Source: Candidatus Bathyarchaeia archaeon
Lineage (GTDB): Archaea; Thermoproteota; Bathyarchaeia; Bathyarchaeales; Bathycorpusculaceae
Direction of reading: 5' to 3'
Assembly (NCBI GenBank): GCA_049512075.1
Contig: JBEKXL010000003.1
Coordinates: 128,001-192,000, forward strand
DNA length: 64,000 nt
Made by a program: the position numbers and the translations under genes. Shown here piece by piece: positions 1 through 64,000 of the stretch (the first letter of the stretch is position 1; every line of letters starts with the position of its first letter). The notes beneath the pieces were generated by a model. That model ran no database searches. It was not told the DNA's origin and saw only the letters and a program-made list of their open reading frames with translations.

Positions 1-947
1 ATCCTTCACTTTTCTTCACCTCTCTCTGGCTCAATTCTCAACATATCGGGCTTTGTAGGTTTCGACTTGTTTTTTTGATTGATATTGCGCGGGAGTTTGT
101 TACGCAATGTTTCCTGAACCAAAGCAAGAAGGATCGTCATAGCCTGAAATACTAAAAAGTTATGAATTCAAAAGATGGATTGCTCCTTCCTCGCGCGCTA
201 ACAGCTGATGGAACAACGTAAAAGCCTTGCACAAAAGAACGTGCAAACAGGCCGCCGACAGCATTTCAAGGAATATTCGATGAATATTCAGTTAAACAAG
301 CCCATTCCTTTGAGAACTAGTCGCAGTACAAAGACTATCATAGCAGGGCAAGAAGACCGTTCTCTTGTTTGCCCTTTGAGGGACAGAGGAAGAAAAGGGT
401 TTGAAACACGACTGTCACACGATTTTGCAACAGAGACACATAAGACCCCCATATTGTAAGAGTGCGCGTACTAACATAGTTAACATTGAAAACCTAGCAT
501 CTTGTCACAAGAATAGCGCACGCAGCAGACAAATGCTTTCGCAACCCCTCCTGTGGAATTCTCTTCCTCGCTCTTATGCCCGCGATAGTTACATTCGTAT
601 TCTTGCCTGTGAGAAAAATGAGACAAATGAAAATGCCTAGACGCCACTCCGAACGCGGACCACAATAAAAGACAGGAAGGCAATACGAGAAAAACTGAAA
701 ATCAGATGCCCCTTCTTTGGCAATTCTTATTATGATATCAAAAACAAGTGTCCTTGTTGCAGTCAAAGACCACTTGACTCAGGTTCGAAAGGCACTTAGG
801 TGTGGGAGAACTTCAAAAGGGTCTGTGCGAAAATACGCTGCCATTTAGCGCGCGCATATCATACAAGTGCGCGTTACTGCAGCAGGGTAGTACAGAAAGT
901 TTAAAACTCCTTAAGTTGCAAGGTATTAGTCGCAGGAGGAAAGCATT

Positions 948-1565
948 ATGGAAACAAGCAAACTCTACGCTCTGCCGAAGCTGCCGTACGATTACGGAGA
1001 CCTTCAGCCCTACATGTCCAAAGAGCAATTGACGATACACCATGACAAGCATCATCAAGGATACGTCAACGGTGCAAACGCGATACTCCAAAAGCTGGAC
1101 AAGGCCAGAAAGGAAGGAGCAGACTTGGATGTCAAATCCACCTTGAAGGAACTCTCCTTCAACATAGGCGGAAATCTTCTCCACTCACTGTTCTGGAACA
1201 ACCTAGCACCACCTAAGAAAGCAGGCGGAAAACTGGGCGGAGCCCTCGGCGACGCATTAGACAAGGAGTTCGGAAGCTTCGACAGGTTCAAGAAAGAATT
1301 CACTCAAGCAGCCCAGAGCGTCGAAGGCTCGGGATGGGCCGTGTTGACCATCGACAAACAAACAAAAAGACCCACAATAATGCAGGTAGAAAAACACAAC
1401 ACCAACGTCTACCCAGGCTTCCACATCCTCATGGTCCTAGACGTCTGGGAACACGCATACTACATCGACTACAAAAACGACAGAGCCAAATACATAGATG
1501 CATTCTGGAACATCGCCAACTGGAACAAACCAAACGAAAGACTCCAAGAATTCCAAAAAACCTAA
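948..1565 (+). CDS. sod: Fe/Mn superoxide dismutase
   Basis: [22 protein letters not shown] and DVWEHAYY motifs; SD GGAGG upstream. Confidence 0.97.
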
Positions 1566-1783
1566 GAAAGCCAAAACAACCCCTAACAACCCACACTTTC
1601 TTTACCCCCACGAAAATTGAAAAACAAAAAAATCACGAATTGAGCACTCAAATGCAAAGGCTCACACACGAACAAGCCAACCATACGGAAGGCACATTCG
1701 CCAACATTCGCACCATCAAACCCAAACTAAATTATTATATGCAAGGCTGATAATACGCTAATCACGAAACGGCGAGTGTAAAA

Positions 1784-2068
1784 ATGGAGAAAATCCGAGT
1801 TAACGGCAAGAACAAGACGCATAAAGTTTTGATGTACGCGATAAGTACGTGCGCATGGTGCAAGATGACGAAGCAGTTCTTGAAAGACAGCGACATCGAC
1901 TACGAGTACGTCGACGTTGACATGACCAGCGACGAAGACCATGAGAAAATCAGAAAGGAAATCACGCGCCTCGGAGCCTCACCTAGCTACCCTATGGTAA
2001 TCGTCGACGAGAAAACCGTCATCACCGGCTTCCGCAAGGACAAGATAAAAGAGGCACTCGAGATTTGA
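1784..2068 (+). CDS. glutaredoxin/NrdH-like redoxin
   Basis: 94 aa, CAWC active site, SYP cis-Pro motif, ITGF. Confidence 0.9.
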   Translation: MEKIRVNGKNKTHKVLMYAISTCAWCKMTKQFLKDSDIDYEYVDVDMTSDEDHEKIRKEITRLGASPSYPMVIVDEKTVITGFRKDKIKEALEI

Positions 2069-2625
2069 TCACGCTGGAAAAGGTCCGGCAGAGAGCTGAA
2101 AGCGACGCAAAAACCTACGGCTACTACCTGCATCCCGACCCTCAGTTTCTCCAAGACCTCCTCGAAGGACTGAGAAAAAACGAAGAACGGTACGGCTATC
2201 CTTCATGCCCTTGTAGACTCGCCACAGGAAACCTCGAGCTCGACCGAGACATAATCTGCCCATGCGACTACCGAGACCCAGATGTCGCCGAATACGGAAC
2301 CTGCTACTGCGCACTATACATGCGAAAAGACCTGTACGAAGGCAAAACACCCATAGCCCCCATCCCTGAACGCAGACCCCCAGAAAAACAAGCCAGAGCC
2401 TATGGCACGACAGGAGCAACCATACCCAAGCCAGCAACCCAACAAACCCCTGAAACCAGACCAGCCGACCCTGTGCAGCCCGACGTGGTCAAGAAGAAAC
2501 TCTGGTACTGCAAACAATGCGGCTACGTCGTATTCCGCGAAGATCCACCCTACGTCTGTCCAATCTGCAAGGCAAAGAGAGAAATGTTTGCTCAAATAGA
2601 AATAGGCACAAAAGTGCAGGGATAA
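2065..2625 (+). CDS. ferredoxin:disulfide (ferredoxin-thioredoxin) reductase catalytic subunit with C-terminal rubredoxin-like domain
   Basis: CPCR, CPC and CYC motifs; C-terminal CKQCGY...CPIC; overlaps glutaredoxin stop. Confidence 0.9.
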   Translation: MITLEKVRQRAESDAKTYGYYLHPDPQFLQDLLEGLRKNEERYGYPSCPCRLATGNLELDRDIICPCDYRDPDVAEYGTCYCALYMRKDLYEGKTPIAPIPERRPPEKQARAYGTTGATIPKPATQQTPETRPADPVQPDVVKKKLWYCKQCGYVVFREDPPYVCPICKAKREMFAQIEIGTKVQG

Positions 2626-2647
2626 GGCAAGAACAGGACACGAGCGT

Positions 2648-2797
2648 CTACTTCGTCACCGCTATTTCAATCTTCTTCCAGTCTTTCTTCACATCCCGCA
2701 GTGAAGTCACAGCTCCGACTATCGTGCCTTCCAGGATTTTTTCAACGAACTCGTTCAAGTCTATCTCTTCACCGTCAACCAACAATTTAGCTTTCAA
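2648..2797 (-). CDS. 49-aa small protein (MKAKLLVDGEEIDLNEFVEKILEGTIVGAVTSLRDVKKDWKKIEIAVTK), resembles C-terminal domain of archaeal MobB-like proteins
   Basis: Not in ORF track; translated by hand; TTG start preceded by SD GGGGTGA; family resemblance from memory. Confidence 0.7.
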   Translation of the reverse strand: MKAKLLVDGEEIDLNEFVEKILEGTIVGAVTSLRDVKKDWKKIEIAVTK

Positions 2798-2893
2798 ACA
2801 CTATCACCCCCAACCTAACGCGTCATGCAGAGAGTAAAAAGCTTCTGTAAACCTTTTCTAGCAAAAGAACTCAAGAAGGACAGAGTGATAGGG

Positions 2894-3553
2894 TTGAAGA
2901 ACAACGCTGTGGAAGCGGACATGAAAACCAGAGCGTCAACGATAATCAGACTGCTGGAAAAGGAGTATCCACAGGCAAAGATAGCCTTGAAATACAACAA
3001 TCCGCTGGAGCTTCTGGTCGCCACGATCCTTTCGGCCCAGTGCACCGACGAAAGAGTAAACAAAGTCACTGCGACACTGTTCAAGAAGTACAGAAATGTA
3101 GGGGACTACGCCTACGCGGATTTGACGGAGCTTGAGCTGGACATAAGACCGACGGGTTTTTACAGGAACAAAGCCAAGAACATCAAGCAGACCGGCCAGA
3201 TACTCGCGGACAGGTTTAGTTCTCAAGTTCCGAAAACTATGGAGGAGATGCTGCAACTGCCCGGCGTGGCCAGAAAAACCGCGAACATCGTCCTGCAGAA
3301 CGCCTACGGAATCATCGAAGGAATAGCAGTGGACACACATGTGCGCAAAGTGTCCAAACGGCTCGGGCTTACGGAGAACGAAGATCAAGACAAAATAGAA
3401 CAGGACCTTATGGAAATCATCCCGAAAAACGAGTGGATGAGAATCACTGACCTGCTCATATTCCTGGGCAGAAACGTGTGTGTGGCCAAGAAGCCCCATT
3501 GCGAAGCGTGCGTGCTAAACAAGATATGCCCCTCAGCCTTCACATTCGACTGA
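2894..3553 (+). CDS. nth: endonuclease III
   Basis: LLVATILSAQCTD, HhH LPGVARKTAN, AVDTH, C-terminal Cx6Cx2Cx5C; start uncertain (TTG 2894 or ATG 2921). Confidence 0.95.
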   Translation: MKNNAVEADMKTRASTIIRLLEKEYPQAKIALKYNNPLELLVATILSAQCTDERVNKVTATLFKKYRNVGDYAYADLTELELDIRPTGFYRNKAKNIKQTGQILADRFSSQVPKTMEEMLQLPGVARKTANIVLQNAYGIIEGIAVDTHVRKVSKRLGLTENEDQDKIEQDLMEIIPKNEWMRITDLLIFLGRNVCVAKKPHCEACVLNKICPSAFTFD

Positions 3554-3598
3554 AAAGTCAAGTCACAAATCAAGCGACAACGAGTTTCTGACGCTCTC

Positions 3599-3630
3599 TT
3601 TCCTAGAAATCATACTCTAGAAAAATATAA
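3599..3630 (+). promoter_or_regulatory. operator-like inverted repeat next to TATA-like box upstream of ldh
   Basis: TTTCCTAGA (3599-3607) / TCTAGAAAA (3616-3624) followed by ATATAA. Confidence 0.3.
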
Positions 3631-3665
3631 TTCGCTGATCATCCAATAGGCTGTGCGGGATTGAC

Positions 3666-4622
3666 TTGTCTGGACAAAATGCTGATGGGCCGAAGATAGT
3701 GGTCGTGGGCGCGGGGTTCGTTGGGACGGCCTTCGCGTATTCTCTTCTCATCCGCGGGTTGGCTTCTCAAATCGCCATTATAGACGTCAACAGGGAAAGG
3801 GCTGAGGGCGAGGTCATGGATTTGAACCATGGAATGGCGTTTGCTCAGCCTGTAAGAATATGGGCTGGCGACTATCCTGACTGTCAGGACGCTGACATCG
3901 TCGTCATCAGTGTGGACAGGGGGCAGAAGATTGAGCAGTCGCGGCTGGAGCTTGCTCGGGGAAACTTCGAGTTGATGAAACAAATCGTGCCCAACATCAC
4001 GAAGTACAATGACAAGTGCATCTTACTCGTCGTGACCAACCCGCTGGATGTTATGACCTACGCCGCTTTGAAGCTCAGCCGTTTTCCCAAAAACAGAGTA
4101 ATCGGATCTGGAACAATCCTGGACACTGCTAGGCTTCGATACCTGCTGGGTGAGCGTCTTCAGGTTGATCCCAGAAACGTCCACGCGTACATCATAGGAG
4201 AACACGGTGACAGCGAAGTGCCCGTGTGGAGCCTCGCAAACGTCGCGGGCATCAGGCTGAAGGACTATTACCCGTTGGCCAATGTGCCGTACGACCCGGT
4301 TGAGCTAGAAAACCTGTTCTTGAAGGTGAGGGGCGCCGGATACGAAATTATAAAGCGTAAGGGCAGGACTTTCTATGCGGTCGCCTTGGGAATGACGAAG
4401 ATCGTGGAGAGCATCGTTCGAAACGAGAACGCCGTGTCAACCGTGTCTTGTCTACTCGAGGATTATTATAGCGTGAGCGACGTCTGTCTGAGCGTTCCGG
4501 TCATTCTCAACCGAACCGGCATAAAAGAAACCATCAGGCTTCCACTCGATGAAAAGGAGATTGCTGATTTTCAGAAGTCAGCCACTATCATAAAAAACGT
4601 GGTGAACTCACTGGGCCTATGA
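3666..4622 (+). CDS. ldh: L-lactate dehydrogenase (LDH/MDH family)
   Basis: GAGFVG, TNPLD, GSGTILDTARLR, GEHGDS; Gln at the specificity position (GQK...SR). Confidence 0.85.
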   Translation: MSGQNADGPKIVVVGAGFVGTAFAYSLLIRGLASQIAIIDVNRERAEGEVMDLNHGMAFAQPVRIWAGDYPDCQDADIVVISVDRGQKIEQSRLELARGNFELMKQIVPNITKYNDKCILLVVTNPLDVMTYAALKLSRFPKNRVIGSGTILDTARLRYLLGERLQVDPRNVHAYIIGEHGDSEVPVWSLANVAGIRLKDYYPLANVPYDPVELENLFLKVRGAGYEIIKRKGRTFYAVALGMTKIVESIVRNENAVSTVSCLLEDYYSVSDVCLSVPVILNRTGIKETIRLPLDEKEIADFQKSATIIKNVVNSLGL

Positions 4623-4883
4623 ATACTAATTCTTTGTGACTTCAGAACATTGCAAATTGCGCGCCGTGAGTCTGGCAATAGCGTGTCACGCAGCTTTGTT
4701 GGGCTTCAGGCGGATATTCGAACCCTTGCTTCTGAGTACTCAAAACTTTTTTGAGACCCAATTTCATGCCGCTCCACGAGCGAGCCTAACCGGCGAAAAT
4801 TCGATGCATTCTCGAACCGTGACTACGCTAATCTTTGGATGGACGAAAACTGATTTAAGCCGACGGCGCCATATACGCTGAAC

Positions 4884-5444
4884 ATGGTTGAACTGGTTCA
4901 CATTCTTGGTTTCGCTGGAAGTTTAAGGAAGGATTCATACAACAAAGCATTGCTGCGGGTTGCAGCTGAACTGATGCCGAAGCATGCGGTGTTCGCGACT
5001 TTCGATCTTGAAGGAATCCCTCCGTTCAATCAGGACTTGGAAACTCGGCCACCTGGAAAAGTTGAGGACTTCAAGAGCAGTATCAGAGCGGCGGATGCAA
5101 TACTGATAGCGACGCCTGAATACAACTATTCTATCCCAGGAGTGCTCAAGAATGCAATCGATTGGGCTTCAAGGCCGCCAACTGATAATGTCTTCTACGA
5201 CAAGCCCGTGGCCATAATGGGCGCATCCACGGGGATGCTGGGAACAGCGAGAGCGCAGTATCACCTGCGACAATGCTTCGTCTTCCTAAACATGCACGCT
5301 GTCAACGAGCCGGAAGTCATGGTAAGTTATGCACGAGAAAAAATCGATGCAAACGGCAGGCTGAAAGACGAGAAAACAAGAAGATTGATTGGAGAGCTTG
5401 TTGAAAGCCTGATTGCCCTAACCGCGAGAATGGCGAAACAGTGA
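4884..5444 (+). CDS. NAD(P)H-dependent FMN reductase (ChrR/SsuE family)
   Basis: GSLRKDSYN, TPEYNYSIPGVLKNAIDW. Confidence 0.93.
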   Translation: MVELVHILGFAGSLRKDSYNKALLRVAAELMPKHAVFATFDLEGIPPFNQDLETRPPGKVEDFKSSIRAADAILIATPEYNYSIPGVLKNAIDWASRPPTDNVFYDKPVAIMGASTGMLGTARAQYHLRQCFVFLNMHAVNEPEVMVSYAREKIDANGRLKDEKTRRLIGELVESLIALTARMAKQ

Positions 5445-5583
5445 ACCGGGCGCGCCAGGCTTGAACCTATAGAATTTCGCGATGTTTCATCCGGCTACTT
5501 GTAAAGGAATATCGTTTGAAAGAGTGAAGTATATATTTTTGTTTGACACGCTAAAAGTCTGCAAACCAAACGGAGAGGCTTCA

Positions 5584-6132
5584 ATGAGCGAAGAACAGAA
5601 GGAACCGCAAGAATACGCTGACCAAGTGGAGGCCTTGGCAAGGGCTTTGGATACGGAGAAGAAGCTTTCAGAGGAGTATCTCACGAGATTAAAGTACGCG
5701 CAGGCAGATGCTGAGAACCTGAAGAAAAGGTATGAAAGACAGATGGAGGAGGTCAGGAAATACTGCACGGAACCTCTCATCATGGAGCTTTTAGATGTTG
5801 TTGACGAGTTGGAGTTGGCTGTCAAGTCTGGCCGTTCCGCCAACTCTGCGGAGGCGGTAATTGAAGGTGTTGAAATGACCCTGAAAAAACTGAAAAAAGT
5901 GCTTGAAAATGAAGGGGTCTCTCCGATAGAGTGCTTGGGTAAACCTTTCGATCCCTCGAAACACAACGCTGTCGCCAAGACAGAAAAAGAAGGTGAGGAA
6001 GGATGCACTATAGCTGAAGAAGTCCGAAAAGGTTATACCATGAGGGAAAAAGTGATTAGACCGAGCGTCGTTAAGGTTGTGGTGAAACCTTCAAAATCAC
6101 AAAGGGAGATGAATTCAGATGAGCAATGTTAA
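5584..6132 (+). CDS. grpE: nucleotide exchange factor GrpE
   Basis: [20 protein letters not shown]...IRPS; SD GGAGAGG before ATG 5584; first gene of dnaK operon. Confidence 0.95.
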
Positions 6133-7984
6133 AGCAGGAGAAAAAATACTCGGCATAGATTTGGGAACGACAAACTCGGCCGCGGCCATTTATGAGAACG
6201 GACGAGCAACGGTCATACCGAGTGCCGAAGGGCCAACAATGGCAGGAAAAATGTTCCCCTCAGTCGTGGCCTTCACCAAGGACGGCCAACTGTTAGTGGG
6301 CGAATCGGCAAAGAGACAGGCAACTGCCAACCCTGAAGGAACTGTATACGAAATAAAAAGAAAGATGGGGACCGATTACAAAGTAAGCATCTATGGAAAG
6401 GAGTATACCCCACAGCAGATTTCATCATTCATTCTGCAGAAGATAAAGAAAGACGCCGAAACTTATCTGGCAGTTCCAATAAAGAAAGCGGTGATCACGG
6501 TGCCTGCCCACTTCAACGACAACCAACGCCAAGCCACAAAGGACGCAGGGGAGATAGCAGGCTTCGAAGTTGCAAGAATAATCAACGAGCCAACGGCAGC
6601 TTGTCTTGCGTACGGAGTCGACAAGGTCCAGAAAGAGATGAAGATACTTGTCTTCAGCTTTGGCGGAGGCACGCATGACGTGACCGTGATGGATTTTGGA
6701 AAAGGAGTTTTCCAAGTGCTGTCAACCAGCGGCGACACGCAGATCGGCGGCACCGACCTGGACAAAGCAGTCATGGATTATCTCCTTGACGAATTCAAAA
6801 GACAGACAGGCGTCGACCTGGCTGCAGACAGAAATGCCATGGGAAGGCTTAAGGAAGCCGCAGAAAAAGCAAAGATAGAACTGTCGACGTTGATGGCGAC
6901 GGACATTGACCTGCCGTTCCTGTACTCTGACACTTCTGGGCCAAAACACTTGCACATCACTCTAACCCGAGCAAAACTTGAGGGACTGGCCCAGCCGATA
7001 GTGCAGAAAACAGAAGGCACGATAGTTAGGGCGCTTGAGGGCGCGAAGCTGACCCCGAAAGATATAGATAAGATAATTCTCATCGGTGGCATGACGAGAA
7101 TGCCTCTTGTTCAGAGGTATGTGGAACAGATAATGGGCAAACCAGCTGAAAGAGGCGTAGATCCAATGGAGTGTGTTGCAGTCGGCGCCGCGATTCAGGC
7201 AGCGGTGCTCACCGGAGAAGTGAAGGATCTGCTCTTGCTCGACGTTACGCCTTTGTCGCTCGGCGTTGAAACGCTTGGCCACATATTTACAAGGATACTT
7301 GAAAAGAACACCACCATCCCCACGCGGAGAAGCCAGATATTCACAACCGCGGCAGATTTTCAGACGGCGGTCACGATTCACGTGCTTCAAGGAGAACGGA
7401 CGATGGCGTCGGACAATGTCTCCCTAGGCATGTTCAACCTAGAAGGGATACCCCCATCTCCTAGAGGCGTTCCGCAGATAGAGGTAACCTTTGACATAGA
7501 CGCAAACGGAATACTCAACGTTACCGCCAAGGACCTGGGCACAGGAAAAGAGGCGAAAATAACGATAACTGCCTCAACAAAGCTGTCAAAAGAAGAGAAA
7601 GAGAAACTGATCAAAGATGGCGAACAATTTGCTGAACAAGACAAGAGGAAGCGTGACGAGGCCGAGCTGAGAAACAACGCGGACAACCTCATGTACACGG
7701 CTGAAAAGACAAAGAAAGATCTCGGAGAAAAACTCGCACAGGACCAGAAGAACAAGGTAGACGCGGCCGTTTCTGCGTTGAGAGATGCATTAGCGGGCAG
7801 CGATTTGGAGAAAATCAAAGTGACGTCTGATGAACTAACCAAGGTGCTTCAAGAGGTCGGAACAGCTGTTTATCAGCAAGCTGCTGCACAACAAGCGAAG
7901 CAGCAAGCTCCACCGCCCGGCGGCGGGGAGCCTCCAACAGGCGGCGGAAGAGTAGTTGACTCCGAGGATTTTAAGGTGAAGTGA
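6119..7984 (+). CDS. dnaK: molecular chaperone DnaK
   Basis: [44 protein letters not shown]. Confidence 0.99.
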
Positions 7985-8052
7985 TAAGGTGAAGTGAGCG
8001 CTTCGGACGATATCGTTTAAACTCTCGAGATCTTTAGTCTGATGGTAGAACG

Positions 8053-9174
8053 ATGGCGAGCAAGAGAGATTACTACGAAGTCCTTGGCGTTCCAAGAACT
8101 GCCTCTGTGGATGAGATCAAGGATGCTTACAGAAAGCTGGCAATGCAGTATCATCCCGACCGGAACAAGGCTCCTGAAGCTGAAGAGAAGTTCAAAGAGA
8201 TTTCCGAAGCCTACGCTGTCCTGTCAGACGCGGAGAAACGAAGACAGTACGGCACGCTAGGCCACGCGGGATTTGATCAACGCTACACGACTGAAGACAT
8301 TTTCAGGGGTGCAGACTTCGAATCGATATTCAGGGACATGGGCTTCAACTTCGGCTTCGGAGACTTGTTCAGCACGATTTTTGGTCAACGTGACTTCGAA
8401 GAAAGAGTCACCAGGGGCAGGGATCTTGGCTATGATTTGGAAATAACCCTGGAGGAAACAGCACACGGAACAGAGAAAGAAATCGGGTTCAAGAGAATCG
8501 AGAAGTGCGATGTCTGCGGCGGCACGGGAGCTGCTCCTGGCACGTCTCCAAGGGCTTGTCCCAGCTGCAGGGGCGCTGGAAGGATTCAGAAGGTGAACAG
8601 GAACAGTTTTGGAACATTCGTGCAGGTTGTACCCTGTCCTACGTGTCGTGGAAAAGGGAAAATCATTGATTCGTCATGCCCAACGTGCCGGGGCACGGGC
8701 TTACTGCGAAAGCAGAGGAATATAACAGTGAAGGTGCCGCCCGGCATCGATGAAGGGTATCAGCTTAGACTCCAAGGCCAAGGAGAAATGTCGCCAGAAA
8801 GCGATTCCCCAGGAGACCTCTACGTCTTGATTCATGTAGCACCTAATCCGTATTTCAGGAGAGACGAAGACGACCTGCTTTACGACTTGAAAATAGGTTT
8901 TCCACAGGCTGCCCTCGGCGCAAGAGTCTCAGTGCCCACGTTTGAGGGGAACGTTGACGTAGACGTGGCCGCGGGGACTCAGCCTGGAGAGGTTATCAGA
9001 CTGAAGGGCAAGGGTATGCCGAAGTTTAGAGGGTATGGAAGAGGCGACCTTTTGTTGCGAGTTGATATCGCAGTGCCCGAAAAACTCACAGAGCAGCAGA
9101 AAGCCCTGCTTGAAGAACTGGCTAAAGAATTCGACCAGACCGTCCGGCCTAAGAGCCACAGGCTGAGGTTCTAG
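8053..9174 (+). CDS. dnaJ: molecular chaperone DnaJ
   Basis: J-domain HPD; four CxxCxGxG repeats. Confidence 0.99.
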
Positions 9175-9207
9175 ACAAACGCGCGGTGACGCAGAATCGA
9201 GCGCGAG

Positions 9208-9801
9208 CTATTTCGGTACTCTGTAGCGCCAAGCCACCACCAAGGCCCAGAACATCGGAATAAGCGATATGACTACCAGCACATAGTTCAAGTTGGGACT
9301 AAGGCCGTCTGGAAATTGAAAAGTTAATATGAATTCGCGGGCGAAGAACTCCCACAGAGCCAGATAGGAAATTGTTACGGACACGGCGAGAGTGATTAGG
9401 CCAAGTCTGCGCGCGTTCTTTATTTCTAGTATGTCTATGTGGGCCCTCAGAGTGTCCACGAATACAGTGACGTGGTCAACGGATTCGTCTACTGCGTGCT
9501 GAATAAGAAGAACAAGGTCGCTACTGAAGCCGCCTAGCCTTTCCCTTAGAGAGTTCCATTCGTGGGACAGGTCCAGTATCCTCAATCTCTCTTTTTGCAG
9601 CTGCTGGTAGGTTTTCCAAAGTTCTGCCTCATCTTGTTCAAGCGTTTCGTTACTCGAAGTTCGCTTGAGTTTGCGACCAATTTCCATCAGAGCCTTGACA
9701 AGGGTTGTGAGCTTGTTCTGAAAATCCTTATCAACCTTCTGAAGCTGCTGAATTCCCTTCAATATCTCATCATAATCAACGTGGACAGCGAAATCGCTCA
9801 T
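9208..9801 (-). CDS. hypothetical protein, coiled-coil N-terminus and two C-terminal TM helices
   Basis: Open frame; likely ATG 9801 with GAGGT upstream; two hydrophobic segments. Confidence 0.65.
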   Translation of the reverse strand: MSDFAVHVDYDEILKGIQQLQKVDKDFQNKLTTLVKALMEIGRKLKRTSSNETLEQDEAELWKTYQQLQKERLRILDLSHEWNSLRERLGGFSSDLVLLIQHAVDESVDHVTVFVDTLRAHIDILEIKNARRLGLITLAVSVTISYLALWEFFAREFILTFQFPDGLSPNLNYVLVVISLIPMFWALVVAWRYRVPK

Positions 9802-10174
9802 CTCATTAACCTCTTCTGCTGTTTCATTACTCACAAAGATAAAAATACTCTTTCTAATTTGGGAACAAATGAGTGTCATATCTACTCTTGCCTCTGTCAG
9901 ATTTCTCACTTGTAGCACAGGAAAGACTATCTCTGCAACGCGGTGCAAGCAAGGTAAGCTAATCTTAATTCCTTTGTTCAGGGTCGACACCGCCAGCGCA
10001 GACGATACTCAGAGAGTTGTCCGATCGGACTATGAAGCGGCGGACAAGAACTGCAAAGTCGGAGACAAAGAACAGGTATCAGCGTTCGAAGGAGGATTGA
10101 GAGAATGCGCCCGGGGACAGTAATCTTGAATTAAGAATGGGGGCGCAGTCTTTTAGGGGATGCGTACGAGCGCA

Positions 10175-10507
10175 TCATTTGTTTTCAGACTCTGTTTCTC
10201 TGTTCCTTAGCAAGTAGAGCACTAGAAGGGCTTCTACGATGATGTTGCCCACGGTGAACACAGATTCGGACAGCACGCCTGAGCCTAGCTGTATTGAAAA
10301 AATATAGAAGACAAGAAGACCGAGCAATGCAAAAACAAATACGAAGCTCTTTCCTGTCCTGAAAACACTGGCTTTTTTCTGTGTGTCCTCCTTGCGTCTT
10401 GATTTGCTGTTAATGAAGAGATAGATGCTGACGAGGGTGAGAAATATGCTGCTGAAGCTTATACTTAGGGCCCACCAAGCAAACAGGTCAATGTTGGGCA
10501 TGTTCAT
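10175..10507 (-). CDS. small membrane protein (about 3 TM) downstream of mgtA
   Basis: SD GGAGG; hydrophobic segments; co-oriented with the ATPase. Confidence 0.7.
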   Translation of the reverse strand: MNMPNIDLFAWWALSISFSSIFLTLVSIYLFINSKSRRKEDTQKKASVFRTGKSFVFVFALLGLLVFYIFSIQLGSGVLSESVFTVGNIIVEALLVLYLLRNRETESENK

Positions 10508-10517
10508 TTGTCCTCCT

Positions 10518-13124
10518 TTAGTATTTGCATATTTTGTAGAAGAACACCTTGCCAGCGTCCACTAGAACAAGGTACGTCGCGACCATGAGCACCAGGAGCA
10601 GCCAGTACTCTGGTGGAAGCGGAGCGAACCCCATGAAGCTGCCGAGAATGGTAAAGGGAAGTATGGTTCCGAAGGCCACGCAAGACAGTGTAAGCAAGGC
10701 AAGCCATTTTCCCGGGCGGCTCGTGAAGAAAGGTATGCGTCGGGTTCTGATGACGAACATGACTAGTACTTCTGTCCAGAATGACTCTACGAACCATCCA
10801 GCTTGGAACAGGCTTTGTGCGTGAAGCTTCACCGCATCAGTGGCTCCCGGAAGTGCTGCTGCCGAAGCACCGAAAATGAAAAGCATTATGCCGAACGTTA
10901 GGAAGTCGTACAGTGAGCTGAACGGGCCGAAGAAAAGAGTGTATTTTCTCACGAAGCTCATGTCCCAGCGCTTTGGCGATTTGACGTATTCGTCATCGAC
11001 ATTGTCCGTGGGCAGGGTCATGTTTGAAATGTCGTAGAGCAGGTTCATGAAGAGGATTTGTGATGCCAGCATGGGCTCAAACGGAAGAAAGACAGAAGCG
11101 GCAGCGGCGCTGAACATGTTTCCAAAGTTCGAGCTGGTCCCCATCAGAATGTACTTCATGGTGTTTCCGAAAATCTTGCGCCCCTCATTTATGCCGTTAG
11201 CAAGTACGAGGAGATCCTTCTCGAGTAGCACGATATCGGCTGCTTCTTTTGCCACGTCCACTGCTGTATCGACAGATATTCCCACGTCAGCCTCGTAGAG
11301 AGCTGGAGCATCGTTCACGCCGTCCCCCAAGAAGCCTACGACATTCTTGTTTGCCTTCAGAGCCTTGATTATGTCGAGTTTCTGCTCAGGCGTGACTCTT
11401 GCGAAAATCGTGGTTTCTTCCACGACCGCCTTAATCTCGTTCCAGTTCATCTGCATTAAGTCTGAGCCGACCACAACTTTCTTAATAGGAATCTTGAGAT
11501 CCTCACAGATTGTCTGAGCAACAAGTTCATTGTCTCCTGTCAATATTTTAACTGCCACTCCCATGTCATTCAGCTTGTCAAATGCATCGTGAGCATCTTT
11601 CTTGGGGGGATCGGTGAAGATAAGGAAGCCAAGAAGAGTCAGATCTTTCTCGTCTTCAACGGAGTAGGAAGTCTTGCTTTCAACGTTTCTAAAGGCTACT
11701 GCGAGAATCCGGTAGCCGAGCTCTGAAAGACTGTAGAACTTTTCGTTGATTGCCTTCTGAACATCAGTTATCAATTCGATTCTTCCACTCACGTCGGCAT
11801 ACTTGCACCTGCTGAAGACAGATTCTGGAGCACCTTTGCTGATTAGGGCGAATTCACCATTCTTTCTTACAACAACGGACATCATCCGCCGCTGATAATC
11901 GAAAGGAACCTCATCGAGCTTTCTGTAAGGCTCAGCATCGCCTTGTGCATTGATTTGCTTGGCATATTCCCATATTGCAACGTCCATCGGGTTTCCGACA
12001 ATGTTGTCTCCTATTACCGCTGCATTGCACAACAACGAATAGGTCAGAAGCTTGTGATCCTTTTCTTCACCGAGCGGGTAAACATCCTTGAGGGCTATCT
12101 TTCCTTCGGTAAGCGTGCCAGTCTTGTCGGTACAGAGAACGTTCATGTTGCCGAAATCCTCAATCGAGACCAAACGTTTCACGATGACCTTCACGTTGGA
12201 CATTCTCCTCGCTCCCTGTGAAAGACTGATAGTTACGATTGCAGGCATCAATTCAGGTACGAGACCAACGGCAATTGCAAGGGAAAAAGTCAGGGACCAA
12301 ACAAGGTCATGGCCGATTGCCGCATTTAGCGAGAATATCGAGATTGCGAGAACAATAGTTAGACTAAGAAGCATATTTCCATAGCTTTTGACCCCTTTTT
12401 GGAACTCGGTCTCAGGGTGGGTTCGGGTCAAGCTCCCTGATATCGCCCCCAACTTGGTGCGTTTACCAGTGGAGACTACAATGCCCTGAGCGGTTCCGTG
12501 AACCACCGCTGAGCCCATGAATAAGTAATTCGTCAACTGTTGAGGCGTAGGGTTCTGAATGTCAAGCCTTTCGGCCGTCTTCTCGACCGGAAATGATTCC
12601 CCAGTAAACGTTGCTTCGTTGGTCTCGAGATCCTTCAATTTCACGATTCGCATATCTGCAGGGACTAGGTCACCGACGTAAACCGAGACCAGGTCTCCTG
12701 GAACCAGCATTTTTGAATCGATTTGAGAGGATTTTGCGTCTCTGGTCACCACGGCCTTGATCGACACAGCCTGCCGAAGATCCTGAACTGTCTTCTCTGC
12801 TTTGTACTCATTGTAGAACCCCAAGACGACGGCTATGACTATCATTAATAGTATTACTATGGACTGGTCTGGCTCGCCAAAGAAACCCGCAATGGCAGCA
12901 CATGCAACGAGAATAGCAAATATGGGGTTCTTGAATTGTCTGAGAAGCACTTGGATTCGGCTAAATGGATGAACGGCCAGCTCGTTGAAGCCGTTGATCT
13001 TAAGGCGACGTTGGACTTCCTGCTCGGTTAACCCCTGCTCACTCGTCTCGAGGGATATATAAACATCCGTAGGAGGGATAGACCAATAATCTGTTTCGTT
13101 GTTTGCGGTATGTTCCTTTACCGT
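10518..13124 (-). CDS. mgtA: Mg2+-transporting P-type ATPase
   Basis: TGES, VPE, DKTGT, KGAPE, TGDN, GDGVNDA, SSNFGNMFS, NLLYD; frame extends 58 codons upstream of the ORF-track start through the cation-ATPase N-domain to a putative ACG start. Confidence 0.92.
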   Translation of the reverse strand, partial: TVKEHTANNETDYWSIPPTDVYISLETSEQGLTEQEVQRRLKINGFNELAVHPFSRIQVLLRQFKNPIFAILVACAAIAGFFGEPDQSIVILLMIVIAVVLGFYNEYKAEKTVQDLRQAVSIKAVVTRDAKSSQIDSKMLVPGDLVSVYVGDLVPADMRIVKLKDLETNEATFTGESFPVEKTAERLDIQNPTPQQLTNYLFMGSAVVHGTAQGIVVSTGKRTKLGAISGSLTRTHPETEFQKGVKSYGNMLLSLTIVLAISIFSLNAAIGHDLVWSLTFSLAIAVGLVPELMPAIVTISLSQGARRMSNVKVIVKRLVSIEDFGNMNVLCTDKTGTLTEGKIALKDVYPLGEEKDHKLLTYSLLCNAAVIGDNIVGNPMDVAIWEYAKQINAQGDAEPYRKLDEVPFDYQRRMMSVVVRKNGEFALISKGAPESVFSRCKYADVSGRIELITDVQKAINEKFYSLSELGYRILAVAFRNVESKTSYSVEDEKDLTLLGFLIFTDPPKKDAHDAFDKLNDMGVAVKILTGDNELVAQTICEDLKIPIKKVVVGSDLMQMNWNEIKAVVEETTIFARVTPEQKLDIIKALKANKNVVGFLGDGVNDAPALYEADVGISVDTAVDVAKEAADIVLLEKDLLVLANGINEGRKIFGNTMKYILMGTSSNFGNMFSAAAASVFLPFEPMLASQILFMNLLYDISNMTLPTDNVDDEYVKSPKRWDMSFVRKYTLFFGPFSSLYDFLTFGIMLFIFGASAAALPGATDAVKLHAQSLFQAGWFVESFWTEVLVMFVIRTRRIPFFTSRPGKWLALLTLSCVAFGTILPFTILGSFMGFAPLPPEYWLLLVLMVATYLVLVDAGKVFFYKICKY

Positions 13125-13243
13125 GTTCTTGAATCCGCCTCAAGTATGGTCCTCTTGACATTCAACAAGGTTTTACTGGTAATACTATGGGGCGGTATTT
13201 AGGCGTTGCGTGATGGTTCTCATGTTCCAAGTTGAGCAGACGT

Positions 13244-14029
13244 CTAGACTTGGTCGGGTTCCTCGTGGATGTCGATTCTTGCTATGCTGGGATAAGCCTT
13301 CTTGATGTCGCTTTCGAGCCTGTTGGAAATCTCGTGTGCATTCTTTATGGTGAGTTTCGAGTCGAATCGACAGTTAAGGACGACGTGGATGATGTCGCCG
13401 AATCTTCGAATTCTGATATCGCCGACACTCTTGATTTCGGGAAATCTTCTTGCAACGTCCTCGATGTATGACACAAGCTCGGTTTCGACGCCTGCGAGTT
13501 CTTTTGATATGCGCTCTGACGCGGATTCAATGTGGACGGTTACTCCAGATACGTCTGCATTTAGTGTCCTTATCCTTTTTTCAACCTCATCAGCCACATG
13601 GTGCGCTTGCTTAACCGTCATGTTTGCGCTGACCTCAAGGTGTAAGTCCACGTACAGTTTCCCGTCGACCGTTTGTATGTGTATGTTGTGAGCGCCTCTT
13701 GAGCCTGGTGCTCCTTCTGCAGCGTCTTTGACTGCTTTCCATATGCTTTCGCGTTCAGACTTGACGGGTTCTGTGTCAACGGAGATTCTAGCGTTAGGAT
13801 ATTGGGTTCGAACTTCCTTTTCAATGTCGAAGGCGATTCTGTGTGCATCTTCGGTGCTGATGTTGCTGTCTAAGAAGACGTGAACACCCACATCGAGTCT
13901 TTTGGCGTTAAGGCGCACAGTGACGTGGCGGATCCCTTTCACATCCTTTATTGCTTCGATTTTTTTTCTTATTCTCTGTTCTATCTGTTGCGGGGACCGA
14001 TCAACCAGCGGAAGGGGCAACGTCGACAT
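13244..14029 (-). CDS. soluble protein made of three tandem CDF C-terminal (ZT_dimer) domains
   Basis: Three repeats of ...AHxI/V...IE...VxVHxEP; no TM segments. Confidence 0.85.
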   Translation of the reverse strand: MSTLPLPLVDRSPQQIEQRIRKKIEAIKDVKGIRHVTVRLNAKRLDVGVHVFLDSNISTEDAHRIAFDIEKEVRTQYPNARISVDTEPVKSERESIWKAVKDAAEGAPGSRGAHNIHIQTVDGKLYVDLHLEVSANMTVKQAHHVADEVEKRIRTLNADVSGVTVHIESASERISKELAGVETELVSYIEDVARRFPEIKSVGDIRIRRFGDIIHVVLNCRFDSKLTIKNAHEISNRLESDIKKAYPSIARIDIHEEPDQV

Positions 14030-14152
14030 CTCAGCTAACCTTTTGCCCAGTGAGAATATATATCTGTTAGCGTTCCATTTCGGTCGATACAGTCAGCAGT
14101 GTGACTGATAACTTCAAGCGCAGGTAAAGTTCGAAAATTGAAGTGGTCAACA

Positions 14153-14998
14153 ATGAAGGAACCCGATTCCATAAGAACCCTGGCCAACGACAGATCTTTG
14201 ACGAAAAACATAATCAACTATGTCATATCTCGCCAAAACGTGGATGGCGGCTACACCTTTGTGGAAGAAAACGATTCCAACGCACAAGACACCTACTATG
14301 GGTTGGCAATCTTGAAATTATTGGGCTCGCCTTTTCCTAATGTTGACAACACAGTGGAATGGCTACGTGAATTCGGGTTGGGCAGCATCTACTCCTACTA
14401 TTACGTTGGTAAAGCCTTATCGCTGTGCGGTGAAGACTTAGGCAATCGTTTCCGGAAATACGTTGTCTCAACAATTGCTGCGAAAAGACATCTCGGGTCT
14501 GTAGACGTCTATTTCGAGGTCGCTTCAGAGTTTCGAGCTACTCATATGGTTCTGGACCTCGCCAACTTGCTGGGCGTCGACCCGGGCAATGACGTTGCAG
14601 AATGGCTGCTTAGATACAAGAATGTAGACGGCGGGTTTGGGGCGCACAAGCATTCTAACGTTAACTCAACGTACTATGCCACGGCTTCTCTTGATCTGTT
14701 GGGTTTTGATATGGAGAGCTTGCAAGGCACTACAGCATTTCTTAGGTCATGCGAAAAGCCTTATGGGGGCTTCACAGTTGTTCCTCACTCTTTCGCGCCT
14801 TACATGGAGCACACCTACTATGGGGTGATAGCTCTTGACGCGCTCGGAGAAAACTGCAAGTTTCGACCGCAAACGGTTGATTTTGTGCTCAGGTGTCAGA
14901 ACGGGAATGGAGGCTTCGCTCGAGCAGATCTCGGCATCTCAACTTTTGAAAACACGTTTCAGGCAGTGAGCATAGTGCAAAAACTTGCTCAGGCATGA
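14153..14998 (+). CDS. prenyltransferase/squalene-cyclase repeat protein
   Basis: Repeats QNVDGGY, KNVDGGF, EKPYGGF, QNGNGGF each followed by T(Y/F)xx. Confidence 0.8.
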   Translation: MKEPDSIRTLANDRSLTKNIINYVISRQNVDGGYTFVEENDSNAQDTYYGLAILKLLGSPFPNVDNTVEWLREFGLGSIYSYYYVGKALSLCGEDLGNRFRKYVVSTIAAKRHLGSVDVYFEVASEFRATHMVLDLANLLGVDPGNDVAEWLLRYKNVDGGFGAHKHSNVNSTYYATASLDLLGFDMESLQGTTAFLRSCEKPYGGFTVVPHSFAPYMEHTYYGVIALDALGENCKFRPQTVDFVLRCQNGNGGFARADLGISTFENTFQAVSIVQKLAQA

Positions 14999-15153
14999 AG
15001 CGGTAGCTCGCGCCCATTATCAGAATATACCTCTTTTCCCATTTGTTTGTTGCAGAACCGTGCTACTATCGTGTTTCAAGTTCCGTTCCTGCTGTTCCTG
15101 AAAAAGACTCTAGGAGTCAAAGTGCGCAAAGCTCCCTGCGTGTTGATTGCTCC

Positions 15154-15627
15154 TCAGTTTCTCTTCATGTATGCAATGGTTTTTTCATAGAGCTTCTGGA
15201 AGTGTTCTCCAAAGGTCTTGTCGCCTCTCTCCTTTCTAATAGCCATGATCCAGGGTTGCAGTTTTTTCCAGTTTGAGATTATGTAGGTATCTAGGCGGTC
15301 AGCTATGACGTCGATGTCTATGAATTTCTTTTCTATCAGGAAACCAACTTCCTCAAAGAAGGCTGTGACCTCGTAAGGATAGTCGCTCGCTTCGTAGTCC
15401 TCTGCCATTTGTGCCTTGTATTTCTCATAGTCTTCAAATTGGAATTTGTCCTCAATCCACCTGAAAGCCTTGTGAAGTCGGTCACTCTCTGCCCAATCGA
15501 AAAGCTTCAGTGAAATCTCCAGATCCCTGTGCTTCTCCATATGCTTGAGCTGAAGCAAGATGAAAACTGTTGCAGAAATGCCAGCGACCGCCGAAAGAAC
15601 AGCGGCCCAATCCGTTAGAGTAACCAA
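15154..15627 (-). CDS. membrane-anchored hypothetical protein (DUF4760-like)
   Basis: N-terminal TM helix; FFEEVGFLIEKKFID motif. Confidence 0.65.
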   Translation of the reverse strand: MVTLTDWAAVLSAVAGISATVFILLQLKHMEKHRDLEISLKLFDWAESDRLHKAFRWIEDKFQFEDYEKYKAQMAEDYEASDYPYEVTAFFEEVGFLIEKKFIDIDVIADRLDTYIISNWKKLQPWIMAIRKERGDKTFGEHFQKLYEKTIAYMKRN

Positions 15628-15846
15628 ATTTCGACCGTAACTCCTCGTAGATTGTCCAAGTTCTGTCGTATTAAACTTCGCGTCGGTAAAGGCTCTCGTA
15701 CTGACATGAATTTGCGAATTCGTTATATGGGCGAAGATTTTGGCACGGGCTTAGACCAAAAAACAAGCGTGCAAGCTCCAAACCACAAGGAATGTGGAAA
15801 ACCCATAATTCTTAAATCCCTAGGACGAAGAACTAAAGGGCGAGTA

Positions 15847-17217
15847 GTGCTGGAAACATTGGAAAGTGCCTTCAAACTAAGGACGCTCAAACTATCGGCA
15901 GTCGCGATAACAAGCGTAGTTTTCGTTGAAGTGACCATCGGCCTAGTAGTGAACAGCCTTGCAATTGTAAGCGATGGTTTGCATGCATTGCTTGACGCTT
16001 TAACTACTCTTGTCCTTTTTTTGGCAGTGCGTGAGTCTGCAAAGCCTCCTGATGAAGAACACATGTACGGGCATGAGAAATTCGAATCGATAGGCGGTTT
16101 CGTAGGTGGGCTTGCGCTTGTAGTTGTAGCATTGCTTATCATATATGAGGCCGTCTTGAAGATATGGCGTGGACAAAGTATCAACTTGGGGCTAGAGTAT
16201 GTGGGCTTCATAGCTATTGGCTACACTTTCTGCATAGATTTTTTCAGAGTCGGAACACTCGTTAAGGCGCGCAAGAGTGAAAGTGCAACAATGAGAGTCG
16301 GGTTCTATCATGCTATTGCAGACTTGAGTTCAACGGTAATAGCGTTTCTGGGATTTGGATTGGCGACTTTAGGGTTCTATTACGGAGATTCCATTTCTTC
16401 GATGGCACTTGGGGTTTTGTTGACTTACCTTAGCGTGAAGCTTGTTTGGAGCAGTGGAATGGAGTTGACGGACACGATATCAAAAGAGGTGGCGGACAAG
16501 GTCAGGCATGAAATAGTCGGAACACAAGGGGTGTGCAAGCTTGAAGCTTTAAAAATCAGAAAAGCAGGAGAAAAGACCTTCGTCAGAGCAACTGTCCATG
16601 TGCCGGACTATCTGAATCTTGAAGAAGCTCACGAATTGACTTCCAAGATAGAGTCAAACATTAGGAGCGTGTTGGGAAACTGCGACGTTGCAATACACAC
16701 TGAGCCTTGCAAGCCAGAAATCCCTACCGAAAAGCTCGTAGAGAAACTTACGCTAGGGGTTCAAGGTGTAGAACAAGTGCATGAAATCAGCACTACGCAC
16801 ACGGGTGGAAAACTGTACATCACCTTGCACGCCAACGTGGATCCGAAAATCTCAGTTGAAACAGCCCATGAGATAGCTCAAGAGATCGAGAACAGAATTG
16901 AAGAAAGAATACCCGAAGTAGAAGATGTGACCGTACATATGGAACCTTTTAGTCCCAGGAGACGAAAGGGTTCGATGGTTAACGAGGAAGAAATCAGTCG
17001 TACAGTTCACAGCATAGCAGACAACTATCGGCAAGCCTTTCGAGTCAAAGGAATAGTAACTTATGTGGCCAGAAAGAAGCTGTACATAAACATCGACTGC
17101 AGTTTCGCAAAGCAAATCTCGCTCAAAGATGCGCATGAAATGGCTTCAAAGGTTGAAGAGCAACTTAGAGAGCACTTCGCCGAAACTATTGTCACTGTTC
17201 ACATGGAACCAAGCTAG
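15847..17217 (+). CDS. cation diffusion facilitator with three C-terminal ZT_dimer domains
   Basis: SLAIVSDGLHALLD, PPDEEHMYGHEKFE, HAIAD; three VHxEP-ending repeats; start estimated at GTG 15847. Confidence 0.92.
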   Translation: MLETLESAFKLRTLKLSAVAITSVVFVEVTIGLVVNSLAIVSDGLHALLDALTTLVLFLAVRESAKPPDEEHMYGHEKFESIGGFVGGLALVVVALLIIYEAVLKIWRGQSINLGLEYVGFIAIGYTFCIDFFRVGTLVKARKSESATMRVGFYHAIADLSSTVIAFLGFGLATLGFYYGDSISSMALGVLLTYLSVKLVWSSGMELTDTISKEVADKVRHEIVGTQGVCKLEALKIRKAGEKTFVRATVHVPDYLNLEEAHELTSKIESNIRSVLGNCDVAIHTEPCKPEIPTEKLVEKLTLGVQGVEQVHEISTTHTGGKLYITLHANVDPKISVETAHEIAQEIENRIEERIPEVEDVTVHMEPFSPRRRKGSMVNEEEISRTVHSIADNYRQAFRVKGIVTYVARKKLYINIDCSFAKQISLKDAHEMASKVEEQLREHFAETIVTVHMEPS

Positions 17218-17274
17218 TCGCTCGTCCAGGTCATTGGGAAAGCCTATATTGGCAAGACTTACTTTTAGTTTGAA

Positions 17275-17979
17275 ATGAGTTCGTTGGCAATGGATAACGA
17301 CAATGACTACATATTGAAAGTGTCGAATCTTAGTGTGAGGATTCAGAACCAGGCGATCTTGGATAATGTGAATTTCAAGGTCCAGAGGGGAACGACGTTG
17401 GCTGTTCTGGGACCTAACGGTGCGGGCAAAACAGTTTTGTTCAGGACATTGCTGAATCTGGTGCCATATGACGGGAAGGTCGAATGGAAAGGAAAAGTGA
17501 AGATAGGTTACGTGCCTCAAAACATTGCTGTTGGCGATATTCCCATTTCTGTGAAAGAGTTCTTGTCGTTCAGGGACGCGTCAGATGTTCCCAGTTGTCT
17601 TGATGCGGTCAGACTTGACGGAAAAGACGTGTCGGGCAAGAGGTTAGGTATACTGTCTGGCGGTCAGTTGCGGAGGGTGCTCATCGCGTGGGCTCTGATA
17701 GACAATCCCAACGTGTTGCTTTTCGATGAGCCAACGACTGGCGTTGATATCGGCGGTGAAGAGCCTATTCTCGTTATGCTCAACGAGCTGAAGAAGAGTA
17801 AGAATATGACGATACTCTTGATAACACATGATGTGCACATCGTCAACGAGTATTCAGACTATTTGTTAGCCCTGAACAAGTGTGTGAATTTTTTCGGGGA
17901 ATCGAAGGAAATAATGAATCCGACCGTTCAAAGAACGCTCTACGGCGAGACAGTGTGCGTTGGAGCGCCACAAAGATAG
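17275..17979 (+). CDS. znuC: Zn/Mn ABC transporter ATPase
   Basis: GPNGAGKT, IGYVPQ, LSGGQ, FDEPTTGVD. Confidence 0.85.
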   Translation: MSSLAMDNDNDYILKVSNLSVRIQNQAILDNVNFKVQRGTTLAVLGPNGAGKTVLFRTLLNLVPYDGKVEWKGKVKIGYVPQNIAVGDIPISVKEFLSFRDASDVPSCLDAVRLDGKDVSGKRLGILSGGQLRRVLIAWALIDNPNVLLFDEPTTGVDIGGEEPILVMLNELKKSKNMTILLITHDVHIVNEYSDYLLALNKCVNFFGESKEIMNPTVQRTLYGETVCVGAPQR

Positions 17980-17982
17980 AAG

Positions 17983-18771
17983 GTGTTGTTTGCGTTAGAG
18001 ACGTTGATTCTTAGCTTATCGATAGGGGTTGCAGTGGGTGTTTCAGGCGGCTATCTGGGCTCTCTCATGGTATTGAAAAAAATGGCGCTTGTTGGCGACG
18101 CATTTTCGCATGTAGCGTTGCCTGGGCTTGCGCTGGGGCTTCTGTTCCATTTCCCCGTTTTCCTCGGGGCATTCGCTGTCCTCTTTGTCTCCGCCGTCGT
18201 CGTTTGGCAGTTGGGAAGGGTTACTAAGTTATCTTACGAATCTATAGTTGGAGCAACGTTCACGCTGGCGTTGGCAATAGGAATATTGATGGTGGTAAAC
18301 GGTCAGCTTGATCTACTGGAGGCTCTCTTTGGCGACATAACAAACGTGACTCTGTTTGACGCAACAACAGCGGTAGCAATTTCCATTGTGGCTATTCTTC
18401 TCACGAAGATGATTTACAAGAAACTCGTCTTGGGAATGATTTCGGAAGAACTGGCAATCTCAAAAGGCATTAGCGTCTCTAAGACAGATCTTTTGTATCT
18501 TCTGCTGGTCTCCCTCGTAGTGGCAACGGGCATAAAAATTGTTGGAAGCCTATTAGTCGGTTTCTTGGTCGCGGTTCCTGCAGCATCCGCGAAAAACATA
18601 AGTTCTAACCTACTCAAATACTCAGTCATGAGTTCAGCATTTGGGGCCATCAGTGCGTCCTCGGGGGTCTTGCTGTCAAACTATCTGAACCTGCAATCAG
18701 GCCCCATGGTGGTTATTTCTGGAATCACGATTTTCGCGGTAACAGTAGCGCTTAGATGGAAGGCAAAGTAG
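17983..18771 (+). CDS. znuB: Zn/Mn ABC transporter permease
   Basis: GDAFSHVALPG, LFGDI ABC-3 motifs. Confidence 0.88.
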   Translation: MLFALETLILSLSIGVAVGVSGGYLGSLMVLKKMALVGDAFSHVALPGLALGLLFHFPVFLGAFAVLFVSAVVVWQLGRVTKLSYESIVGATFTLALAIGILMVVNGQLDLLEALFGDITNVTLFDATTAVAISIVAILLTKMIYKKLVLGMISEELAISKGISVSKTDLLYLLLVSLVVATGIKIVGSLLVGFLVAVPAASAKNISSNLLKYSVMSSAFGAISASSGVLLSNYLNLQSGPMVVISGITIFAVTVALRWKAK

Positions 18772-18868
18772 GCGCGCGTGAAGCTTGTGTCATGAAACCA
18801 CGTCAGAGAATAATCAAAATACGAGTTCAAAGCGAGTTCCTCTAACGCGCGCGACACTGACCTAGAAC

Positions 18869-20299
18869 CTATGTGATGCTGCGGATGTTTTCCAGGACAC
18901 TGCCTAGACGGGAGACGTTCTTTATCGCGGTTCTGACGCGGTAGGGACTTTTAATCAGTCTAGCCATTTGCTTTGAAACAAAAGTTGGCCGTCGGGCAAA
19001 GTGGTAGAAGCCATCATGAATCATCCACCTTATTTCGCTGTAAGGCACTGCGGTGGGATATATCTCCGAAACTGCGATTCCTGTCTCCCAGTATTCGCCT
19101 CCTTTCAGAAGCCCCTTGGCTTCGCATTCGTCCCAGATATCAGTTCCAGGATAAACCCCCAGAATATTGAACTGCGGTACATCTATCGGAATTCTGTTTG
19201 CAAACTCTATCGTGTTTCGGATTTCTTCTCTGGTCTCATTAGGCGCCCCGACGATGAAAGATCCGACTATTATGTCAGCTCCCGCTTTTCTCGCTGTTCT
19301 TACAGCAGTTCTAGATTGTTCAGGCGTTATCCGTTTGTTGTAGTAGTCCAGAATTCTTTGATTGGCGCTTTCGATGCCGAAATAGAGGACCTTGCAGCCT
19401 GCTTTGGCAGTTTCCCAGAACATTTCATAAGAGCCATTGTCGACTCTTCCTTCGCATATCCACTCCATGTCCAGCTTTTCCCTTCTCATCTCTCTACAAA
19501 GCCTGATGACGTTCTTCGGGTTACCCGTGAAATTGTCATCCACAAAGATGAACTGCTTGTACCCCTCCGAAGCAAGAAAACGCAGTTCTTCCATAGTATT
19601 CTCGACGGATCTGGGTCTCCACCTGTTGTGAGCAAACTGTGTGCAACAACAGAATCGACATCTGTAGACGCAGCCGCGCGAAGAAACAACGCTGGTGAAC
19701 TTTCTCGGAGCTATGTTGGCTCCTGCCATTACTGAGTGGTAGTCTTCGCCGACCAGTGAACGATCTGGAAAAGGAAGGCCGTCCAAATCCTTTATCAAAG
19801 GACTGTCAGCCGTGGAGGCCACTCCGCCCTCGTTCCTGAAGCTGATTCCGAGAACATCCTTCAACCTTCCCTTGTTCTTGAGACAATCCACCAGGTCGAC
19901 GACTGTTCGTTCTCCTTCTCCACGCACGATGATGTCGACTAAAGGATACTTTCTCAGAACCCTTTCGGGATTGAATGTGGCGTAGTAGTTTCCGAAAACC
20001 ACGGTAAGGTTCGGATTTTCCTTTTTGACCTCAGCGCTTATCATCGCGGCGGTACGGCCGGAGGTTGCGAACGTTGAAAAACCAAGAATGTCAGGGTTCT
20101 CGGCCTTCACCCATTTCGCCGTCTCTTTCACTGTGAGGCCTTTCGCTGCCTGATCGAGCACGGAGACCTCAACACCGTTTTGCTCCAGCACTGCAGCCAG
20201 ATACAGGATTCCAAGAGGAGGCCAGGCGCCAAGGGATTTTTTCCTCTCGCGATCATCCAGATCTACGTTCGGACCAGCATTGACGAAAGAGAACTTCAT
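18869..20299 (-). CDS. B12-binding radical SAM protein
   Basis: PPLGILYLAA N-domain; SRGCVYRCRFC; FVDDNF; FGIES. Confidence 0.93.
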   Translation of the reverse strand: MKFSFVNAGPNVDLDDRERKKSLGAWPPLGILYLAAVLEQNGVEVSVLDQAAKGLTVKETAKWVKAENPDILGFSTFATSGRTAAMISAEVKKENPNLTVVFGNYYATFNPERVLRKYPLVDIIVRGEGERTVVDLVDCLKNKGRLKDVLGISFRNEGGVASTADSPLIKDLDGLPFPDRSLVGEDYHSVMAGANIAPRKFTSVVSSRGCVYRCRFCCCTQFAHNRWRPRSVENTMEELRFLASEGYKQFIFVDDNFTGNPKNVIRLCREMRREKLDMEWICEGRVDNGSYEMFWETAKAGCKVLYFGIESANQRILDYYNKRITPEQSRTAVRTARKAGADIIVGSFIVGAPNETREEIRNTIEFANRIPIDVPQFNILGVYPGTDIWDECEAKGLLKGGEYWETGIAVSEIYPTAVPYSEIRWMIHDGFYHFARRPTFVSKQMARLIKSPYRVRTAIKNVSRLGSVLENIRSIT

Positions 20300-20381
20300 A
20301 CGTCCACCGTATTCCGCCTAAATCTTGGTTCAAGAGTATTTTCATTGATTTCATGTGCGAGCTTCTTCGCAACGGGCGCTC

Positions 20382-21239
20382 CTATCTCAGACTTTCCATG
20401 AGTGCCTGCATGCCGCTTGAAGCAAGAGTCAGCAACTCTAACGTTTTGTACGCGTCTGCCATGCTTTTGGCAGTGTACTCGACTCTTAAGCCGTCAATTC
20501 TCTTGATGCTGGTCAACAGTTCGGCAGCATCCGCAAATTGGCTTGCCAAGAAGTTTATCGCCATCCTCACGGGCTTCTTGGCGACCAACAGTCCGGCTTT
20601 GTCCTTTTTCTGAGCGGCGACTGCCTTTCTGACAGCTCTTCGCAGCTCCTTTTCAATACTGAGCATGCTCGCACTTTTTGCTGAAAGCCGGCTCATAGAG
20701 GTTTTCAGCGCAACGGTCTCAGCCCATGGCGCGGTTTTCTTGACATCATCCTCCAAGAGCTGGGCTTCACCAGCGACCAAAGCCACGGGAACGCCTAGCT
20801 CTCCGGCAACGTACGCGTTGAGGAGGAATTCACTAGCGGCTATTCCGTTTACTTCCACGCGGTTTATGCTCGCACCGCTGTAAGTGTGGTCAAACGTTGA
20901 CTTTGCAGTGCCGAATTTGGCGTGGTACCCAAGAAACATCGCTGTTTTGCAACCTTCTATCCCTGAGACCATGCTTAGCGGGCGAGGAAAACCTCTCACG
21001 ATCTCGACATACTCGGGCAAGTCGTCGATTAGAAGGTTAACCATAGGCCCGTGACTATCTGCAATGATGACTTTGTCAAAACCGTTTTTGCTCAGCTCAT
21101 CAGCCGCAATCAACGTGATTCTGGTGGCGATTCTCCTTGCCTCTTCATACAACGGGCCCTTCAGATTCAAGTGACCCGGGATGACGATGTAAGGCATGCC
21201 TTCGAGATCAACGGAAATGAAAGCCTTCATAGAAGCCAC
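20382..21239 (-). CDS. dppA: D-aminopeptidase (peptidase M55)
   Basis: SVDLEG, DSHG, GYHA, HTYS motifs. Confidence 0.9.
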   Translation of the reverse strand: MASMKAFISVDLEGMPYIVIPGHLNLKGPLYEEARRIATRITLIAADELSKNGFDKVIIADSHGPMVNLLIDDLPEYVEIVRGFPRPLSMVSGIEGCKTAMFLGYHAKFGTAKSTFDHTYSGASINRVEVNGIAASEFLLNAYVAGELGVPVALVAGEAQLLEDDVKKTAPWAETVALKTSMSRLSAKSASMLSIEKELRRAVRKAVAAQKKDKAGLLVAKKPVRMAINFLASQFADAAELLTSIKRIDGLRVEYTAKSMADAYKTLELLTLASSGMQALMESLR

Positions 21240-21413
21240 TCATTACAGTTGTATAAGAATGTGATTTAAGAATTACTGTTCTCCGACAGCTCTTGCGATT
21301 GCGGACTTTCGAACACTCAGACGGCGGAAGCAGTTTGTCAAACCTGCAAAAAGATTCTTTTTTATATAAGCAGTGTGCGTAATAAATTCGGAGTATGCTG
21401 TGAAGGGATTTCG

Positions 21414-21842
21414 ATGGCAGGAATGTTGTCAGTTAGAGAAGTGATGACGCGCGATGTTAAGGTCGTAAGAGAAGACACGAGCATGCAAGAAGTAATTGCA
21501 ACCATGATGAAGTTTGACATAAGTAGCGTGGTTGTTGTCCAGAAGGAGAGGCCTATTGGACTGATAACTCATAAGGACATATTGACCAGAGTGCTTCAGC
21601 CAGAGCTCCTTCCCGCCACTTTGACCGCGAGAAACGTGATGTCGGCTAGCCTCGTCACCATAGGAGAAGAAGCCAGTCTGGAAGAGGCAGCAAGACTTAT
21701 GGTCAGAAAGGGCTTCAAGAAGCTGCTAGTAGTGCAAGACGGCAAGCTCGTCGGAATTATCACAAGCATGGATATTGCCAGAGAAGAGCCTAAACTAACA
21801 AAGCTCTTTGAGGAATTGCTGAAATACTGCCCAAAACGCTGA
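21414..21842 (+). CDS. CBS-pair domain protein
   Basis: VREVMT, IGLIT..DI, LVGIITSMDI. Confidence 0.9.
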   Translation: MAGMLSVREVMTRDVKVVREDTSMQEVIATMMKFDISSVVVVQKERPIGLITHKDILTRVLQPELLPATLTARNVMSASLVTIGEEASLEEAARLMVRKGFKKLLVVQDGKLVGIITSMDIAREEPKLTKLFEELLKYCPKR

Positions 21843-22060
21843 CAACGAAATTCAAGGTTCGGCGACAAGCAATTAACAAGAATATCGACAGTGCGCCCTG
21901 ACGGCTCGTTAGGCCAACTGGACTTGATCATCCATCCACATGCCCATCTATTTCTATAGGCTCCTGTTGTAACATAGCATTAACTGACATTATAACGAGG
22001 AGCGGGCCACCTTTGACGGGCGCGCGCTCAACTCCATGCCCTATGAAGTTGACGCAGGCT

Positions 22061-23509
22061 TCACTCAGTTGAAAGGCCATAATGTTCTTCGATCATGTGA
22101 TGGTACTGATCTACTGGCATGCTGGAGGCAACCGCTCTTTGCACAACTTCGCTTAGGGAGGGGTGAATGTGCATTCCTTCGACTATTGGCTCTGCACTCT
22201 GGGTAGGCGTGTACATGAGGTTTATTATCTCCTGGATAAGGACAGAGGCGTATGGTCCGATGATGTGTGCACCCAGGATCTTCGTTGTAGTCGACTCCAT
22301 TATGACCTTGACGAAAAAGTCTTTCACACCCATGGCCAATCCCTTGGCAGTGTCTTCGTAGCGTTGGATTCCAATCAGAACGTTGCTCTTGCCATACTTT
22401 TCTATCGCTTCTGTCTCTTTGAGTCCAACGCTGGCAATTTCCGGATAGGTGAAGACGGCGTTCGGCACCGCGTGATAGTCGACTTTGATTCGTTTCTTCT
22501 GCACAGCATTGTAGTACACGAGCAATGCTTCGTAGTTCGCCACGTGCTTGAAGAGGTATTTGCCGTCGGCATCCCCAAAGGCCCAAACGTTTGGCTGCGA
22601 CGTTTCCAAATATTCATTGACAATTATCCATCCCTTTTCGTCTGTTCTTATTCCAGCCCTTTCCGGATGAAGTATGTCCGTGTTTGGTGCCCTTCCTGAA
22701 GCGATCAATATTTCTTCAGCGGCTACCTCTGCTTCTTTCCCACTCTCTCTGTTGACAGCAACTAGTTTTTTCCTTCCAGCTGAAGTGTTCTCGACGCTGC
22801 GAACCTCATGGTTGGTCATTATCGTGATGTGCTTCTGCAGCTCTCTCTTTGCCAGTGCCGACACTTCGGGCTCTTCTTCTGGAATGAACTGCCGATTTCT
22901 GCCGATAACAGTGACTTTCGACCCCATGGCAGAAAAGAAATGGCCGTATTCTGCTGCGATGTATCCTCCGCCGATGATTGCTATACTCTGGGGGAGGCTG
23001 TCCATTTTGAGGATGGTGTCGCTTGTATGATATTTGATGTTTTCTAGGCCTTTTATTGCTGGGATTAGCGGTTTTGATCCAGTGCACAAAAAAATCATTT
23101 CTGACTTTATGGTTTCCTTTCCAACCTTCATAGTGTATGGTGCGACGAATTCGGCCACGCTGTTGTAGTAATCCAAGTTTTTGGTGTGGGTGAGCCCTTG
23201 CTTCATCGCGTTTATGTCTACATGAATCAGTTTTCTCATTCTCTCCATAACTGCTCGGAAATCCACGTTTTTCATGTCCACGGATATTCCAAACTCCTTG
23301 GCCCTTTCAATTGTCCTCACCATCTCGGCGGGGTACAGCAGGATTTTGGAGGGAATACAGCCTCGCGTCAGGCATATTCCGCCAGGCTCGTCCTTGTCTA
23401 TCACCGCAACCTTAAGGTCAGGGGTTTCTTGTTCCATAGCATTCACGATTTCCAGGGCAGATCCCGAGCCTATGACGATGAGATCGTATTCCTTCACTTC
23501 AATCACCAC
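22061..23509 (-). CDS. dihydrolipoamide dehydrogenase-family flavoprotein disulfide reductase
   Basis: GGICLTRGCIPSK, GGGYIAAE, HIHPSLSE. Confidence 0.9.
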   Translation of the reverse strand: MVIEVKEYDLIVIGSGSALEIVNAMEQETPDLKVAVIDKDEPGGICLTRGCIPSKILLYPAEMVRTIERAKEFGISVDMKNVDFRAVMERMRKLIHVDINAMKQGLTHTKNLDYYNSVAEFVAPYTMKVGKETIKSEMIFLCTGSKPLIPAIKGLENIKYHTSDTILKMDSLPQSIAIIGGGYIAAEYGHFFSAMGSKVTVIGRNRQFIPEEEPEVSALAKRELQKHITIMTNHEVRSVENTSAGRKKLVAVNRESGKEAEVAAEEILIASGRAPNTDILHPERAGIRTDEKGWIIVNEYLETSQPNVWAFGDADGKYLFKHVANYEALLVYYNAVQKKRIKVDYHAVPNAVFTYPEIASVGLKETEAIEKYGKSNVLIGIQRYEDTAKGLAMGVKDFFVKVIMESTTTKILGAHIIGPYASVLIQEIINLMYTPTQSAEPIVEGMHIHPSLSEVVQRAVASSMPVDQYHHMIEEHYGLSTE

Positions 23510-23686
23510 GAGCTTGTTTGGAGATTAGGAGTGAAAAATGTAATAAATGTGATTGTTGAACGCGCAACCCGCGCTTTCATTGCGTGCTCTTTACAACCGG
23601 GACCGGAACTGGCCCTGCACCACTGATTCTCAGTATTGATTTTGACTTCATAAGCGCTTTATCAAGAAAACCAGCATTAACGCACA

Positions 23687-23711
23687 GGCTCTCACGCTTC
23701 GATGTGAGAGC
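23687..23711 (+). promoter_or_regulatory. hairpin in leader of the HExxH protein gene
   Basis: GGCTCTCAC...GTGAGAGCC perfect 9-bp inverted repeat. Confidence 0.4.
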
Positions 23712-23747
23712 CCAATTTGTAACAGCAACAGTCAAGAGGACATTAAA

Positions 23748-24203
23748 GTGATTGTCAAAAACAGTTCAAAATACCCTTCCGACCAGGTTGAAAACCTCGT
23801 GAAATTCGCTCTGAAGAACGTTCCACATTCCGAAGAATTGGAAGTGCATGTGAAAAATAGCAAACACGCATTCTACGGACGAATCTTCGCAAGCGCAGAG
23901 GATTGTACATGCGACTGCAACGGCCAACGCTTCCTAATTGTAGTCAGGATAGGCAGGGCGAAACACTTCCCGTACCTTTCCGTCTATCCGGACCACAAAC
24001 GGTGCCAAAAGTACGCGGTAATGTTGAACGACTGGAAGGAAGCACTCGTGAAAGTCACGGCGCATGAAGGAATGCACCTGAGACAATGGATAGAGAAGAA
24101 ACCCATGTGGGAACACCAGGCAGAAAGGCACGCAATAATGATTCTGGGCAAGTACCGAGACACTGTCGTCGCTTGTGCGCCGCTACTGAGTCCCATTGAC
24201 TAG
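23748..24203 (+). CDS. small putative zinc metallopeptidase (HExxH)
   Basis: AHEGMHLRQ plus downstream WEHQAE; SD GAGG. Confidence 0.7.
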   Translation: MIVKNSSKYPSDQVENLVKFALKNVPHSEELEVHVKNSKHAFYGRIFASAEDCTCDCNGQRFLIVVRIGRAKHFPYLSVYPDHKRCQKYAVMLNDWKEALVKVTAHEGMHLRQWIEKKPMWEHQAERHAIMILGKYRDTVVACAPLLSPID

Positions 24204-24529
24204 ATAGGCGATCTTAGCGCGCATGTGTGTTCCTAGGTTCGATGTTTGAGTGTGATGAGGATGAGCAGCGTTCTTGTGTTGCGTGATTTGTGTGCGCGCG
24301 CAACGGGTGTAGGCCCCTCTATTTGAAGTTAAATATGACTTCTCGGTTCTGGGTGTGCGGCAGTGTGGATGGGTGGTCCTAAACTGGTGTAAAACGCTTT
24401 TTGTTCTTCTCTTGCCTGTTTGCGATTGATATGGCTTGTTTGAGGGGCAAATCTTGCGCGCGCTGTTAATCCAAGTATGCTGAAACACCTTTTGCATCAT
24501 AGCCCAGCAAAGTCGCTCCCCTTTTTCAC

Positions 24530-24635
24530 TTGTAATGTCAGATGTAATGTGTACTGTTACAAACCATGGAGAAAATCAGGCTGGACTACTGTTCAGAGTG
24601 GACTCGGCCCTTTTATTTGTAATGTCAGATGTAAT
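24530..24635. repeat. 19-bp direct repeat
   Basis: TTGTAATGTCAGATGTAAT at 24530-24548 and 24617-24635. Confidence 0.85.
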
Positions 24636-24869
24636 TTTCAATGTAATAGACAGGGACGGTAGTGTTGCCCGCGGTACAAAGCCAGAACGGTTAGGTCTGG
24701 CAGGCTTACTTCGCCGTTGCCGTCTATGTCGCGCGCGCTGGTCATTAAACAGAAAAATAGCGTTTGAGGCGTGTGCTCTATGCTTTGCCGATTGCCTCCT
24801 TTGTGCAAGGTTTATTACTTCAATCACGAGTAACCAATAAGCCGTTGGCGATCTGAAGGAAGGCTGCAT

Positions 24870-26162
24870 ATGCGTACGTACGTTCACCGTCTGCCCGGCA
24901 TCGTTTTAACTGGCCATGAATTCAATGTGCCCTTTGATCACAGGCAGCCCGATGGCGAGATGATAAGCATCTTTGGACGCGAAGTGGTTGCGAGTGACAA
25001 GGAAAAGAGCGATTTGCCGTGGCTTGTCTTCTTTCAAGGTGGTCCCGGTATGGAAGCGCCGCGTCCTGAAAACAGCAGTGGCTGGCTGAAAAGAGCACTG
25101 CAAGAGTATCGTGTGTTTCTGCTTGATCAACGCGGGACAGGCCGCAGCACGCCCGTCAACTATCAGACGTTGGCGCGGTTCGCCACTGCTAGAGAGCAGG
25201 CTGAATACCTGAAGAATTTTCGCGCTGATTCAATCGTGCGAGACGCTGAATTGATTCGACGCGAATTGCTCGGAGAGGGTGGCCGCTGGAGTGTGCTGGG
25301 GCAGAGCTACGGGGGCTTCTGCGTGACGCATTATCTGTCCGTCGCGCCAGATGGACTGAAGGAGGCGATTATGACTGGTGGATTACCGCCGTTGAATCGG
25401 CCGCCCGACGACGTTTATCGCGCCACTTATCAGCGCGTCATTGACAAGAACAGACTTTACTACGAACGTTACCCCGATGACATCGGACGTGTGAGAGAAA
25501 TCGTCGACTATCTAGAGTCGCATGAGGTGAACTTGCCAGGTGGCGATAGACTGTCACCGAGACGGTTTCAGCAACTCGGCATAGCGTTCGGGATGAACAA
25601 CGGTTTCGAACAAGTTCACTACCTGCTCGAAAAAGCGTTCCTTCGCGACGCAGCTAATCTGCAGATAAGCTATGCTTTCCTGCGCGGCTTCGAAAACTCC
25701 CTCTCGTTTGAAACCAACCCAATCTACGCGATTCTGCACGAATCACTCTACTGCGAGGAAACCGCCTCCAACTGGTCAGCTGATCGCGTCCGACAAGAGT
25801 GCCCAGAATTTGAGATCACACGTGATCAACCTGTGTACTTCACGGGCGAGATGGTGTATCCATGGATGTTTGACGAGTACAAGTACCTGCGACCATTGAA
25901 AGAGGCGGCGGAGATTTTGGCGACGTACGACGGCTGGCCGAAGCTGTACGATAAATCGGTCTTGCAATCGAACACAGTTCCGTGCGCAGCCGCCATTTAC
26001 TACAACGACATGTACGTCGAGCGAACGCTCTCAGAGGAAACCGCAAAGAACATTCGCGGCATCAAGCTATGGGTCACCAGTGAATACTATCACAATGGCC
26101 TGCGCGCCGATGGTGAAAAAGTGCTGGGCCGCTTACTGGGCATGCTCCATGGAGAAAACTGA
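24870..26162 (+). CDS. pip: proline iminopeptidase (alpha/beta hydrolase, S33), bacterial type
   Basis: QGGPG, LDQRGTGRS, FRADSIVRDAE, GQSYGG, DMYV, HNG. Confidence 0.9.
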   Translation: MRTYVHRLPGIVLTGHEFNVPFDHRQPDGEMISIFGREVVASDKEKSDLPWLVFFQGGPGMEAPRPENSSGWLKRALQEYRVFLLDQRGTGRSTPVNYQTLARFATAREQAEYLKNFRADSIVRDAELIRRELLGEGGRWSVLGQSYGGFCVTHYLSVAPDGLKEAIMTGGLPPLNRPPDDVYRATYQRVIDKNRLYYERYPDDIGRVREIVDYLESHEVNLPGGDRLSPRRFQQLGIAFGMNNGFEQVHYLLEKAFLRDAANLQISYAFLRGFENSLSFETNPIYAILHESLYCEETASNWSADRVRQECPEFEITRDQPVYFTGEMVYPWMFDEYKYLRPLKEAAEILATYDGWPKLYDKSVLQSNTVPCAAAIYYNDMYVERTLSEETAKNIRGIKLWVTSEYYHNGLRADGEKVLGRLLGMLHGEN

Positions 26163-26422
26163 TACGGCACTCAATTACATCGAAAAATATGCAAAGCTGT
26201 ATCGCGTGGTGACAGAAGCCAACAAGTCGGCCAAACATGTGTGTGAGTAGCGCTTTCAAAGATTGGGCAGACGCGTTGAATGGAGCGCTCTGACATTTGG
26301 GTTAAAGCTTGGCAAGCGCGTGGTGGCTGAATTTCAGTGTTTCAGAAAGAGATAAAATAGGCATGTTATGACGGTATAGTGTTGCCGAAGCTGTGGCTTG
26401 GGAATAAAGGCATGAGTCTGGA

Positions 26423-26683
26423 GTGAGCTGTTTGACTTCATTATTGTGCAGATTGGGGCTACACAAGTGGAAGAATTACGGAGAAGTTGTGAAGATTAGC
26501 TGGAAGGAGCCAGGGTTTGTTCCATCAACCACGGAGAAAATTGAAAAGTTTGTGCACTCGGAGAGGATGTGTTTGCGATGCGGAATAAAGGAGAGGAGAA
26601 GATTCGCTGAAAACCGAGATGGATCTCAAGCAGCAATAGGATGGGAAAGAATAAACAACGGAACACAGAATTCAACACAGTAA
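26423..26683 (+). CDS. small Cys/His protein (DUF1660-like)
   Basis: LLCRLGLHKW ... CLRCG. Confidence 0.7.
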   Translation: MSCLTSLLCRLGLHKWKNYGEVVKISWKEPGFVPSTTEKIEKFVHSERMCLRCGIKERRRFAENRDGSQAAIGWERINNGTQNSTQ

Positions 26684-26739
26684 GCGCGCCTCAAAGATGC
26701 ACACGTATTCTGTACAATAGTCGTGTTTTGCTCCTCTAC

Positions 26740-26948
26740 TTACATGACAGAGTTCCATACGTTCATCGAGTGTGTGGCAGGTTCTATGAGCGGCATGAAC
26801 TCTTCTCTGAATCTTATCATCGCATTGTCTTTTCGCATTCTCGCCCTCCATTTTTCAGCTTCCGCCAGGTCCTTGAACGCCATCATTTCAACATGCACAC
26901 CCGACAAGCTATCGAATGCTTGGCGATAGATTCTCCATGAGCGCGCGC
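26740..26948 (-). pseudogene. 5'-truncated gene fragment (NIPSNAP/dimeric barrel-like)
   Basis: Protein-like frame SWRIYRQAFDSLSGVHVEMMAFKDLAEAEKW...VWNSVM begins at a GCGCGCGC site; no credible N-terminus. Confidence 0.5.
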
Positions 26949-27093
26949 TCCGTTCCAAGTCATATTAATGATTTAATCAAGTTGTATCAATGATTTAAGC
27001 GTCCGCTATCAGGTGAGCGAGAAGCCAAAGAAAAGAGAGTTAAGATTCAAATACAGGAAAACCCACTTTTTTCGGCAATCGGAGAGGCTAGCG

Positions 27094-28320
27094 TTGTTCA
27101 ACGAGTACAGAGATATGCCGAAGGAGGCAAAGTACCTGATATACTCGTCGATATTTCCCTCCCTCGCATACGGGATGTTCTACACTGACCTATCATATTT
27201 TCTCACTACGGTTCAGGGGCTGTCCTACGAGTTGATGGGAACCGTGATAACCCTAATGGGAGTGTCTACGGTCATAGCCAGCATCCCGCTGGGAATAGCC
27301 GCCGACAAATACGGAAGAAAAAGATTCCTAGTACTGGGCAACGTGCTCGCGAGCAGCATAATCGCAGTTTTCGCTTTAACTACAAACCCTGCGTTGCTCG
27401 TGCTCGCTGCGATCGTTGAGGGAGTTTCTGAAGCGTCTTTTTCGGCTTCAACAAATGCTCTGCTTGCGGAGAAAGCTGGAGATACAAGGAGGAACAGCGC
27501 CTTCTCCCTAGCTGGCTTCGCGCAGGGTATAGCCTTCGGCGTGGGGAGTTTCATGATACCAGTTGTTGTGATATTCTCTGCATTCGGGCTTACGAGTGGG
27601 GAAAGCCACGTTCTGCTTTACGTAATACTGGCTGCCATCAGTCTGGCTTCAACGCTCATCATGCTCAAGATCAGCGAGTCGAAAAATCTGAAGAAAGCCC
27701 ACGCAGGCGTGAGGGAACTGCTTCCTAAGAAATCGATACGGGTCTTAATGAAATATGTGTTGACCAGTGCCATAATCGCCTTTGGGGCGGGCATGGTGGT
27801 CCCGCTGATGGCCGCTTGGCTTAAGGCTCAGTACGGTATTTCAGACGCGATAAGCGGTCCTATTCTGGGAGTTTCAAACATAGTGATTGGAGTAGCAACT
27901 TTGGCCGCGCCTCCGCTTGCCAGAAGAATCGGCATCGTCAAAGCCATCGTCGCAACCCAAGCATTCTCAACTATATTCATGTTTGCCACGCCATTATTCC
28001 CTGATTATGTCTCAGCCAGCGTGGTCTACACTTCCAGAAGCTTCCTGATGAACATGGCAAGCCCGCTTCAGCAGTCCATGATAATGGGACTAGTGGCAGA
28101 AGACGAGCGAGGCGCAGCCTCTGGAGTAAGCGCTGCCCTGTGGAGGTTGCCCAACGCCTTAAGCAGTTTCATCGGCGCCTATCTGATTGGCATAGGGCTA
28201 TTAGCAGCGCCCTTCTTCCTGGCTGCCGTCTTGTACATTGTTTCAATCGCGCTGTTCTGGTACTACTTCCGGAACACAAGAATGCCAGAAGAGGAGACTA
28301 CCAAAAACGTTGCTAATTAG
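27094..28320 (+). CDS. MFS transporter
   Basis: Motif A GIAADKYGRKR; about 12 TM; TTG start after GGAGAGG. Confidence 0.93.
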   Translation: MFNEYRDMPKEAKYLIYSSIFPSLAYGMFYTDLSYFLTTVQGLSYELMGTVITLMGVSTVIASIPLGIAADKYGRKRFLVLGNVLASSIIAVFALTTNPALLVLAAIVEGVSEASFSASTNALLAEKAGDTRRNSAFSLAGFAQGIAFGVGSFMIPVVVIFSAFGLTSGESHVLLYVILAAISLASTLIMLKISESKNLKKAHAGVRELLPKKSIRVLMKYVLTSAIIAFGAGMVVPLMAAWLKAQYGISDAISGPILGVSNIVIGVATLAAPPLARRIGIVKAIVATQAFSTIFMFATPLFPDYVSASVVYTSRSFLMNMASPLQQSMIMGLVAEDERGAASGVSAALWRLPNALSSFIGAYLIGIGLLAAPFFLAAVLYIVSIALFWYYFRNTRMPEEETTKNVAN

Positions 28321-28449
28321 CAGGTTTGAACAGCACACGCCCAAATTTCATCGGAGACGGCATCGTGGCCCACGCGAGCGTCACTAGGCGTTAAGATGGA
28401 AAGAAGAATGACAAAGCGAGTGAGTTGTGGAAAGGCAAAGCGCGAATGG

Positions 28450-30102
28450 CTAGGCTTTCATTTGTTCTAGCTTCTGGTTGAAGACTTTTCGAACCAAAGA
28501 CAAGGGTAAGTAGCCGTTGGCAATCAGGGTGTCGTGGAAGAATCTCTCATTGAATTTGCTGCCCATTTTCTCTTTTATCTCACTCTTCAACTGCAGAATC
28601 AAGTGTTTTCCCAGCAAGTACGAAAGCGGGTAAGCTGGCGTCTGCGTGTACCTCCTGACTTCGGCGGTAGCACCTTCCTTTGACATGCCCGTTTCCTCGA
28701 CGAGCATGCGAACAGCATCGTCAAAAGTCATCTCGCCTCTTGACAGCTTAACATCCACGACCATACGAACAGCTCTCCAGATAACGTCGTTGATTTGAAT
28801 AAGCTTGGTTTCGTTATCTGTTATGAAGCCTTTTTCAGCCATCATCTCTTCACAATAGTGAGCCCATCCTTCTGTGGTTTCCACTCCGTTAGGCAATAGG
28901 CGGATTATGCTGTGTCGGTTCGAGACAGCGCCCTGCAGGAAGTGTCCTGGATAAGCCTCGTGCACAGCAGTGTTTCGCACAGACTTGTGGTTCAGGTGGT
29001 TGCCTAGGTTTGCCACGTCTTTAGGCCTTGTGACTATGTAAATTCCTATCTGGGGCTTGTCATACTTTGCAGGCATCATTAGAGCCGCGAAGGGTATGAG
29101 AGGCGCAATGAATGCTGGTGTCTCCCTCACGTACAGCTTGTCTTCAGGATAGACCGTGGCTATGCCTTTCTTCTGCACGAACTCTTTGGCCTCTTCCATG
29201 GTTTTCTCGGTGAACTTCAAAGCTTCCTCGAAGGTTTTCGGAGCGTCCGATTCAATCTTCTTAATCACGTACTCGACTGTCTTTCCAGGTGCTATTTGCT
29301 GTGCAAGCCGTTTTCTCTCAGCCTTCAGCTTCCTAAGATAATCTTCCCCCAGCCTGAGTATCTGTTCAGAGGTCATGCCTAGGTCCCGCAGTCTGATGAG
29401 CTTCTCATACTTCTCCTTGCCCAACGCCCAATTCTCAGTCGTTCTCGGCAGAAGACTGTTAAGCCACTTCAGATGTTTCTCAAGCTCAGGCATGAGTCCC
29501 TCAACCGCTCTGCTCAGCCGGCCATAGGCTTTGTCTGAGATCTGTCCCTTGGCTATCTGCAGCAGGAACTGAAAGAGACCGCCAATACTTTGCGCTGACT
29601 CTAGGGCGACTTCGGTCCAAAGCTTCACCGGGTTGGACTTATCAAACCTGGAGCGGAACTCTTCAAGATACTTCGGAGCCCGTTCCAAGCGGGAGGCTAT
29701 CGCGTCCATCCTCTTCTCCAAAGGTGCATAATCTCTAGTGAGCATCAAAAAGACCAGCCCGCCCAAAATGTCGAAGGCATCAGGGTTGAGCTCATGCAAC
29801 CGATGCTCGTAGAACGAAAACCGCGAGAACTCGTGAACCCTCTCCATCACTTCCCAATCCAGTTTATGCTCATCGTTCAGCTCTCGCCTCTTAACAGTCT
29901 CCTTTAGCCGGTTCAGCCACTGTTCCTCCAGCTCAAGATTCTTCAGCAGTCTCGCTGTCGATCCATCCGGCAGCACGTAATCATAAGGGTCGTGCAACCC
30001 GAGTTCCGTGGCATAATCAGGATTGCACTCAAGAAACTTGTCAATCATTTCTTTCGTTACCTCATCAAACCTCTGATCTGCGCTCAACAATTGCCACCTC
30101 AT
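28450..30102 (-). CDS. DUF885 family metallopeptidase-like protein
   Basis: HEAYPGHFLQ, EGWAHYCE, RAVRMVVDV, SYLLG. Confidence 0.9.
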   Translation of the reverse strand: MRWQLLSADQRFDEVTKEMIDKFLECNPDYATELGLHDPYDYVLPDGSTARLLKNLELEEQWLNRLKETVKRRELNDEHKLDWEVMERVHEFSRFSFYEHRLHELNPDAFDILGGLVFLMLTRDYAPLEKRMDAIASRLERAPKYLEEFRSRFDKSNPVKLWTEVALESAQSIGGLFQFLLQIAKGQISDKAYGRLSRAVEGLMPELEKHLKWLNSLLPRTTENWALGKEKYEKLIRLRDLGMTSEQILRLGEDYLRKLKAERKRLAQQIAPGKTVEYVIKKIESDAPKTFEEALKFTEKTMEEAKEFVQKKGIATVYPEDKLYVRETPAFIAPLIPFAALMMPAKYDKPQIGIYIVTRPKDVANLGNHLNHKSVRNTAVHEAYPGHFLQGAVSNRHSIIRLLPNGVETTEGWAHYCEEMMAEKGFITDNETKLIQINDVIWRAVRMVVDVKLSRGEMTFDDAVRMLVEETGMSKEGATAEVRRYTQTPAYPLSYLLGKHLILQLKSEIKEKMGSKFNERFFHDTLIANGYLPLSLVRKVFNQKLEQMKA

Positions 30103-30418
30103 TCTTGGACAGAACGTGTGCAGAAGAGATAATTAAGGCTTGATAGACGACGAGTGTTAAAATAGCAATCAAGGACTTCTGATACCTGGGTTATGAAATC
30201 CCTCCAACGTGAGAACACGTCGGAAGTAGCGGGCAGCCAAGCTCTTGGAAAGTCACAATTATCTGATTAATGGTTATTGTTAGAAACTCTAGCTAAACTG
30301 GCAAAAACCCACAACCTATGCTAGTCTCGAGCATCACGGGAAGCTGAACCTTACATCACTATTCAGGATTCACAAATCATATCAACTATACCAAGTTATT
30401 CTTAGTTTCTGACTAAGC

Positions 30419-30568
30419 ATGTCGGAAAAGACCTTTCAAACACAGACAACAGCCGAACGAGTGAAATGTAACAAATGTGGAAAAAGGGACGCAACACACG
30501 AAGATCACTTGTGTGACAGCTGCCGTTTCATGCAAACCATGGACAACATCGCAAAGAGCAGAGAGTAA
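30419..30568 (+). CDS. 49-aa zinc-finger microprotein
   Basis: Hand translation MSEKTFQTQTTAERVKCNKCGKRDATHEDHLCDSCRFMQTMDNIAKSRE; two CxxC. Confidence 0.6.
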   Translation: MSEKTFQTQTTAERVKCNKCGKRDATHEDHLCDSCRFMQTMDNIAKSRE

Positions 30569-30627
30569 GAAAATCAGACAAGAATCACTCGAACCCAAAA
30601 CTCAACACGATCGACTCAGGTAGGACT

Positions 30628-31053
30628 CTAGAGAGCTCCAAACCTTCTTCTCAGATTATCCCTAATCACATCTATGCTTGTCTTCTCTTCTTCTGAAGCC
30701 CGATTTCGCATTTCCTCTATCTGCTGCCCGCGCGCTTCTTCCTCGCGATTGTATTCATCAAGGGATGTGTTCGTCCTCTCTATGACCTGCTTAACCCAAT
30801 CCAGCTTGTCCTCAAGGTCGTATTTCGTCGTCACAAGCCGAAGATTATCGCCCACCACAAAGAGCTTCCTATCCCACAGGTGTCTACTCGACTTCCACTC
30901 ACGCTCAAAAATATCCTGCCAAACATGACTGGGCACAGAATCTAGAGGAAGATCAATGACGTAAGCATCAGCAAAATAACGATCTTTGCTTATAGCAATG
31001 GAATCGACATTAATAGGCTCGGAAAGTTTCACCTTACGCAAGTAATCTCTCAT
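30628..31053 (-). CDS. hypothetical protein
   Basis: SD GGAGGT before ATG 31053; protein-like composition. Confidence 0.75.
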   Translation of the reverse strand: MRDYLRKVKLSEPINVDSIAISKDRYFADAYVIDLPLDSVPSHVWQDIFEREWKSSRHLWDRKLFVVGDNLRLVTTKYDLEDKLDWVKQVIERTNTSLDEYNREEEARGQQIEEMRNRASEEEKTSIDVIRDNLRRRFGAL

Positions 31054-31220
31054 ACACAACCTCCAATTCAATCTTACCGCTCCTACTTTAAAAGTCCTGT
31101 GCCACATGTTCACAAATGCAAACACACGCCATCCATGTCGGCGTTCAAATTCCATTTTGAAGATATGTGACGCCTAGAACCATGGCACGCAGAGAAAAAC
31201 AGGTGCTGGTAGACGAATTT

Positions 31221-32003
31221 TCACATCTTCCCTTTAGCCTGTATCGTGCGAAGCGCAGACAGGTAAGCTACGGCGCCGATTACCGTGAAAGGCAGGCTGG
31301 CCAACAGAATGCTAAGGAGAGAAAATGGTTGCACAGGATTTCCCAAGAAGGTGTTTCGCATGGCCTGAGCTGCAAGACTGAGCGGGTTCGCCGAAACAAG
31401 GCTGGTTAAGAACGTTGGCAAGTAGTTTCGGATAATCTCAATGGGGTAATACACTGTGCTAAGAGTTAGCAGCAGTATCTGCACGACTTGTTGATAGGCG
31501 AAGAAATATTCGCCATGAGTCGAAGCCACGGCTGCAAGAGCAGCTGAAATTCCAGCCAGCCCCATTGCTAGAAAAAAAAGAAATGGCAACAAGAGCAGAG
31601 TGTTACCTACAGTCGCCACTGGAAGAACGACCAGGGCTACGAGCAAGAGCGAAGCCGAGTAGACCATCGCAGAAAGCCCACCTGCAAGCAAGTAGGCCAC
31701 AACAATGCCCGGCGTGCTTATGGGCAAAGAGAGATAGTATTGGATTACGCCTTCACGAATAGCTAGCCAGATGCGTCTCCCAGTGTCCAAAGCAGCTACG
31801 AACATCCCCATTACGACAACCGCCGGGACGAAGAATTGGAAGTAGTTAATCTTTGAAATTGGTATTATCTGCTTATACACGAGAGCTACGACAAGCATAT
31901 CTGAAAGATTCAGGCTCAGAAGAACGGCCATCAGCCATTTCGTCCTGAAAAAGTAGGAAAAGTCATTTCGAGCCAGCTGCAAAATGGCAAGAAGCTCCGT
32001 CAT
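31221..32003 (-). CDS. ABC-2 type exporter permease
   Basis: 6 TM, YFQFFVP, STVYYP, NPLS. Confidence 0.88.
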   Translation of the reverse strand: MTELLAILQLARNDFSYFFRTKWLMAVLLSLNLSDMLVVALVYKQIIPISKINYFQFFVPAVVVMGMFVAALDTGRRIWLAIREGVIQYYLSLPISTPGIVVAYLLAGGLSAMVYSASLLLVALVVLPVATVGNTLLLLPFLFFLAMGLAGISAALAAVASTHGEYFFAYQQVVQILLLTLSTVYYPIEIIRNYLPTFLTSLVSANPLSLAAQAMRNTFLGNPVQPFSLLSILLASLPFTVIGAVAYLSALRTIQAKGKM

Positions 32004-32776
32004 CCGCTCTTCACTCCTTCCACTAAACGTCCAAGAAGAAAAACAGCCAAACCAAGAGTGCTCACCGCAAGGGCTGTCAGCGCAGCAACCGCGATTGTCG
32101 GGTTAAGCAGCATACTCGGATCAAATCCCAGAGCGAGGTGAACAAGGTCTGCCCCATAAGTGAGGGGACTGAACTTTGCCACGAAATCGTAGCCCGGCGA
32201 AGCACGCGCCAAGAACACGAGAGGATACAACACCGTGCTAAACCGGATGACCAGCGCGCTTAAACCCGTCGTGACAGCCACGTACAAGTCACTCGACTTG
32301 AAGGCAATGAACGACAGCCCCAACATTAACCCAGCGACCCCGAAACCCAAAAAAAACAGTGCCGCGGCCGCAGCTATCACAGAAAGAACTGTCAGATTGC
32401 CTATAAGAGCCAGTATTATGGCAAAGGGAACCATGAGCATCAGCGCTAGCTCGAGTCCACCCTTCAAGGCTATGGACAAGAAGAGTTTCGACCTTGAAAC
32501 CGGCAGGCTCAAAAGGTACGGAAGCCTTCCCTCATGCGCGGCTTCCACAAATTCCCTTCCAGCATGTGAACCAACATCAAACGTCATCATAACCACAAAA
32601 CCCACTGCATAAAACTCCTGATAGTTGGGTATCTGAGGGATGCTGACGAGCTGGGATATCAGAGCGCCGTATATGAAAATTTGTATTGTGAAAGAGAACC
32701 ATTGGAGACCTATCCACACGGGCGGATAGAGCTCGTGCTTCAAGTCGAACCACACTAGGCGAAGGACATCAAGCAT
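32000..32776 (-). CDS. ABC-2 type exporter permease
   Basis: 6 TM, SLPVSR, STVLYP, SPLTY. Confidence 0.88.
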   Translation of the reverse strand: MLDVLRLVWFDLKHELYPPVWIGLQWFSFTIQIFIYGALISQLVSIPQIPNYQEFYAVGFVVMMTFDVGSHAGREFVEAAHEGRLPYLLSLPVSRSKLFLSIALKGGLELALMLMVPFAIILALIGNLTVLSVIAAAAALFFLGFGVAGLMLGLSFIAFKSSDLYVAVTTGLSALVIRFSTVLYPLVFLARASPGYDFVAKFSPLTYGADLVHLALGFDPSMLLNPTIAVAALTALAVSTLGLAVFLLGRLVEGVKSG

Positions 32777-33725
32777 TCTCGTTAGTCTCCAGCTTCTTGC
32801 CAGTGAAGCTCAAGAAAACATCGTCCAACGACGGTTCAGTCACTCTCACGGACGAAACGCGTATCTTCCTTTCATAGCACAGACTCGTCATCTTCGGAAC
32901 CCAAGCTTCTGCCATTGAAACGTAGGCCTTGTATTTGTTATCTTCCAACGGTGCCAGCTTCACTGTACCTGGGATCTTGGCCAATTCCTCCTGGAACGCT
33001 GCATCGTTTTCGACGTGCTCCAGCTCAAGCTCAACGATATCGCCTCCCGTGATTTTGTCCTTCAAATTTTGAACCGTGTCGCACACGATACTTTGCCCTT
33101 GATCTAGAATGGTCACCCTGTCAGCAAGATACTCTGCTTCGCGAACCTCGTTCGTAGCGACGATAAGCGTTACGCCTTTCTCTTTCAGTCCGAGTATCTT
33201 CCCCCAGATTGTTCTCTTTCCGCGCAGGTCAACCTGACTGCTTGGTTCGTCGAATATGGCAAACTTCGGATTCTGCACCAATACCTTGGCAACTTCCAGT
33301 CTCTTGGCTTGGCCGCCTGAAAGCTGCATGAACAACTTGTTGCGCGCGTCCCAGAGCTCCATCTCCCTCAGGACCTGCTCAATCAAACCGTTGCGCTCGC
33401 TCTTCTTCACTCCGCACATCGCAGCGTGAAACTGCAGAATCTCCGCTGGCTTATGCCTCCAAAAACCTCTGGCCTCCTGAAACGAAATCCCCAATATCTG
33501 ACGAACTTTCGTCGGATACTTCACAACATCAAACCCCATTACTATTGCCACGCCTGAGGTGGGTTTCAAAACAGTCGCCAGAGTCATCAGCAGCGTTGTT
33601 TTTCCAGAACCATTCGGTCCTAACAGAACCATAATCTCCTCTGGGTTTACAGTGAAATCGAGACCCTTAAGCGCGTACGTCTTGCCGTACCGTTTGACCA
33701 AGTTCTGAGTTTCAACCGCGTACAT
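32769..33725 (-). CDS. ABC exporter ATPase (DrrA-like)
   Basis: GPNGSGKT, LSGGQ, FDEP, PSLDDVF. Confidence 0.92.
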   Translation of the reverse strand: MYAVETQNLVKRYGKTYALKGLDFTVNPEEIMVLLGPNGSGKTTLLMTLATVLKPTSGVAIVMGFDVVKYPTKVRQILGISFQEARGFWRHKPAEILQFHAAMCGVKKSERNGLIEQVLREMELWDARNKLFMQLSGGQAKRLEVAKVLVQNPKFAIFDEPSSQVDLRGKRTIWGKILGLKEKGVTLIVATNEVREAEYLADRVTILDQGQSIVCDTVQNLKDKITGGDIVELELEHVENDAAFQEELAKIPGTVKLAPLEDNKYKAYVSMAEAWVPKMTSLCYERKIRVSSVRVTEPSLDDVFLSFTGKKLETNENA

Positions 33726-33894
33726 GAGCCAAATTCCTTGATGGTTTACGTCCACAAGAGATTGTTGAAAGATATAAGAATACTGCGCAAACTCTGTTCC
33801 TAAGGACGGGTGGTTTCTCTCGCCCGGGCTGATATCAAGTTCATTTCAATATTTTCCCATTCAAGTCACAAAAACAGTTTATTTTCACGCACTT

Positions 33895-34773
33895 TCAGGA
33901 CACGAAGACAATAGCCGCGATTATTAGGAAAGCTCCTATGCCCGAAATCAATGTTAATGTCTCGTTCAAAAAGATTGAGGAGATTGCCAAAGCAACTAGT
34001 ACTTCCGCCAGAAGAATGATAGTGGAGTTCACGGCGGAGATGTATTTCAAGCCTTCCGACCATAGGTAGTAAGGAATTACCCAGCAGAATATTGCAGTGT
34101 AAGCAATGGCAAGCCACGCGTCAATCGGCAATTGGGAAGGTGAACTGGTCGAAAAAAGGAGGGACGGTATTAGGGGCAGCAGGGTAACGAAAATCACCCA
34201 AGTTGTGGGCTGAATTACGTCTCTAACACCTGAGACCAATCGTTTGTTGTAAACCGTGAAAAACGCCCAAACGACTCCAGAGAAAAGAACCAGCAAATCG
34301 CCGACAATCGCCCCTTGGCCCAGCATTTGAAAATCGAGGTTCGTCGCTATCAAAAAAACCCCGACAATTCCGAACAAGATTCCCAATCCTCTCCTGTTTC
34401 CCAGGCGTTCTTTCAGTATCACCCAACTCAGTATGGCAACCCATATAGCACTTAGATTAACAAGCAACGACGATTTAGAAGCCGAGGTAGAGTTCATTCC
34501 AACGTACTGGAACAAATAGGCAACTCCGTTGGCGATGCCCAAGAACCACACAACTCTCCTCCTCGCGAATTCGAATCCGTAATTCCTCCTTATCAATAGT
34601 AGAAACAACATTATGATCGAGGCAATAGAAAACCTCAAAAAAACGAACATGTAAGCGTCTACATACTTCAAGCCGATTTTTATCGCTGGAAAAGAAGTGC
34701 CCCACAAAACGCTAGCGATGCCCGTCAAGATGATCGCTCTTATCTTCCTGTCTCGTCTGCTTGATTCCTGCAA
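33895..34773 (-). CDS. EamA/DMT family transporter
   Basis: LWGTSF, ILKER, about 10 TM. Confidence 0.92.
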   Translation of the reverse strand: MQESSRRDRKIRAIILTGIASVLWGTSFPAIKIGLKYVDAYMFVFLRFSIASIIMLFLLLIRRNYGFEFARRRVVWFLGIANGVAYLFQYVGMNSTSASKSSLLVNLSAIWVAILSWVILKERLGNRRGLGILFGIVGVFLIATNLDFQMLGQGAIVGDLLVLFSGVVWAFFTVYNKRLVSGVRDVIQPTTWVIFVTLLPLIPSLLFSTSSPSQLPIDAWLAIAYTAIFCWVIPYYLWSEGLKYISAVNSTIILLAEVLVALAISSIFLNETLTLISGIGAFLIIAAIVFVS

Positions 34774-34912
34774 GTATTATTCCTTTCTTTTCCACTCATG
34801 CGCACTGGTTCAAATAAATCTACTGAAAGACTGAAAGCAAATGCAACAAGCGCGCGTTAGGTTGACGTTTAAATATGACTTGAAGGATAAGAGATGACGG
34901 TGAACATTCGAA

Positions 34913-35194
34913 ATGGTTGGGCCTGCATTGTCTCTGCCTGCAAAGTGGGAACAGTTTCTGAAACATTTGGCCGACGATCACGAGATTGATATCAACGCCG
35001 TCGTCAGTGAACTGTGCGAATGGGCCTTATCCGATGATGAAGACAAAGAACAGTTCAAAGCTTGGCTAGATGAGGCTTATCCGCCAGAAGGAGAAGCTGA
35101 AGAAGGAGCAAGAGCCGCAGGAGAAGAAGCCGCCGAGGAAGAAGAAGAGAACGCAGAAGCATCTGAAGAGGAATCCCACGAACACCGAGACTAA
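34913..35194 (+). CDS. acidic hypothetical protein
   Basis: SD GGTGA; Glu-rich C-terminus. Confidence 0.65.
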   Translation: MVGPALSLPAKWEQFLKHLADDHEIDINAVVSELCEWALSDDEDKEQFKAWLDEAYPPEGEAEEGARAAGEEAAEEEEENAEASEEESHEHRD

Positions 35195-35339
35195 TCACAA
35201 AGCCACGCTAGGCTCATAATGCCCGCCAGATAACTCGCGCATTACATTCGCATTGAGAAGCTACCAAAAACTGGCCATTTCGAACCTGTTTTTCTAAACA
35301 CTCTGCAACTTTTGCTTATTTCTTCGAAAGGAAGCTCGG

Positions 35340-35493
35340 TGGGGCCGGCCGGATTTGAACCGACGACCTTTCCCCGGGGCAGTGTTCTTAACGCTGTCCC
35401 TACGGGTTTCTCTGACCGCTCCAGAACCTCTTCATCCCTTTTGAGGTCCGCAAACCTGTTGCTACATTCTGGAGCCCGTCGTCATACCTGTCT
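35340..35493 (-). pseudogene. 5'-truncated tRNA-Trp copy (att-like) with two introns
   Basis: D-loop to acceptor 3' strand present; lacks the first ~13 nt; 37/38 C/D-type intron plus a 32-nt insertion (35369-35400) at the variable region. Confidence 0.85.
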
Positions 35494-35963
35494 GTATCCT
35501 TACTAATGAGTTATTGTTTCTTTCTTCTCCTTTTTGGGTTTTTTGGTTTTCTTTTTGGGGGGCTAAATTTTGCTTTTCGTCTTCGTTGTCGGATTCCATA
35601 TTTATCACTCAAGGGACATTCCTTTTTTCGTAGTTGACGCGACGAGGAGACAATATGCCTTTTCATGACATTTTAATGACACTCCGAATGGAGATGAAGG
35701 GAGAAATTTATGTTTCTGAGGATTTGGTCTTTTTATGTTGACGAAGAAACAATAAATTTCTAGCTTGGGGGCGACCTTCATCGGAATGAGGAGAAAGGCT
35801 TATGTCTCCGAGGAGATTTTTGCGTGAGCTTGATTGAGCAATTTTCTTAGTCTCTTGGGTGAGGTACACTGGGGGAGATATAAGAAAATTGCGAAGTTCA
35901 TTGGGGTGGGTTTTAACCATTTGCATTTGTTGGTACTGGTGCGTTAAGGGACACGATACCTTC

Positions 35964-36689
35964 TTAATACACAGGAGCGTCATCTAAGTCTGACCTGATT
36001 GGAATTTTGCTAATACCCTGTTTCTTCATCACCGATTCCACTGTATCTCTAAACCATTCTTGAGCAGTAGGCGACACATACACATTCTCGATTAACATGT
36101 CCAAGTTAACGTCAATGTATTCGCCTCTGTCAAATATGTCTGGGGCAGTGGGAAAATAAGCGTTAGGAAGCTTGATGATTATGGCTCTTAGTTCCTGCTC
36201 ATTTTCATAATTTCTTCGCTTATGCCAAAATGGGTTGGTAACCCACTCTTCGGGAAAAGTCTCTGTGTTGTAGTCTATGTACTTGATTTTGCTAATAAGA
36301 ACATAATCATTTGCGCTTGAACTGAAGGACTGTGTTAATCGCTTGAATGTTGATTGTACTGCTATGCCCTCTGCTTCTTTAATATATAGTTTCCAGAGTG
36401 GCGCAGAATCCTGTTCACTTAAGTTCCAGCAATTAATGATAACGAATCGTCTGAAATGTTCCAATGTCATCCCCTCAGGAAAAGGTTTGTACGTTTCAAG
36501 TCGCAGCTTGACATTTGCCTTTGAGGTCGAACCTTCAAAAGGATCGCCTAGTTTATCAGATCTACAGAAAAAAAGCGCTTTCTTGTCAAGTAGTGATACA
36601 AACTTTGCGAAGCCCATATATCGCCATATTTTTGCATTCTCATTCGTAGGTTTTTGGCATGTGGATTCGTCCGTGTACTTCGCCTGCAA
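35964..36689 (-). CDS. DUF2971-like protein
   Basis: KIWRYM...LFF.R.D...DPFEG, NCW, LWKLY, HKR..Y..EQELR. Confidence 0.8.
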   Translation of the reverse strand: MQAKYTDESTCQKPTNENAKIWRYMGFAKFVSLLDKKALFFCRSDKLGDPFEGSTSKANVKLRLETYKPFPEGMTLEHFRRFVIINCWNLSEQDSAPLWKLYIKEAEGIAVQSTFKRLTQSFSSSANDYVLISKIKYIDYNTETFPEEWVTNPFWHKRRNYENEQELRAIIIKLPNAYFPTAPDIFDRGEYIDVNLDMLIENVYVSPTAQEWFRDTVESVMKKQGISKIPIRSDLDDAPVY

Positions 36690-36758
36690 TTTTTAGGATT
36701 CCACCTCTCGGAAACTCAGGGTAGTTTTTGCGGCGGCTTCGATTTTTGACGCGCGCTA

Positions 36759-36904
36759 GCGTGTTCCTAAATTCCCTTTTTTGGGCGTGACGAGTTGGTC
36801 CATGTCCTACAGACGATACTTCTCGCATCAATAGTCACACGGTCATCCTCGAACCAAGCGAGCCTGTAACAAAAACCAGCTCGCGAATGAATTTAGGAAC
36901 AGGC
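36759..36904. mobile_element. 146-bp MITE-like element
   Basis: Terminal inverted repeats GCGTGTTCCTAAATTC / GAATTTAGGAACAGGC (15/16 match). Confidence 0.55.
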
Positions 36905-36911
36905 ATGCGCG

Positions 36912-37223
36912 CTAGCTTGCCGAAGCCTTCCTTTTGGTAAATTGTTTTGGTGGGTTAATAGCATTTTCCAATGCCTCTTTCAGCAATTTTTCAAAGTCTT
37001 TTAGATCTTGATCTGTAGACCCAGAAGTATCTGCACCATTACCAGCTTTGCTAGATTTGTCTTCTTGTTTACCTGATTCTTCGCCTTCACCTTTTTCTCC
37101 TAGTTCTTCTTTCCCCTCTTTCCCTTCTTCTTCTGACTCTGATTCTGTTTCTTCACCAGATTCCTCTTCTGACTCGTCGTCAGTTTCTTCTCCTTCATCT
37201 CCATCGCCTCCTTCATCTTCAGC
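36912..37223 (-). pseudogene. start-less fragment of an acidic low-complexity protein
   Basis: 104-codon frame AEDEGGDGDEGEETDDESEEES...DFEKLLKEALENAINPPKQFTKRKASAS*, bounded by GCGCGC runs. Confidence 0.55.
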
Positions 37224-37256
37224 GCGCGCGCATGCTCAGATTTATTGGAATTGTTT

Positions 37257-37398
37257 TGGTGGGGTCGCGCGGATTTGAACCGCGGACCTACGGGTTTCTC
37301 CGTGACAGCTCCAGAACTTCGTCATTCCAGCGTTCTGGTCAGCAAACCCGTTTCTACATTCTGGAGCCCGTCGTCATACCTGCCTAGACTACGACCCC
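37257..37398 (-). tRNA. tRNA-Trp(CCA) with 65-nt intron at 37/38
   Basis: Acceptor GGGGTCG/CGACCCC, anticodon stem ACGGG/CCCGT, T-arm CGCGG-TTCAAAT-CCGCG, encoded ACCA; intron 37296-37360. Confidence 0.96.
37296..37360 (-). ncRNA. intron-encoded box C/D guide RNA of pre-tRNA-Trp
   Basis: D' CTGA, C' ATGACGA; guides AACGGGTTTG and AGTTCTGGAG are complementary to the two exon-intron junctions, as in known archaeal tRNA-Trp introns. Confidence 0.75.
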
Positions 37399-37532
37399 CG
37401 AGAATTCCTTAAGAGACTTTGGATATATGCGTTATTCCTTCATCGGCCAGATTGCGTAGATGAATAGCATCGGATATGGAGTTCAAACGTGGGAAGCGAT
37501 AAGCTTATGAGTACAAGACTGACGTGTATGTT

Positions 37533-37658
37533 GGGGTTTGCCGGTCATAGGGCGTGGGTCCCACCTGATCCCATACCGAACTCAGAAGTTAAACCACGTT
37601 CCGTTTCCGGTTGTAGTGTGGTCTTCGGCCATGTGAACCCGGGAAAGCTGGTAGCCCC
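37533..37658 (+). rRNA. rrf: 5S ribosomal RNA (stand-alone)
   Basis: CACCTGATCCCATACCGAACTCAGAAGTTAA core; terminal helix GGGG/CCCC. Confidence 0.96.
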
Positions 37659-37741
37659 ATTTAATCAACCTGTTGATTTGGAGGAGAATTAGCTAAGACT
37701 TATAACTAAGCGCTGATAGTCTTTTTCCAAAAGGTGAGTCT

Positions 37742-38881
37742 GTGAACATAATCCTGGCATTGATGGGTGCTCAGACCAAGCTTGCACAGTTTGGAGACAC
37801 GAGTATAACTTGGATTTTGAACATTCTTTTCTACGTCATTTTTATCGTTTTCATATTCTATGGGCAGAGAATTCAGATGTACGTGATGCTCAGGGAAGTT
37901 GAAGTGTCACTGTATAAGCTCAAGTTCATAAAGGAAGAAGGACGAAAAATCGCGGTGGAAACCATAAAGGAGATTGGAAAGCCGCAGGCAGACCCCACCG
38001 ACAAGGTTGACAGGTTCTTGGAGTACTTCACGATAGGGCCGCAGAACCTTGACCCCGCAGGCGTAGTTTGGAAGCTTGAACACATACTCGACGTTAGAGA
38101 CACACGTTTCAAGGATGAAGTGAAGTCGATGGCGCCAGCCTCAGATGAAATTCAAGTGAACAACCTGGAAAACACCCTTGAAGCGGCCAGCGCGCTTAAC
38201 TTCATCTACAAGGTTATTCGCCACTATTACCTGCTCGGCAAGAAAACCCTGAGCCTCTACGTGATAATGCAGATACAGATGATCCTGCCGCTCGTCATGC
38301 GGGAAGCAGAAGCATACGCGAGCGCTTTAAAGGCGTTTGCGTATGGTCAGCCGATAGGCGATGGGGCGGGCGCACTTGTCGCGGCAAAACTCATGCACGG
38401 ATACGAAACAAGAAAAGTGGCGAAAGACTGCGTTGTCGCCACTGTTCCATATGAAGGACGCACCGCGTTCGTAATAAAAGCTGAGGGACCAGGAGGAAAC
38501 GTGGGCAAACCTGGAGACGCGATAAAGGCGGTCATTGAAGAGAACGAAGGGAAAATTGCCACAGTGATCATGATTGACGCTGCCCTGAAACTTGAAGGGG
38601 AGGAGCTGGGAGAGGTGGCTGAAGGAGTGGGCGCAGCAATCGGCGGACCGGGCGTTGACCAGTACAAGATTGAAGACTCACTGCTGAAATATCACATTTC
38701 GATAAACGCCGTGGTGATAAAAGAGGACATCGGCGACGCAGTGTCGCCTTTGCGCAAGGAAGTGTTTGATTCGACTGACAAAGTGCTTGAAAGGGTGAAA
38801 CAGGTCGTGGTGGAAAAGACGAAGGAAGGAGACAAAGTGATAATCGCCGGAATCGGAAACACCATCGGCATCGGACAATAG
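37742..38881 (+). CDS. DUF1512 family protein
   Basis: N-terminal TM; LDPAG, PIGDGAG, KAEGPG, IDAALKLEGE, GIGNTIGIGQ. Confidence 0.85.
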   Translation: MNIILALMGAQTKLAQFGDTSITWILNILFYVIFIVFIFYGQRIQMYVMLREVEVSLYKLKFIKEEGRKIAVETIKEIGKPQADPTDKVDRFLEYFTIGPQNLDPAGVVWKLEHILDVRDTRFKDEVKSMAPASDEIQVNNLENTLEAASALNFIYKVIRHYYLLGKKTLSLYVIMQIQMILPLVMREAEAYASALKAFAYGQPIGDGAGALVAAKLMHGYETRKVAKDCVVATVPYEGRTAFVIKAEGPGGNVGKPGDAIKAVIEENEGKIATVIMIDAALKLEGEELGEVAEGVGAAIGGPGVDQYKIEDSLLKYHISINAVVIKEDIGDAVSPLRKEVFDSTDKVLERVKQVVVEKTKEGDKVIIAGIGNTIGIGQ

Positions 38882-38893
38882 GAGACGAATGAA

Positions 38894-39325
38894 ATGAGCG
38901 GAACCTCAGCTTCAACAACGACGAGCAGAATCTCGTCATTCGTGCTTCTCGTAGTGTTCATAACCCTGGCGTTGTCACTCGTGGCACTGATTTTTGCAGC
39001 AGCCCTCGTGGTCGGATACTTCAACGTCGGAAACGATCTGACAGGCGCATATGTTCTGCTGGCCCTCGGCATTCTGGGAATAGCCATATCCACGTACGTG
39101 CTCGTTGAGACGAGAAGAAGACTGTCAAAACTGAAAATCGTAGTTCCTCCCGTGATGACGACTGTCGAGTGCAGAAAGTGCGGCGTTAAGAACGTCAGAG
39201 AATTCCAGCGCGGCGACTACATATTCAAGGAAACTGACCCCTGCCAGAAATGCAACGATAAAATGTTGATAACGGCAATCTATAGGGAAGTTAAAGAAAA
39301 GGAAAAGGAACGATTCCCGTTCTAG
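38894..39325 (+). CDS. membrane protein with C-terminal zinc ribbon
   Basis: 2 TM then CRKC...REFQRGDYIF...CQKC...ITAIY. Confidence 0.8.
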   Translation: MSGTSASTTTSRISSFVLLVVFITLALSLVALIFAAALVVGYFNVGNDLTGAYVLLALGILGIAISTYVLVETRRRLSKLKIVVPPVMTTVECRKCGVKNVREFQRGDYIFKETDPCQKCNDKMLITAIYREVKEKEKERFPF

Positions 39326-40227
39326 GTCAGGACGAGACAGCCGTCCTCAACTATCATGACCGTGTGCTCCGCCTGAGCGACGGTTCTTCGGCTTGCTTCA
39401 ACGAAAACAGGATAGTACATGAGAGCCTTCGAAGATAGAAGCTCATTGAACGCTTCTCTGTGATGTTCTTTGGGCACTACGCCCTGCAACCAGCGCTCCG
39501 CAAAGGGGAGAGTCCTGAAATTCTCCTCAATGAATTTCAGAAGCTGCTTAGCATACGGATCTTTTGGCGATCTCGACTTGATGAACCTGAAAATCGTAGA
39601 CTCGTCCCCGTCCTCAACTCTTCCAACTGCATCCGGCATCGTCACGAATGGCTCAATTGCATAGACTCCGCCGAGCTTGAGTTTCGTAAAAGACAACTGG
39701 GAAACATTCGGTATTGAAGTGCCAGTGTGCAAGATGTACCGACCAACCTGATGCCCAGTGAGATTTGATATCGGTTTGAAACCGCGCGATTTTATCGTGT
39801 TCTCGATCAATGTGCCGAGTTTTGAGGCTGAAATCCCTGGCTTAATGTTCTCTGTGGCAACTTTCAAGGCGCGCTCCGCAGTTGCCACGAGATCTTCGTA
39901 ATCACGGTTCAAACAAACAGTCACCGCGGTGTCGGTCACGTAGCCGTCTACATGTGCGCCAATATCTACCTTAACAACCGAGTTTTCGGGAACCCGCCTC
40001 TTGTCACCCGGCGGAGACGTGTAGTGTGCCGCCACCTCGTTTATCGAAACATTGCATGGAAACGCTGGCTCTGCACCCTTTTTCTTTATCAGATCCTCCG
40101 CCTTCTCGCAGATGTCGATTATCATAATGCCTTCACGAACATAGCTCTTAATCTCCTCACGTGCTTCCCGAAGAATCCTTCCTGACAACTTGAACTTCTC
40201 GAAAGCTTCCTTGTCATATTCACTCAT
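39322..40227 (-). CDS. map: methionine aminopeptidase type II
   Basis: AFPCN, AAHYT, KVDIGAHVDGYVTDTA, LTGH, AIEPF, QAEHT. Confidence 0.97.
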   Translation of the reverse strand: MSEYDKEAFEKFKLSGRILREAREEIKSYVREGIMIIDICEKAEDLIKKKGAEPAFPCNVSINEVAAHYTSPPGDKRRVPENSVVKVDIGAHVDGYVTDTAVTVCLNRDYEDLVATAERALKVATENIKPGISASKLGTLIENTIKSRGFKPISNLTGHQVGRYILHTGTSIPNVSQLSFTKLKLGGVYAIEPFVTMPDAVGRVEDGDESTIFRFIKSRSPKDPYAKQLLKFIEENFRTLPFAERWLQGVVPKEHHREAFNELLSSKALMYYPVFVEASRRTVAQAEHTVMIVEDGCLVLT

Positions 40228-40356
40228 TAAACTTCCAACCTACAGGGGCAAAGCAAGACTGAAATCTATTCACAATTCCCTTTTTCTACACACAGGTGGC
40301 TTAAATGTTTAATCGGCAACGAATTGAAGACACGAAGCTGGCGCACCCGGTCGCCC

Positions 40357-40920
40357 TTAGCCCTTGGATTCGAAGACTTTTGGCTCAAGAGTCGAGTATT
40401 TGTCTCCTCCAAGATGAAAAATCATGTGTGTTTTTCCCAGGTCATACGAGTCTCTGAAGGCTCCTTTGTCAACGTGGGCGTCAACTATTTCGCCCAAGAA
40501 TATCGTGTGGTCTCCTGCCGTGAATTGACTGTGAAGTTTACATTCTAGATGACCCACGCATTCTTCTATGAGTGGCGCTTTGACTTTCTTTCCCGGAAGC
40601 GGTGTTAAGCCTGTTTCCTTGAATTTGTCATGGTTTCTGCCGCTGGTTGTTCCGCAGAGTACAGCCTTGTCCAGCATGTCCATCGTAGGTATGTTAACTA
40701 CAAACTCTTTCGTTTCTTCGATTAGCGTGTGTGAGTGTCTTCGTGGCGAGACGCTTATGGCCACGAGCGGCGGGCTTATCGAGGTAGGCATTGCCCACGC
40801 CAAGGTTATGATGTTGGGTTTTCCAGTTTTTCCCACGCTCGTGACGAGCACCGTGTGCATCGGATGAAGAAGCCTGTAGGCTGAACTAGCGTTGACTTCG
40901 ACTTTTTCTTTCTTGCTCAT
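40357..40920 (-). CDS. flavin reductase-like FMN-binding protein
   Basis: PNIITLAW, EFVVNIP, GDHTIFLGEI; start ATG 40920. Confidence 0.9.
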   Translation of the reverse strand: MSKKEKVEVNASSAYRLLHPMHTVLVTSVGKTGKPNIITLAWAMPTSISPPLVAISVSPRRHSHTLIEETKEFVVNIPTMDMLDKAVLCGTTSGRNHDKFKETGLTPLPGKKVKAPLIEECVGHLECKLHSQFTAGDHTIFLGEIVDAHVDKGAFRDSYDLGKTHMIFHLGGDKYSTLEPKVFESKG

Positions 40921-40934
40921 GTGCCACACGCACC

Positions 40935-42065
40935 TCAACGTTTGATATGATACTTCCCTATTTTGTCTTTGGCTTTTTCCCGTCTCTTCTGGTGCTCCGC
41001 AAGAAACCGGTTGATCCGTTCGGTCAGGTCCCTTTTGCATTCACCGCACAATATTCCGCCTGTCCTGCACTTTCTCTCTCTTTCCGCGAGCCTCTTGTCA
41101 TCTTCCTCGAAAAGGTAGAGAAAGTACTGGTAGACCGAGCAAACGTCCGGGTTCGCGCCTTCCTTCCTCTGCTCCGCCATCGTTCCCTTTCCACCTGTGA
41201 AAGCGTTCCAGACTTTTCTCTTCACGACATCAGGCGGGTCAACAGTGAATATCGCCGTGTCCGGTTCAGACGCGCTCATTTTTCCTCCTATTCCCAACCC
41301 CGGCAAGAAGCGATTGTGAATTTGCGCTGGTTTGTAGTAGCCTAGTTTTGGAGCGATATCGCGGGTGATTCGCCAGTAGGGGTCCTGATCGATGGCCGCA
41401 GGGATGAGGGCGGGAACGTTTTCGCCGGTCAGCTTCTTGTGTATGAAGCAGGGAACCGCTTGCACGGCCGGCCAGAACACCCAGCCGAGGTTCGTGCTCT
41501 CCTGGAATCCGAAGGTGGCTTTGGCCGTTGAGTAGGTTATACGCTTGGCAACTTCCAGTGCAATGTCGTAGAGCAGGTCAATGTCCTGAACGTCGTAGAT
41601 TATGAACGTCTTCTCCGGCTCAAAACCCAATGCAACTAAGTCAAGAGCGTTATCATAACCTGTTTCCGTGGTTTCCGCGAGTTTGCGTTCGTCGTCCACC
41701 ACAAATTTCTCGTCGTCAGTCATCTGGAAATAGAGCCTAGTGTCAAATGCATCCTGCAAGTGTTTCGTGAAAATCCACGGGACAAGATGCCCTATGTGTA
41801 CAGGACCAGAGGGACCTCGGCCAGTGTATAACACGAACTTTGTTCCCTTGTCGTACAAGTCCAAGACCGTGTCCAGGTCGCGGTGAGAGAAGAACAGTTT
41901 TCTGCGCAGTTGGAGATGAAGTTCGCCCGTGGATTTTGCCAGCCTCTGCAGCAACTCGTCGGTCAGGGGTTGGGTTCCAAACTCACGTATCAAACGGTCA
42001 TAGTCAACCTTGCCCCGAACTTCCCATGGGGTGACAACCATCTCATTTTTTTCCTCATCTGTCAA
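40935..42065 (-). CDS. trpS: tryptophanyl-tRNA synthetase
   Basis: VTPWEV, YTGRGPS..HIGH, AIDQDPY, KMSAS. Confidence 0.98.
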   Translation of the reverse strand: MTDEEKNEMVVTPWEVRGKVDYDRLIREFGTQPLTDELLQRLAKSTGELHLQLRRKLFFSHRDLDTVLDLYDKGTKFVLYTGRGPSGPVHIGHLVPWIFTKHLQDAFDTRLYFQMTDDEKFVVDDERKLAETTETGYDNALDLVALGFEPEKTFIIYDVQDIDLLYDIALEVAKRITYSTAKATFGFQESTNLGWVFWPAVQAVPCFIHKKLTGENVPALIPAAIDQDPYWRITRDIAPKLGYYKPAQIHNRFLPGLGIGGKMSASEPDTAIFTVDPPDVVKRKVWNAFTGGKGTMAEQRKEGANPDVCSVYQYFLYLFEEDDKRLAERERKCRTGGILCGECKRDLTERINRFLAEHQKRREKAKDKIGKYHIKR

Positions 42066-42146
42066 ATTTGACCGCCTACTACCACGGTTTCCTATACAAT
42101 TCAGAGAAAACGTATTAAGTTTTGTGCGAGCATGTGCTCTTGCCTT

Positions 42147-42577
42147 TCAAAGGGGGATATAGACCAAAAGAAAGGATGAGATGATTAAGAAGATTCCCGC
42201 TATGATCAAAGTCAACCCCAATCGGATGTGACCCTTTGGCTTCCACGCGTCTCTTCGCATCATCTCAGAAGGCCCTACAGTCTCTTTGCCCAATGCATTT
42301 GCTAATGAAGCCCGCAACGCGGCGCTTGAAGTATTGTGGCTTATTCCGCCCGAACCGAGAAGAAACCCCGCACCTGCAAGAATTAACAATATCCCATCCA
42401 AAGCTGAGATTTCTGGAGGCTGGTAAGCAAGTGAATAGAAAGGCGATGGGCCATACCAGGATGCGACCGCGTGCGCATATAACTGGAGAAGCTAAAAGCT
42501 AACGCCGTAAGTCGCAAGGGCAACTAGCACGGAAGCCCGCTTAACAGTGCAGCATTACGCAGACTGTATTTGTTCAC
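42147..42577 (-). pseudogene. degraded small membrane-protein gene
   Basis: Hydrophobic frame extends upstream of 42401 through an in-frame TAG (VLVALATYGVSF*LLQLY) and an apparent frameshift. Confidence 0.4.
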
Positions 42578-42884
42578 AGTTCTCAGACATAAAGATGCAG
42601 CATGAAGGATAAAAGGCCTCCCACGCGCATGATTAAGGCTGGACTACTACATTTGGAAGGCCTTACTTGGTTCCCACAGTCTCCCCCACTGCAGGAGTAG
42701 ATGAAGCCAACAAGACCTGGATTGTGCTATCTGAAAGCCCGCACCGCAGAAATTGCAGTTTGAACAACCTTGAACTTCTAGTTGTCGTAAATCTCTACGA
42801 TAATAAGGACGTTCTGGGAAAGGCCAATGCTTAAATAATGAAGTTGTCCTCTCAATAAATGCTCGAAGCAGGGAGTGAACAAAG

Positions 42885-43214
42885 TTGACAGATGACAAAA
42901 AATGGGCGAAAGATTTAAGTATCAAGTGCGGCGTTGAGCCCAGGTTTCTAGAACTCGCACTTGAAGAACTGAAAGAAAGTTGCGGCGCCGATTCTCCTAC
43001 TTCAAAAGAAATCGTCGAAGAACTCACAACAACCTGCCACTTTGATGAAAAGGAGCTCAGGGAATTCATAAAAGAAGTATCCAAGAATTGCCCCATGGAT
43101 ATAAAGAAATTGAAAAAAAGCGTCGAAGACGCACACGGCGATAGGGAAACAGTCTACAATGCAATTGAAAACATATCCGGAACAGACTTTCGCCGTCGCG
43201 AGGGCACCATTTAG
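42885..43214 (+). CDS. hypothetical helical protein with spaced Cys
   Basis: SD GGAGTGA, TTG start, protein-like composition. Confidence 0.7.
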   Translation: MTDDKKWAKDLSIKCGVEPRFLELALEELKESCGADSPTSKEIVEELTTTCHFDEKELREFIKEVSKNCPMDIKKLKKSVEDAHGDRETVYNAIENISGTDFRRREGTI

Positions 43215-43483
43215 CATTTAGCCGCTCAAGCACACGACAGCAATGGCTCAGGTTCAACAAAGGATGATGCCCTGAATCTTCCAGTTTTGCCGAGTAGATT
43301 CATCCAGACAGACGTCAGGCCATGGACCTGTTCCGTTAAGGCTACCTTCAGCAGACCTCTTCGGATTTTACGACGTCATCATAACACGTATGAACCGCAC
43401 GCGTTCTGGAGTCAGGCTTTTATTAAAATGTGAACAACTACATTACGAAATCCAGTGCATCCTGCTTACGGGTGTGGAACGGC

Positions 43484-44995
43484 ATGGTTGAGTTAAGAGA
43501 ACACGAACATCGGACGCTTTCGGCAATGGGCAGACTCATCGGGGAAGCGAATGTGGAGCGACTCATGAAAGAGAGCGGATTGTCAGATGCGGCTGTAATG
43601 CGTGCCGCCATCACGCTGCAGGAAAAAGGGCTTGTGAGAATCCATGAACGCAAGGAGACTGTGTTGAAGCTTAACGCAGAAGGAAAGCTTCACGCGAGAA
43701 AAGGCCTGCCAGAACGGCGCCTCATAAACGCTTTGGAAAACCTCGGCGAAGAAGCTTCGCGCAAAAGTGCCTTTGAAAAAGCAGGCTTGGAAAAGCAATT
43801 CATACCAATCGCGCTGGGGTGGGCTCAGAAGAAGAAATGGACGACGCTGGACTCGAAAGCAGACGTGTTGCAGGCGGTCATGAAACCGGAAGTGGGTATT
43901 GATGAGAGATTGCTGCAGGTTCTGAATGAGAAGGAAAAGGTGATGGCTGAAGAGCTGGATCCTGAGCTTCAAGGGGCCGTGCAGGTTCTCAAAGGCAGGA
44001 AGCTTCTTGACGTTGAAGGAAAGACAAGACGCGTTATCGAGTTGACACCAGCCGGCAGGGAAACACTGGAGGAAGGAGCAAGTGAAGCCCCTGAAGTGAC
44101 TCAGTTAACGCAGGAGCTTATTGTCGGCGGGAAATGGAAGAAGGTGAAGCTTCAAAGATACAATGTAGAGGCGCCGGTGGCTGAGACGTGGCCCGGCAAG
44201 AAGCATCCCTACATGCAATTCCTCGAAGAAGTGAGAGACAAGCTTGTCACTTTAGGATTCAAGGAAATGGTCGGCACCGCTGTTGAAACGTCCTTCTTCA
44301 ACTTCGACGCCCTCTACACGCCTCAGGACCATCCAGCTCGCGAAGCATCAGGCATATACTTCGTCAAATCGCCAAAAGAAGGAAGCATAGACGTTCCCAA
44401 GAAAATCCTTGACAACGTGAGACAGACTCATGAAAACGGTTGGAAAACAGGCTCCACCGGCTGGAAATACAAATATTCCACGAAAGAGGCCAAGCGCCTT
44501 ATTCTGCGAGGACACGGAACATGCCTCAGTGCGAGAACGCTACTGAGCAAAGACCTGCAAGTTCCAGGCAGATACTTCTCGATTGTCCGATGCTACAGAC
44601 CTGAGATAGTGGACAAGACACATCTGACAGAGTTCAATCAGGTTGAAGGCATAATCATTGACAAGGATTTGACACTGCGAGATCTGCTGGGTGTGCTAGG
44701 AAAATTTGCCACCGAAATCGCGGGGGCGGACAAGGTCAAGTTCAGGCCGGACTACTTCCCCTTCACAGAGCCGAGCGTTGAACTTGCTGCGTACAGGAAG
44801 GGTTATGGATGGATAGAGTTCGGCGGCTCAGGAATCTTCAGACCTGAAGTTACAATGCCCTTGGGCATTAAGGAGCCAGTTATTGCGTGGGGTTTAGGCA
44901 TAGACCGTCTGTTCATGATGAGGGCTAGGATCGAGGAGATACGATGCATTTTCACTCAAGACTTGGACTGGGTGAGGAGGAAAGCGGTGGTCTAG
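43484..44995 (+). CDS. pheS: phenylalanyl-tRNA synthetase alpha subunit (archaeal long form)
   Basis: NFDALYTPQDHPAR, HLTEFNQVEG, YFPFTEPS, AWGLGIDR. Confidence 0.98.
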   Translation: MVELREHEHRTLSAMGRLIGEANVERLMKESGLSDAAVMRAAITLQEKGLVRIHERKETVLKLNAEGKLHARKGLPERRLINALENLGEEASRKSAFEKAGLEKQFIPIALGWAQKKKWTTLDSKADVLQAVMKPEVGIDERLLQVLNEKEKVMAEELDPELQGAVQVLKGRKLLDVEGKTRRVIELTPAGRETLEEGASEAPEVTQLTQELIVGGKWKKVKLQRYNVEAPVAETWPGKKHPYMQFLEEVRDKLVTLGFKEMVGTAVETSFFNFDALYTPQDHPAREASGIYFVKSPKEGSIDVPKKILDNVRQTHENGWKTGSTGWKYKYSTKEAKRLILRGHGTCLSARTLLSKDLQVPGRYFSIVRCYRPEIVDKTHLTEFNQVEGIIIDKDLTLRDLLGVLGKFATEIAGADKVKFRPDYFPFTEPSVELAAYRKGYGWIEFGGSGIFRPEVTMPLGIKEPVIAWGLGIDRLFMMRARIEEIRCIFTQDLDWVRRKAVV

Positions 44996-46693
44996 ATGCC
45001 GACAATAGACATAGACTATGCCGAGTTCGAAAGACTGCTTGGAATGGAACTGCACAAAGACTTGGACAAGATCAACGATATACTGGCTTTTGTGAAGGGA
45101 GAAGCGAAGCTGTTCGACGAGAAAGAAGGCACTATGAGCGTTGAAATAAAGGATACAAATCGGCCGGACATCTGGAACATTGAGGGCTTGGTCAGAGCTT
45201 TACGAGGGTTTCTGGGAATTGAAGAAGGCTTGAAGGGGTATGCGGTTGGCAAACAGTCAGCCGAGGTTCACGTTGATCAAAGACTAGAAAACATACGTCC
45301 TTACATCGGCTGCTCCATAGTCAAGAATCTAAGGCTGACGGACAGCGTAATTCGCGGCTTCATGCACATGCAGGACAAGCTCGATCAGACATACGGAAGA
45401 AATAGACGGCGAGCATCAATTGGGCTTTACAACCTAGACTTGATTAAACTACCATTGCAGTACACGGTCGCAAAGCCAAATGAAGTCAGCTTCGTGCCAC
45501 TGGGCTTCACGGAAAAGATGAGCCTAAAAGAGATACTGGCATATCATCCAAAAGGTCTCGAGTACGGCCACATCGTACGCAAACACGAGGTCTACCCCAT
45601 CCTTCTAGATGCAGAGAATAAGCCGCTCTCTTTTCCGCCCGTAATCAACTCGAACGATCTTGGAAGAGTCACAGAAGACACGAGGAACATTCTTGTCGAG
45701 GTTACTGGAACAATGGACGAAGCCGTACTCAACACTCTAAAAATCGTCACTCTGTCCTTAATCGACCGTGGGGGTGAAGCCTACGCGGCCAAAATCCACT
45801 ATCCACACAGGCGCTTGGATATCATGACACCTAGTTTCGACATTGGCCAAATGGACTTGAACGTTGAGTATACTAACAGGGTCTTGGGTTTGCAGCTGAA
45901 GGCCAAGCAGATTGCGCAAATGCTTCGCAAGGCAGGTCATGGCACTGAAGAAATTGAGAGGAATCGAGTGCATGTGCAGATTCCATGCTACAGAATCGAC
46001 GTGATGCACTCCATAGACCTCGTCGAAGACGTTGCAATAGCCTACGATTACAACAACATCAAGCCGTTATGGCGCGAAATGCCCACAACCGGCAGGGTGA
46101 GACCTGAACAGGGCATGATTGATGTTGCGAGAGAGCTGATGATTGGACTGGGATTTCAAGAAGTCCTCACATACACGCTCACAAACCCTGAGAACCTGTT
46201 CAAAAAAATGAACCGCAAGAAAGAGAGAATAGTTGAAATCTCCAACCCTAAAGTCATAACATTAACATGCCTGAGAAACTGGTTGTTACCGAGCCTCATC
46301 GAATTTGTGAGCAACAACCTGCACGTTGAATGCCCGCAAAAACTCTTCGAGCTCGGCAAAGTCACCCTCCTGGATGAGAAGAAAGAAACGAGAACGAGGG
46401 ACGAAGACAGACTTGCCGCAATCATTTACGACGCAAACGCCAGCTTCACGGAAGCCAAGTCAACCCTGGAAGCTTTCATGGCGAACTTGGGGCTGGAATG
46501 GCAAATAAGAGAAACGGAACATCCAAGCTTCATAAACGGCAGAGCATGCAAGACAATCGTCAAAGGAGCAGAAGTTGGAATCCTGGGCGAAATTAACCCG
46601 AAAGTCCTAGAAACATGGAAACTGGAAAACCCCACGGCAGCTTTCGAGCTAGACATTGAGAAGATAATCAAGATCAAACAAAAAGAACAGTAA
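44996..46693 (+). CDS. pheT: phenylalanyl-tRNA synthetase beta subunit
   Basis: MPTI, NRPD, SFPPVINS, YRIDVMHSIDLVEDVAIAY. Confidence 0.98.
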   Translation: MPTIDIDYAEFERLLGMELHKDLDKINDILAFVKGEAKLFDEKEGTMSVEIKDTNRPDIWNIEGLVRALRGFLGIEEGLKGYAVGKQSAEVHVDQRLENIRPYIGCSIVKNLRLTDSVIRGFMHMQDKLDQTYGRNRRRASIGLYNLDLIKLPLQYTVAKPNEVSFVPLGFTEKMSLKEILAYHPKGLEYGHIVRKHEVYPILLDAENKPLSFPPVINSNDLGRVTEDTRNILVEVTGTMDEAVLNTLKIVTLSLIDRGGEAYAAKIHYPHRRLDIMTPSFDIGQMDLNVEYTNRVLGLQLKAKQIAQMLRKAGHGTEEIERNRVHVQIPCYRIDVMHSIDLVEDVAIAYDYNNIKPLWREMPTTGRVRPEQGMIDVARELMIGLGFQEVLTYTLTNPENLFKKMNRKKERIVEISNPKVITLTCLRNWLLPSLIEFVSNNLHVECPQKLFELGKVTLLDEKKETRTRDEDRLAAIIYDANASFTEAKSTLEAFMANLGLEWQIRETEHPSFINGRACKTIVKGAEVGILGEINPKVLETWKLENPTAAFELDIEKIIKIKQKEQ

Positions 46694-46750
46694 GGTTGCC
46701 CTAGCCAAGCTCATTTCTTCCCAATTTATAATAATACGGTTTTAACATGT

Positions 46751-47338
46751 TCAGAGTTCGTGCCTCATGACAGGTCGAGTCTCTGAGCGGCGAATGACCT
46801 CCAAGAACCCAGCCTTACGAAATGCCGAAGCGAGACCAGTATAGACGAATGGATCAGGAGGTCTCCAATCTTTCTTAGGTTCAACCGGGTATCCTTCAAC
46901 AATCTTGCCCTCTTGCCCTCTCACGTAGTCCACAGCCGCACCCAAGAGTCTCACACTCACTCCCTTGCCTCTGAATGCCTTGGCAACAAAGAAGCACACA
47001 ACTGACCACACAGGCTTATCATCAACCCGACTCAATATTCTCGATCGCTCCAGCCTTGGAAAAGCCTCTCGCGGTGCAACTGAACACCACCCAATCGGCC
47101 GGCCTTCTGAGTACGCGAGAATCCCAGGAACCTTGCCGGAATCCACTAGGCCTTTCAAAGCCTTCCTGTTCATTTCACCTCGCTGCCGCACAAAATCTGA
47201 GCGGGCTAACCTCCAGGACATGCACCAACAACCTCCGCATGCGCCACGCTGACCGAACAACTTCTCAACATCAGCCCACTTCTCACGCGTCAACGGATGA
47301 AACTCTAGAACCGAAACATCCCTTTCCTTATTGGGCAC
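46751..47338 (-). CDS. GNAT family acetyltransferase
   Basis: CGGCWC, GWCSVAPRE, CFFV...RGKG, EGYP. Confidence 0.88.
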   Translation of the reverse strand: MPNKERDVSVLEFHPLTREKWADVEKLFGQRGACGGCWCMSWRLARSDFVRQRGEMNRKALKGLVDSGKVPGILAYSEGRPIGWCSVAPREAFPRLERSRILSRVDDKPVWSVVCFFVAKAFRGKGVSVRLLGAAVDYVRGQEGKIVEGYPVEPKKDWRPPDPFVYTGLASAFRKAGFLEVIRRSETRPVMRHEL

Positions 47339-47409
47339 TCAGATCCCCAATTGTCTCGTTAGATGCGTAGGCATATGAGATCATTGAAACGCACGTTCAT
47401 TTATGATTT

Positions 47410-47731
47410 TTGCAAGGACCCTTGACTTAACCTGCTTGGACAAGTGGAGTGGGAGACAGTAACCCTTAACTTTTCAGCCGCTCCTTTCTTTTCTGGCGAT
47501 GACAGGAAATTGAGCCCTTCATAATCCCGCCGGCAAATCCACGCAGACGGACTCAACGGAAGAGGGCAAGCTTCACGCTTGCCGGTTCTTGTGATGGCGA
47601 GTTTACCCAAGCATGGGACACGGCGGGCGCGGGCCTAAAACCCTACGACGGAGAGAGCTTAACCTAGAGGGGCGCACCGCCCTACAGTGAAGTTAAGTGT
47701 TAGGTTACGTAGGAAACAAGAGGGCCCGCGA
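47410..47731. ncRNA. unassigned ~320-nt structured RNA-like element
   Basis: Nested helices GTAACC+CTTAACTT / AAGTTAAG+GGTTAC, CCCGCCG/CGGCGGG, GGCAAGC/GCTTGCC, GGGCG/CGCCC; no credible ORF. Confidence 0.6.
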
Positions 47732-47795
47732 AAACAACTCTTAAGTTCGTCATGTGCATACAGATAGGTAAAACCTGAAGCAGGCAGAGCAGAAT

Positions 47796-48884
47796 TTGGA
47801 CTTAGAAACAAAAATCGAGCTTGTGTGCAGACCGCCGACGGAAGAAGTCATAACCCCGGAAGACTTGCGGAAGCTTCTGGAGACTGAGCAGCATCCCATA
47901 GCCTACAACGGCTGGGAACCATCCGGTCTAGTTCACCTTGGAACCGGGCTGGTTTGCGCGTACAAGATGAAGGACTTCATAGAAGCTGGAATACACTACA
48001 AGGCTTATCTTTCCACGTGGCACGCTTGGCTAAACAACAAGATGGGCGGCGACATGAAACTCATAAGAAAAGCCGCAGACCTCTTCAAACACTCATGGAT
48101 AGCCCTGGGCGTTCCAGAAGACAAGATCGAATTCATCTACTCAGACGAACTCTACGACGACCTGAAATACTGGGAAAAAACGGTCATGGTGGCAAAAAAC
48201 CTCTCAATAGCCAGAGTAACCCGCACACTTGAGGTCGCGGGAAGACAAGAATCTGAAGCCAAGCACGTTTCAGACTACCTGTACACGCCCATGCAGGTAG
48301 CCGACATATTCCACATGGAAGTAAAAATCTGCCAACTCGGCATAGACCAACGCAAAGCCAACGTCGTAGCCCGAGAACTGGGCGAAAAGCTCGGATGCTG
48401 GAAACCCGTGTGCGTCCACCACAGCTACCTACAAGGCCTCGCGAAACCGCCCATCTGGCCTATTCCAAAAGAGAAAGAAAGAGAAATACTCTCATCAATA
48501 AAAATGTCAAAAAGCAAGCCCGAAACCTGCATATTCATCTACGACCCGCCTGAAGAAATCAAACAGAAAATCTCACAAGCCTTCTGCCCCGAAAAAACCG
48601 TGGAGTACAACCCAATCCTGGAAATATGCAAATTCATAATCTTCAGAGAAAACAAAACCTTCACCATACAGAGACCGCCCAAATTCGGCGGGTCAATCAC
48701 CTTCAACAACCTCAAAGGACTCCAGAAAACCTACGCAGACGGAAAACTGCACCCGCAGGATCTTAAGAACGCTGTGGCAGAAGAACTCGCAAGAATCCTT
48801 GAACCCGTCAGAAGATACTTCGAAGACAACAAAGAAGCAAGAGAATGCCTCAACGCGGTAAAAAACGCCAAAGTAACAAGGTAA
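47796..48884 (+). CDS. tyrS: tyrosyl-tRNA synthetase
   Basis: YNGWEPSGLVHLG, YTPMQVADI, GIDQRK, KMSKS, LHPQDLK. Confidence 0.97.
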   Translation: MDLETKIELVCRPPTEEVITPEDLRKLLETEQHPIAYNGWEPSGLVHLGTGLVCAYKMKDFIEAGIHYKAYLSTWHAWLNNKMGGDMKLIRKAADLFKHSWIALGVPEDKIEFIYSDELYDDLKYWEKTVMVAKNLSIARVTRTLEVAGRQESEAKHVSDYLYTPMQVADIFHMEVKICQLGIDQRKANVVARELGEKLGCWKPVCVHHSYLQGLAKPPIWPIPKEKEREILSSIKMSKSKPETCIFIYDPPEEIKQKISQAFCPEKTVEYNPILEICKFIIFRENKTFTIQRPPKFGGSITFNNLKGLQKTYADGKLHPQDLKNAVAEELARILEPVRRYFEDNKEARECLNAVKNAKVTR

Positions 48885-48889
48885 AAACC

Positions 48890-49303
48890 TTGTCAGCACA
48901 TCTCAGGGAAAGACAAGAAAAAATCCAGCAAACACTAGAATGCCTAGCAGAAGAATCAGCCAGAGGAACACCGATAATCGTTGAAGGCAAAAAAGACTTG
49001 GAAACCCTGAGAACTCTGGGCGTGCAGGGGCAGATAGTGACCGCAAAAACCGGCGGAAAATCCCGTTTAGACCTCATCTCAGAAATAGAGAAAATCGGCA
49101 ACCGAGAAGTCATTCTGCTCTTGGATTTTGACAGACGAGGAAAAGAATGGACAGCAATCTTGAGACAGAACCTGGAAAAAGCAAGGATAAAAGCCAACGT
49201 TACATTCCGGAAAGAACTCCTGAGGTTCGCGGGCAAGGAACTCAAGGACATCGAAGGCTTGGCAGCCTACTTGCAAACGTTGAGCAAAAAACTCGGCGCA
49301 TGA
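48890..49303 (+). CDS. small TOPRIM-domain protein (RNase M5-like)
   Basis: IIVEGKKD, LLDFDRRG, KDIEGL. Confidence 0.88.
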   Translation: MSAHLRERQEKIQQTLECLAEESARGTPIIVEGKKDLETLRTLGVQGQIVTAKTGGKSRLDLISEIEKIGNREVILLLDFDRRGKEWTAILRQNLEKARIKANVTFRKELLRFAGKELKDIEGLAAYLQTLSKKLGA

Positions 49304-49502
49304 ACCCGGACTTGTTTCCAGCCCGTCCACAACGCATCCATCACCCTTACTTCTGAGCACGGTACGCACTCAAGGCTTCGCCGCAGAAACACTCAGTCGT
49401 CAAATGAAGCTTTGACAAAACCTAGAGAAAAATAAGAAAACCTTAAAGAGGATGATCAATAATTCATAAATGTAATATATAGTAGATATTAAGATACAAT
49501 CT

Positions 49503-49534
49503 CGTGACTCGAGAACGACAATCCCCGAGTCACG
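49503..49534 (+). promoter_or_regulatory. hairpin in dnaG leader
   Basis: CGTGACTCG / CGAGTCACG perfect 9-bp inverted repeat downstream of an AT-rich promoter region. Confidence 0.45.
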
Positions 49535-49578
49535 CGATTAACGCTAACCCTTAACCCATCACTCGGAGGTGCACTAAC

Positions 49579-50739
49579 ACGGGTTCATCCCAAACATTTA
49601 CCATAAAGTATGTCATACACGCGAAATTCGAAATAGAAGGAGTAGTTGAAAAACCGGACGTGATAGGAGCAGTTTTCGGGCAGACAGAAGGCCTTTTCGG
49701 ACCCGAGCTTGACCTGCGGGAACTGCAAAAATCCGGCAGAATTGGAAGAATAGAAATCGAGTTACACTCAAAAAACGACAAGACCACAGGCACGATAACG
49801 ATTCCAACAAGCTTGGATCGGGTTTCCACAGCATTGATTGCTGCGAGCATAGAAAGCATAAACAGGGTAGGCCCATGCGCTTCAAAGGTGACTCTTGAAA
49901 AGGTCGAAGACGTCAGAGAAGCCCGAAGAAAGATAATCATTGACAGAGCCAAAGACATCCTTCACAAATGGACAATCGAATTAATGCCTTCAGTGGACGA
50001 AGTGTTCAAAGAAGTTTCCGAAACACTCAAAATAGGAAAAGTTGGAAAATACGGCTCAGAAGAACTACCCGCGGGACCTGAACTTGAAACCGCAAAAGAA
50101 ATAATCCTCGTTGAAGGAAGAGCAGACATCATAAACCTCATGCGTTGCGGCCTGATGAACACCGTGGCTCTGGAAGGCGCAAAGGTTCCAGAAGCGATAA
50201 AAACGCTCTGCAAGGAAAAGGAAGCAACGGCCCTCCTTGACGGAGACAGAGGCGGAGACCTAATCTTCAAAGAACTCTTACAGGTGACCGACGTAAAGTA
50301 CATCGCCAGAGCACCGAGAGGAAAAGAAGTCGAGGAACTGAACTGCAAGGAAATATTCGAAGCTCTCGACGCCAAAATTGCTATTCAAGATGCAACGAAG
50401 CCGGAAGCGCCCAAGCCGGTGAAACGGGAAAAGCTGAAAGTAGAAGTTCCAAAGGAAATCGTTGAAACAATAAAATTATTGGAAGGAACTTTGGAAGCCG
50501 TGCTATTGAACGAAAAATCAGAACAGATGGAACGGCTGCCGGTCAGCCAGCTTGCCGAAAAGCTCCAACATGCCGAAGGCGTGGACACAATAGTCTTCGA
50601 CGGCATAATAACACAGCGAATCGTCGATGTGGCAAGCGAGAAAAACATAAAAAGAATCATAGCTTCACGAGTGTCAGACGCCGTTAAACCTTCATTAACC
50701 GTGCAGCTCATAACTTTTGGAGAGGTCGCCGAGGGCTAA
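49579..50739 (+). CDS. dnaG: archaeal DnaG (exosome-associated primase-like protein)
   Basis: KYVIHAKFEIEGVVEKPDVIGAVFGQTEGL, VEGRAD, DGDRGG, FDGIITQR; conserved frame starts at ACG 49579 after SD GGAGGTG. Confidence 0.95.
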   Translation, partial: TGSSQTFTIKYVIHAKFEIEGVVEKPDVIGAVFGQTEGLFGPELDLRELQKSGRIGRIEIELHSKNDKTTGTITIPTSLDRVSTALIAASIESINRVGPCASKVTLEKVEDVREARRKIIIDRAKDILHKWTIELMPSVDEVFKEVSETLKIGKVGKYGSEELPAGPELETAKEIILVEGRADIINLMRCGLMNTVALEGAKVPEAIKTLCKEKEATALLDGDRGGDLIFKELLQVTDVKYIARAPRGKEVEELNCKEIFEALDAKIAIQDATKPEAPKPVKREKLKVEVPKEIVETIKLLEGTLEAVLLNEKSEQMERLPVSQLAEKLQHAEGVDTIVFDGIITQRIVDVASEKNIKRIIASRVSDAVKPSLTVQLITFGEVAEG

Positions 50740-53120
50740 CCGCCAAAGAAGTCCGTGAGCTTCCTAGTTTCTTTTCCACCAGTCTTGGACTTCAAAAGTT
50801 GCTCTTCAGTCACTCCGAAGCTCTCAAGAATTCTCGCCGCCGCAGGCACAACCTGCTTGGACACGTAGTACTCCATGTCAACATCATCGTAAGAAGCAAG
50901 GGTGTAAGGCTTAACCCTCTCGTACAGACGGCCCTTGCCACCGACCACCACGTAGCCTATTTTATCCCCCACCGCTAGTTCCCAGCCCTTCGCCCTGAGC
51001 ATCTTTGCAGCTTCAACATGAGAAGCCCTAACCTCGTACTCCTCGGCAGGCTTGCTCAAAGTTTTCCAGATGACAAGATCACGGTAGGGGACACGCTTCT
51101 GCTGAAGCTCATAGATGAACTGCTGCACAAAATCCACAGCCTTCCTGGGCGATTGCTCCTTCAAAATGATTTCCAACACTTTCTCCTGCACCTTTTTGGC
51201 TACGGTCGCCCAGTCTCCCCGCACAACCTCCATGCCCACAATGTCAAGGCGCCCGTCAGGCAGAAGCCCGGCATAGCGTTTCTTGGCTTCCGTGAAGAAT
51301 ATTCTCACGTAGACCTTGTCCGGCTTTATCTCCAGCCCCAACTTTTTCCCAACGTCCTTTGTAAGTTTTTCAATTCGGTCAGGCTGGTTCTCGATGAATA
51401 TGCTGTCCGTGTCGCCGTAGACTACTTTCAACCCGTCCTTCTCAGCCATTTGAATCGCTGTGAGTATTGTGTGTCTCCCCCAGGCAGCCGCTGCCTCAGC
51501 CACGGGCTTCATGTACCACCTCGCACCCGTCCACCCGGCATAACCATAAGAAGCGTTGGTAATCACCTTCACGGCCTTCTGCCGCGCGTCCAAGACACGG
51601 TACTCAACGCTCTTCGGCTGAAGCTCCTTCATTTTCAGACGAATTTCATCTCGGACGCGGATGAGATAGGAAAGGACCTCTTTGTAGAAGCCAGGAGGCT
51701 CTTTGCGAAACTTGTGATTGACTTCCGGGGTCACGTACACTCCGCCTGGCGGTTCCGTTTCTTTGGGTGATACGTAAGTGTCCGGAGAGAGGTTGTAAGT
51801 GATCATTATGTTCGGGTACATGGACTTGAAGTCTAAGACAGCGATGTTTTCGTGCAATCCTGGCTTAGGCTGGAGGACGAGACCGCCCGCGTACGGCCTG
51901 TAAGGCTGCTCGACTCTCCTGGGCACGAGTTCACCGAGCTTGTGAGTTCGCTTTATAAGAAACCATTCAACCCGGAAGCCTGCTGCTGCCGTCCCGACAT
52001 GGTCTAGGGGCAGACACACAAGATTGGAGAGTTGCATGGCGAAATCCAAGATTGCCTCAGTTATTCCCATGATGCAGCAAGTGTTGTCCATGGAAAACTG
52101 TTTCAGGTTCCCACGCTTCGCTTGGGCGTCCCAGTAGTCTGCGAAGTCTATGTCCTCGACTACAGTGCGGTTTTCAATCTTCATGACGCCAAGATAATCG
52201 GCCAGATTAGCCAGAGTCTTGACTTTGACTTCTGGAAATTCTCCTGCATAATCGGCCAGATCCAGGTTTATCCTACCGTTCAATGACACGTGACCGTAAA
52301 CACTCGCGTGCGGTTCCGTTTTCGCTCGGTCTATGCGCAAATGCAAACCAAGCTTCTTGCACCTTGCCATGAGATACTGCCAGTCCTGTCCATTCACGCC
52401 GTAGCCTACGATAACGTCGGGATCGACGCTTTCCACGTAATTCATGAAGGCCTCCAAGACCGGCTTGTCGTTCCTGCTTTCGTCTGCCAAGAACTGCTTC
52501 TGCTCGTCACGATTCGAAGTGGTTGAAATCATGATGATGGGATTTCTGTCGGGTTTAGGAGAACCCTCCGGGCTGTAGCATATTGTTGAAAAGCCCAACA
52601 CTCGCAACGACGGAGCCTCTACCTTCTCAACGGGCTTCGGGAACGATTTTGCCAAGTAGACCTTGTCTACTCGAACGCCCAGCTTGTTTGCTTCCTCAAT
52701 TGCTTCTATTTCGTGCCATCCACACGGAACAACATCGTTGTCGATAAGATACCGCATAGCAACACGAATGTCATCTTCGAAACAATCTTTTACACCTTCG
52801 AACTCTCGAACCTGCTTTGCACACCTTGTCAGTCCCTCAGCGTTTTTGCAGTGAACCTTCACCGCCTTCACAGGCTTTCCAAAAAGCCTGCGCTCAACAA
52901 TCTCAGGCTTCGCCGCCAAAACGCAAGGGCTCGTGGCAATTCCATCAACAACCTTCGCAGGATCCGCATCATCTGCAACCACTGCATAAAAGTACGGGAC
53001 AAAACGCCTGTCGACAATCAGCACCCTCTTGCCATCGTTGGTTATGCCCCAGAGCCAGATTTCCGAGTATTCATCTTTGACCTCGTAATTGATGTCTAGG
53101 AGCCAAAAAGTGACCTTCAT
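50736..53120 (-). CDS. polB: family B DNA polymerase (PolB3-like)
   Basis: DFKSMYP, KVITNASYGY, YGDTDS, KKRY, C-terminal PIP-like KLTDFF. Confidence 0.96.
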   Translation of the reverse strand: MKVTFWLLDINYEVKDEYSEIWLWGITNDGKRVLIVDRRFVPYFYAVVADDADPAKVVDGIATSPCVLAAKPEIVERRLFGKPVKAVKVHCKNAEGLTRCAKQVREFEGVKDCFEDDIRVAMRYLIDNDVVPCGWHEIEAIEEANKLGVRVDKVYLAKSFPKPVEKVEAPSLRVLGFSTICYSPEGSPKPDRNPIIMISTTSNRDEQKQFLADESRNDKPVLEAFMNYVESVDPDVIVGYGVNGQDWQYLMARCKKLGLHLRIDRAKTEPHASVYGHVSLNGRINLDLADYAGEFPEVKVKTLANLADYLGVMKIENRTVVEDIDFADYWDAQAKRGNLKQFSMDNTCCIMGITEAILDFAMQLSNLVCLPLDHVGTAAAGFRVEWFLIKRTHKLGELVPRRVEQPYRPYAGGLVLQPKPGLHENIAVLDFKSMYPNIMITYNLSPDTYVSPKETEPPGGVYVTPEVNHKFRKEPPGFYKEVLSYLIRVRDEIRLKMKELQPKSVEYRVLDARQKAVKVITNASYGYAGWTGARWYMKPVAEAAAAWGRHTILTAIQMAEKDGLKVVYGDTDSIFIENQPDRIEKLTKDVGKKLGLEIKPDKVYVRIFFTEAKKRYAGLLPDGRLDIVGMEVVRGDWATVAKKVQEKVLEIILKEQSPRKAVDFVQQFIYELQQKRVPYRDLVIWKTLSKPAEEYEVRASHVEAAKMLRAKGWELAVGDKIGYVVVGGKGRLYERVKPYTLASYDDVDMEYYVSKQVVPAAARILESFGVTEEQLLKSKTGGKETRKLTDFFGG

Positions 53121-53345
53121 GACCAGCCCTTCATTTCAAATAATCAATACTGAGCGAACGCAGCTTTTAAAAGCTTCACGCAAGGCAAACTAGAAAAAAC
53201 GTACTTAGCACATAGGGGTTAGCACGCTAATAGACAAAATGGGCCTCAGGAAATCATGAGCTACGTGCCCCAACACGAAGGCTCGAAATTCAACATGAGC
53301 CATTAGCGTTTCTCAATCAACGTTTGCGCTTCTCGAGTTTCTTCA

Positions 53346-55469
53346 TCACTGGTGTTTCTGCAGAAGGTCCACCACTTCGGGGAAGTCTATCCCCAGCGCT
53401 TTTACTTTTTGCAGAGTGGGGACTCCGTTCTTGTTCCATCCTCGTCTTGCGTAGACTGCGTCCTTCAGCTTCTCGTACTCTGCCTCGCGATATTTCCGCA
53501 GCACTGCCATTTTTTCTTCGGTGGACTTGCCAGCTGGGTCGTAGCCGATTTTTTCTTTCAGCTGTTTGTCGTAGCGTTCTGCTCGGCTTTCGTACTCCTC
53601 CTTTGTGACAGGCCCGACTGAACGGTAAGGTAATGCGTCGTACTTTCGCGTGCCGAAACCCATCCTGAGGTTGAAGATGCGTTGGAAGTTGTACACCTTT
53701 TCACTCATGAAGATCATATCTTCAACGGTGACCTTTTTGCCGGTGACAGCTGAGAAGAATCGTGCGTAATTTTCCACGTGTGCCATCACTTTGGCGGGTT
53801 CTTTCGTGTTCTTGTTGTCGACTGGAACAACATCGTTCCATGGGAGCTTACACAATCCGTTAAGGCCGAACCACGTGCGGAACATGGGGAACCAGTGCAG
53901 GTTTTCAGCCTTCTGCTCAAAGGTCGGCATGAGGTTGTGAACCATGTCCAAAAATATCAGCCACGCCTCATCGTGTTGAGGACCTTTCAAAGCAAGCCCA
54001 TAACCGCCCTGCTGCGCGAGCGATTCTTTCGTAACGTACTCAGAGAACTCCAGCCCCTTGGCCTCCATACCGATGTCCTGCAACACCCTCGGGTCAGCGC
54101 CGTATTTCTCTGCGAAAAGCTTCTTCATCCACCTTATGCCCTTGCCAACCACGGTGCCGAAGCCCTCGCCTCTTGCCATCTGGTGTACAAGTTCCAGGGC
54201 TGCCTCTTTGTTTCCAAACCTCAGGTCTAAGCCGCCGGTTGCTTTCTCGTCTATCAAGCCCATCTCGTAACATTCCATGGCGAACGCCGTCGCCGTGCCC
54301 ACCGAAATAGTGTCCAAACCGTACACGTCACAGTAGAAGTTCATCTCAATAACATGGTCAGCGTCGAAGATTCCGCAGCCGCTGCCCACCCCAGCGATTG
54401 TTTCGTACTCCGGACCACTCACGAAGACTTTCTGCCCCCTGTACGGCCCTGTCTTAGGCTCGAAGTCTTTAACGCCGTGAGCGCACGCTAACGCACAGCC
54501 CATCCAGCAACCGTCAAAGCCCTTGTGGAACTTTTTCCTGTAAACTTCCTTGCCCAGTTCTCCAGCCTTTGGGTTGCTGCCGAACCTGAAATTGTTCACG
54601 GGCAGAAGGTCAAAGTCGTTCATTATCGTAACAAGATGCGTCGTTCCAATCGTCGCCATCTCGTTCTGTTTCGCATCGAGGCTTCGAATCTCTTGGCTGT
54701 GAGCTGTGCCCGCCTGCCTAACCATCTCGGCGTCCACAGGACCGTTGGTCTCCACGGATATCCTGCCAGAATACTTCACCACTACAGCTTTCACTCTCTT
54801 GTTGCGCAAGACGGTACCGATTCCGCCTCTTCCCGCCTGCTTAAACCGATGAATCTTCCGCCCAGCATCAAACCATGAAAAGTTCAGGCAGCCGAAAAAC
54901 GTGTGCTCAGCTCCCGGCCCTGACGAGACCACCGAGATGCACTGCCCATTTTCGGGCGCGTACTTCTTGGCCAAAAAGTCTGTGATAAGATGAGCTTCAG
55001 AAGGCAATGAAGACGCATCTTCAACTTGAACCCTGCCCTGATCACCGTCAACGAGTATAACCACTTCAGACTTCGCCCTTCCCTGAATCTCAAGCGCGTC
55101 CCAACCGACAAACTTCAAGTACGGGCCAAAATAGCCGCCCACGTTTGAGTCAATCACGCTGTCGGTCAGCGGGGAGATTGAAACCGCGATGCTCTTTCCG
55201 CTGCCCGGGTAAACCGGAGTACCGCCCAACGGACCGCACGCGATGCACACCTCGTTCTCAGGATCGTCCCATTTGACAATGCAATCCTCTGGCAATGCGT
55301 TCCAAAGCAGCCAAAGGTTGAAGCCGCGGCCACCCGTGAACGTTTCTCTCATCTCTTTGCTGACCGGTTTGCTGGCAACACGCATGTTCGAAAGATCTAT
55401 GTACAATGTTCTGTTGTTGTAGCCCCTCTCAACCTTGCCCAGCTCGTATTTGAACTCGACAATCACCAA
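53346..55469 (-). CDS. aor: tungsten-type aldehyde:ferredoxin oxidoreductase family protein
   Basis: SPLT, AGRGG, CxxCxxxC, EYET, GLDTIS, GLCK; TTG start estimated from SD GGGTG. Confidence 0.9.
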   Translation of the reverse strand: MVIVEFKYELGKVERGYNNRTLYIDLSNMRVASKPVSKEMRETFTGGRGFNLWLLWNALPEDCIVKWDDPENEVCIACGPLGGTPVYPGSGKSIAVSISPLTDSVIDSNVGGYFGPYLKFVGWDALEIQGRAKSEVVILVDGDQGRVQVEDASSLPSEAHLITDFLAKKYAPENGQCISVVSSGPGAEHTFFGCLNFSWFDAGRKIHRFKQAGRGGIGTVLRNKRVKAVVVKYSGRISVETNGPVDAEMVRQAGTAHSQEIRSLDAKQNEMATIGTTHLVTIMNDFDLLPVNNFRFGSNPKAGELGKEVYRKKFHKGFDGCWMGCALACAHGVKDFEPKTGPYRGQKVFVSGPEYETIAGVGSGCGIFDADHVIEMNFYCDVYGLDTISVGTATAFAMECYEMGLIDEKATGGLDLRFGNKEAALELVHQMARGEGFGTVVGKGIRWMKKLFAEKYGADPRVLQDIGMEAKGLEFSEYVTKESLAQQGGYGLALKGPQHDEAWLIFLDMVHNLMPTFEQKAENLHWFPMFRTWFGLNGLCKLPWNDVVPVDNKNTKEPAKVMAHVENYARFFSAVTGKKVTVEDMIFMSEKVYNFQRIFNLRMGFGTRKYDALPYRSVGPVTKEEYESRAERYDKQLKEKIGYDPAGKSTEEKMAVLRKYREAEYEKLKDAVYARRGWNKNGVPTLQKVKALGIDFPEVVDLLQKHQ

Positions 55470-55691
55470 TGTTGACACCCACGCGAATTCAGAACCAGAA
55501 GCTACACAGGACACATTGATAGGTTTTTCGACAGTTTCGGGGAAAACCAAAACATTATAGAAAGCAATTCACGCTTAGAATACCATTTGATTGGCGGGGA
55601 ACACAATTGATTCGCGGGTGATGAATCTATGATTTTAATATCAGAGGCAGACTATGGAATGTCAACTATCTAATGTGCGAGGTCAAGAGTT

Positions 55692-56768
55692 TTGAAGATT
55701 CTGGAGATAAACGTAAAGAAAGGTTTTGCGAAGGTTGTTCCTGAAACGATTGATGATTTTTGGCATTTGTACAACGTTATTTACAGAAACGACAAGGTCT
55801 ACGCTGGTACGACGAGGGAAGTCAAGGTTGATGAGAAGTACGGCAGACCCAAACGGGGGGAAAGAGTTCCTGTTTTTCTCGGAGTCAACGTGGAAGATGT
55901 GGGTTGGGACAAGTTTTTGGGCAGGCTCAGAGTTCACGGCACCATATGCGAGGCGCCGGAAACTGTGCCCACTGGTGCGCATCATACGCTAAACGTCACG
56001 TTGAACACGCCGATTACCATCGTCAAGAAATCTTGGACAAGGCATGAGGTTGAGAGGCTGAAGAGAGCCAGCAGAACCTCCGAAAAACCCATCATCGTGG
56101 TCTCCATAGACGATGAATGCTACCTCATCGCGACGACTGCCCAGTACGGAATCGAAGAAAGAGTTGAGGAGAGAATAAAGCTTCCGGGAAAACATGAAGC
56201 GGAGAAGAGAAGCGAAGCCACAAGCGCGTATTTCAGAAAGGTGCTGAACAGTCTGCGTCATGTGTGGACGCCCGTTCACAGTCCTATAGCAATCATAGGC
56301 GTGGGCTTCGTCAAGAATGATTTTGCGAGGTTTGTGGAAACCGAAGCGCCCGACGTTGCAGCTTCAGTGGCGGACGTGAAAAGCGTCAACAACGGAGGCA
56401 TGGCAGGAATACATGAAGCGCTTCGTTCTGGCGTGCTATTGAAAACCGTGAGAAAGCTGCGAGTCGCCGAAGAAACAGAGCTTGTCGAGGAGATTTTGAA
56501 GAGGCTTGGAAAGAACGAGGCAACAGTGGCCTACGGGTTTGAAGAAGTCAAGCGGGCAGCGGGGCTCGGCGCAGTTGAAAAGGTCGTCTTGACAGACAAG
56601 ATGCTCCGCGAGTCTGATGACGAGAAGCGTCTGCTGATAGAAGAAGTCATGGAAACGGCTGAGCAGAAAGGCGGCACAATAACCGTCGTCAGCACGGAGC
56701 ACGAGGCTGGAACTCAGCTCAGTGGACTCGGCGGCATAGCTGCACTCCTGCGCTTCCCACTGCATTAA
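55692..56768 (+). CDS. pelA: mRNA surveillance protein pelota
   Basis: PETIDDFWHLYNVI, RLRVHG, HHTL, GLGGIAALLRF. Confidence 0.96.
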   Translation: MKILEINVKKGFAKVVPETIDDFWHLYNVIYRNDKVYAGTTREVKVDEKYGRPKRGERVPVFLGVNVEDVGWDKFLGRLRVHGTICEAPETVPTGAHHTLNVTLNTPITIVKKSWTRHEVERLKRASRTSEKPIIVVSIDDECYLIATTAQYGIEERVEERIKLPGKHEAEKRSEATSAYFRKVLNSLRHVWTPVHSPIAIIGVGFVKNDFARFVETEAPDVAASVADVKSVNNGGMAGIHEALRSGVLLKTVRKLRVAEETELVEEILKRLGKNEATVAYGFEEVKRAAGLGAVEKVVLTDKMLRESDDEKRLLIEEVMETAEQKGGTITVVSTEHEAGTQLSGLGGIAALLRFPLH

Positions 56769-56922
56769 GACTCAGGCTGACTATGGTTCAGTTGTCTGCT
56801 GGAAAGGCGAAAAAAACGCCGTTTGGAATCAAAACTGTATTATATTAGGACGTAGGCAAATCAAAACATTAACAGCAATGCCTATATCGTCCGAGCGACA
56901 TTGTATTCTTGAGGAATGAAAA

Positions 56923-58140
56923 ATGAACATGACAGAAAGCAACATCATTGAGCAGTGGGCAAGCAAATATCCTGAAGTCGTCTCGTGGCTTGCTAAACTC
57001 CAAGTCAAGGAGTTGAACGCGCTGAGCCTTTACCACTTCTGTCAGTGGGCAAACAAAAACCCAACTGAACTGCTAGCGTTGAAAAGCAATCCTGCCAGCC
57101 TAGAGATTGAAAAGCTATTAGACGCTTATGTCGCTGCCAAGCTGTCAGACACTAACGCACTCAGGTTCTGGCGGGTCAATGCGGTCAAGAGTTTTTTCAA
57201 ATACTCCTACGTCAGCATAGCAAAAGCAGCGGGCAACATCCAGCTTGTGAAAACTAAAGACTACAACCGATTGTCTAAAGAAGGCTTAAAGCGTCTGTGG
57301 GACAACACCTACAACTTGCGCGATCGTGCGCTAATCACGTTTGTCTGCTCAACTGCCATTGCTAAGGAAACGCTTGGAAGCATCTGTTGGAAGCATTTAC
57401 AAGACGACTGGGAAACCGTTGAGCTGCCTTCTATCAATCTCCCACCTGAGATATTGAAAGGTCACGGCAGAGGCAAATATGCTGGCGTCCGACAAATCAC
57501 GTTTTTGACGCCTGAGAGCAAACGCGACCTGGTCAACTATAAGGTGTGGCTTGAGCAGAAGATTGGTCGCAAGGTCACGGCTGACGATCACATCTGGCTA
57601 GAAACCATGCGCCCTTATCGCCCAGTAAGTTATGATGCTTTAGGTTTTGCAATCTGGCAGTTGTCAAAGCGCACAGGTGTCCCCTTCAGCCTGCATGATG
57701 GCAGACGCTGGGTCACAACCGCGCTAGAGCAGGTTGCCATAAGCCAGAACTGGGCGCGCGTCCTCAGAGGTCGCAAGGTAGCAGGTGCAGAAAGTCCCTA
57801 TTCTCGACCAAACATTGAAGCGTTAAGAGCCAAGTTCAAGGAGGCCGTTGGGTTGTTGGAGTTTACAACTGTGACTGCCACACCGACAGTTCCTAAAGAA
57901 GTCGCCGACAAGTTGGCAGCGTTGGAGCAGGAGCAGACCGAGTTGAAAAGGCGATACGGCATAATGCGCGAGAGGACTAAGGGTTGGAAACAGGTTGCCA
58001 AAAATCGCAATGTTTGCAAGGACAGCAAAAACTGCCAACGGATTGTCAGCGAGGACGAGTTGCCTACGTTGTTGAGTGGTGGATGGCGCGTCGTTACTTG
58101 TCTGTCGTCTGGTAAAGTCGTTGTAAGCAACGAAACATGA
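56923..58140 (+). CDS. tyrosine recombinase/integrase (divergent)
   Basis: N-terminal core-binding domain (FCQW...P.ELL...VKSFF), RDRALI, HDGRR, catalytic Tyr in SPYSRP; C-terminal GW-containing domain. Confidence 0.88.
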   Translation: MNMTESNIIEQWASKYPEVVSWLAKLQVKELNALSLYHFCQWANKNPTELLALKSNPASLEIEKLLDAYVAAKLSDTNALRFWRVNAVKSFFKYSYVSIAKAAGNIQLVKTKDYNRLSKEGLKRLWDNTYNLRDRALITFVCSTAIAKETLGSICWKHLQDDWETVELPSINLPPEILKGHGRGKYAGVRQITFLTPESKRDLVNYKVWLEQKIGRKVTADDHIWLETMRPYRPVSYDALGFAIWQLSKRTGVPFSLHDGRRWVTTALEQVAISQNWARVLRGRKVAGAESPYSRPNIEALRAKFKEAVGLLEFTTVTATPTVPKEVADKLAALEQEQTELKRRYGIMRERTKGWKQVAKNRNVCKDSKNCQRIVSEDELPTLLSGGWRVVTCLSSGKVVVSNET

Positions 58141-58154
58141 TCTCCTTTTTTTGT

Positions 58155-58619
58155 TTAGATTTCAAAGATTTCAGAAGTCGGATGGAAAGGCTTCTTTTCT
58201 CTCTCTTCCTTCTTAGATGTTGTTTGTGGTTTTCGTTTTCTTGCTTTTTTTGTATATCCCCATTGAGCAATAGAGGTTTTCTTGTCGATGTGAAAGACTC
58301 TGAGAACATCTGTTTCAACAGCTTGTGGTTGCTTGCCTCTGACCACTAAAAACTTCTCAGTGTATTCATAGACCTCTCTCATACTGTTTTTCTCGTTGAT
58401 TATGATTTTGCGCTTTACTACTCCTTGACTAACCAATTCTCTGAGATGTTTGCTTAAAGCACCCGAAGACAATTTGGTAAGCGATTTGAGTTCCGACCAA
58501 CTTCTATGTTTCTTTTCATTTTCGTCATAAAATGCACGTATGATCTTTTCCTTTGTCCTCAGTGCCTGCTGTTGTTTTTCCGTGAGTTTGCCTTCACATT
58601 CGGTACCGATTAAAGGCAT
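58155..58619 (-). CDS. winged-helix transcriptional regulator
   Basis: WSELKSLTKLSSGALSKHLRELVSQGVV. Confidence 0.8.
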   Translation of the reverse strand: MPLIGTECEGKLTEKQQQALRTKEKIIRAFYDENEKKHRSWSELKSLTKLSSGALSKHLRELVSQGVVKRKIIINEKNSMREVYEYTEKFLVVRGKQPQAVETDVLRVFHIDKKTSIAQWGYTKKARKRKPQTTSKKEEREKKPFHPTSEIFEI

Positions 58620-58631
58620 TGTTGACCGTCC

Positions 58632-58714
58632 CGTGATAATTTGTTCACGATTGCCTTATGTATAATCATATTCACGTTGTTATTCATAAACATTGCGTGC
58701 GTGAGCAACGTGAA
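58632..58714. promoter_or_regulatory. divergent promoter/operator region
   Basis: CGTGA/TCACG (58632-58649) and TTCACGTTG/CAACGTGAA (58671-58714) inverted repeats between divergent regulators. Confidence 0.5.
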
Positions 58715-58865
58715 GGACAGCACAACAATAACAGTGAAGAAAAAAACTCTTCTTCGTCTCATACTACACTGCCGCAAAAACCAGAGCTATGATAATCTCA
58801 TCAACGTTTTGCTAGACAATGAAGAGGCCGTTGAAAAGGCAGCTAAAGAGGTGCGACAGCAATGA
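58701..58865 (+). CDS. small RHH-like DNA-binding protein
   Basis: TTITVKKKT...L......SYDNLINVLLD pattern. Confidence 0.65.
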   Translation: MSNVKDSTTITVKKKTLLRLILHCRKNQSYDNLINVLLDNEEAVEKAAKEVRQQ

Positions 58866-59179
58866 GCATGGAAAAATGGTTCAGCGGCTTTCCATATACA
58901 GAGAAAACGAAGCATTTGTACCGCGAGTACATGGCGATGTTCTGCGACATCCTCAAGACCACACCGGACGACCTTGCCATCAAAACACCTGAACAGGTCG
59001 TAGAAATCCAAGCAACACTTGCAAACGCTATGAAGAAAATGGGTTTGTCGGAATACACTGTGCATTTGCGGATCCACGCTTTGCGTTCGTTCTGGCGATA
59101 CAATGGCGTAGAGTTGCCCGAAGATATTTTCAACTACAAAGATTGTGTGTGGCTCAAACGGGAGAGGAAACAACAATGA
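58862..59179 (+). CDS. stand-alone integrase N-terminal (SAM-like/core-binding) domain protein
   Basis: TKHLY...FC...TPDDL...TVHLRIHALRSFWRYNG parallels the integrase N-domain. Confidence 0.7.
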   Translation: MSMEKWFSGFPYTEKTKHLYREYMAMFCDILKTTPDDLAIKTPEQVVEIQATLANAMKKMGLSEYTVHLRIHALRSFWRYNGVELPEDIFNYKDCVWLKRERKQQ

Positions 59180-59517
59180 GCGACAACTCAGAGTTTTCAA
59201 CAGAAAAAAGGTCACGTCGAGCCAAGATAGGCCTCCCAGGAACTGTAGAACTGGACGAACAGAAACCTACTGAAACCGATGCCGGCAAAGCAGCACTTAG
59301 GGAACTCATCAGGCAAGCAGCAGAGGACGGAGTAAACGCAGCACGCGCACGCATTACAGAACAACTTCCAACTGCTAAACCGTTAGCCCCTAAACCTGAA
59401 GTCATCGTTGAGCATGGCAGTGAAGTTCTCAAAAACCCTCCAGACACGGCACCTCCAGTCGAGAAGAAGGAAGAGACGCCGTTACATCAATGGATACGGA
59501 AAAAGCGAGGTGATTGA
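59176..59517 (+). CDS. hypothetical protein
   Basis: SD GGAGAGG; ATGA overlap with the previous gene. Confidence 0.7.
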   Translation: MSDNSEFSTEKRSRRAKIGLPGTVELDEQKPTETDAGKAALRELIRQAAEDGVNAARARITEQLPTAKPLAPKPEVIVEHGSEVLKNPPDTAPPVEKKEETPLHQWIRKKRGD

Positions 59518-60407
59518 GAATGGATAAGGAAACTATCAAGGACCTCTTAGAAGGGAAGTTAGTACGAGTAACAATGGTACCAGACAAGTTGACTGACCCG
59601 ATTGACAACTCAATCTTTACACTCAAGGACGTTTTGGAACATGGATATGTGAGTACAGGTGTGCCACTCGCAGTTGAAATAGCAAAAGAAATCGAGAAGC
59701 TCGCGGAATGGCAGACGACATTGCAGCAGAGATTTGATGCTGGCAAAATAGGTATCGACGTTGGCATCTGTCAAAACAAGAGAGTTAACGACCGCTACGA
59801 CGAGTTAGATCGCAATATCCACCACACGACACACACCGCTGAAATCCAAAACGAGAAAACAGGCAAGTTCTTGAAAGCGGAAATCACCATCAGCATTTTA
59901 CCAACTCTACCTGGCTTCTCATATAGCCCTGAGCAGGTTAGGCGATCATTGTCAAAACTGTTGCCATACACCGTAAAGCAGTTGCTGGACAACGGCGAGT
60001 TCAGCCTGTCAGACAAGGATTATTTGGAATACACCCAAGCAGAAGACAGGACAAAATGGCTCGCAGACCACGAGATAAAAGGAGGACAGTTTAATCTCTT
60101 CTGGATGAAGGACGCTGCTCAAGAACTGCCAAACGTTGAACCTGTATTTGCCGACGCAGTTGGCAGATTGCGGATGCTAGCCGTCCCAGAACAGGTTATC
60201 AACGACTTCAAAACTGTGACCTCATTGCTAACGGACGACCTGAAGCAAAACTACTGGCGACATTACAACTCACTGATGCTCGCCATATCTCGCATAGCAC
60301 TGGCCGAGGCAAGGAGAAATCCACTTGACCTCTCAGGCAACAGAGATTTGGCAGCAGAAGCGGACAAAACACTCGGCAAGATGGTCGAGAACCCAAGAGG
60401 TGAGTAA
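59514..60407 (+). CDS. hypothetical protein (297 aa)
   Basis: SD GAGGTGA; long ORF in operon. Confidence 0.8.
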   Translation: MRMDKETIKDLLEGKLVRVTMVPDKLTDPIDNSIFTLKDVLEHGYVSTGVPLAVEIAKEIEKLAEWQTTLQQRFDAGKIGIDVGICQNKRVNDRYDELDRNIHHTTHTAEIQNEKTGKFLKAEITISILPTLPGFSYSPEQVRRSLSKLLPYTVKQLLDNGEFSLSDKDYLEYTQAEDRTKWLADHEIKGGQFNLFWMKDAAQELPNVEPVFADAVGRLRMLAVPEQVINDFKTVTSLLTDDLKQNYWRHYNSLMLAISRIALAEARRNPLDLSGNRDLAAEADKTLGKMVENPRGE

Positions 60408-60707
60408 ATGGCAATAGCGGATTTAAGAGTGTATCTGAGAAGCCTACCGTTCTTTTATCCCAAAACCATGGGATGCAGCGGCATTAACCAAAGCGGTCAG
60501 ATAATGAATGCTGGTTCAGATGAAGTAGACGAAACCGTCTTTGTTGAACTACCTTCAGTTCCTGCTCAAGCTGGTCAAGTGCAAGCTGACTTTGAAAACC
60601 TAAGCGGATCGCCAACTGCAGAAACCGTGAAGAAGTGGCTCAGCAAACATACGCCTCCAATGACAGAAGCGCAACGGACGGCAGCGATAGCAGCGTTCAA
60701 CGTGTAA
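60408..60707 (+). CDS. hypothetical protein (99 aa)
   Basis: SD GAGGTGA; abuts previous stop. Confidence 0.75.
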   Translation: MAIADLRVYLRSLPFFYPKTMGCSGINQSGQIMNAGSDEVDETVFVELPSVPAQAGQVQADFENLSGSPTAETVKKWLSKHTPPMTEAQRTAAIAAFNV

Positions 60708-60773
60708 GCTCCCCGATGAGTTGGTGAAAATCCAACGAAACCTGCCGTTATGCACCCAACGGTAGGTCGGAGC
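60708..60773 (+). ncRNA. type I hammerhead ribozyme (U4C core variant)
   Basis: Stem I GCTCC/GGAGC; CCGATGA; stem II GTTGG/CCAAC; GAAA; stem III CCTGCCGTT/AACGGTAGG; GUC cleavage triplet 60766-60768. Confidence 0.85.
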
Positions 60774-60970
60774 GTGCGTGTAAATCGTCCGCGCATAAGC
60801 TCCCAGCTTCGACCAATGGGAGGCTTGCAGGGTAAACGGCTTCCCCTTGCAAGCTTCCAACTCACAGTTGCCTTATGATTGGGGGCAACGACCGTCGCTT
60901 AAGTGGGACGGCCTACCGGGACCTTGACGCGCCGCGCGCCAGACCCCTCCTAATAACGAGATGATGTAAG

Positions 60971-61144
60971 ATGCCTAAACCTCCACGCAACGATAAGGTT
61001 TTGTATTGGGACAGCGAGCGACACGAATACGTCCTGCTGCCGGCACCGCTTAAGGCACATTGGGGATTGAAGCGGAAACGAATAGCCCTGGTGCGCGGCA
61101 GGGAAAGAGCAGGAATGTGGAAAGATGTCAGAAAAGAAGCCTGA
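60971..61144 (+). CDS. 57-aa basic hypothetical protein
   Basis: Hand translation MPKPPRNDKVLYWDSERHEYVLLPAPLKAHWGLKRKRIALVRGRERAGMWKDVRKEA; fills a gap in the operon. Confidence 0.5.
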   Translation: MPKPPRNDKVLYWDSERHEYVLLPAPLKAHWGLKRKRIALVRGRERAGMWKDVRKEA

Positions 61145-61217
61145 TTGGAAGCCTAAGTCACCATCAAGAAAGAAGTGGATGGAAAACGGGAAAGACTAAA
61201 ACGGAGGCGAATGTAAA

Positions 61218-61622
61218 ATGAAGAATGAGGAAACGTTGCTACCTAGAGCCTGTCCATTGTATCTTGAACTGTGTCCTTACGACCTGAAAAGACTAGGCGA
61301 ACCAAGACTGGAACAAGGCAGATGCCCAGTGCCAAGCTTGATCACCAAGAACATTGTTGAAGCAGGAGCAAAGGAAGACCCTAAACAAATGGTTTATGTT
61401 ACTTGCCCCGAAGTTTATCGACAAAACAAAAACGCTATTGACGACCCAACTCAAGGAATAGGAGGCGTTGTGTGTTATCGTCCTTCCGATCTTACAACCG
61501 ACTTCCGCGATTGCCAATTTTACAGCGAGTGGTTTTGCAAGTACAGGGGCAAGAAACCGAAACCGTACAAAGCACCACCTAAGAAACAAGAGTTGGTTCA
61601 TAAGAGCAGGTTAGAGAAATGA
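61218..61622 (+). CDS. Cys-rich hypothetical protein
   Basis: SD GGAGG; seven Cys including several CP; overlaps the ATPase start. Confidence 0.7.
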   Translation: MKNEETLLPRACPLYLELCPYDLKRLGEPRLEQGRCPVPSLITKNIVEAGAKEDPKQMVYVTCPEVYRQNKNAIDDPTQGIGGVVCYRPSDLTTDFRDCQFYSEWFCKYRGKKPKPYKAPPKKQELVHKSRLEK

Positions 61623-62977
61623 AGCGTTTTACTGATAAAGACTTCGCGCGCGCCATAGTAGTTTATCGAGAAGTCGCTATGGCAAAGAAGAGAGTCAAAC
61701 GAACGCCAGGCGAGCTGATTAACAAAACCCTTTTTGAACAGGTCGAAGACGGCAAATATCTAGGCGTTGACCTCTCCGAGTTACAGTTTATCACAGGCAA
61801 GGAAGGGCCGCTAACCAAGTGGGAGACTGATGACCTTGACTACCTTCCCCTCCCGCGCCTTCCATGGCGAAGGCTTCACCCACTCTGCATAACGGAAGAA
61901 AGTGCGGAACAACTCTACACAGATGTTAGGCGTTTCATCTACGACCACATCGACTTCTCCAAAGACGTTGAATACGACCTCTGCGCTTCATGGGTTCTGC
62001 ACACTTGGAGATTGGAAAACTGGAACGTCACACCCTACCTGTCCTTCTTTGGCCCACCAGCAAGCGGCAAGACGTGGGCGATGGAAGTGTTAGCGGCGTT
62101 GTCGTTTAGGTCGCTGTTAGCCGCTATGTCGCCAGCCTCACTCTACTACGCCACGCAAGAATGGCATCCCACCTGCTTCCTTGACGAGACAGAGATGTAT
62201 TTGAGAGGGGAAGAGAAGGCCGACATCCTCAACTATCTGAACATGGGCTACCGGCGCGGGCAAGTGGTAATAAGGACAACAGAGGATAAGGACGGCTCAC
62301 GCTCACCTGTAATGTTTGACGTTTTCGGGCCTAAGTGCCTTGCTGGAACCAAAGAACTATTCGACACCTTGAAGTCTCGCAGCTTCACTTTTACCATGAG
62401 CAGGAAGACGCGCGAGATTAAGATGACAATCGATGAGGACGCCATTCTCCAACTTAGAAACAGGTTGTTCTCGTACAGGGTCAGGCAGCTAGCGGCAAAC
62501 AGAAATCTCATTCTGTCCGCTGACACTTTCCTAAACCAAATCAGAGACGGCAGACTACGAGAGTTGTTTCACCCGCTAATCTCCTGCTGCCCTCAATCTG
62601 TTATTCCCCTGCTTGTCGAATATGCCGTACAACTAGACACCGAGAAAGAGCAGGAGGAAGCTCTAAGTTTGGAAGCGAGGGTTTTCAATGCTGTTCTAAA
62701 GGCTCGGCAACTCAACGAAGACTTTATTCCGCTAAAGGCCGTTGCTGAAATTGTGAACGAGAACCTCCCACTGAAGGAAGGTTTTAGCAATCGCGCCATA
62801 GGCACATACGTTGCAAAACTAGGCTTCAAGAAACAAATCCATAAGAACCGTGCGCACGTTGTCTGGGACGAGAAACTCATCACTCGCCTTGCCAAACGCT
62901 ATCCAATCGACAAAGCAGATGATAGCCCTCCTGAACCTGAACCGTACGACCATTACGCTCACCCTCCTCAGACGTGA
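61619..62977 (+). CDS. P-loop ATPase, putative replication helicase-like protein of the element
   Basis: Walker A GPPASGKT, Walker B CFLDE, LNMGYRRG, FGPK, LKSR arginine finger; wHTH-like C-terminus. Confidence 0.8.
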   Translation: MKRFTDKDFARAIVVYREVAMAKKRVKRTPGELINKTLFEQVEDGKYLGVDLSELQFITGKEGPLTKWETDDLDYLPLPRLPWRRLHPLCITEESAEQLYTDVRRFIYDHIDFSKDVEYDLCASWVLHTWRLENWNVTPYLSFFGPPASGKTWAMEVLAALSFRSLLAAMSPASLYYATQEWHPTCFLDETEMYLRGEEKADILNYLNMGYRRGQVVIRTTEDKDGSRSPVMFDVFGPKCLAGTKELFDTLKSRSFTFTMSRKTREIKMTIDEDAILQLRNRLFSYRVRQLAANRNLILSADTFLNQIRDGRLRELFHPLISCCPQSVIPLLVEYAVQLDTEKEQEEALSLEARVFNAVLKARQLNEDFIPLKAVAEIVNENLPLKEGFSNRAIGTYVAKLGFKKQIHKNRAHVVWDEKLITRLAKRYPIDKADDSPPEPEPYDHYAHPPQT

Positions 62978-63164
62978 AGACGTGATAGACGTGGTAGCAG
63001 GAACCATACCCCCCTTGCAATACGCGAATACGTGATCATCAAGTGAGTGAGTTTTATAAGATTTTTATTTATCTCTTCAAATCATCCTTCTTTTGCTGAC
63101 AGAACAACGGCACAGCAGCAGGGTATATGGTCTCCTGTTCCCCGTCTTTCACGTCTTCGCGTCT
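62970..63164. repeat. origin-like ~44-bp imperfect inverted repeat around an AT-rich core
   Basis: AGACGTGAAGACGTGATAGACGTGGTAGCAGGAACCATACCC vs reverse complement of 63121-63164 AGACGCGAAGACGTGAAAGACGGGGAACAGGAGACCATATACCC. Confidence 0.75.
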
Positions 63165-63180
63165 CACTAGCGACCAACAG

Positions 63181-63869
63181 CGAACTTGCCATGCGGGAGT
63201 ATCCGAAACGTCGAACCTGCAATCTGCCCGATTTCTACCTGCTTTGACAAGTTGATGATGAGTTCGAAGCGAACTGCCAACATCGAACTTGGAGTATCCA
63301 ATGGGCGGCTTTCGAACTTCAATCTGCCCAAAACATCCCTGCTTTACTGCCAATCTCCTCAAATCATCCTTGTTATCTGCCCATTTTATCCTTACCGAAG
63401 TGTAGGTGTGCTGAACAACAGGAGATGCCCATTTCATCCTTGCATTGGCGTTTGTGGGACGTTTCAGGCAGCAGGATTGAGCGTCGAACTGGGACGAATA
63501 ATGTAAAATACGCCCAAATCGTCCTTGTTTTCGGAAATCGGGCGTGTCAAGCGACTGTAAAAATCTTGGAAGTCGAACCTCAAAACTCAACCTAACCGCG
63601 GTAGGTCGCCGCTGCTTTGTACTTATTGTGCTTTTCCGAAATCCAGTCGAAAAATACACCATCATTTCCCATGCAAGCGTCTAGGCGTCGAACTGTAGCG
63701 GAAAGGGTCGAACTGGGGAGATTTCGAAGCGAACTGGGCGAACTAGGAAAGAATCTGGGAGATTGCTTTTTCATTGTTTCCTGCTGTCTCCCATGCCATC
63801 ATCGGATACTCACCTAAAACTCGTCTATCCTCCCCTGCTTGCAGATTTGACTCTCGAACTGGGGAGATT
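63181..63869 (+). repeat. dispersed CGAAC(T/C) repeat field
   Basis: 12 same-strand copies; longer exact repeats TCGAACTGGGGAGATT and TTCGAAGCGAACTG each occur twice. Confidence 0.75.
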
Positions 63870-64000
63870 AAGGTGTTCAGCAGCGAGACATTCACTTTTC
63901 CATCAAAATTCCTGCACCTTGCGTTCTTTAAATGGTGTCTCCCCTGCTGAAGGTCGAGATCGCTGTTGAACTGTCAACTGCTAAAGCGTCGCCATGCTAG

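Follow-up and report, generated by a model that had tools for sequence, protein, structure and literature searches.

A conserved, apparently circular RNA encoded beside tyrS in Bathyarchaeia is probably a double-hairpin box H/ACA guide

The GNAT-tyrS intergenic region

The window analysed here is a stretch of 64,000 nucleotides from a Candidatus Bathyarchaeia archaeon (JBEKXL010000003.1:128001-192000), whose genome, G000, is assembled in 86 contigs and is 99.76% complete. A gap of 457 nt separates the gene of a GNAT acetyltransferase from tyrS. It has no credible ORF and codes for a conserved structured RNA.

46751-47338 (-), GNAT acetyltransferase gene
47495-47747 (+), region encoding the conserved structured RNA
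47796-48884 (+), tyrS, tyrosyl-tRNA synthetase gene (Pfam tRNA-synt_1b, E 1e-36)

A sequence-only reading of this DNA had proposed a structured, non-coding stretch upstream of tyrS, a description that is borne out. A small ORF starting at ATG 47499 was discarded because its frames stop after 2-8 codons in most relatives. The window also features a tRNA gene whose anticodon region is interrupted by 69 nt (37260-37398, -; Rfam tRNA, 50 bits), adjoining a 5S rRNA gene (37537-37656, +; 71.9 bits).

At Rfam 15 gathering scores, this 5S rRNA and this intron-bearing tRNA, near 37.3-37.7 kb, are the only matches in the whole window. The stretch coding for the RNA is empty, also when the search of 47300-47850 is extended to E<=10, and no Rfam match was found on 20 loci from outside the class. 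RNase P RNA and SRP RNA were rejected as identities since neither model matches in the stretch and both genes lie elsewhere in G000, at C3:197264-197570 (186.5 bits) and C20:30495-30808 (172.3 bits), respectively. The RNaseP-T model has no match in the stretch, its control being likewise silent everywhere. A T-box leader was also rejected, as there is no match to RF00230 or any other Rfam family at E<=10 and no conserved specifier codon: the UAC of GGUUAC varies to AUC, AAC, GAC, CAA and others, and the Tyr codon is not kept. The earlier view that this non-coding RNA is distinct from RNase P, SRP, T-box and group II RNAs thus holds, while the suggested likeness to raiA and group IIC RNAs is unsupported, with zero Rfam families at E<=10.

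A split or odd tRNA-Tyr was considered and dropped. The sole tRNA(GUA) called by ARAGORN with default settings lies on contig C15 (43126-43226, -) and has a doubtful fold. It has G1-C72 and a long extra arm, its CCA is encoded, and it may be mis-called.

Conservation and distribution of the RNA

A blastn search with window positions 47390-47760 finds matches in 50 of 61 related genomes, down to ~70% identity and spread over 12 families of the order; within G000 it returns the self match only. A covariance model named R1 (208 positions, 40 pairs) was built from 26 loci. Among 151 genomes sampled from the class Bathyarchaeia it detects the RNA in 123, nearly always in single copy, and among the 151 sampled over the phylum in 46. 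The families with matches outside the class include f44 (8/15), f45 (8/8), f50 (3/4), f56 (3/3) and f60 (2/2), and R1 finds no RNA in, for example, f42 (0/13) and f47 (0/13) of the phylum sample. A pattern scan of public contigs yields 6 Bathyarchaeota records among the matches listed, most of the others being chance matches in high-GC bacteria.

Secondary structure

Folding of the single sequence is weak (z -1.79 for the plus strand and -1.45 for the minus strand). Because this folding energy is unexceptional, the case for a structure rests on comparison with relatives. Eight helices emerge from RNAalifold applied to 26 loci and from a model-based alignment of 64 matches. Paired cells amount to 94.8% and compensatory changes on both sides are found at 37 of the 40 modelled pairs, figures that are favoured by the fitting of the alignment to the model. 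None of 500 shuffles reaches any of five structure measures and slid controls are 36-46% paired. The helices, all of which covary, include:

47526-47532 with 47621-47627 (+), P_A, closing helix round hairpin 1, 7/7 pairs changed on both sides
47539-47543 with 47612-47616 (+), P_B, lower stem of hairpin 1, 5 bp
47552-47557 with 47596-47601 (+), upper stem of hairpin 1, two non-Watson-Crick positions
47628-47635 with 47723-47730 (+), P_D, closing helix round hairpin 2
47641-47647 with 47708-47713 (+), P_E, lower stem of hairpin 2, 6-7 bp, covariation
47658-47663 with 47692-47697 (+), P_F, upper stem of hairpin 2, 6 bp
47669-47674 with 47678-47683 (+), P_G, apical stem of hairpin 2, covariation

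P_A corresponds to a pairing of CCCGCCG (47526-47532) with CGGCGGG (47621-47627) that had been spotted in the sequence. It is real and covarying, with AU 16, GC 7 and GU 3 at one pair and CG 19 and UA 6 at another. The hairpins GGCAAGC/GCTTGCC (47565-47571/47577-47583) and GGGCG/CGCCC (47669-47683), put forward in the same reading, correspond to the apical stem of hairpin 1 and that of hairpin 2, respectively. Two long-range pairings proposed alongside them are not kept in relatives. For GGACCCTTG (47418-47426) with CAAGAGGGCCC (47717-47727), the 5' partner is unconserved beyond the genus and the 3' partner GGCCCGCG is taken up in a different helix, with CGCGGGCC at 47628-47635, all 8 of 8 pairs being changed on both sides. 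For GTAACC plus CTTAACTT (47459-47472) with AAGTTAAG plus GGTTAC (47690-47708), the 5' side lies in a segment, 47455-47477, with the behaviour of a BRE/TATA promoter. The local partner of AAGTTAAG is CTTAAC at 47658-47663 (5/6 pairs covary), and the alignment of relatives contains no compensating change between GGTTAC and GTAACC. The partners of both long-range pairings are engaged in P_D and P_F.

P_A directly abuts P_D (G47627|C47628), and the two ends of the RNA thus come together as a nick within stacked helices.

Promoter, transcript and circular form

The gene and its products are delimited by the following features.

47455-47477 (+), BRE/TATA-like block of the RNA gene (GACAGTAACCCTTAACTTTTCAG), conserved as ACAGYAAYGTTTAATTTTTC
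47495-47516 (+), 5' leader hairpin with k-turn consensus GGC-GAU-GA...GA-GCC, outside the circle, GGCRAUGA and NGAGCC conserved
47526-47731 (+), mature circular RNA of 206 nt, back-joint in X3 and X4
47731-47747 (+), BRE/TATA block of tyrS (AAAACAACTCTTAAGTT), also 3' trailer of the RNA precursor, which probably ends here

The block at 47455-47477 is the putative promoter of the RNA gene. ACAGYAAYGTTTAATTTTTC is found ~20-25 nt ahead of the first RNA motif in 24 of the 26 aligned loci and, in L020 and L021 whose RNA is devoid of the 5' k-turn hairpin, it moves with the RNA 5' end, at the same distance before AUCCC. The 5' leader region spans 47495-47525. The leader of L030 carries a compensating change, CGC-GAU.../...GA-GCG, and L7Ae is predicted to bind the k-turn of this hairpin.

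RNA data had been suggested as a means to establish strand and ends. The stretch is partly present in 13 RNA runs, and the metatranscriptome contigs examined, from four runs of four studies, cover 47503-47747 only. They start at 47503/47504 and the X1 contig ends at 47747. Summed contig depth rises to ~3100 in X4, a number that sums relatives too and is not an expression level. The four runs have no contigs over tyrS or before 47503, which is not evidence of absence.

An unambiguous back-joint 47731->47526 occurs in contigs of two runs from two studies (X3: side 90; X4: side 56; 'both' = 0). As the DNA is not arranged in tandem, the simplest reading of this joint is a 206-nt circular RNA. The circle starts where P_A starts and extends one A beyond P_D. 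An X4 contig has a loose end at 47718 that looks like the circular joint of a relative's RNA, a hint from that single contig.

The RNA gene would be transcribed from its own promoter, with a start near 47495, to give a precursor that extends to ~47747. Trimming of this precursor and joining of its ends by a ligating enzyme would generate the circle 47526-47731, in which P_A and P_D are predicted to stack end to end with one hairpin on each.

Circular RNA with exact ends is also what an excised intron can leave behind. The RNA would then be a circularised by-product, cut out of a longer transcript by the tRNA-splicing endonuclease at a bulge-helix-bulge motif. Precedents given in the available part of PMC7714728 are a 46-nt intron in the 5' UTR of Haloferax HVO_1309 and an intron in cbf5 mRNA, and the cbf5 gene of G000 looks intron-split. 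However, a motif of 3-nt bulge, 4-bp helix and 3-nt bulge could not be drawn by eye at 47525|47526 and 47731|47732, in either arrangement and with three cut registers, and the ends are located where two stacked helices adjoin. A contig in which 47525 is followed by 47732 is also missing, but this is a weak point since contigs drop rare forms. Taken together, an origin of the circle as an intron is exceedingly improbable.

H/ACA anatomy and partner proteins

The two domains of the circle have the architecture of H/ACA hairpins.

47539-47620 (+), H/ACA hairpin 1, guide strands 47544-47551 and 47602-47611, apical stem 47561-47589, ACA 47618-47620
47559-47560/47593-47594 (+), GA pairs of the hairpin 1 k-turn
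47641-47718 (+), H/ACA hairpin 2, guide strands 47648-47657 and 47698-47707, ACA 47716-47718
G47689.A47666 (+), k-turn of hairpin 2, second sheared pair A.N and not A.G

In each hairpin a large internal loop separates the lower stem from the upper stem, which runs into a k-turn topped by an apical stem; the non-canonical stem of the k-turn faces the internal loop in both cases. In all 26 aligned loci an invariant or near-invariant ACA lies 3' of the lower stems, 1 nt after that of hairpin 1 and 2 nt after that of hairpin 2; AUA takes its place in hairpin 2 of one other family of the phylum. The extra closing helices P_A and P_D position the ACA inside an internal loop, a situation for which we know of no description in H/ACA RNAs.

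The upper stems count nine positions (G47593 to G47601 and G47689 to G47697) and the same count is 9-10 in archaeal H/ACA RNAs according to the accessible text of PMC7075261. PMC2377435, in the part available, describes an upper helix of 5-6 bp, a distance of 14-15 nt between ANA and target, a dominant 3' guide and tolerance of an unpaired UNN. The loop strands of 8 + 10 nt in hairpin 1 and 10 + 10 nt in hairpin 2 are inside the 5-11 nt of the Pyrococcus descriptor found there. The lower stems, 5 bp in hairpin 1 and 6-7 in hairpin 2, compare with at least 7 bp in that descriptor, which served to search a single genus and is not a definition of the family.

G000 codes for Cbf5 (337.8 bits), Nop10 (84.3), Gar1 (36.2) and two proteins of the L7Ae family (101.5 and 69.8), all above the curated cut-offs. 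In each hairpin L7Ae would bind the k-turn, and the lower stem with its ACA box would be the site of Cbf5-Nop10-Gar1. The cbf5 gene (C18:38731-39710, -, outside the window) lies in two frames, GHGGTL being followed after ~25-30 nt by NPKVTGVLPI. This interruption resembles the short intron that crenarchaeal cbf5 mRNA is known to contain, as cited in the part of PMC7714728 that is available.

Predicted rRNA targets and class assignment

The target search was a two-part scan in which 2-5 target nucleotides may stay unpaired, using the RNA of genome G052 against its own complete 23S rRNA; the 23S rRNA of G000 stops before the peptidyl-transferase centre. The best 23S match of the G052 3' hairpin is UAACUC[UGA]CUCUCUUAAG in the helix-69 loop, with 6+10 pairs, and 0 of 300 shuffled guides are as good. 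The best match of its 5' hairpin is CUGGGU[UUAGA]CCGUCG in the peptidyl-transferase centre, with 6+6 Watson-Crick pairs, and 11 of 300 shuffles are as good. An alternative hairpin 1 site in helix 71, GGGUAAG[UU]CCG, scores second. The 3' hairpin of the window itself has its best match in the G000 23S rRNA at GUAACU[CUGA]CUCUCUC, also helix 69, where 10.7% of shuffles score equally. Scanning with canonical geometry gives weak, non-significant matches, that of hairpin 1 being equalled by 30% of shuffles.

The invariant blocks of the family, GACGG, ACCCA and GAGAGAG, are the guide elements, and GAGAGAG is universal. Among 61 near-full-length matches complementarity is kept by the hairpin 1 guides in 60 and 57, by the 5' strand of hairpin 2 in all 61 (at least 6 bp) and by its 3' strand in 44 (at least 5 bp), counts that assume identical rRNA targets in all genomes. 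The variants GGUUAC, AGUUAC, AGUUGC, AGUUAU, AGUUACUU, GGUUACUCU and GAGUUAC of the hairpin 2 3' guide all pair with GGAGUAACUC. The other 17 homologues have no 5-bp match of this guide to helix 69: ten keep only GUUA and seven less, the latter mostly from the GGUAUC group within the window's own family.

The guide nucleotide that pairs with U2584 or U1915 sits 13 nt before the ACA, which places the unpaired U's at n+14/15. The target nucleotides left unpaired would number 4-5, versus the canonical UN. To our knowledge, there is no documented H/ACA exception with 5 unpaired target nucleotides. The exceptions documented in the source texts available are an unpaired UNN (PMC2377435) and UNUN.

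The loop of the 3' hairpin would thus be expected to pair with both sides of the helix-69 loop, GUAAC(U) and CUCUCUC, leaving U-C-U-G(-A) unpaired such that the equivalents of U1915/U1917 can be isomerised to pseudouridine. The 5' hairpin loop would pair with (C)UGGGU and CCGUC(G) in the peptidyl-transferase centre, with UUAGA, including the U2585/U2586 equivalents, left unpaired.

Based on its anatomy and complementarity, the RNA is probably a double-hairpin box H/ACA-type guide sRNA. The label of unknown class given to it earlier is not maintained, since both lines point to box H/ACA pseudouridylation guides; most likely it is no new class but an unlisted member of this known one, absent from Rfam. 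A role as H/ACA guide for Psi35 of tRNA-Tyr, for which Muller et al. 2009 is reportedly the source, was rejected: the universal CUGUAAA loop has no complement in either pocket, as compared by eye without a trustworthy tRNA-Tyr gene.

Some properties would also suit an L7Ae-binding RNP that does not make pseudouridine, either a circle that pairs with the helix 69-71 and peptidyl-transferase regions of pre-23S rRNA as chaperone or scaffold, or an atypical C/D-like RNA. The k-turns resemble C'/D' motifs (CNGA ... RUGAUGG) with their non-canonical stem towards the loops, 4-5 unpaired target nucleotides are atypical for H/ACA guides, and extra closing helices and a circular topology are non-standard for them. 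However, a C/D-box RNA was rejected for lack of a box D at guide distance, and no 12-nt guide beside CNGA matches rRNA contiguously (by eye). The invariant ACA 1-2 nt past both lower stems, the nine-position upper stems and the n+13 register agree with H/ACA rules, and the pair of predicted targets is identical to that of a proven H/ACA RNA. Such a k-turn RNP is therefore considered unlikely.

Linkage to tyrS

Linkage to tyrS, which had been singled out for verification, is real and very wide. tyrS adjoins the RNA in 26 of 30 order-level loci, in 19 of 20 distant class-level loci (L202 has no tyrS neighbour) and in 13 of 20 loci outside the class. RNA gene and tyrS are convergent in L195 (G141) and divergent in L208 (G146), whose RNA copy is short (151 nt, 53.5 bits). 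A literature search of partial coverage returned no account of the Bathyarchaeia RNA nor of a link between H/ACA RNAs and tyrS.

In the window's order, the BRE/TATA of tyrS (AAACAACTYTTAAGT, block AAACAACTTTTAAGT) is located 40-55 nt before the TTG start codon, even when the RNA is 300-800 nt off. Since this promoter stays with tyrS, the RNA and tyrS are separate units in this order. The suggestion that the RNA is a tyrS leader is accordingly unsupported in G000, where tyrS has its own promoter and the RNA contigs end at 47747. AAACAACTTTTAAGT is followed, 10-14 nt on, by GCATA(G/A)AA (window 47731-47790 and relatives), an arrangement whose conservation within the order is unusually high, and TTG is the start codon of almost every tyrS gene there.

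The organization of family f44 is distinct. In L211-L214 and L223 the 3' hairpin ends 14-25 nt ahead of the tyrS Shine-Dalgarno/start codon, leaving no space for a separate promoter, and is preceded by a TATA-like run. Co-transcription of hairpin and tyrS is thus likely in this family. A conserved block (...AGCGATGAAC...GGCTTAACCCACACCCGCAACAG...) is found ~40-90 nt before the 3' hairpin in L210-L214 and L223. With k-turn, ACCCA and ACA, it resembles the 3' half of hairpin 1 in a diverged state, and is separated from hairpin 2 by an AT-rich, TATA-like spacer. The two hairpins of f44 may be produced as separate transcripts.

The H/ACA reading gives no explanation for the phylum-wide adjacency to tyrS. 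This adjacency and the position of the f44 hairpin would be accounted for by a cis-acting regulator, where the RNA or its 3' hairpin, as part of the tyrS transcript, controls TyrRS synthesis via TyrRS, tRNA-Tyr or L7Ae. Such a role is, however, difficult to reconcile with a tyrS promoter that is conserved in the window's order and kept when the RNA is distant, or with the convergent and divergent genes of L195 and L208. Neither a Tyr codon nor a complement to NCCA is conserved in the loops, there is no T-box match, and the circular joint excludes the mature RNA from the mRNA. It is very unlikely that the RNA acts in this way.

Integrative elements in the RNA gene

The RNA gene is interrupted in G013, G021 and G025, which belong to three genera, by elements of ~5-6 kb.

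L154:2155-8385, integrative element of G021
L155:244-5317, integrative element of G013
L156:1009-5943, integrative element of G025

The host gene is split after GGGTTTACCCAA(A) and resumes 5-6 kb on at (C)GGGTTTACCCAA beside tyrS. The insertion point is the 3' guide of hairpin 1, with core GGGTTTACCCAA, which forms a short direct repeat flanking the element. Each insert opens with a protein of 320-338 amino acids that matches Phage_integrase (E 1e-14 to 1e-21), a tyrosine recombinase; the other cargo ORFs have no Pfam match. In addition, every element has a full-length, diverged copy of the RNA (134.8-154.1 bits), equipped with a TATA of its own. In these copies P_A and P_D are altered on both strands (e.g. 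GUCUCAC/GUGAGAC), all helices are kept by compensation and the four guide blocks are kept.

tRNA and tmRNA genes are integration sites of elements with tyrosine recombinases. The elements described here resemble those integrations in the use of a conserved stable-RNA gene as target and in the short direct repeat that flanks them. They differ in that the gene is split mid-way and is not rebuilt at the junction, the element bringing instead a complete diverged copy with its own TATA. If the element copies are functional, the element replaces, rather than repairs, the essential-looking gene that it disrupts, and integration into an RNA gene with replacement copies is a new twist on the theme of tRNA-gene integration. 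We know of no earlier case of an H/ACA guide RNA on an integrative element. The elements would bear their own ribosome-modification guide RNA and, with the circular topology and the tie to tyrS, the locus may be a small hub of both regulation and evolution and not a plain guide gene; we regard this reading as a whole as rather doubtful.

Comparison with known H/ACA guide RNAs

The pseudouridines of helix 69 and of the peptidyl-transferase centre are among the most conserved rRNA modifications. Their origin is unannotated in Bathyarchaeia and related uncultured archaea, and the locus supplies a candidate guide for them. The model R1 finds this guide RNA in most genomes of the class and lets annotators fill an 'empty' intergenic region of 250 nt. 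Unusual traits of the RNA are its circular two-hairpin form, the helices beyond the ACA, the k-turn leader, the 4-5 unpaired target nucleotides, its use as integration site and the tie to tyrS. With its mature circle, additional closing helices and long unpaired target, the RNA would widen the range of forms of H/ACA guides.

The closest parallel in targets is sR-h45 of Haloferax, whose 3' stem-loop SL2 guides helix 69 and whose 5' stem-loop SL1 guides the peptidyl-transferase centre, according to the accessible part of its description. Both RNAs are ~200 nt long and consist of two hairpins that have a k-turn and an ANA/ACA box apiece. As in sR-h45, the 5' hairpin would address the GGGUUUAG site of the peptidyl-transferase centre (Psi2605 in Haloferax), and the 3' hairpin the helix-69 loop (Psi1940/1942 in Haloferax) with more than 2 target nucleotides unpaired, sR-h45 using an atypical UNUN. 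The predicted unpaired stretch in Bathyarchaeia is 4-5 nt compared to this UNUN, the likeness being judged from published descriptions. In contrast to the Bathyarchaeia RNA, which is circular, linker-free and has an extra closing helix per hairpin, sR-h45 is linear with a linker of 56 nt between the hairpins, as far as the same source text goes.

The Pyrococcus H/ACA sRNAs Pab21, Pab35, Pab40, Pab91, Pab105, Pab160 and Pab19, as described in the available portion of PMC2377435, share with the Bathyarchaeia RNA the succession of lower stem, pocket, upper stem of 5-6 bp and k-turn or K-loop, and an ACA placed 14-15 nt from the target U, a predicted target in Bathyarchaeia. This comparison is by description and orthology is not claimed; the lower stem has at least 7 bp in the Pyrococcus descriptor and 5 in hairpin 1 of the Bathyarchaeia RNA. 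A circular H/ACA guide RNA is known in the same phylum from Sulfolobus solfataricus, sR109 (PMC3326292, part of the text). That RNA has 70 nt and one hairpin, and the circle is its minor form, whereas the Bathyarchaeia circle holds two hairpins.

Follow-up and report, generated by a model that had tools for sequence, protein, structure and literature searches.

The locus analysed here raises two questions: whether 66 nt (60708–60773, + strand), which had been predicted to form a type I hammerhead ribozyme inside an operon of an archaeal mobile element, belong to this class in spite of one change in the core, and, if so, whether they cut the RNA of that operon. The host is a Bathyarchaeia archaeon from peat, and the window is the whole stretch of DNA analysed, 64 000 nt in length. 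Hammerheads of archaea, of archaeal viruses and of prophages with linked integrases have been in the literature since 2011, and passages of PMC3088659 count 'at least three representatives' in archaea, in agreement with the original prediction that few archaeal examples are reported. A 2017 review (de la Pena et al., PMC6155905) describes the biological role of prokaryotic hammerheads, in the passages drawn on here, as an open question.

Architecture and predicted fold of the motif

Direct reading of the sequence gives a complete type I hammerhead at 60708–60773 (+ strand), at the coordinates originally predicted. Its parts are the following.

60708–60773, + strand: hammerhead proper; stems I, II and III of 5, 5 and 10 bp; predicted scission between 60768 and 60769
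60700–60707, + strand: 5' strand of the outer extension of stem I; 60700–60706 pairs with 60775–60781 (7 bp), with A60707/G60774 as internal loop, in the minimum free energy (MFE) fold
60708–60712 and 60769–60773, + strand: stem I, GCUCC/GGAGC, 5 bp, read directly
60713–60719, + strand: core CCGAUGA (C3 C4 G5 A6 U7 G8 A9), with U4C at 60714
60720–60724, 60725–60731 and 60732–60736, + strand: stem II, GUUGG/CCAAC, 5 bp, closed by the 7-nt loop UGAAAAU
60737–60739, + strand: G12 A13 A14 (GAA), read directly
60740–60749, 60750–60757 and 60758–60767, + strand: stem III, A followed by CCUGCCGUU, the 8-nt loop AUGCACCC, and AACGGUAGG followed by U
60768, + strand: C17, the cleavage nucleotide of a GUC site

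The elements follow one another in the order stem I, core, stem II, GAA, stem III, H17 and stem I, so that three helices surround the junction and helix I is open-ended. Ten of the 11 conserved core nucleotides are shared with the type I class: the expected letters stand at C60713, G60715, A60716, G60718, A60719, G60737, A60738 and A60739 (U60717 is the free position N7), and C replaces the expected U at 60714. The pairs that border the junction are also present (C60712–G60769, or 1.1–2.1; G60720–C60736, or 10.1–11.1; A60740–U60767, or 15.1–16.1). Stem III had been described as 9 bp long; this length is right if A15.1–U16.1 is left out, and it becomes 10 bp, one of them G–U, once that pair is counted. 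Cleavage after 60768, as originally proposed, is what the motif predicts, C17 being 60768.

The MFE fold of 60700–60785 is the hammerhead three-way junction with the 7-bp outer helix beyond the A/G mismatch (−32.3 kcal/mol, z = −5.07; none of 200 shuffled sequences folded as well). A type I descriptor with permissive settings (core C[UC]GANGA; at least 4, 4 and 4 bp in the stems), run on both strands of the 2 725 246-base genome, found 60708–60773 and nothing else, and it had no match in 10 genomes simulated with an order-3 Markov model plus the reversed genome (∼30 Mb, both strands). Because the fold is significant, the descriptor match unique and the simulated and reversed genomes empty, the motif lies far beyond chance expectation. 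There is a single hammerhead in the window and in the genome, so no pair or array of hammerheads brackets a gene here.

Rfam and class-specific covariance models

Rfam was largely silent. At gathering scores, a search of the whole window returned a 5S rRNA and one tRNA only and no hammerhead; the families of this ribozyme class in clan CL00010 (Hammerhead_1, RF00163; Hammerhead_3, RF00008; Hammerhead_II; HH9; HH10; RAGATH-1-hammerhead) all stayed below theirs. At E ≤ 10 the sole match in 60600–61000 was to Hammerhead_3, with 14.9 bits against a cut-off of 48.5 and in a permuted register, and a permissive scan of 60950–61450 gave nothing. However, the same library missed canonical members of the class in seven viral loci (E ≤ 0.1), and none of the U4C hammerheads listed below reached a gathering score. 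Since the library misses both U4C and canonical class members, its failure is weak evidence against the motif; judged by these comparisons, it reflects the coverage of the models more than the sequence.

Relatives were gathered with a pattern that fixed the core and a 4-bp YYRR stem II and left stems I and III free. With the canonical core, at least 120 stretches of viral contigs matched, and 100 of the 120 loci listed hold a well-formed hammerhead, mostly of type I. Seventy-three canonical-core viral type I sequences were aligned with a single-sequence covariance model (R1), and a class model (R2) was derived from these 73, the 60708–60773 motif being excluded. R2 scores 60702–60778 at 59.2 bits (rough E = 2.6e-17 in 64 kb) over positions 1–67 of 67 and places it on the outer helix and internal loop of the class; the runner-up in the window has 10.1 bits, and the match is unique in its own genome. 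A check with hammerhead models thus has a double outcome, negative for the Rfam models at gathering score and positive for the class model. Direct reading, MFE fold, descriptor and R2 score agree on the hammerhead identity and type I topology originally proposed.

The structure of the class itself is supported by covariation. In the 73-sequence alignment, 95.2% of cells are paired compared with 64.4% in shuffled alignments and 29–36% when the 3' partners are slid by 1–3 columns, and both sides have changed in 24 of 27 pairs; these figures are to be read in the knowledge that the alignment was fitted to the structure and that its sequences were picked by a core-plus-stem-II pattern. Column counts over the 61 distinct sequences give the class several hallmarks: an unpaired A 5' of stem I in 47 of the 47 rows with a letter there, usually after UA; a 7-nt loop 2, UGARAUU (U in 57/61, G in 59/61, A in 56/61, R in 60/60, A in 58/60, any nucleotide, U in 51/60); an unpaired A or G directly after stem I; and C as the cleavage nucleotide in 52 of 61 rows. 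At these columns the motif has UAA, UGAAAAU and G, and no descriptor had required any of the three. Passages of PMC6155905 state that type I ribozymes require, for fast cleavage, that helix I be extended through an internal loop and that this extension match loop II. At the level of sequence, the peripheral elements for a tertiary contact between stem I and loop 2 are present (outer helix, A/G internal loop, UGAAAAU).

We consider it very probable, on this sequence evidence, that 60708–60773 is a true hammerhead-class RNA, and by structural comparison it groups with the type I hammerheads so abundant in phages and prophages, which combine a 5-bp stem I and a 5-bp stem II with a stem III that varies. 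A sample of 150 other genomes of the phylum gave two matches to R2, a strong canonical hammerhead in G076 (53 bits) and a weak one in G073 (22 bits); as far as these matches indicate, the type I class does occur in this phylum of archaea but is uncommon there. The only R1 match in 150 genomes of the same family (G491) was rejected as a chance resemblance, with the core CAGAGAA and a position inside a 705-aa coding frame.

C at core position 4

The C read at 60714 bears out the U4C deviation originally noted, and because of it the motif is filed as a core variant and not as a consensus member. A viroid hammerhead with the same single core change is reportedly of type III and belongs to a plant pathogen RNA. 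Passages of PMC3088659 state that U4C 'considerably decreases activity in vitro' and that the viroid variant stays infectious though it cuts poorly in vitro (citing Ambros and Flores 1998); unlike that ribozyme, the one described here is of type I and is encoded in the DNA of a prokaryotic element. The same source (Perreault et al. 2011) reports, in its passages on alignment, that sequences with any core mutation were discarded. Given that U4 belongs to the strict consensus and that U4C lowers activity in vitro, the ribozyme at 60708–60773 may be slow or dead.

With C at position 4, the search pattern matches at least 119 stretches in genome_contigs, nine of the 119 matches listed being well-formed hammerheads, and 12 stretches in viral contigs, where six are well-formed; the five strong ones among these comprise two distinct sequences. 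The U4C hammerheads whose stems are intact (L153, L156, L160, L211, L220, L226, L228 and L244 in genome_contigs; L252, L254, L255, L256 and L259 in viral_contigs) come from bacteria, archaea and viruses, number at least 10 distinct sequences and score 35–62 bits with R2. Pairing in this set is 96.4% compared with 63.7% after shuffling, in an alignment fitted to the structure and with a pattern that fixed the core and part of stem II. Three copies (L252, L254 and L259) lie inside arrays of canonical hammerheads, and L252 has nearly the same sequence as a canonical one (L261). Scans of the viral contigs with other core changes gave no stretches for G5A, four stretches and no hammerhead for A6G, and four stretches and no convincing hammerhead for G8A. 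Since U4C is the only one of the four core changes tested that is seen with an intact ribozyme, C4 appears to be tolerated. It is nevertheless rare, with at most six cases in the viral collection against at least 100 canonical ones. The case for tolerance of U4C in natural hammerheads comes from small numbers and from patterns in which the other core positions, and stem II in part, were fixed.

The closest archaeal match is L156, from an archaeal MAG, in which stem I and loop 2 are those of 60708–60773 and stem II differs by two compensatory pairs. In L156 (titled Nitrososphaeria archaeon), hammerheads at 2–57 and 1049–1108, one U4C and the other with the core CUGACGA, bracket a 286-aa ORF, and the second lies just 5' of a 239-aa ORF. 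An HxK-type motif seen by eye suggests that the latter may encode a PLD/nuclease-like protein. In L228, a U4C hammerhead (with a sub-threshold match to RAGATH-1-hammerhead, 35.6 bits) lies ∼4 kb from a match to the IscB-associated HEARO RNA, which is cut by the locus end (69.4 bits; the two at 1–183 and 4226–4304).

An integrated element and its operon

The surroundings of the motif are listed below.

56837–56845: left 9-bp direct repeat GTATTATAT, element border; the right copy is at 66163–66171 in contig C3, beyond the window
56923–58140, + strand: 405-aa integrase-like gene (weak PHROG match, phrog_1, E = 0.0023)
58155–58619, − strand: gene for a 154-aa winged-helix regulator, divergent from the operon (Pfam HTH_34, HTH_5 and HxlR, below curated cut-offs, E from 1e-4 to 8e-3)
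59514–60407, + strand: 297-aa orphan gene (ORF; one homologue, P0002, with 75% identity, among 5.8 billion proteins)
60408–60707, + strand: 99-aa gene (ORF; TAA stop at 60705–60707; 52%-identical homologue in L043)
60708–61199, + strand: cassette of ∼0.5 kb with hammerhead, GC-rich leader and small ORFs; right edge approximate
60971–61144, + strand: p57, a 57-aa basic ORF (56-aa homologue P0066, 69% identity, E = 2e-18)
61126–61221, + strand: short ORF of uncertain gene status, with no homologue found; its TGA overlaps the ATG of the 134-aa gene
61218–61622, + strand: 134-aa gene, 3' of the cassette (in L043, a homologue of 38% identity follows the 99-aa homologue directly)
61619–62977, + strand: gene for a 452-aa P-loop replication protein, last of the operon; corresponds to the helicase part of primase-helicases

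Three congeneric genomes (G459, G526 and G488) have the flanks at 56843 and 66163 contiguous. From these empty sites and from the presence of GTATTATAT at both ends it follows that the motif lies inside an integrated element of ∼9.3 kb, which runs past the window end; the mobile-element setting originally proposed is thereby supported. A repeat search within the window detected no att sites, and the borders were set from the empty sites. The insertion is between a pelota gene, which has 97% identity to one assigned to a Candidatus Bathyarchaeia MAG, and the next host gene, with no tRNA gene at the junction; that host gene, read by eye, is presumably the gene for the TATA-binding protein. Homologues of the 405-aa integrase-like protein (44–57% identity) adjoin related helicase genes in L054, L070, L081 and L059. 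The operon on the + strand is tight, with gene starts and stops that touch or overlap.

Longer homologues of the 452-aa protein carry PF09250, PF08708 and PF12307, and its Walker A motif, GPPASGKT, is invariant in alignment A2. Two further homologues are encoded in the same genome (G000:C9:40468–41502, 39% identity; G000:C4:69073–69729, 29%), presumably in other integrated elements, and the genome-wide descriptor scan found no hammerhead in either region. Single-protein queries detected no viral contig with a 452-aa homologue. The region 3' of the replication gene (63000–64000) contains imperfect direct repeats (families D2–D5 and D8; 16–34 nt) and no convincing ORF, and these repeats could form an origin-like or regulatory region of the element. 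Elsewhere the window holds a family B polymerase-like ORF and the 5S rRNA. The Rfam tRNA match, at 37260–37398 (− strand), is 139 nt long (50 bits), and ARAGORN found no tRNA in the window; the tRNA probably contains an intron.

The cassette and its distribution

Metagenome contig L043 represents a related element, with a 70%-identical 452-aa protein, that lacks the cassette: the gap between the 99-aa and 134-aa genes is 14 nt there and 510 nt here. The cassette recurs, as a diverged copy, in sequencing run X8. Insertion here and loss in L043 are, from these sequences, equally good readings of the difference. No second copy of the cassette was found in its own genome, comparison of its DNA with 400 genomes of the phylum gave chance matches of 23–31 nt only, and the only terminal repeat seen was a trivial TAA. 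Nor did 60950–61450 or the rest of the window contain a second hammerhead or another self-cleaving family. For p57, no Pfam or PHROG family and no Atlas lead was found, and a p57-guided search returned no locus in genome_contigs or viral_contigs; P0067 (E = 2.6e-4), a 793-aa repeat protein, was judged a spurious homologue.

The region is present in assemblies of six peat or wetland runs, and the X5 and X6 pieces across the motif are identical; none of the runs listed for the region is an RNA run. The X8 copy, from freshwater sediment and another study, has 13 substitutions and 6 indels over 60657–60915. Within the 66-nt motif there are three substitutions, two of them in loop 2 (60730 and 60731) and the third in loop 3 (60752); the 51 stem or core positions are unchanged and C4 is kept. 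If changes fell at random across the motif, the chance that all would hit loops is (15/66)^3, or about 0.012. The pattern is weak evidence that fits constraint on the fold, in a region whose flanking genes differ by 0.4–3%. X8 is the only diverged orthologue and changes loops only; the covariation seen is thus that of the class, not of true orthologues. The most diverged parts in X8 (about 10%) are the leader at 60818–60876 and the first 121 nt of the p57 ORF. Run X7 has neither a contig over 60670–61117 nor a joint across it.

Related elements, to which the original prediction had looked for support, did not provide it: among the loci that encode a homologue of the 452-aa protein, 30 from genomes and 79 from metagenomes, none yielded a convincing hammerhead, only chance matches with 3-bp stems.

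A stop codon beside stem I

Stem I begins at the first base after the TAA (60705–60707) of the 99-aa gene, so that this TAA is the unpaired UAA beside stem I. The arrangement is common in the class. Among 63 distinct members (loci L260–L359 of the viral contigs, alignment A5), an upstream frame of 50 or more codons ends 6 nt before C3 in 20 and 5 nt before it in 11; in nine the core UGA is itself the stop, and other offsets occur 1–3 times each. The offset of the 99-aa gene, 6 nt, is thus the modal value of the class. By comparison, of all the TAA triplets that these loci contain, 8.2% terminate a frame of 50 codons or more. These counts suggest that, in the phage type I class, the conserved UAA next to stem I often serves as a stop codon as well, and none of the papers listed by a title and abstract search describes such abutment in this class. 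According to the original prediction, a ribosome terminating on stem I could modulate cleavage; a stop 5–6 nt before C3 in 31 of 63 class members, as here, lends that idea indirect support.

A competing hairpin directly downstream

Directly 3' of the cleavage site the RNA can adopt a second structure.

60769–60803, + strand: alternative hairpin, GGAGCGUGCGUG paired with CGCGCAU-AA-GCUCC, 12 bp, which sequesters the 3' strand of stem I

Its 3' arm, 60790–60803, is a downstream copy of the 5' strand of stem I, the sequence UAAGCUCC occurring twice. In 60700–60810 the fold with this hairpin has −40.1 kcal/mol compared with −38.2 for the hammerhead fold, and in 60600–61000 the pair probability is 0.95 for the hairpin and 0.03 for stem I, with an energy model that ignores tertiary stabilization. 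The hairpin is unchanged in X8. Since it wins at predicted equilibrium in the longer transcript, cleavage must be co-transcriptional or rely on tertiary contacts, and the modelled dominance of the hairpin counts partly against constitutive activity.

Further downstream, the original suggestion that the ribozyme matures a structured RNA that follows is weak. The structure of 60769–60975 is not significant (z = −1.54; 16 of 200 shuffled sequences folded as well), no Rfam family matches it, and it includes the part most diverged in X8, where a 14-bp hairpin (60819–60858) has indels in both arms and no clear compensation.

Does the motif cut the operon RNA?

The explanation we favour, with moderate confidence, is that 60708–60773 is a genuine type I hammerhead with a U4C core that cuts the operon RNA of the element. 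Cleavage at a biologically useful rate is rather probable as judged from the sequence, and cutting the polycistronic RNA would be, by analogy with what has been proposed for prophage hammerheads, the most plausible role. The motif has the sense orientation within the + strand operon, with which it would be transcribed. Once RNA has been made to about 60781, the three-way junction would fold, aided by the contact between loop 2 and the internal loop of stem I, and self-cleavage after C60768 would leave a 2',3'-cyclic phosphate and a 5'-OH. The upstream message, with the genes through the TAA of the 99-aa gene, would then end in stem-loops II and III, and the downstream message would comprise p57, the 134-aa gene and the gene for the 452-aa replication protein. 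Refolding of the new downstream 5' end into the 12-bp hairpin at 60769–60803 would make the cut irreversible and cap that end. Ribosomes that terminate at the end of the 99-aa gene have to clear its stop codon before the ribozyme can fold, so that cleavage is probably tied to translation of that gene.

A less probable but serious contender is an inactive or nearly inactive relic: a canonical phage-type hammerhead would have arrived with the cassette and been disabled by U4C, its structure surviving as recent debris or as a stable 3' stem-loop cluster, a terminator-like element, for the upstream message. The loss of activity in vitro attributed to U4C (PMC3088659, in passages), the equilibrium preference for the competing hairpin, and the occurrence of the motif as a single copy that is absent from related elements all fit such decay. 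However, decay would hardly be expected to leave every other core and peripheral hallmark intact or to confine the changes in the diverged X8 copy to loops. It also sits poorly with the U4C hammerheads with perfect stems in at least 10 distinct sequences from bacteria, archaea and viruses, some inside canonical arrays, with the failure to find G5A, A6G or G8A hammerheads in the viral contigs, and with the infectivity of the U4C viroid variant (PMC3088659, in passages). That the hammerhead serves the life cycle of the cassette itself, as a mobile or RNA-processed module with p57 that is excised and perhaps ligated or circularized, seems improbable. The cassette is present here and in X8 and missing from L043, where the flanking genes are 14 nt apart, p57 has a homologue elsewhere (69% identity), and the cassette centre diverges faster than its flanks. 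Yet deletion in L043 reads equally well, there is one ribozyme only, with no second in 60950–61450 or the rest of the window, neither its own genome nor a set of 400 from the phylum contains another copy, and terminal repeats beyond the trivial TAA are lacking.

It is highly improbable that the motif is an ordinary cluster of intergenic hairpins in which the hammerhead consensus appears by accident. Hammerhead-like motifs do arise at random in large databases, as passages of PMC3088659 point out, and nothing here reached an Rfam threshold; against this stand the absence of descriptor matches in about 30 Mb of simulated and reversed sequence (both strands), an R2 score of 59.2 bits to which peripheral elements outside any descriptor contribute, and L156, with its common stem I and loop 2 and compensatory changes in stem II.

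Relation to known hammerheads

The type I hammerheads of phages, prophages and bacterial mobile elements (PMC3088659; PMC6155905) share with the motif the topology, a 5-bp stem II, a loop of the UGARAUU type, the UAA, the outer helix and the GUC site. The setting is alike too, in an integrase-bearing integrated element with a small non-conserved ORF adjoining; prophage hammerheads linked to integrases and small non-conserved ORFs beside hammerheads are mentioned in passages of both sources. The present ribozyme differs in C4, in its archaeal host, in being a single copy and not an array, in an unusually long stem III (10 bp) and in the competing hairpin directly 3'. The 'HHphage' of haloviruses HF1/HF2, compared here by its description in passages of PMC3088659, likewise belongs to an archaeal mobile genome and precedes replication-type genes, in that case within a polycistronic early transcript. 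In HF1/HF2 it is 13 nt before the start of the helicase gene, whereas here the next ORF is about 200 nt downstream; it has short insertions near C3 and stem I and is discussed as a high-salt variant, whereas the change here is U4C.

With archaeal, haloviral (ahead of a helicase), prophage-integrase and small-ORF hammerheads already in print, the kind is known. A literature search found, by title and abstract, no paper that links hammerheads with Bathyarchaeia, and no hammerhead paper containing the string CCGAUGAG. What appears to be new, as far as sequence comparison goes, is the Bathyarchaeia as a host lineage for a phage-type type I hammerhead, the recurrent U4C in a prokaryotic ribozyme of type I (PMC3088659 may already include such rows, or the class consensus, in its supplementary alignments) and the cassette context.

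Implications

The recurrence of U4C with otherwise intact ribozymes means that strict-consensus searches and Rfam thresholds would under-count such hammerheads. The stop codon that abuts about half of the 63 class members is a testable hint of translation-coupled cleavage, and the locus offers a clean natural test bed, with one ribozyme, a tight operon, exact placement of the stop codon and a sister element without the cassette. More speculatively, and in our view unlikely, U4C hammerheads could be a selected and distinct subclass of slow or conditional cutters, here working as a switch gated by ribosome release, with the hairpin at 60769–60803 as a second, kinetic gate, in a portable 'cut-here' cassette for gene ends. 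If that were true, a hammerhead and a small ORF would travel together and insert at the ends of genes, where they would provide a translation-coupled switch in RNA processing.
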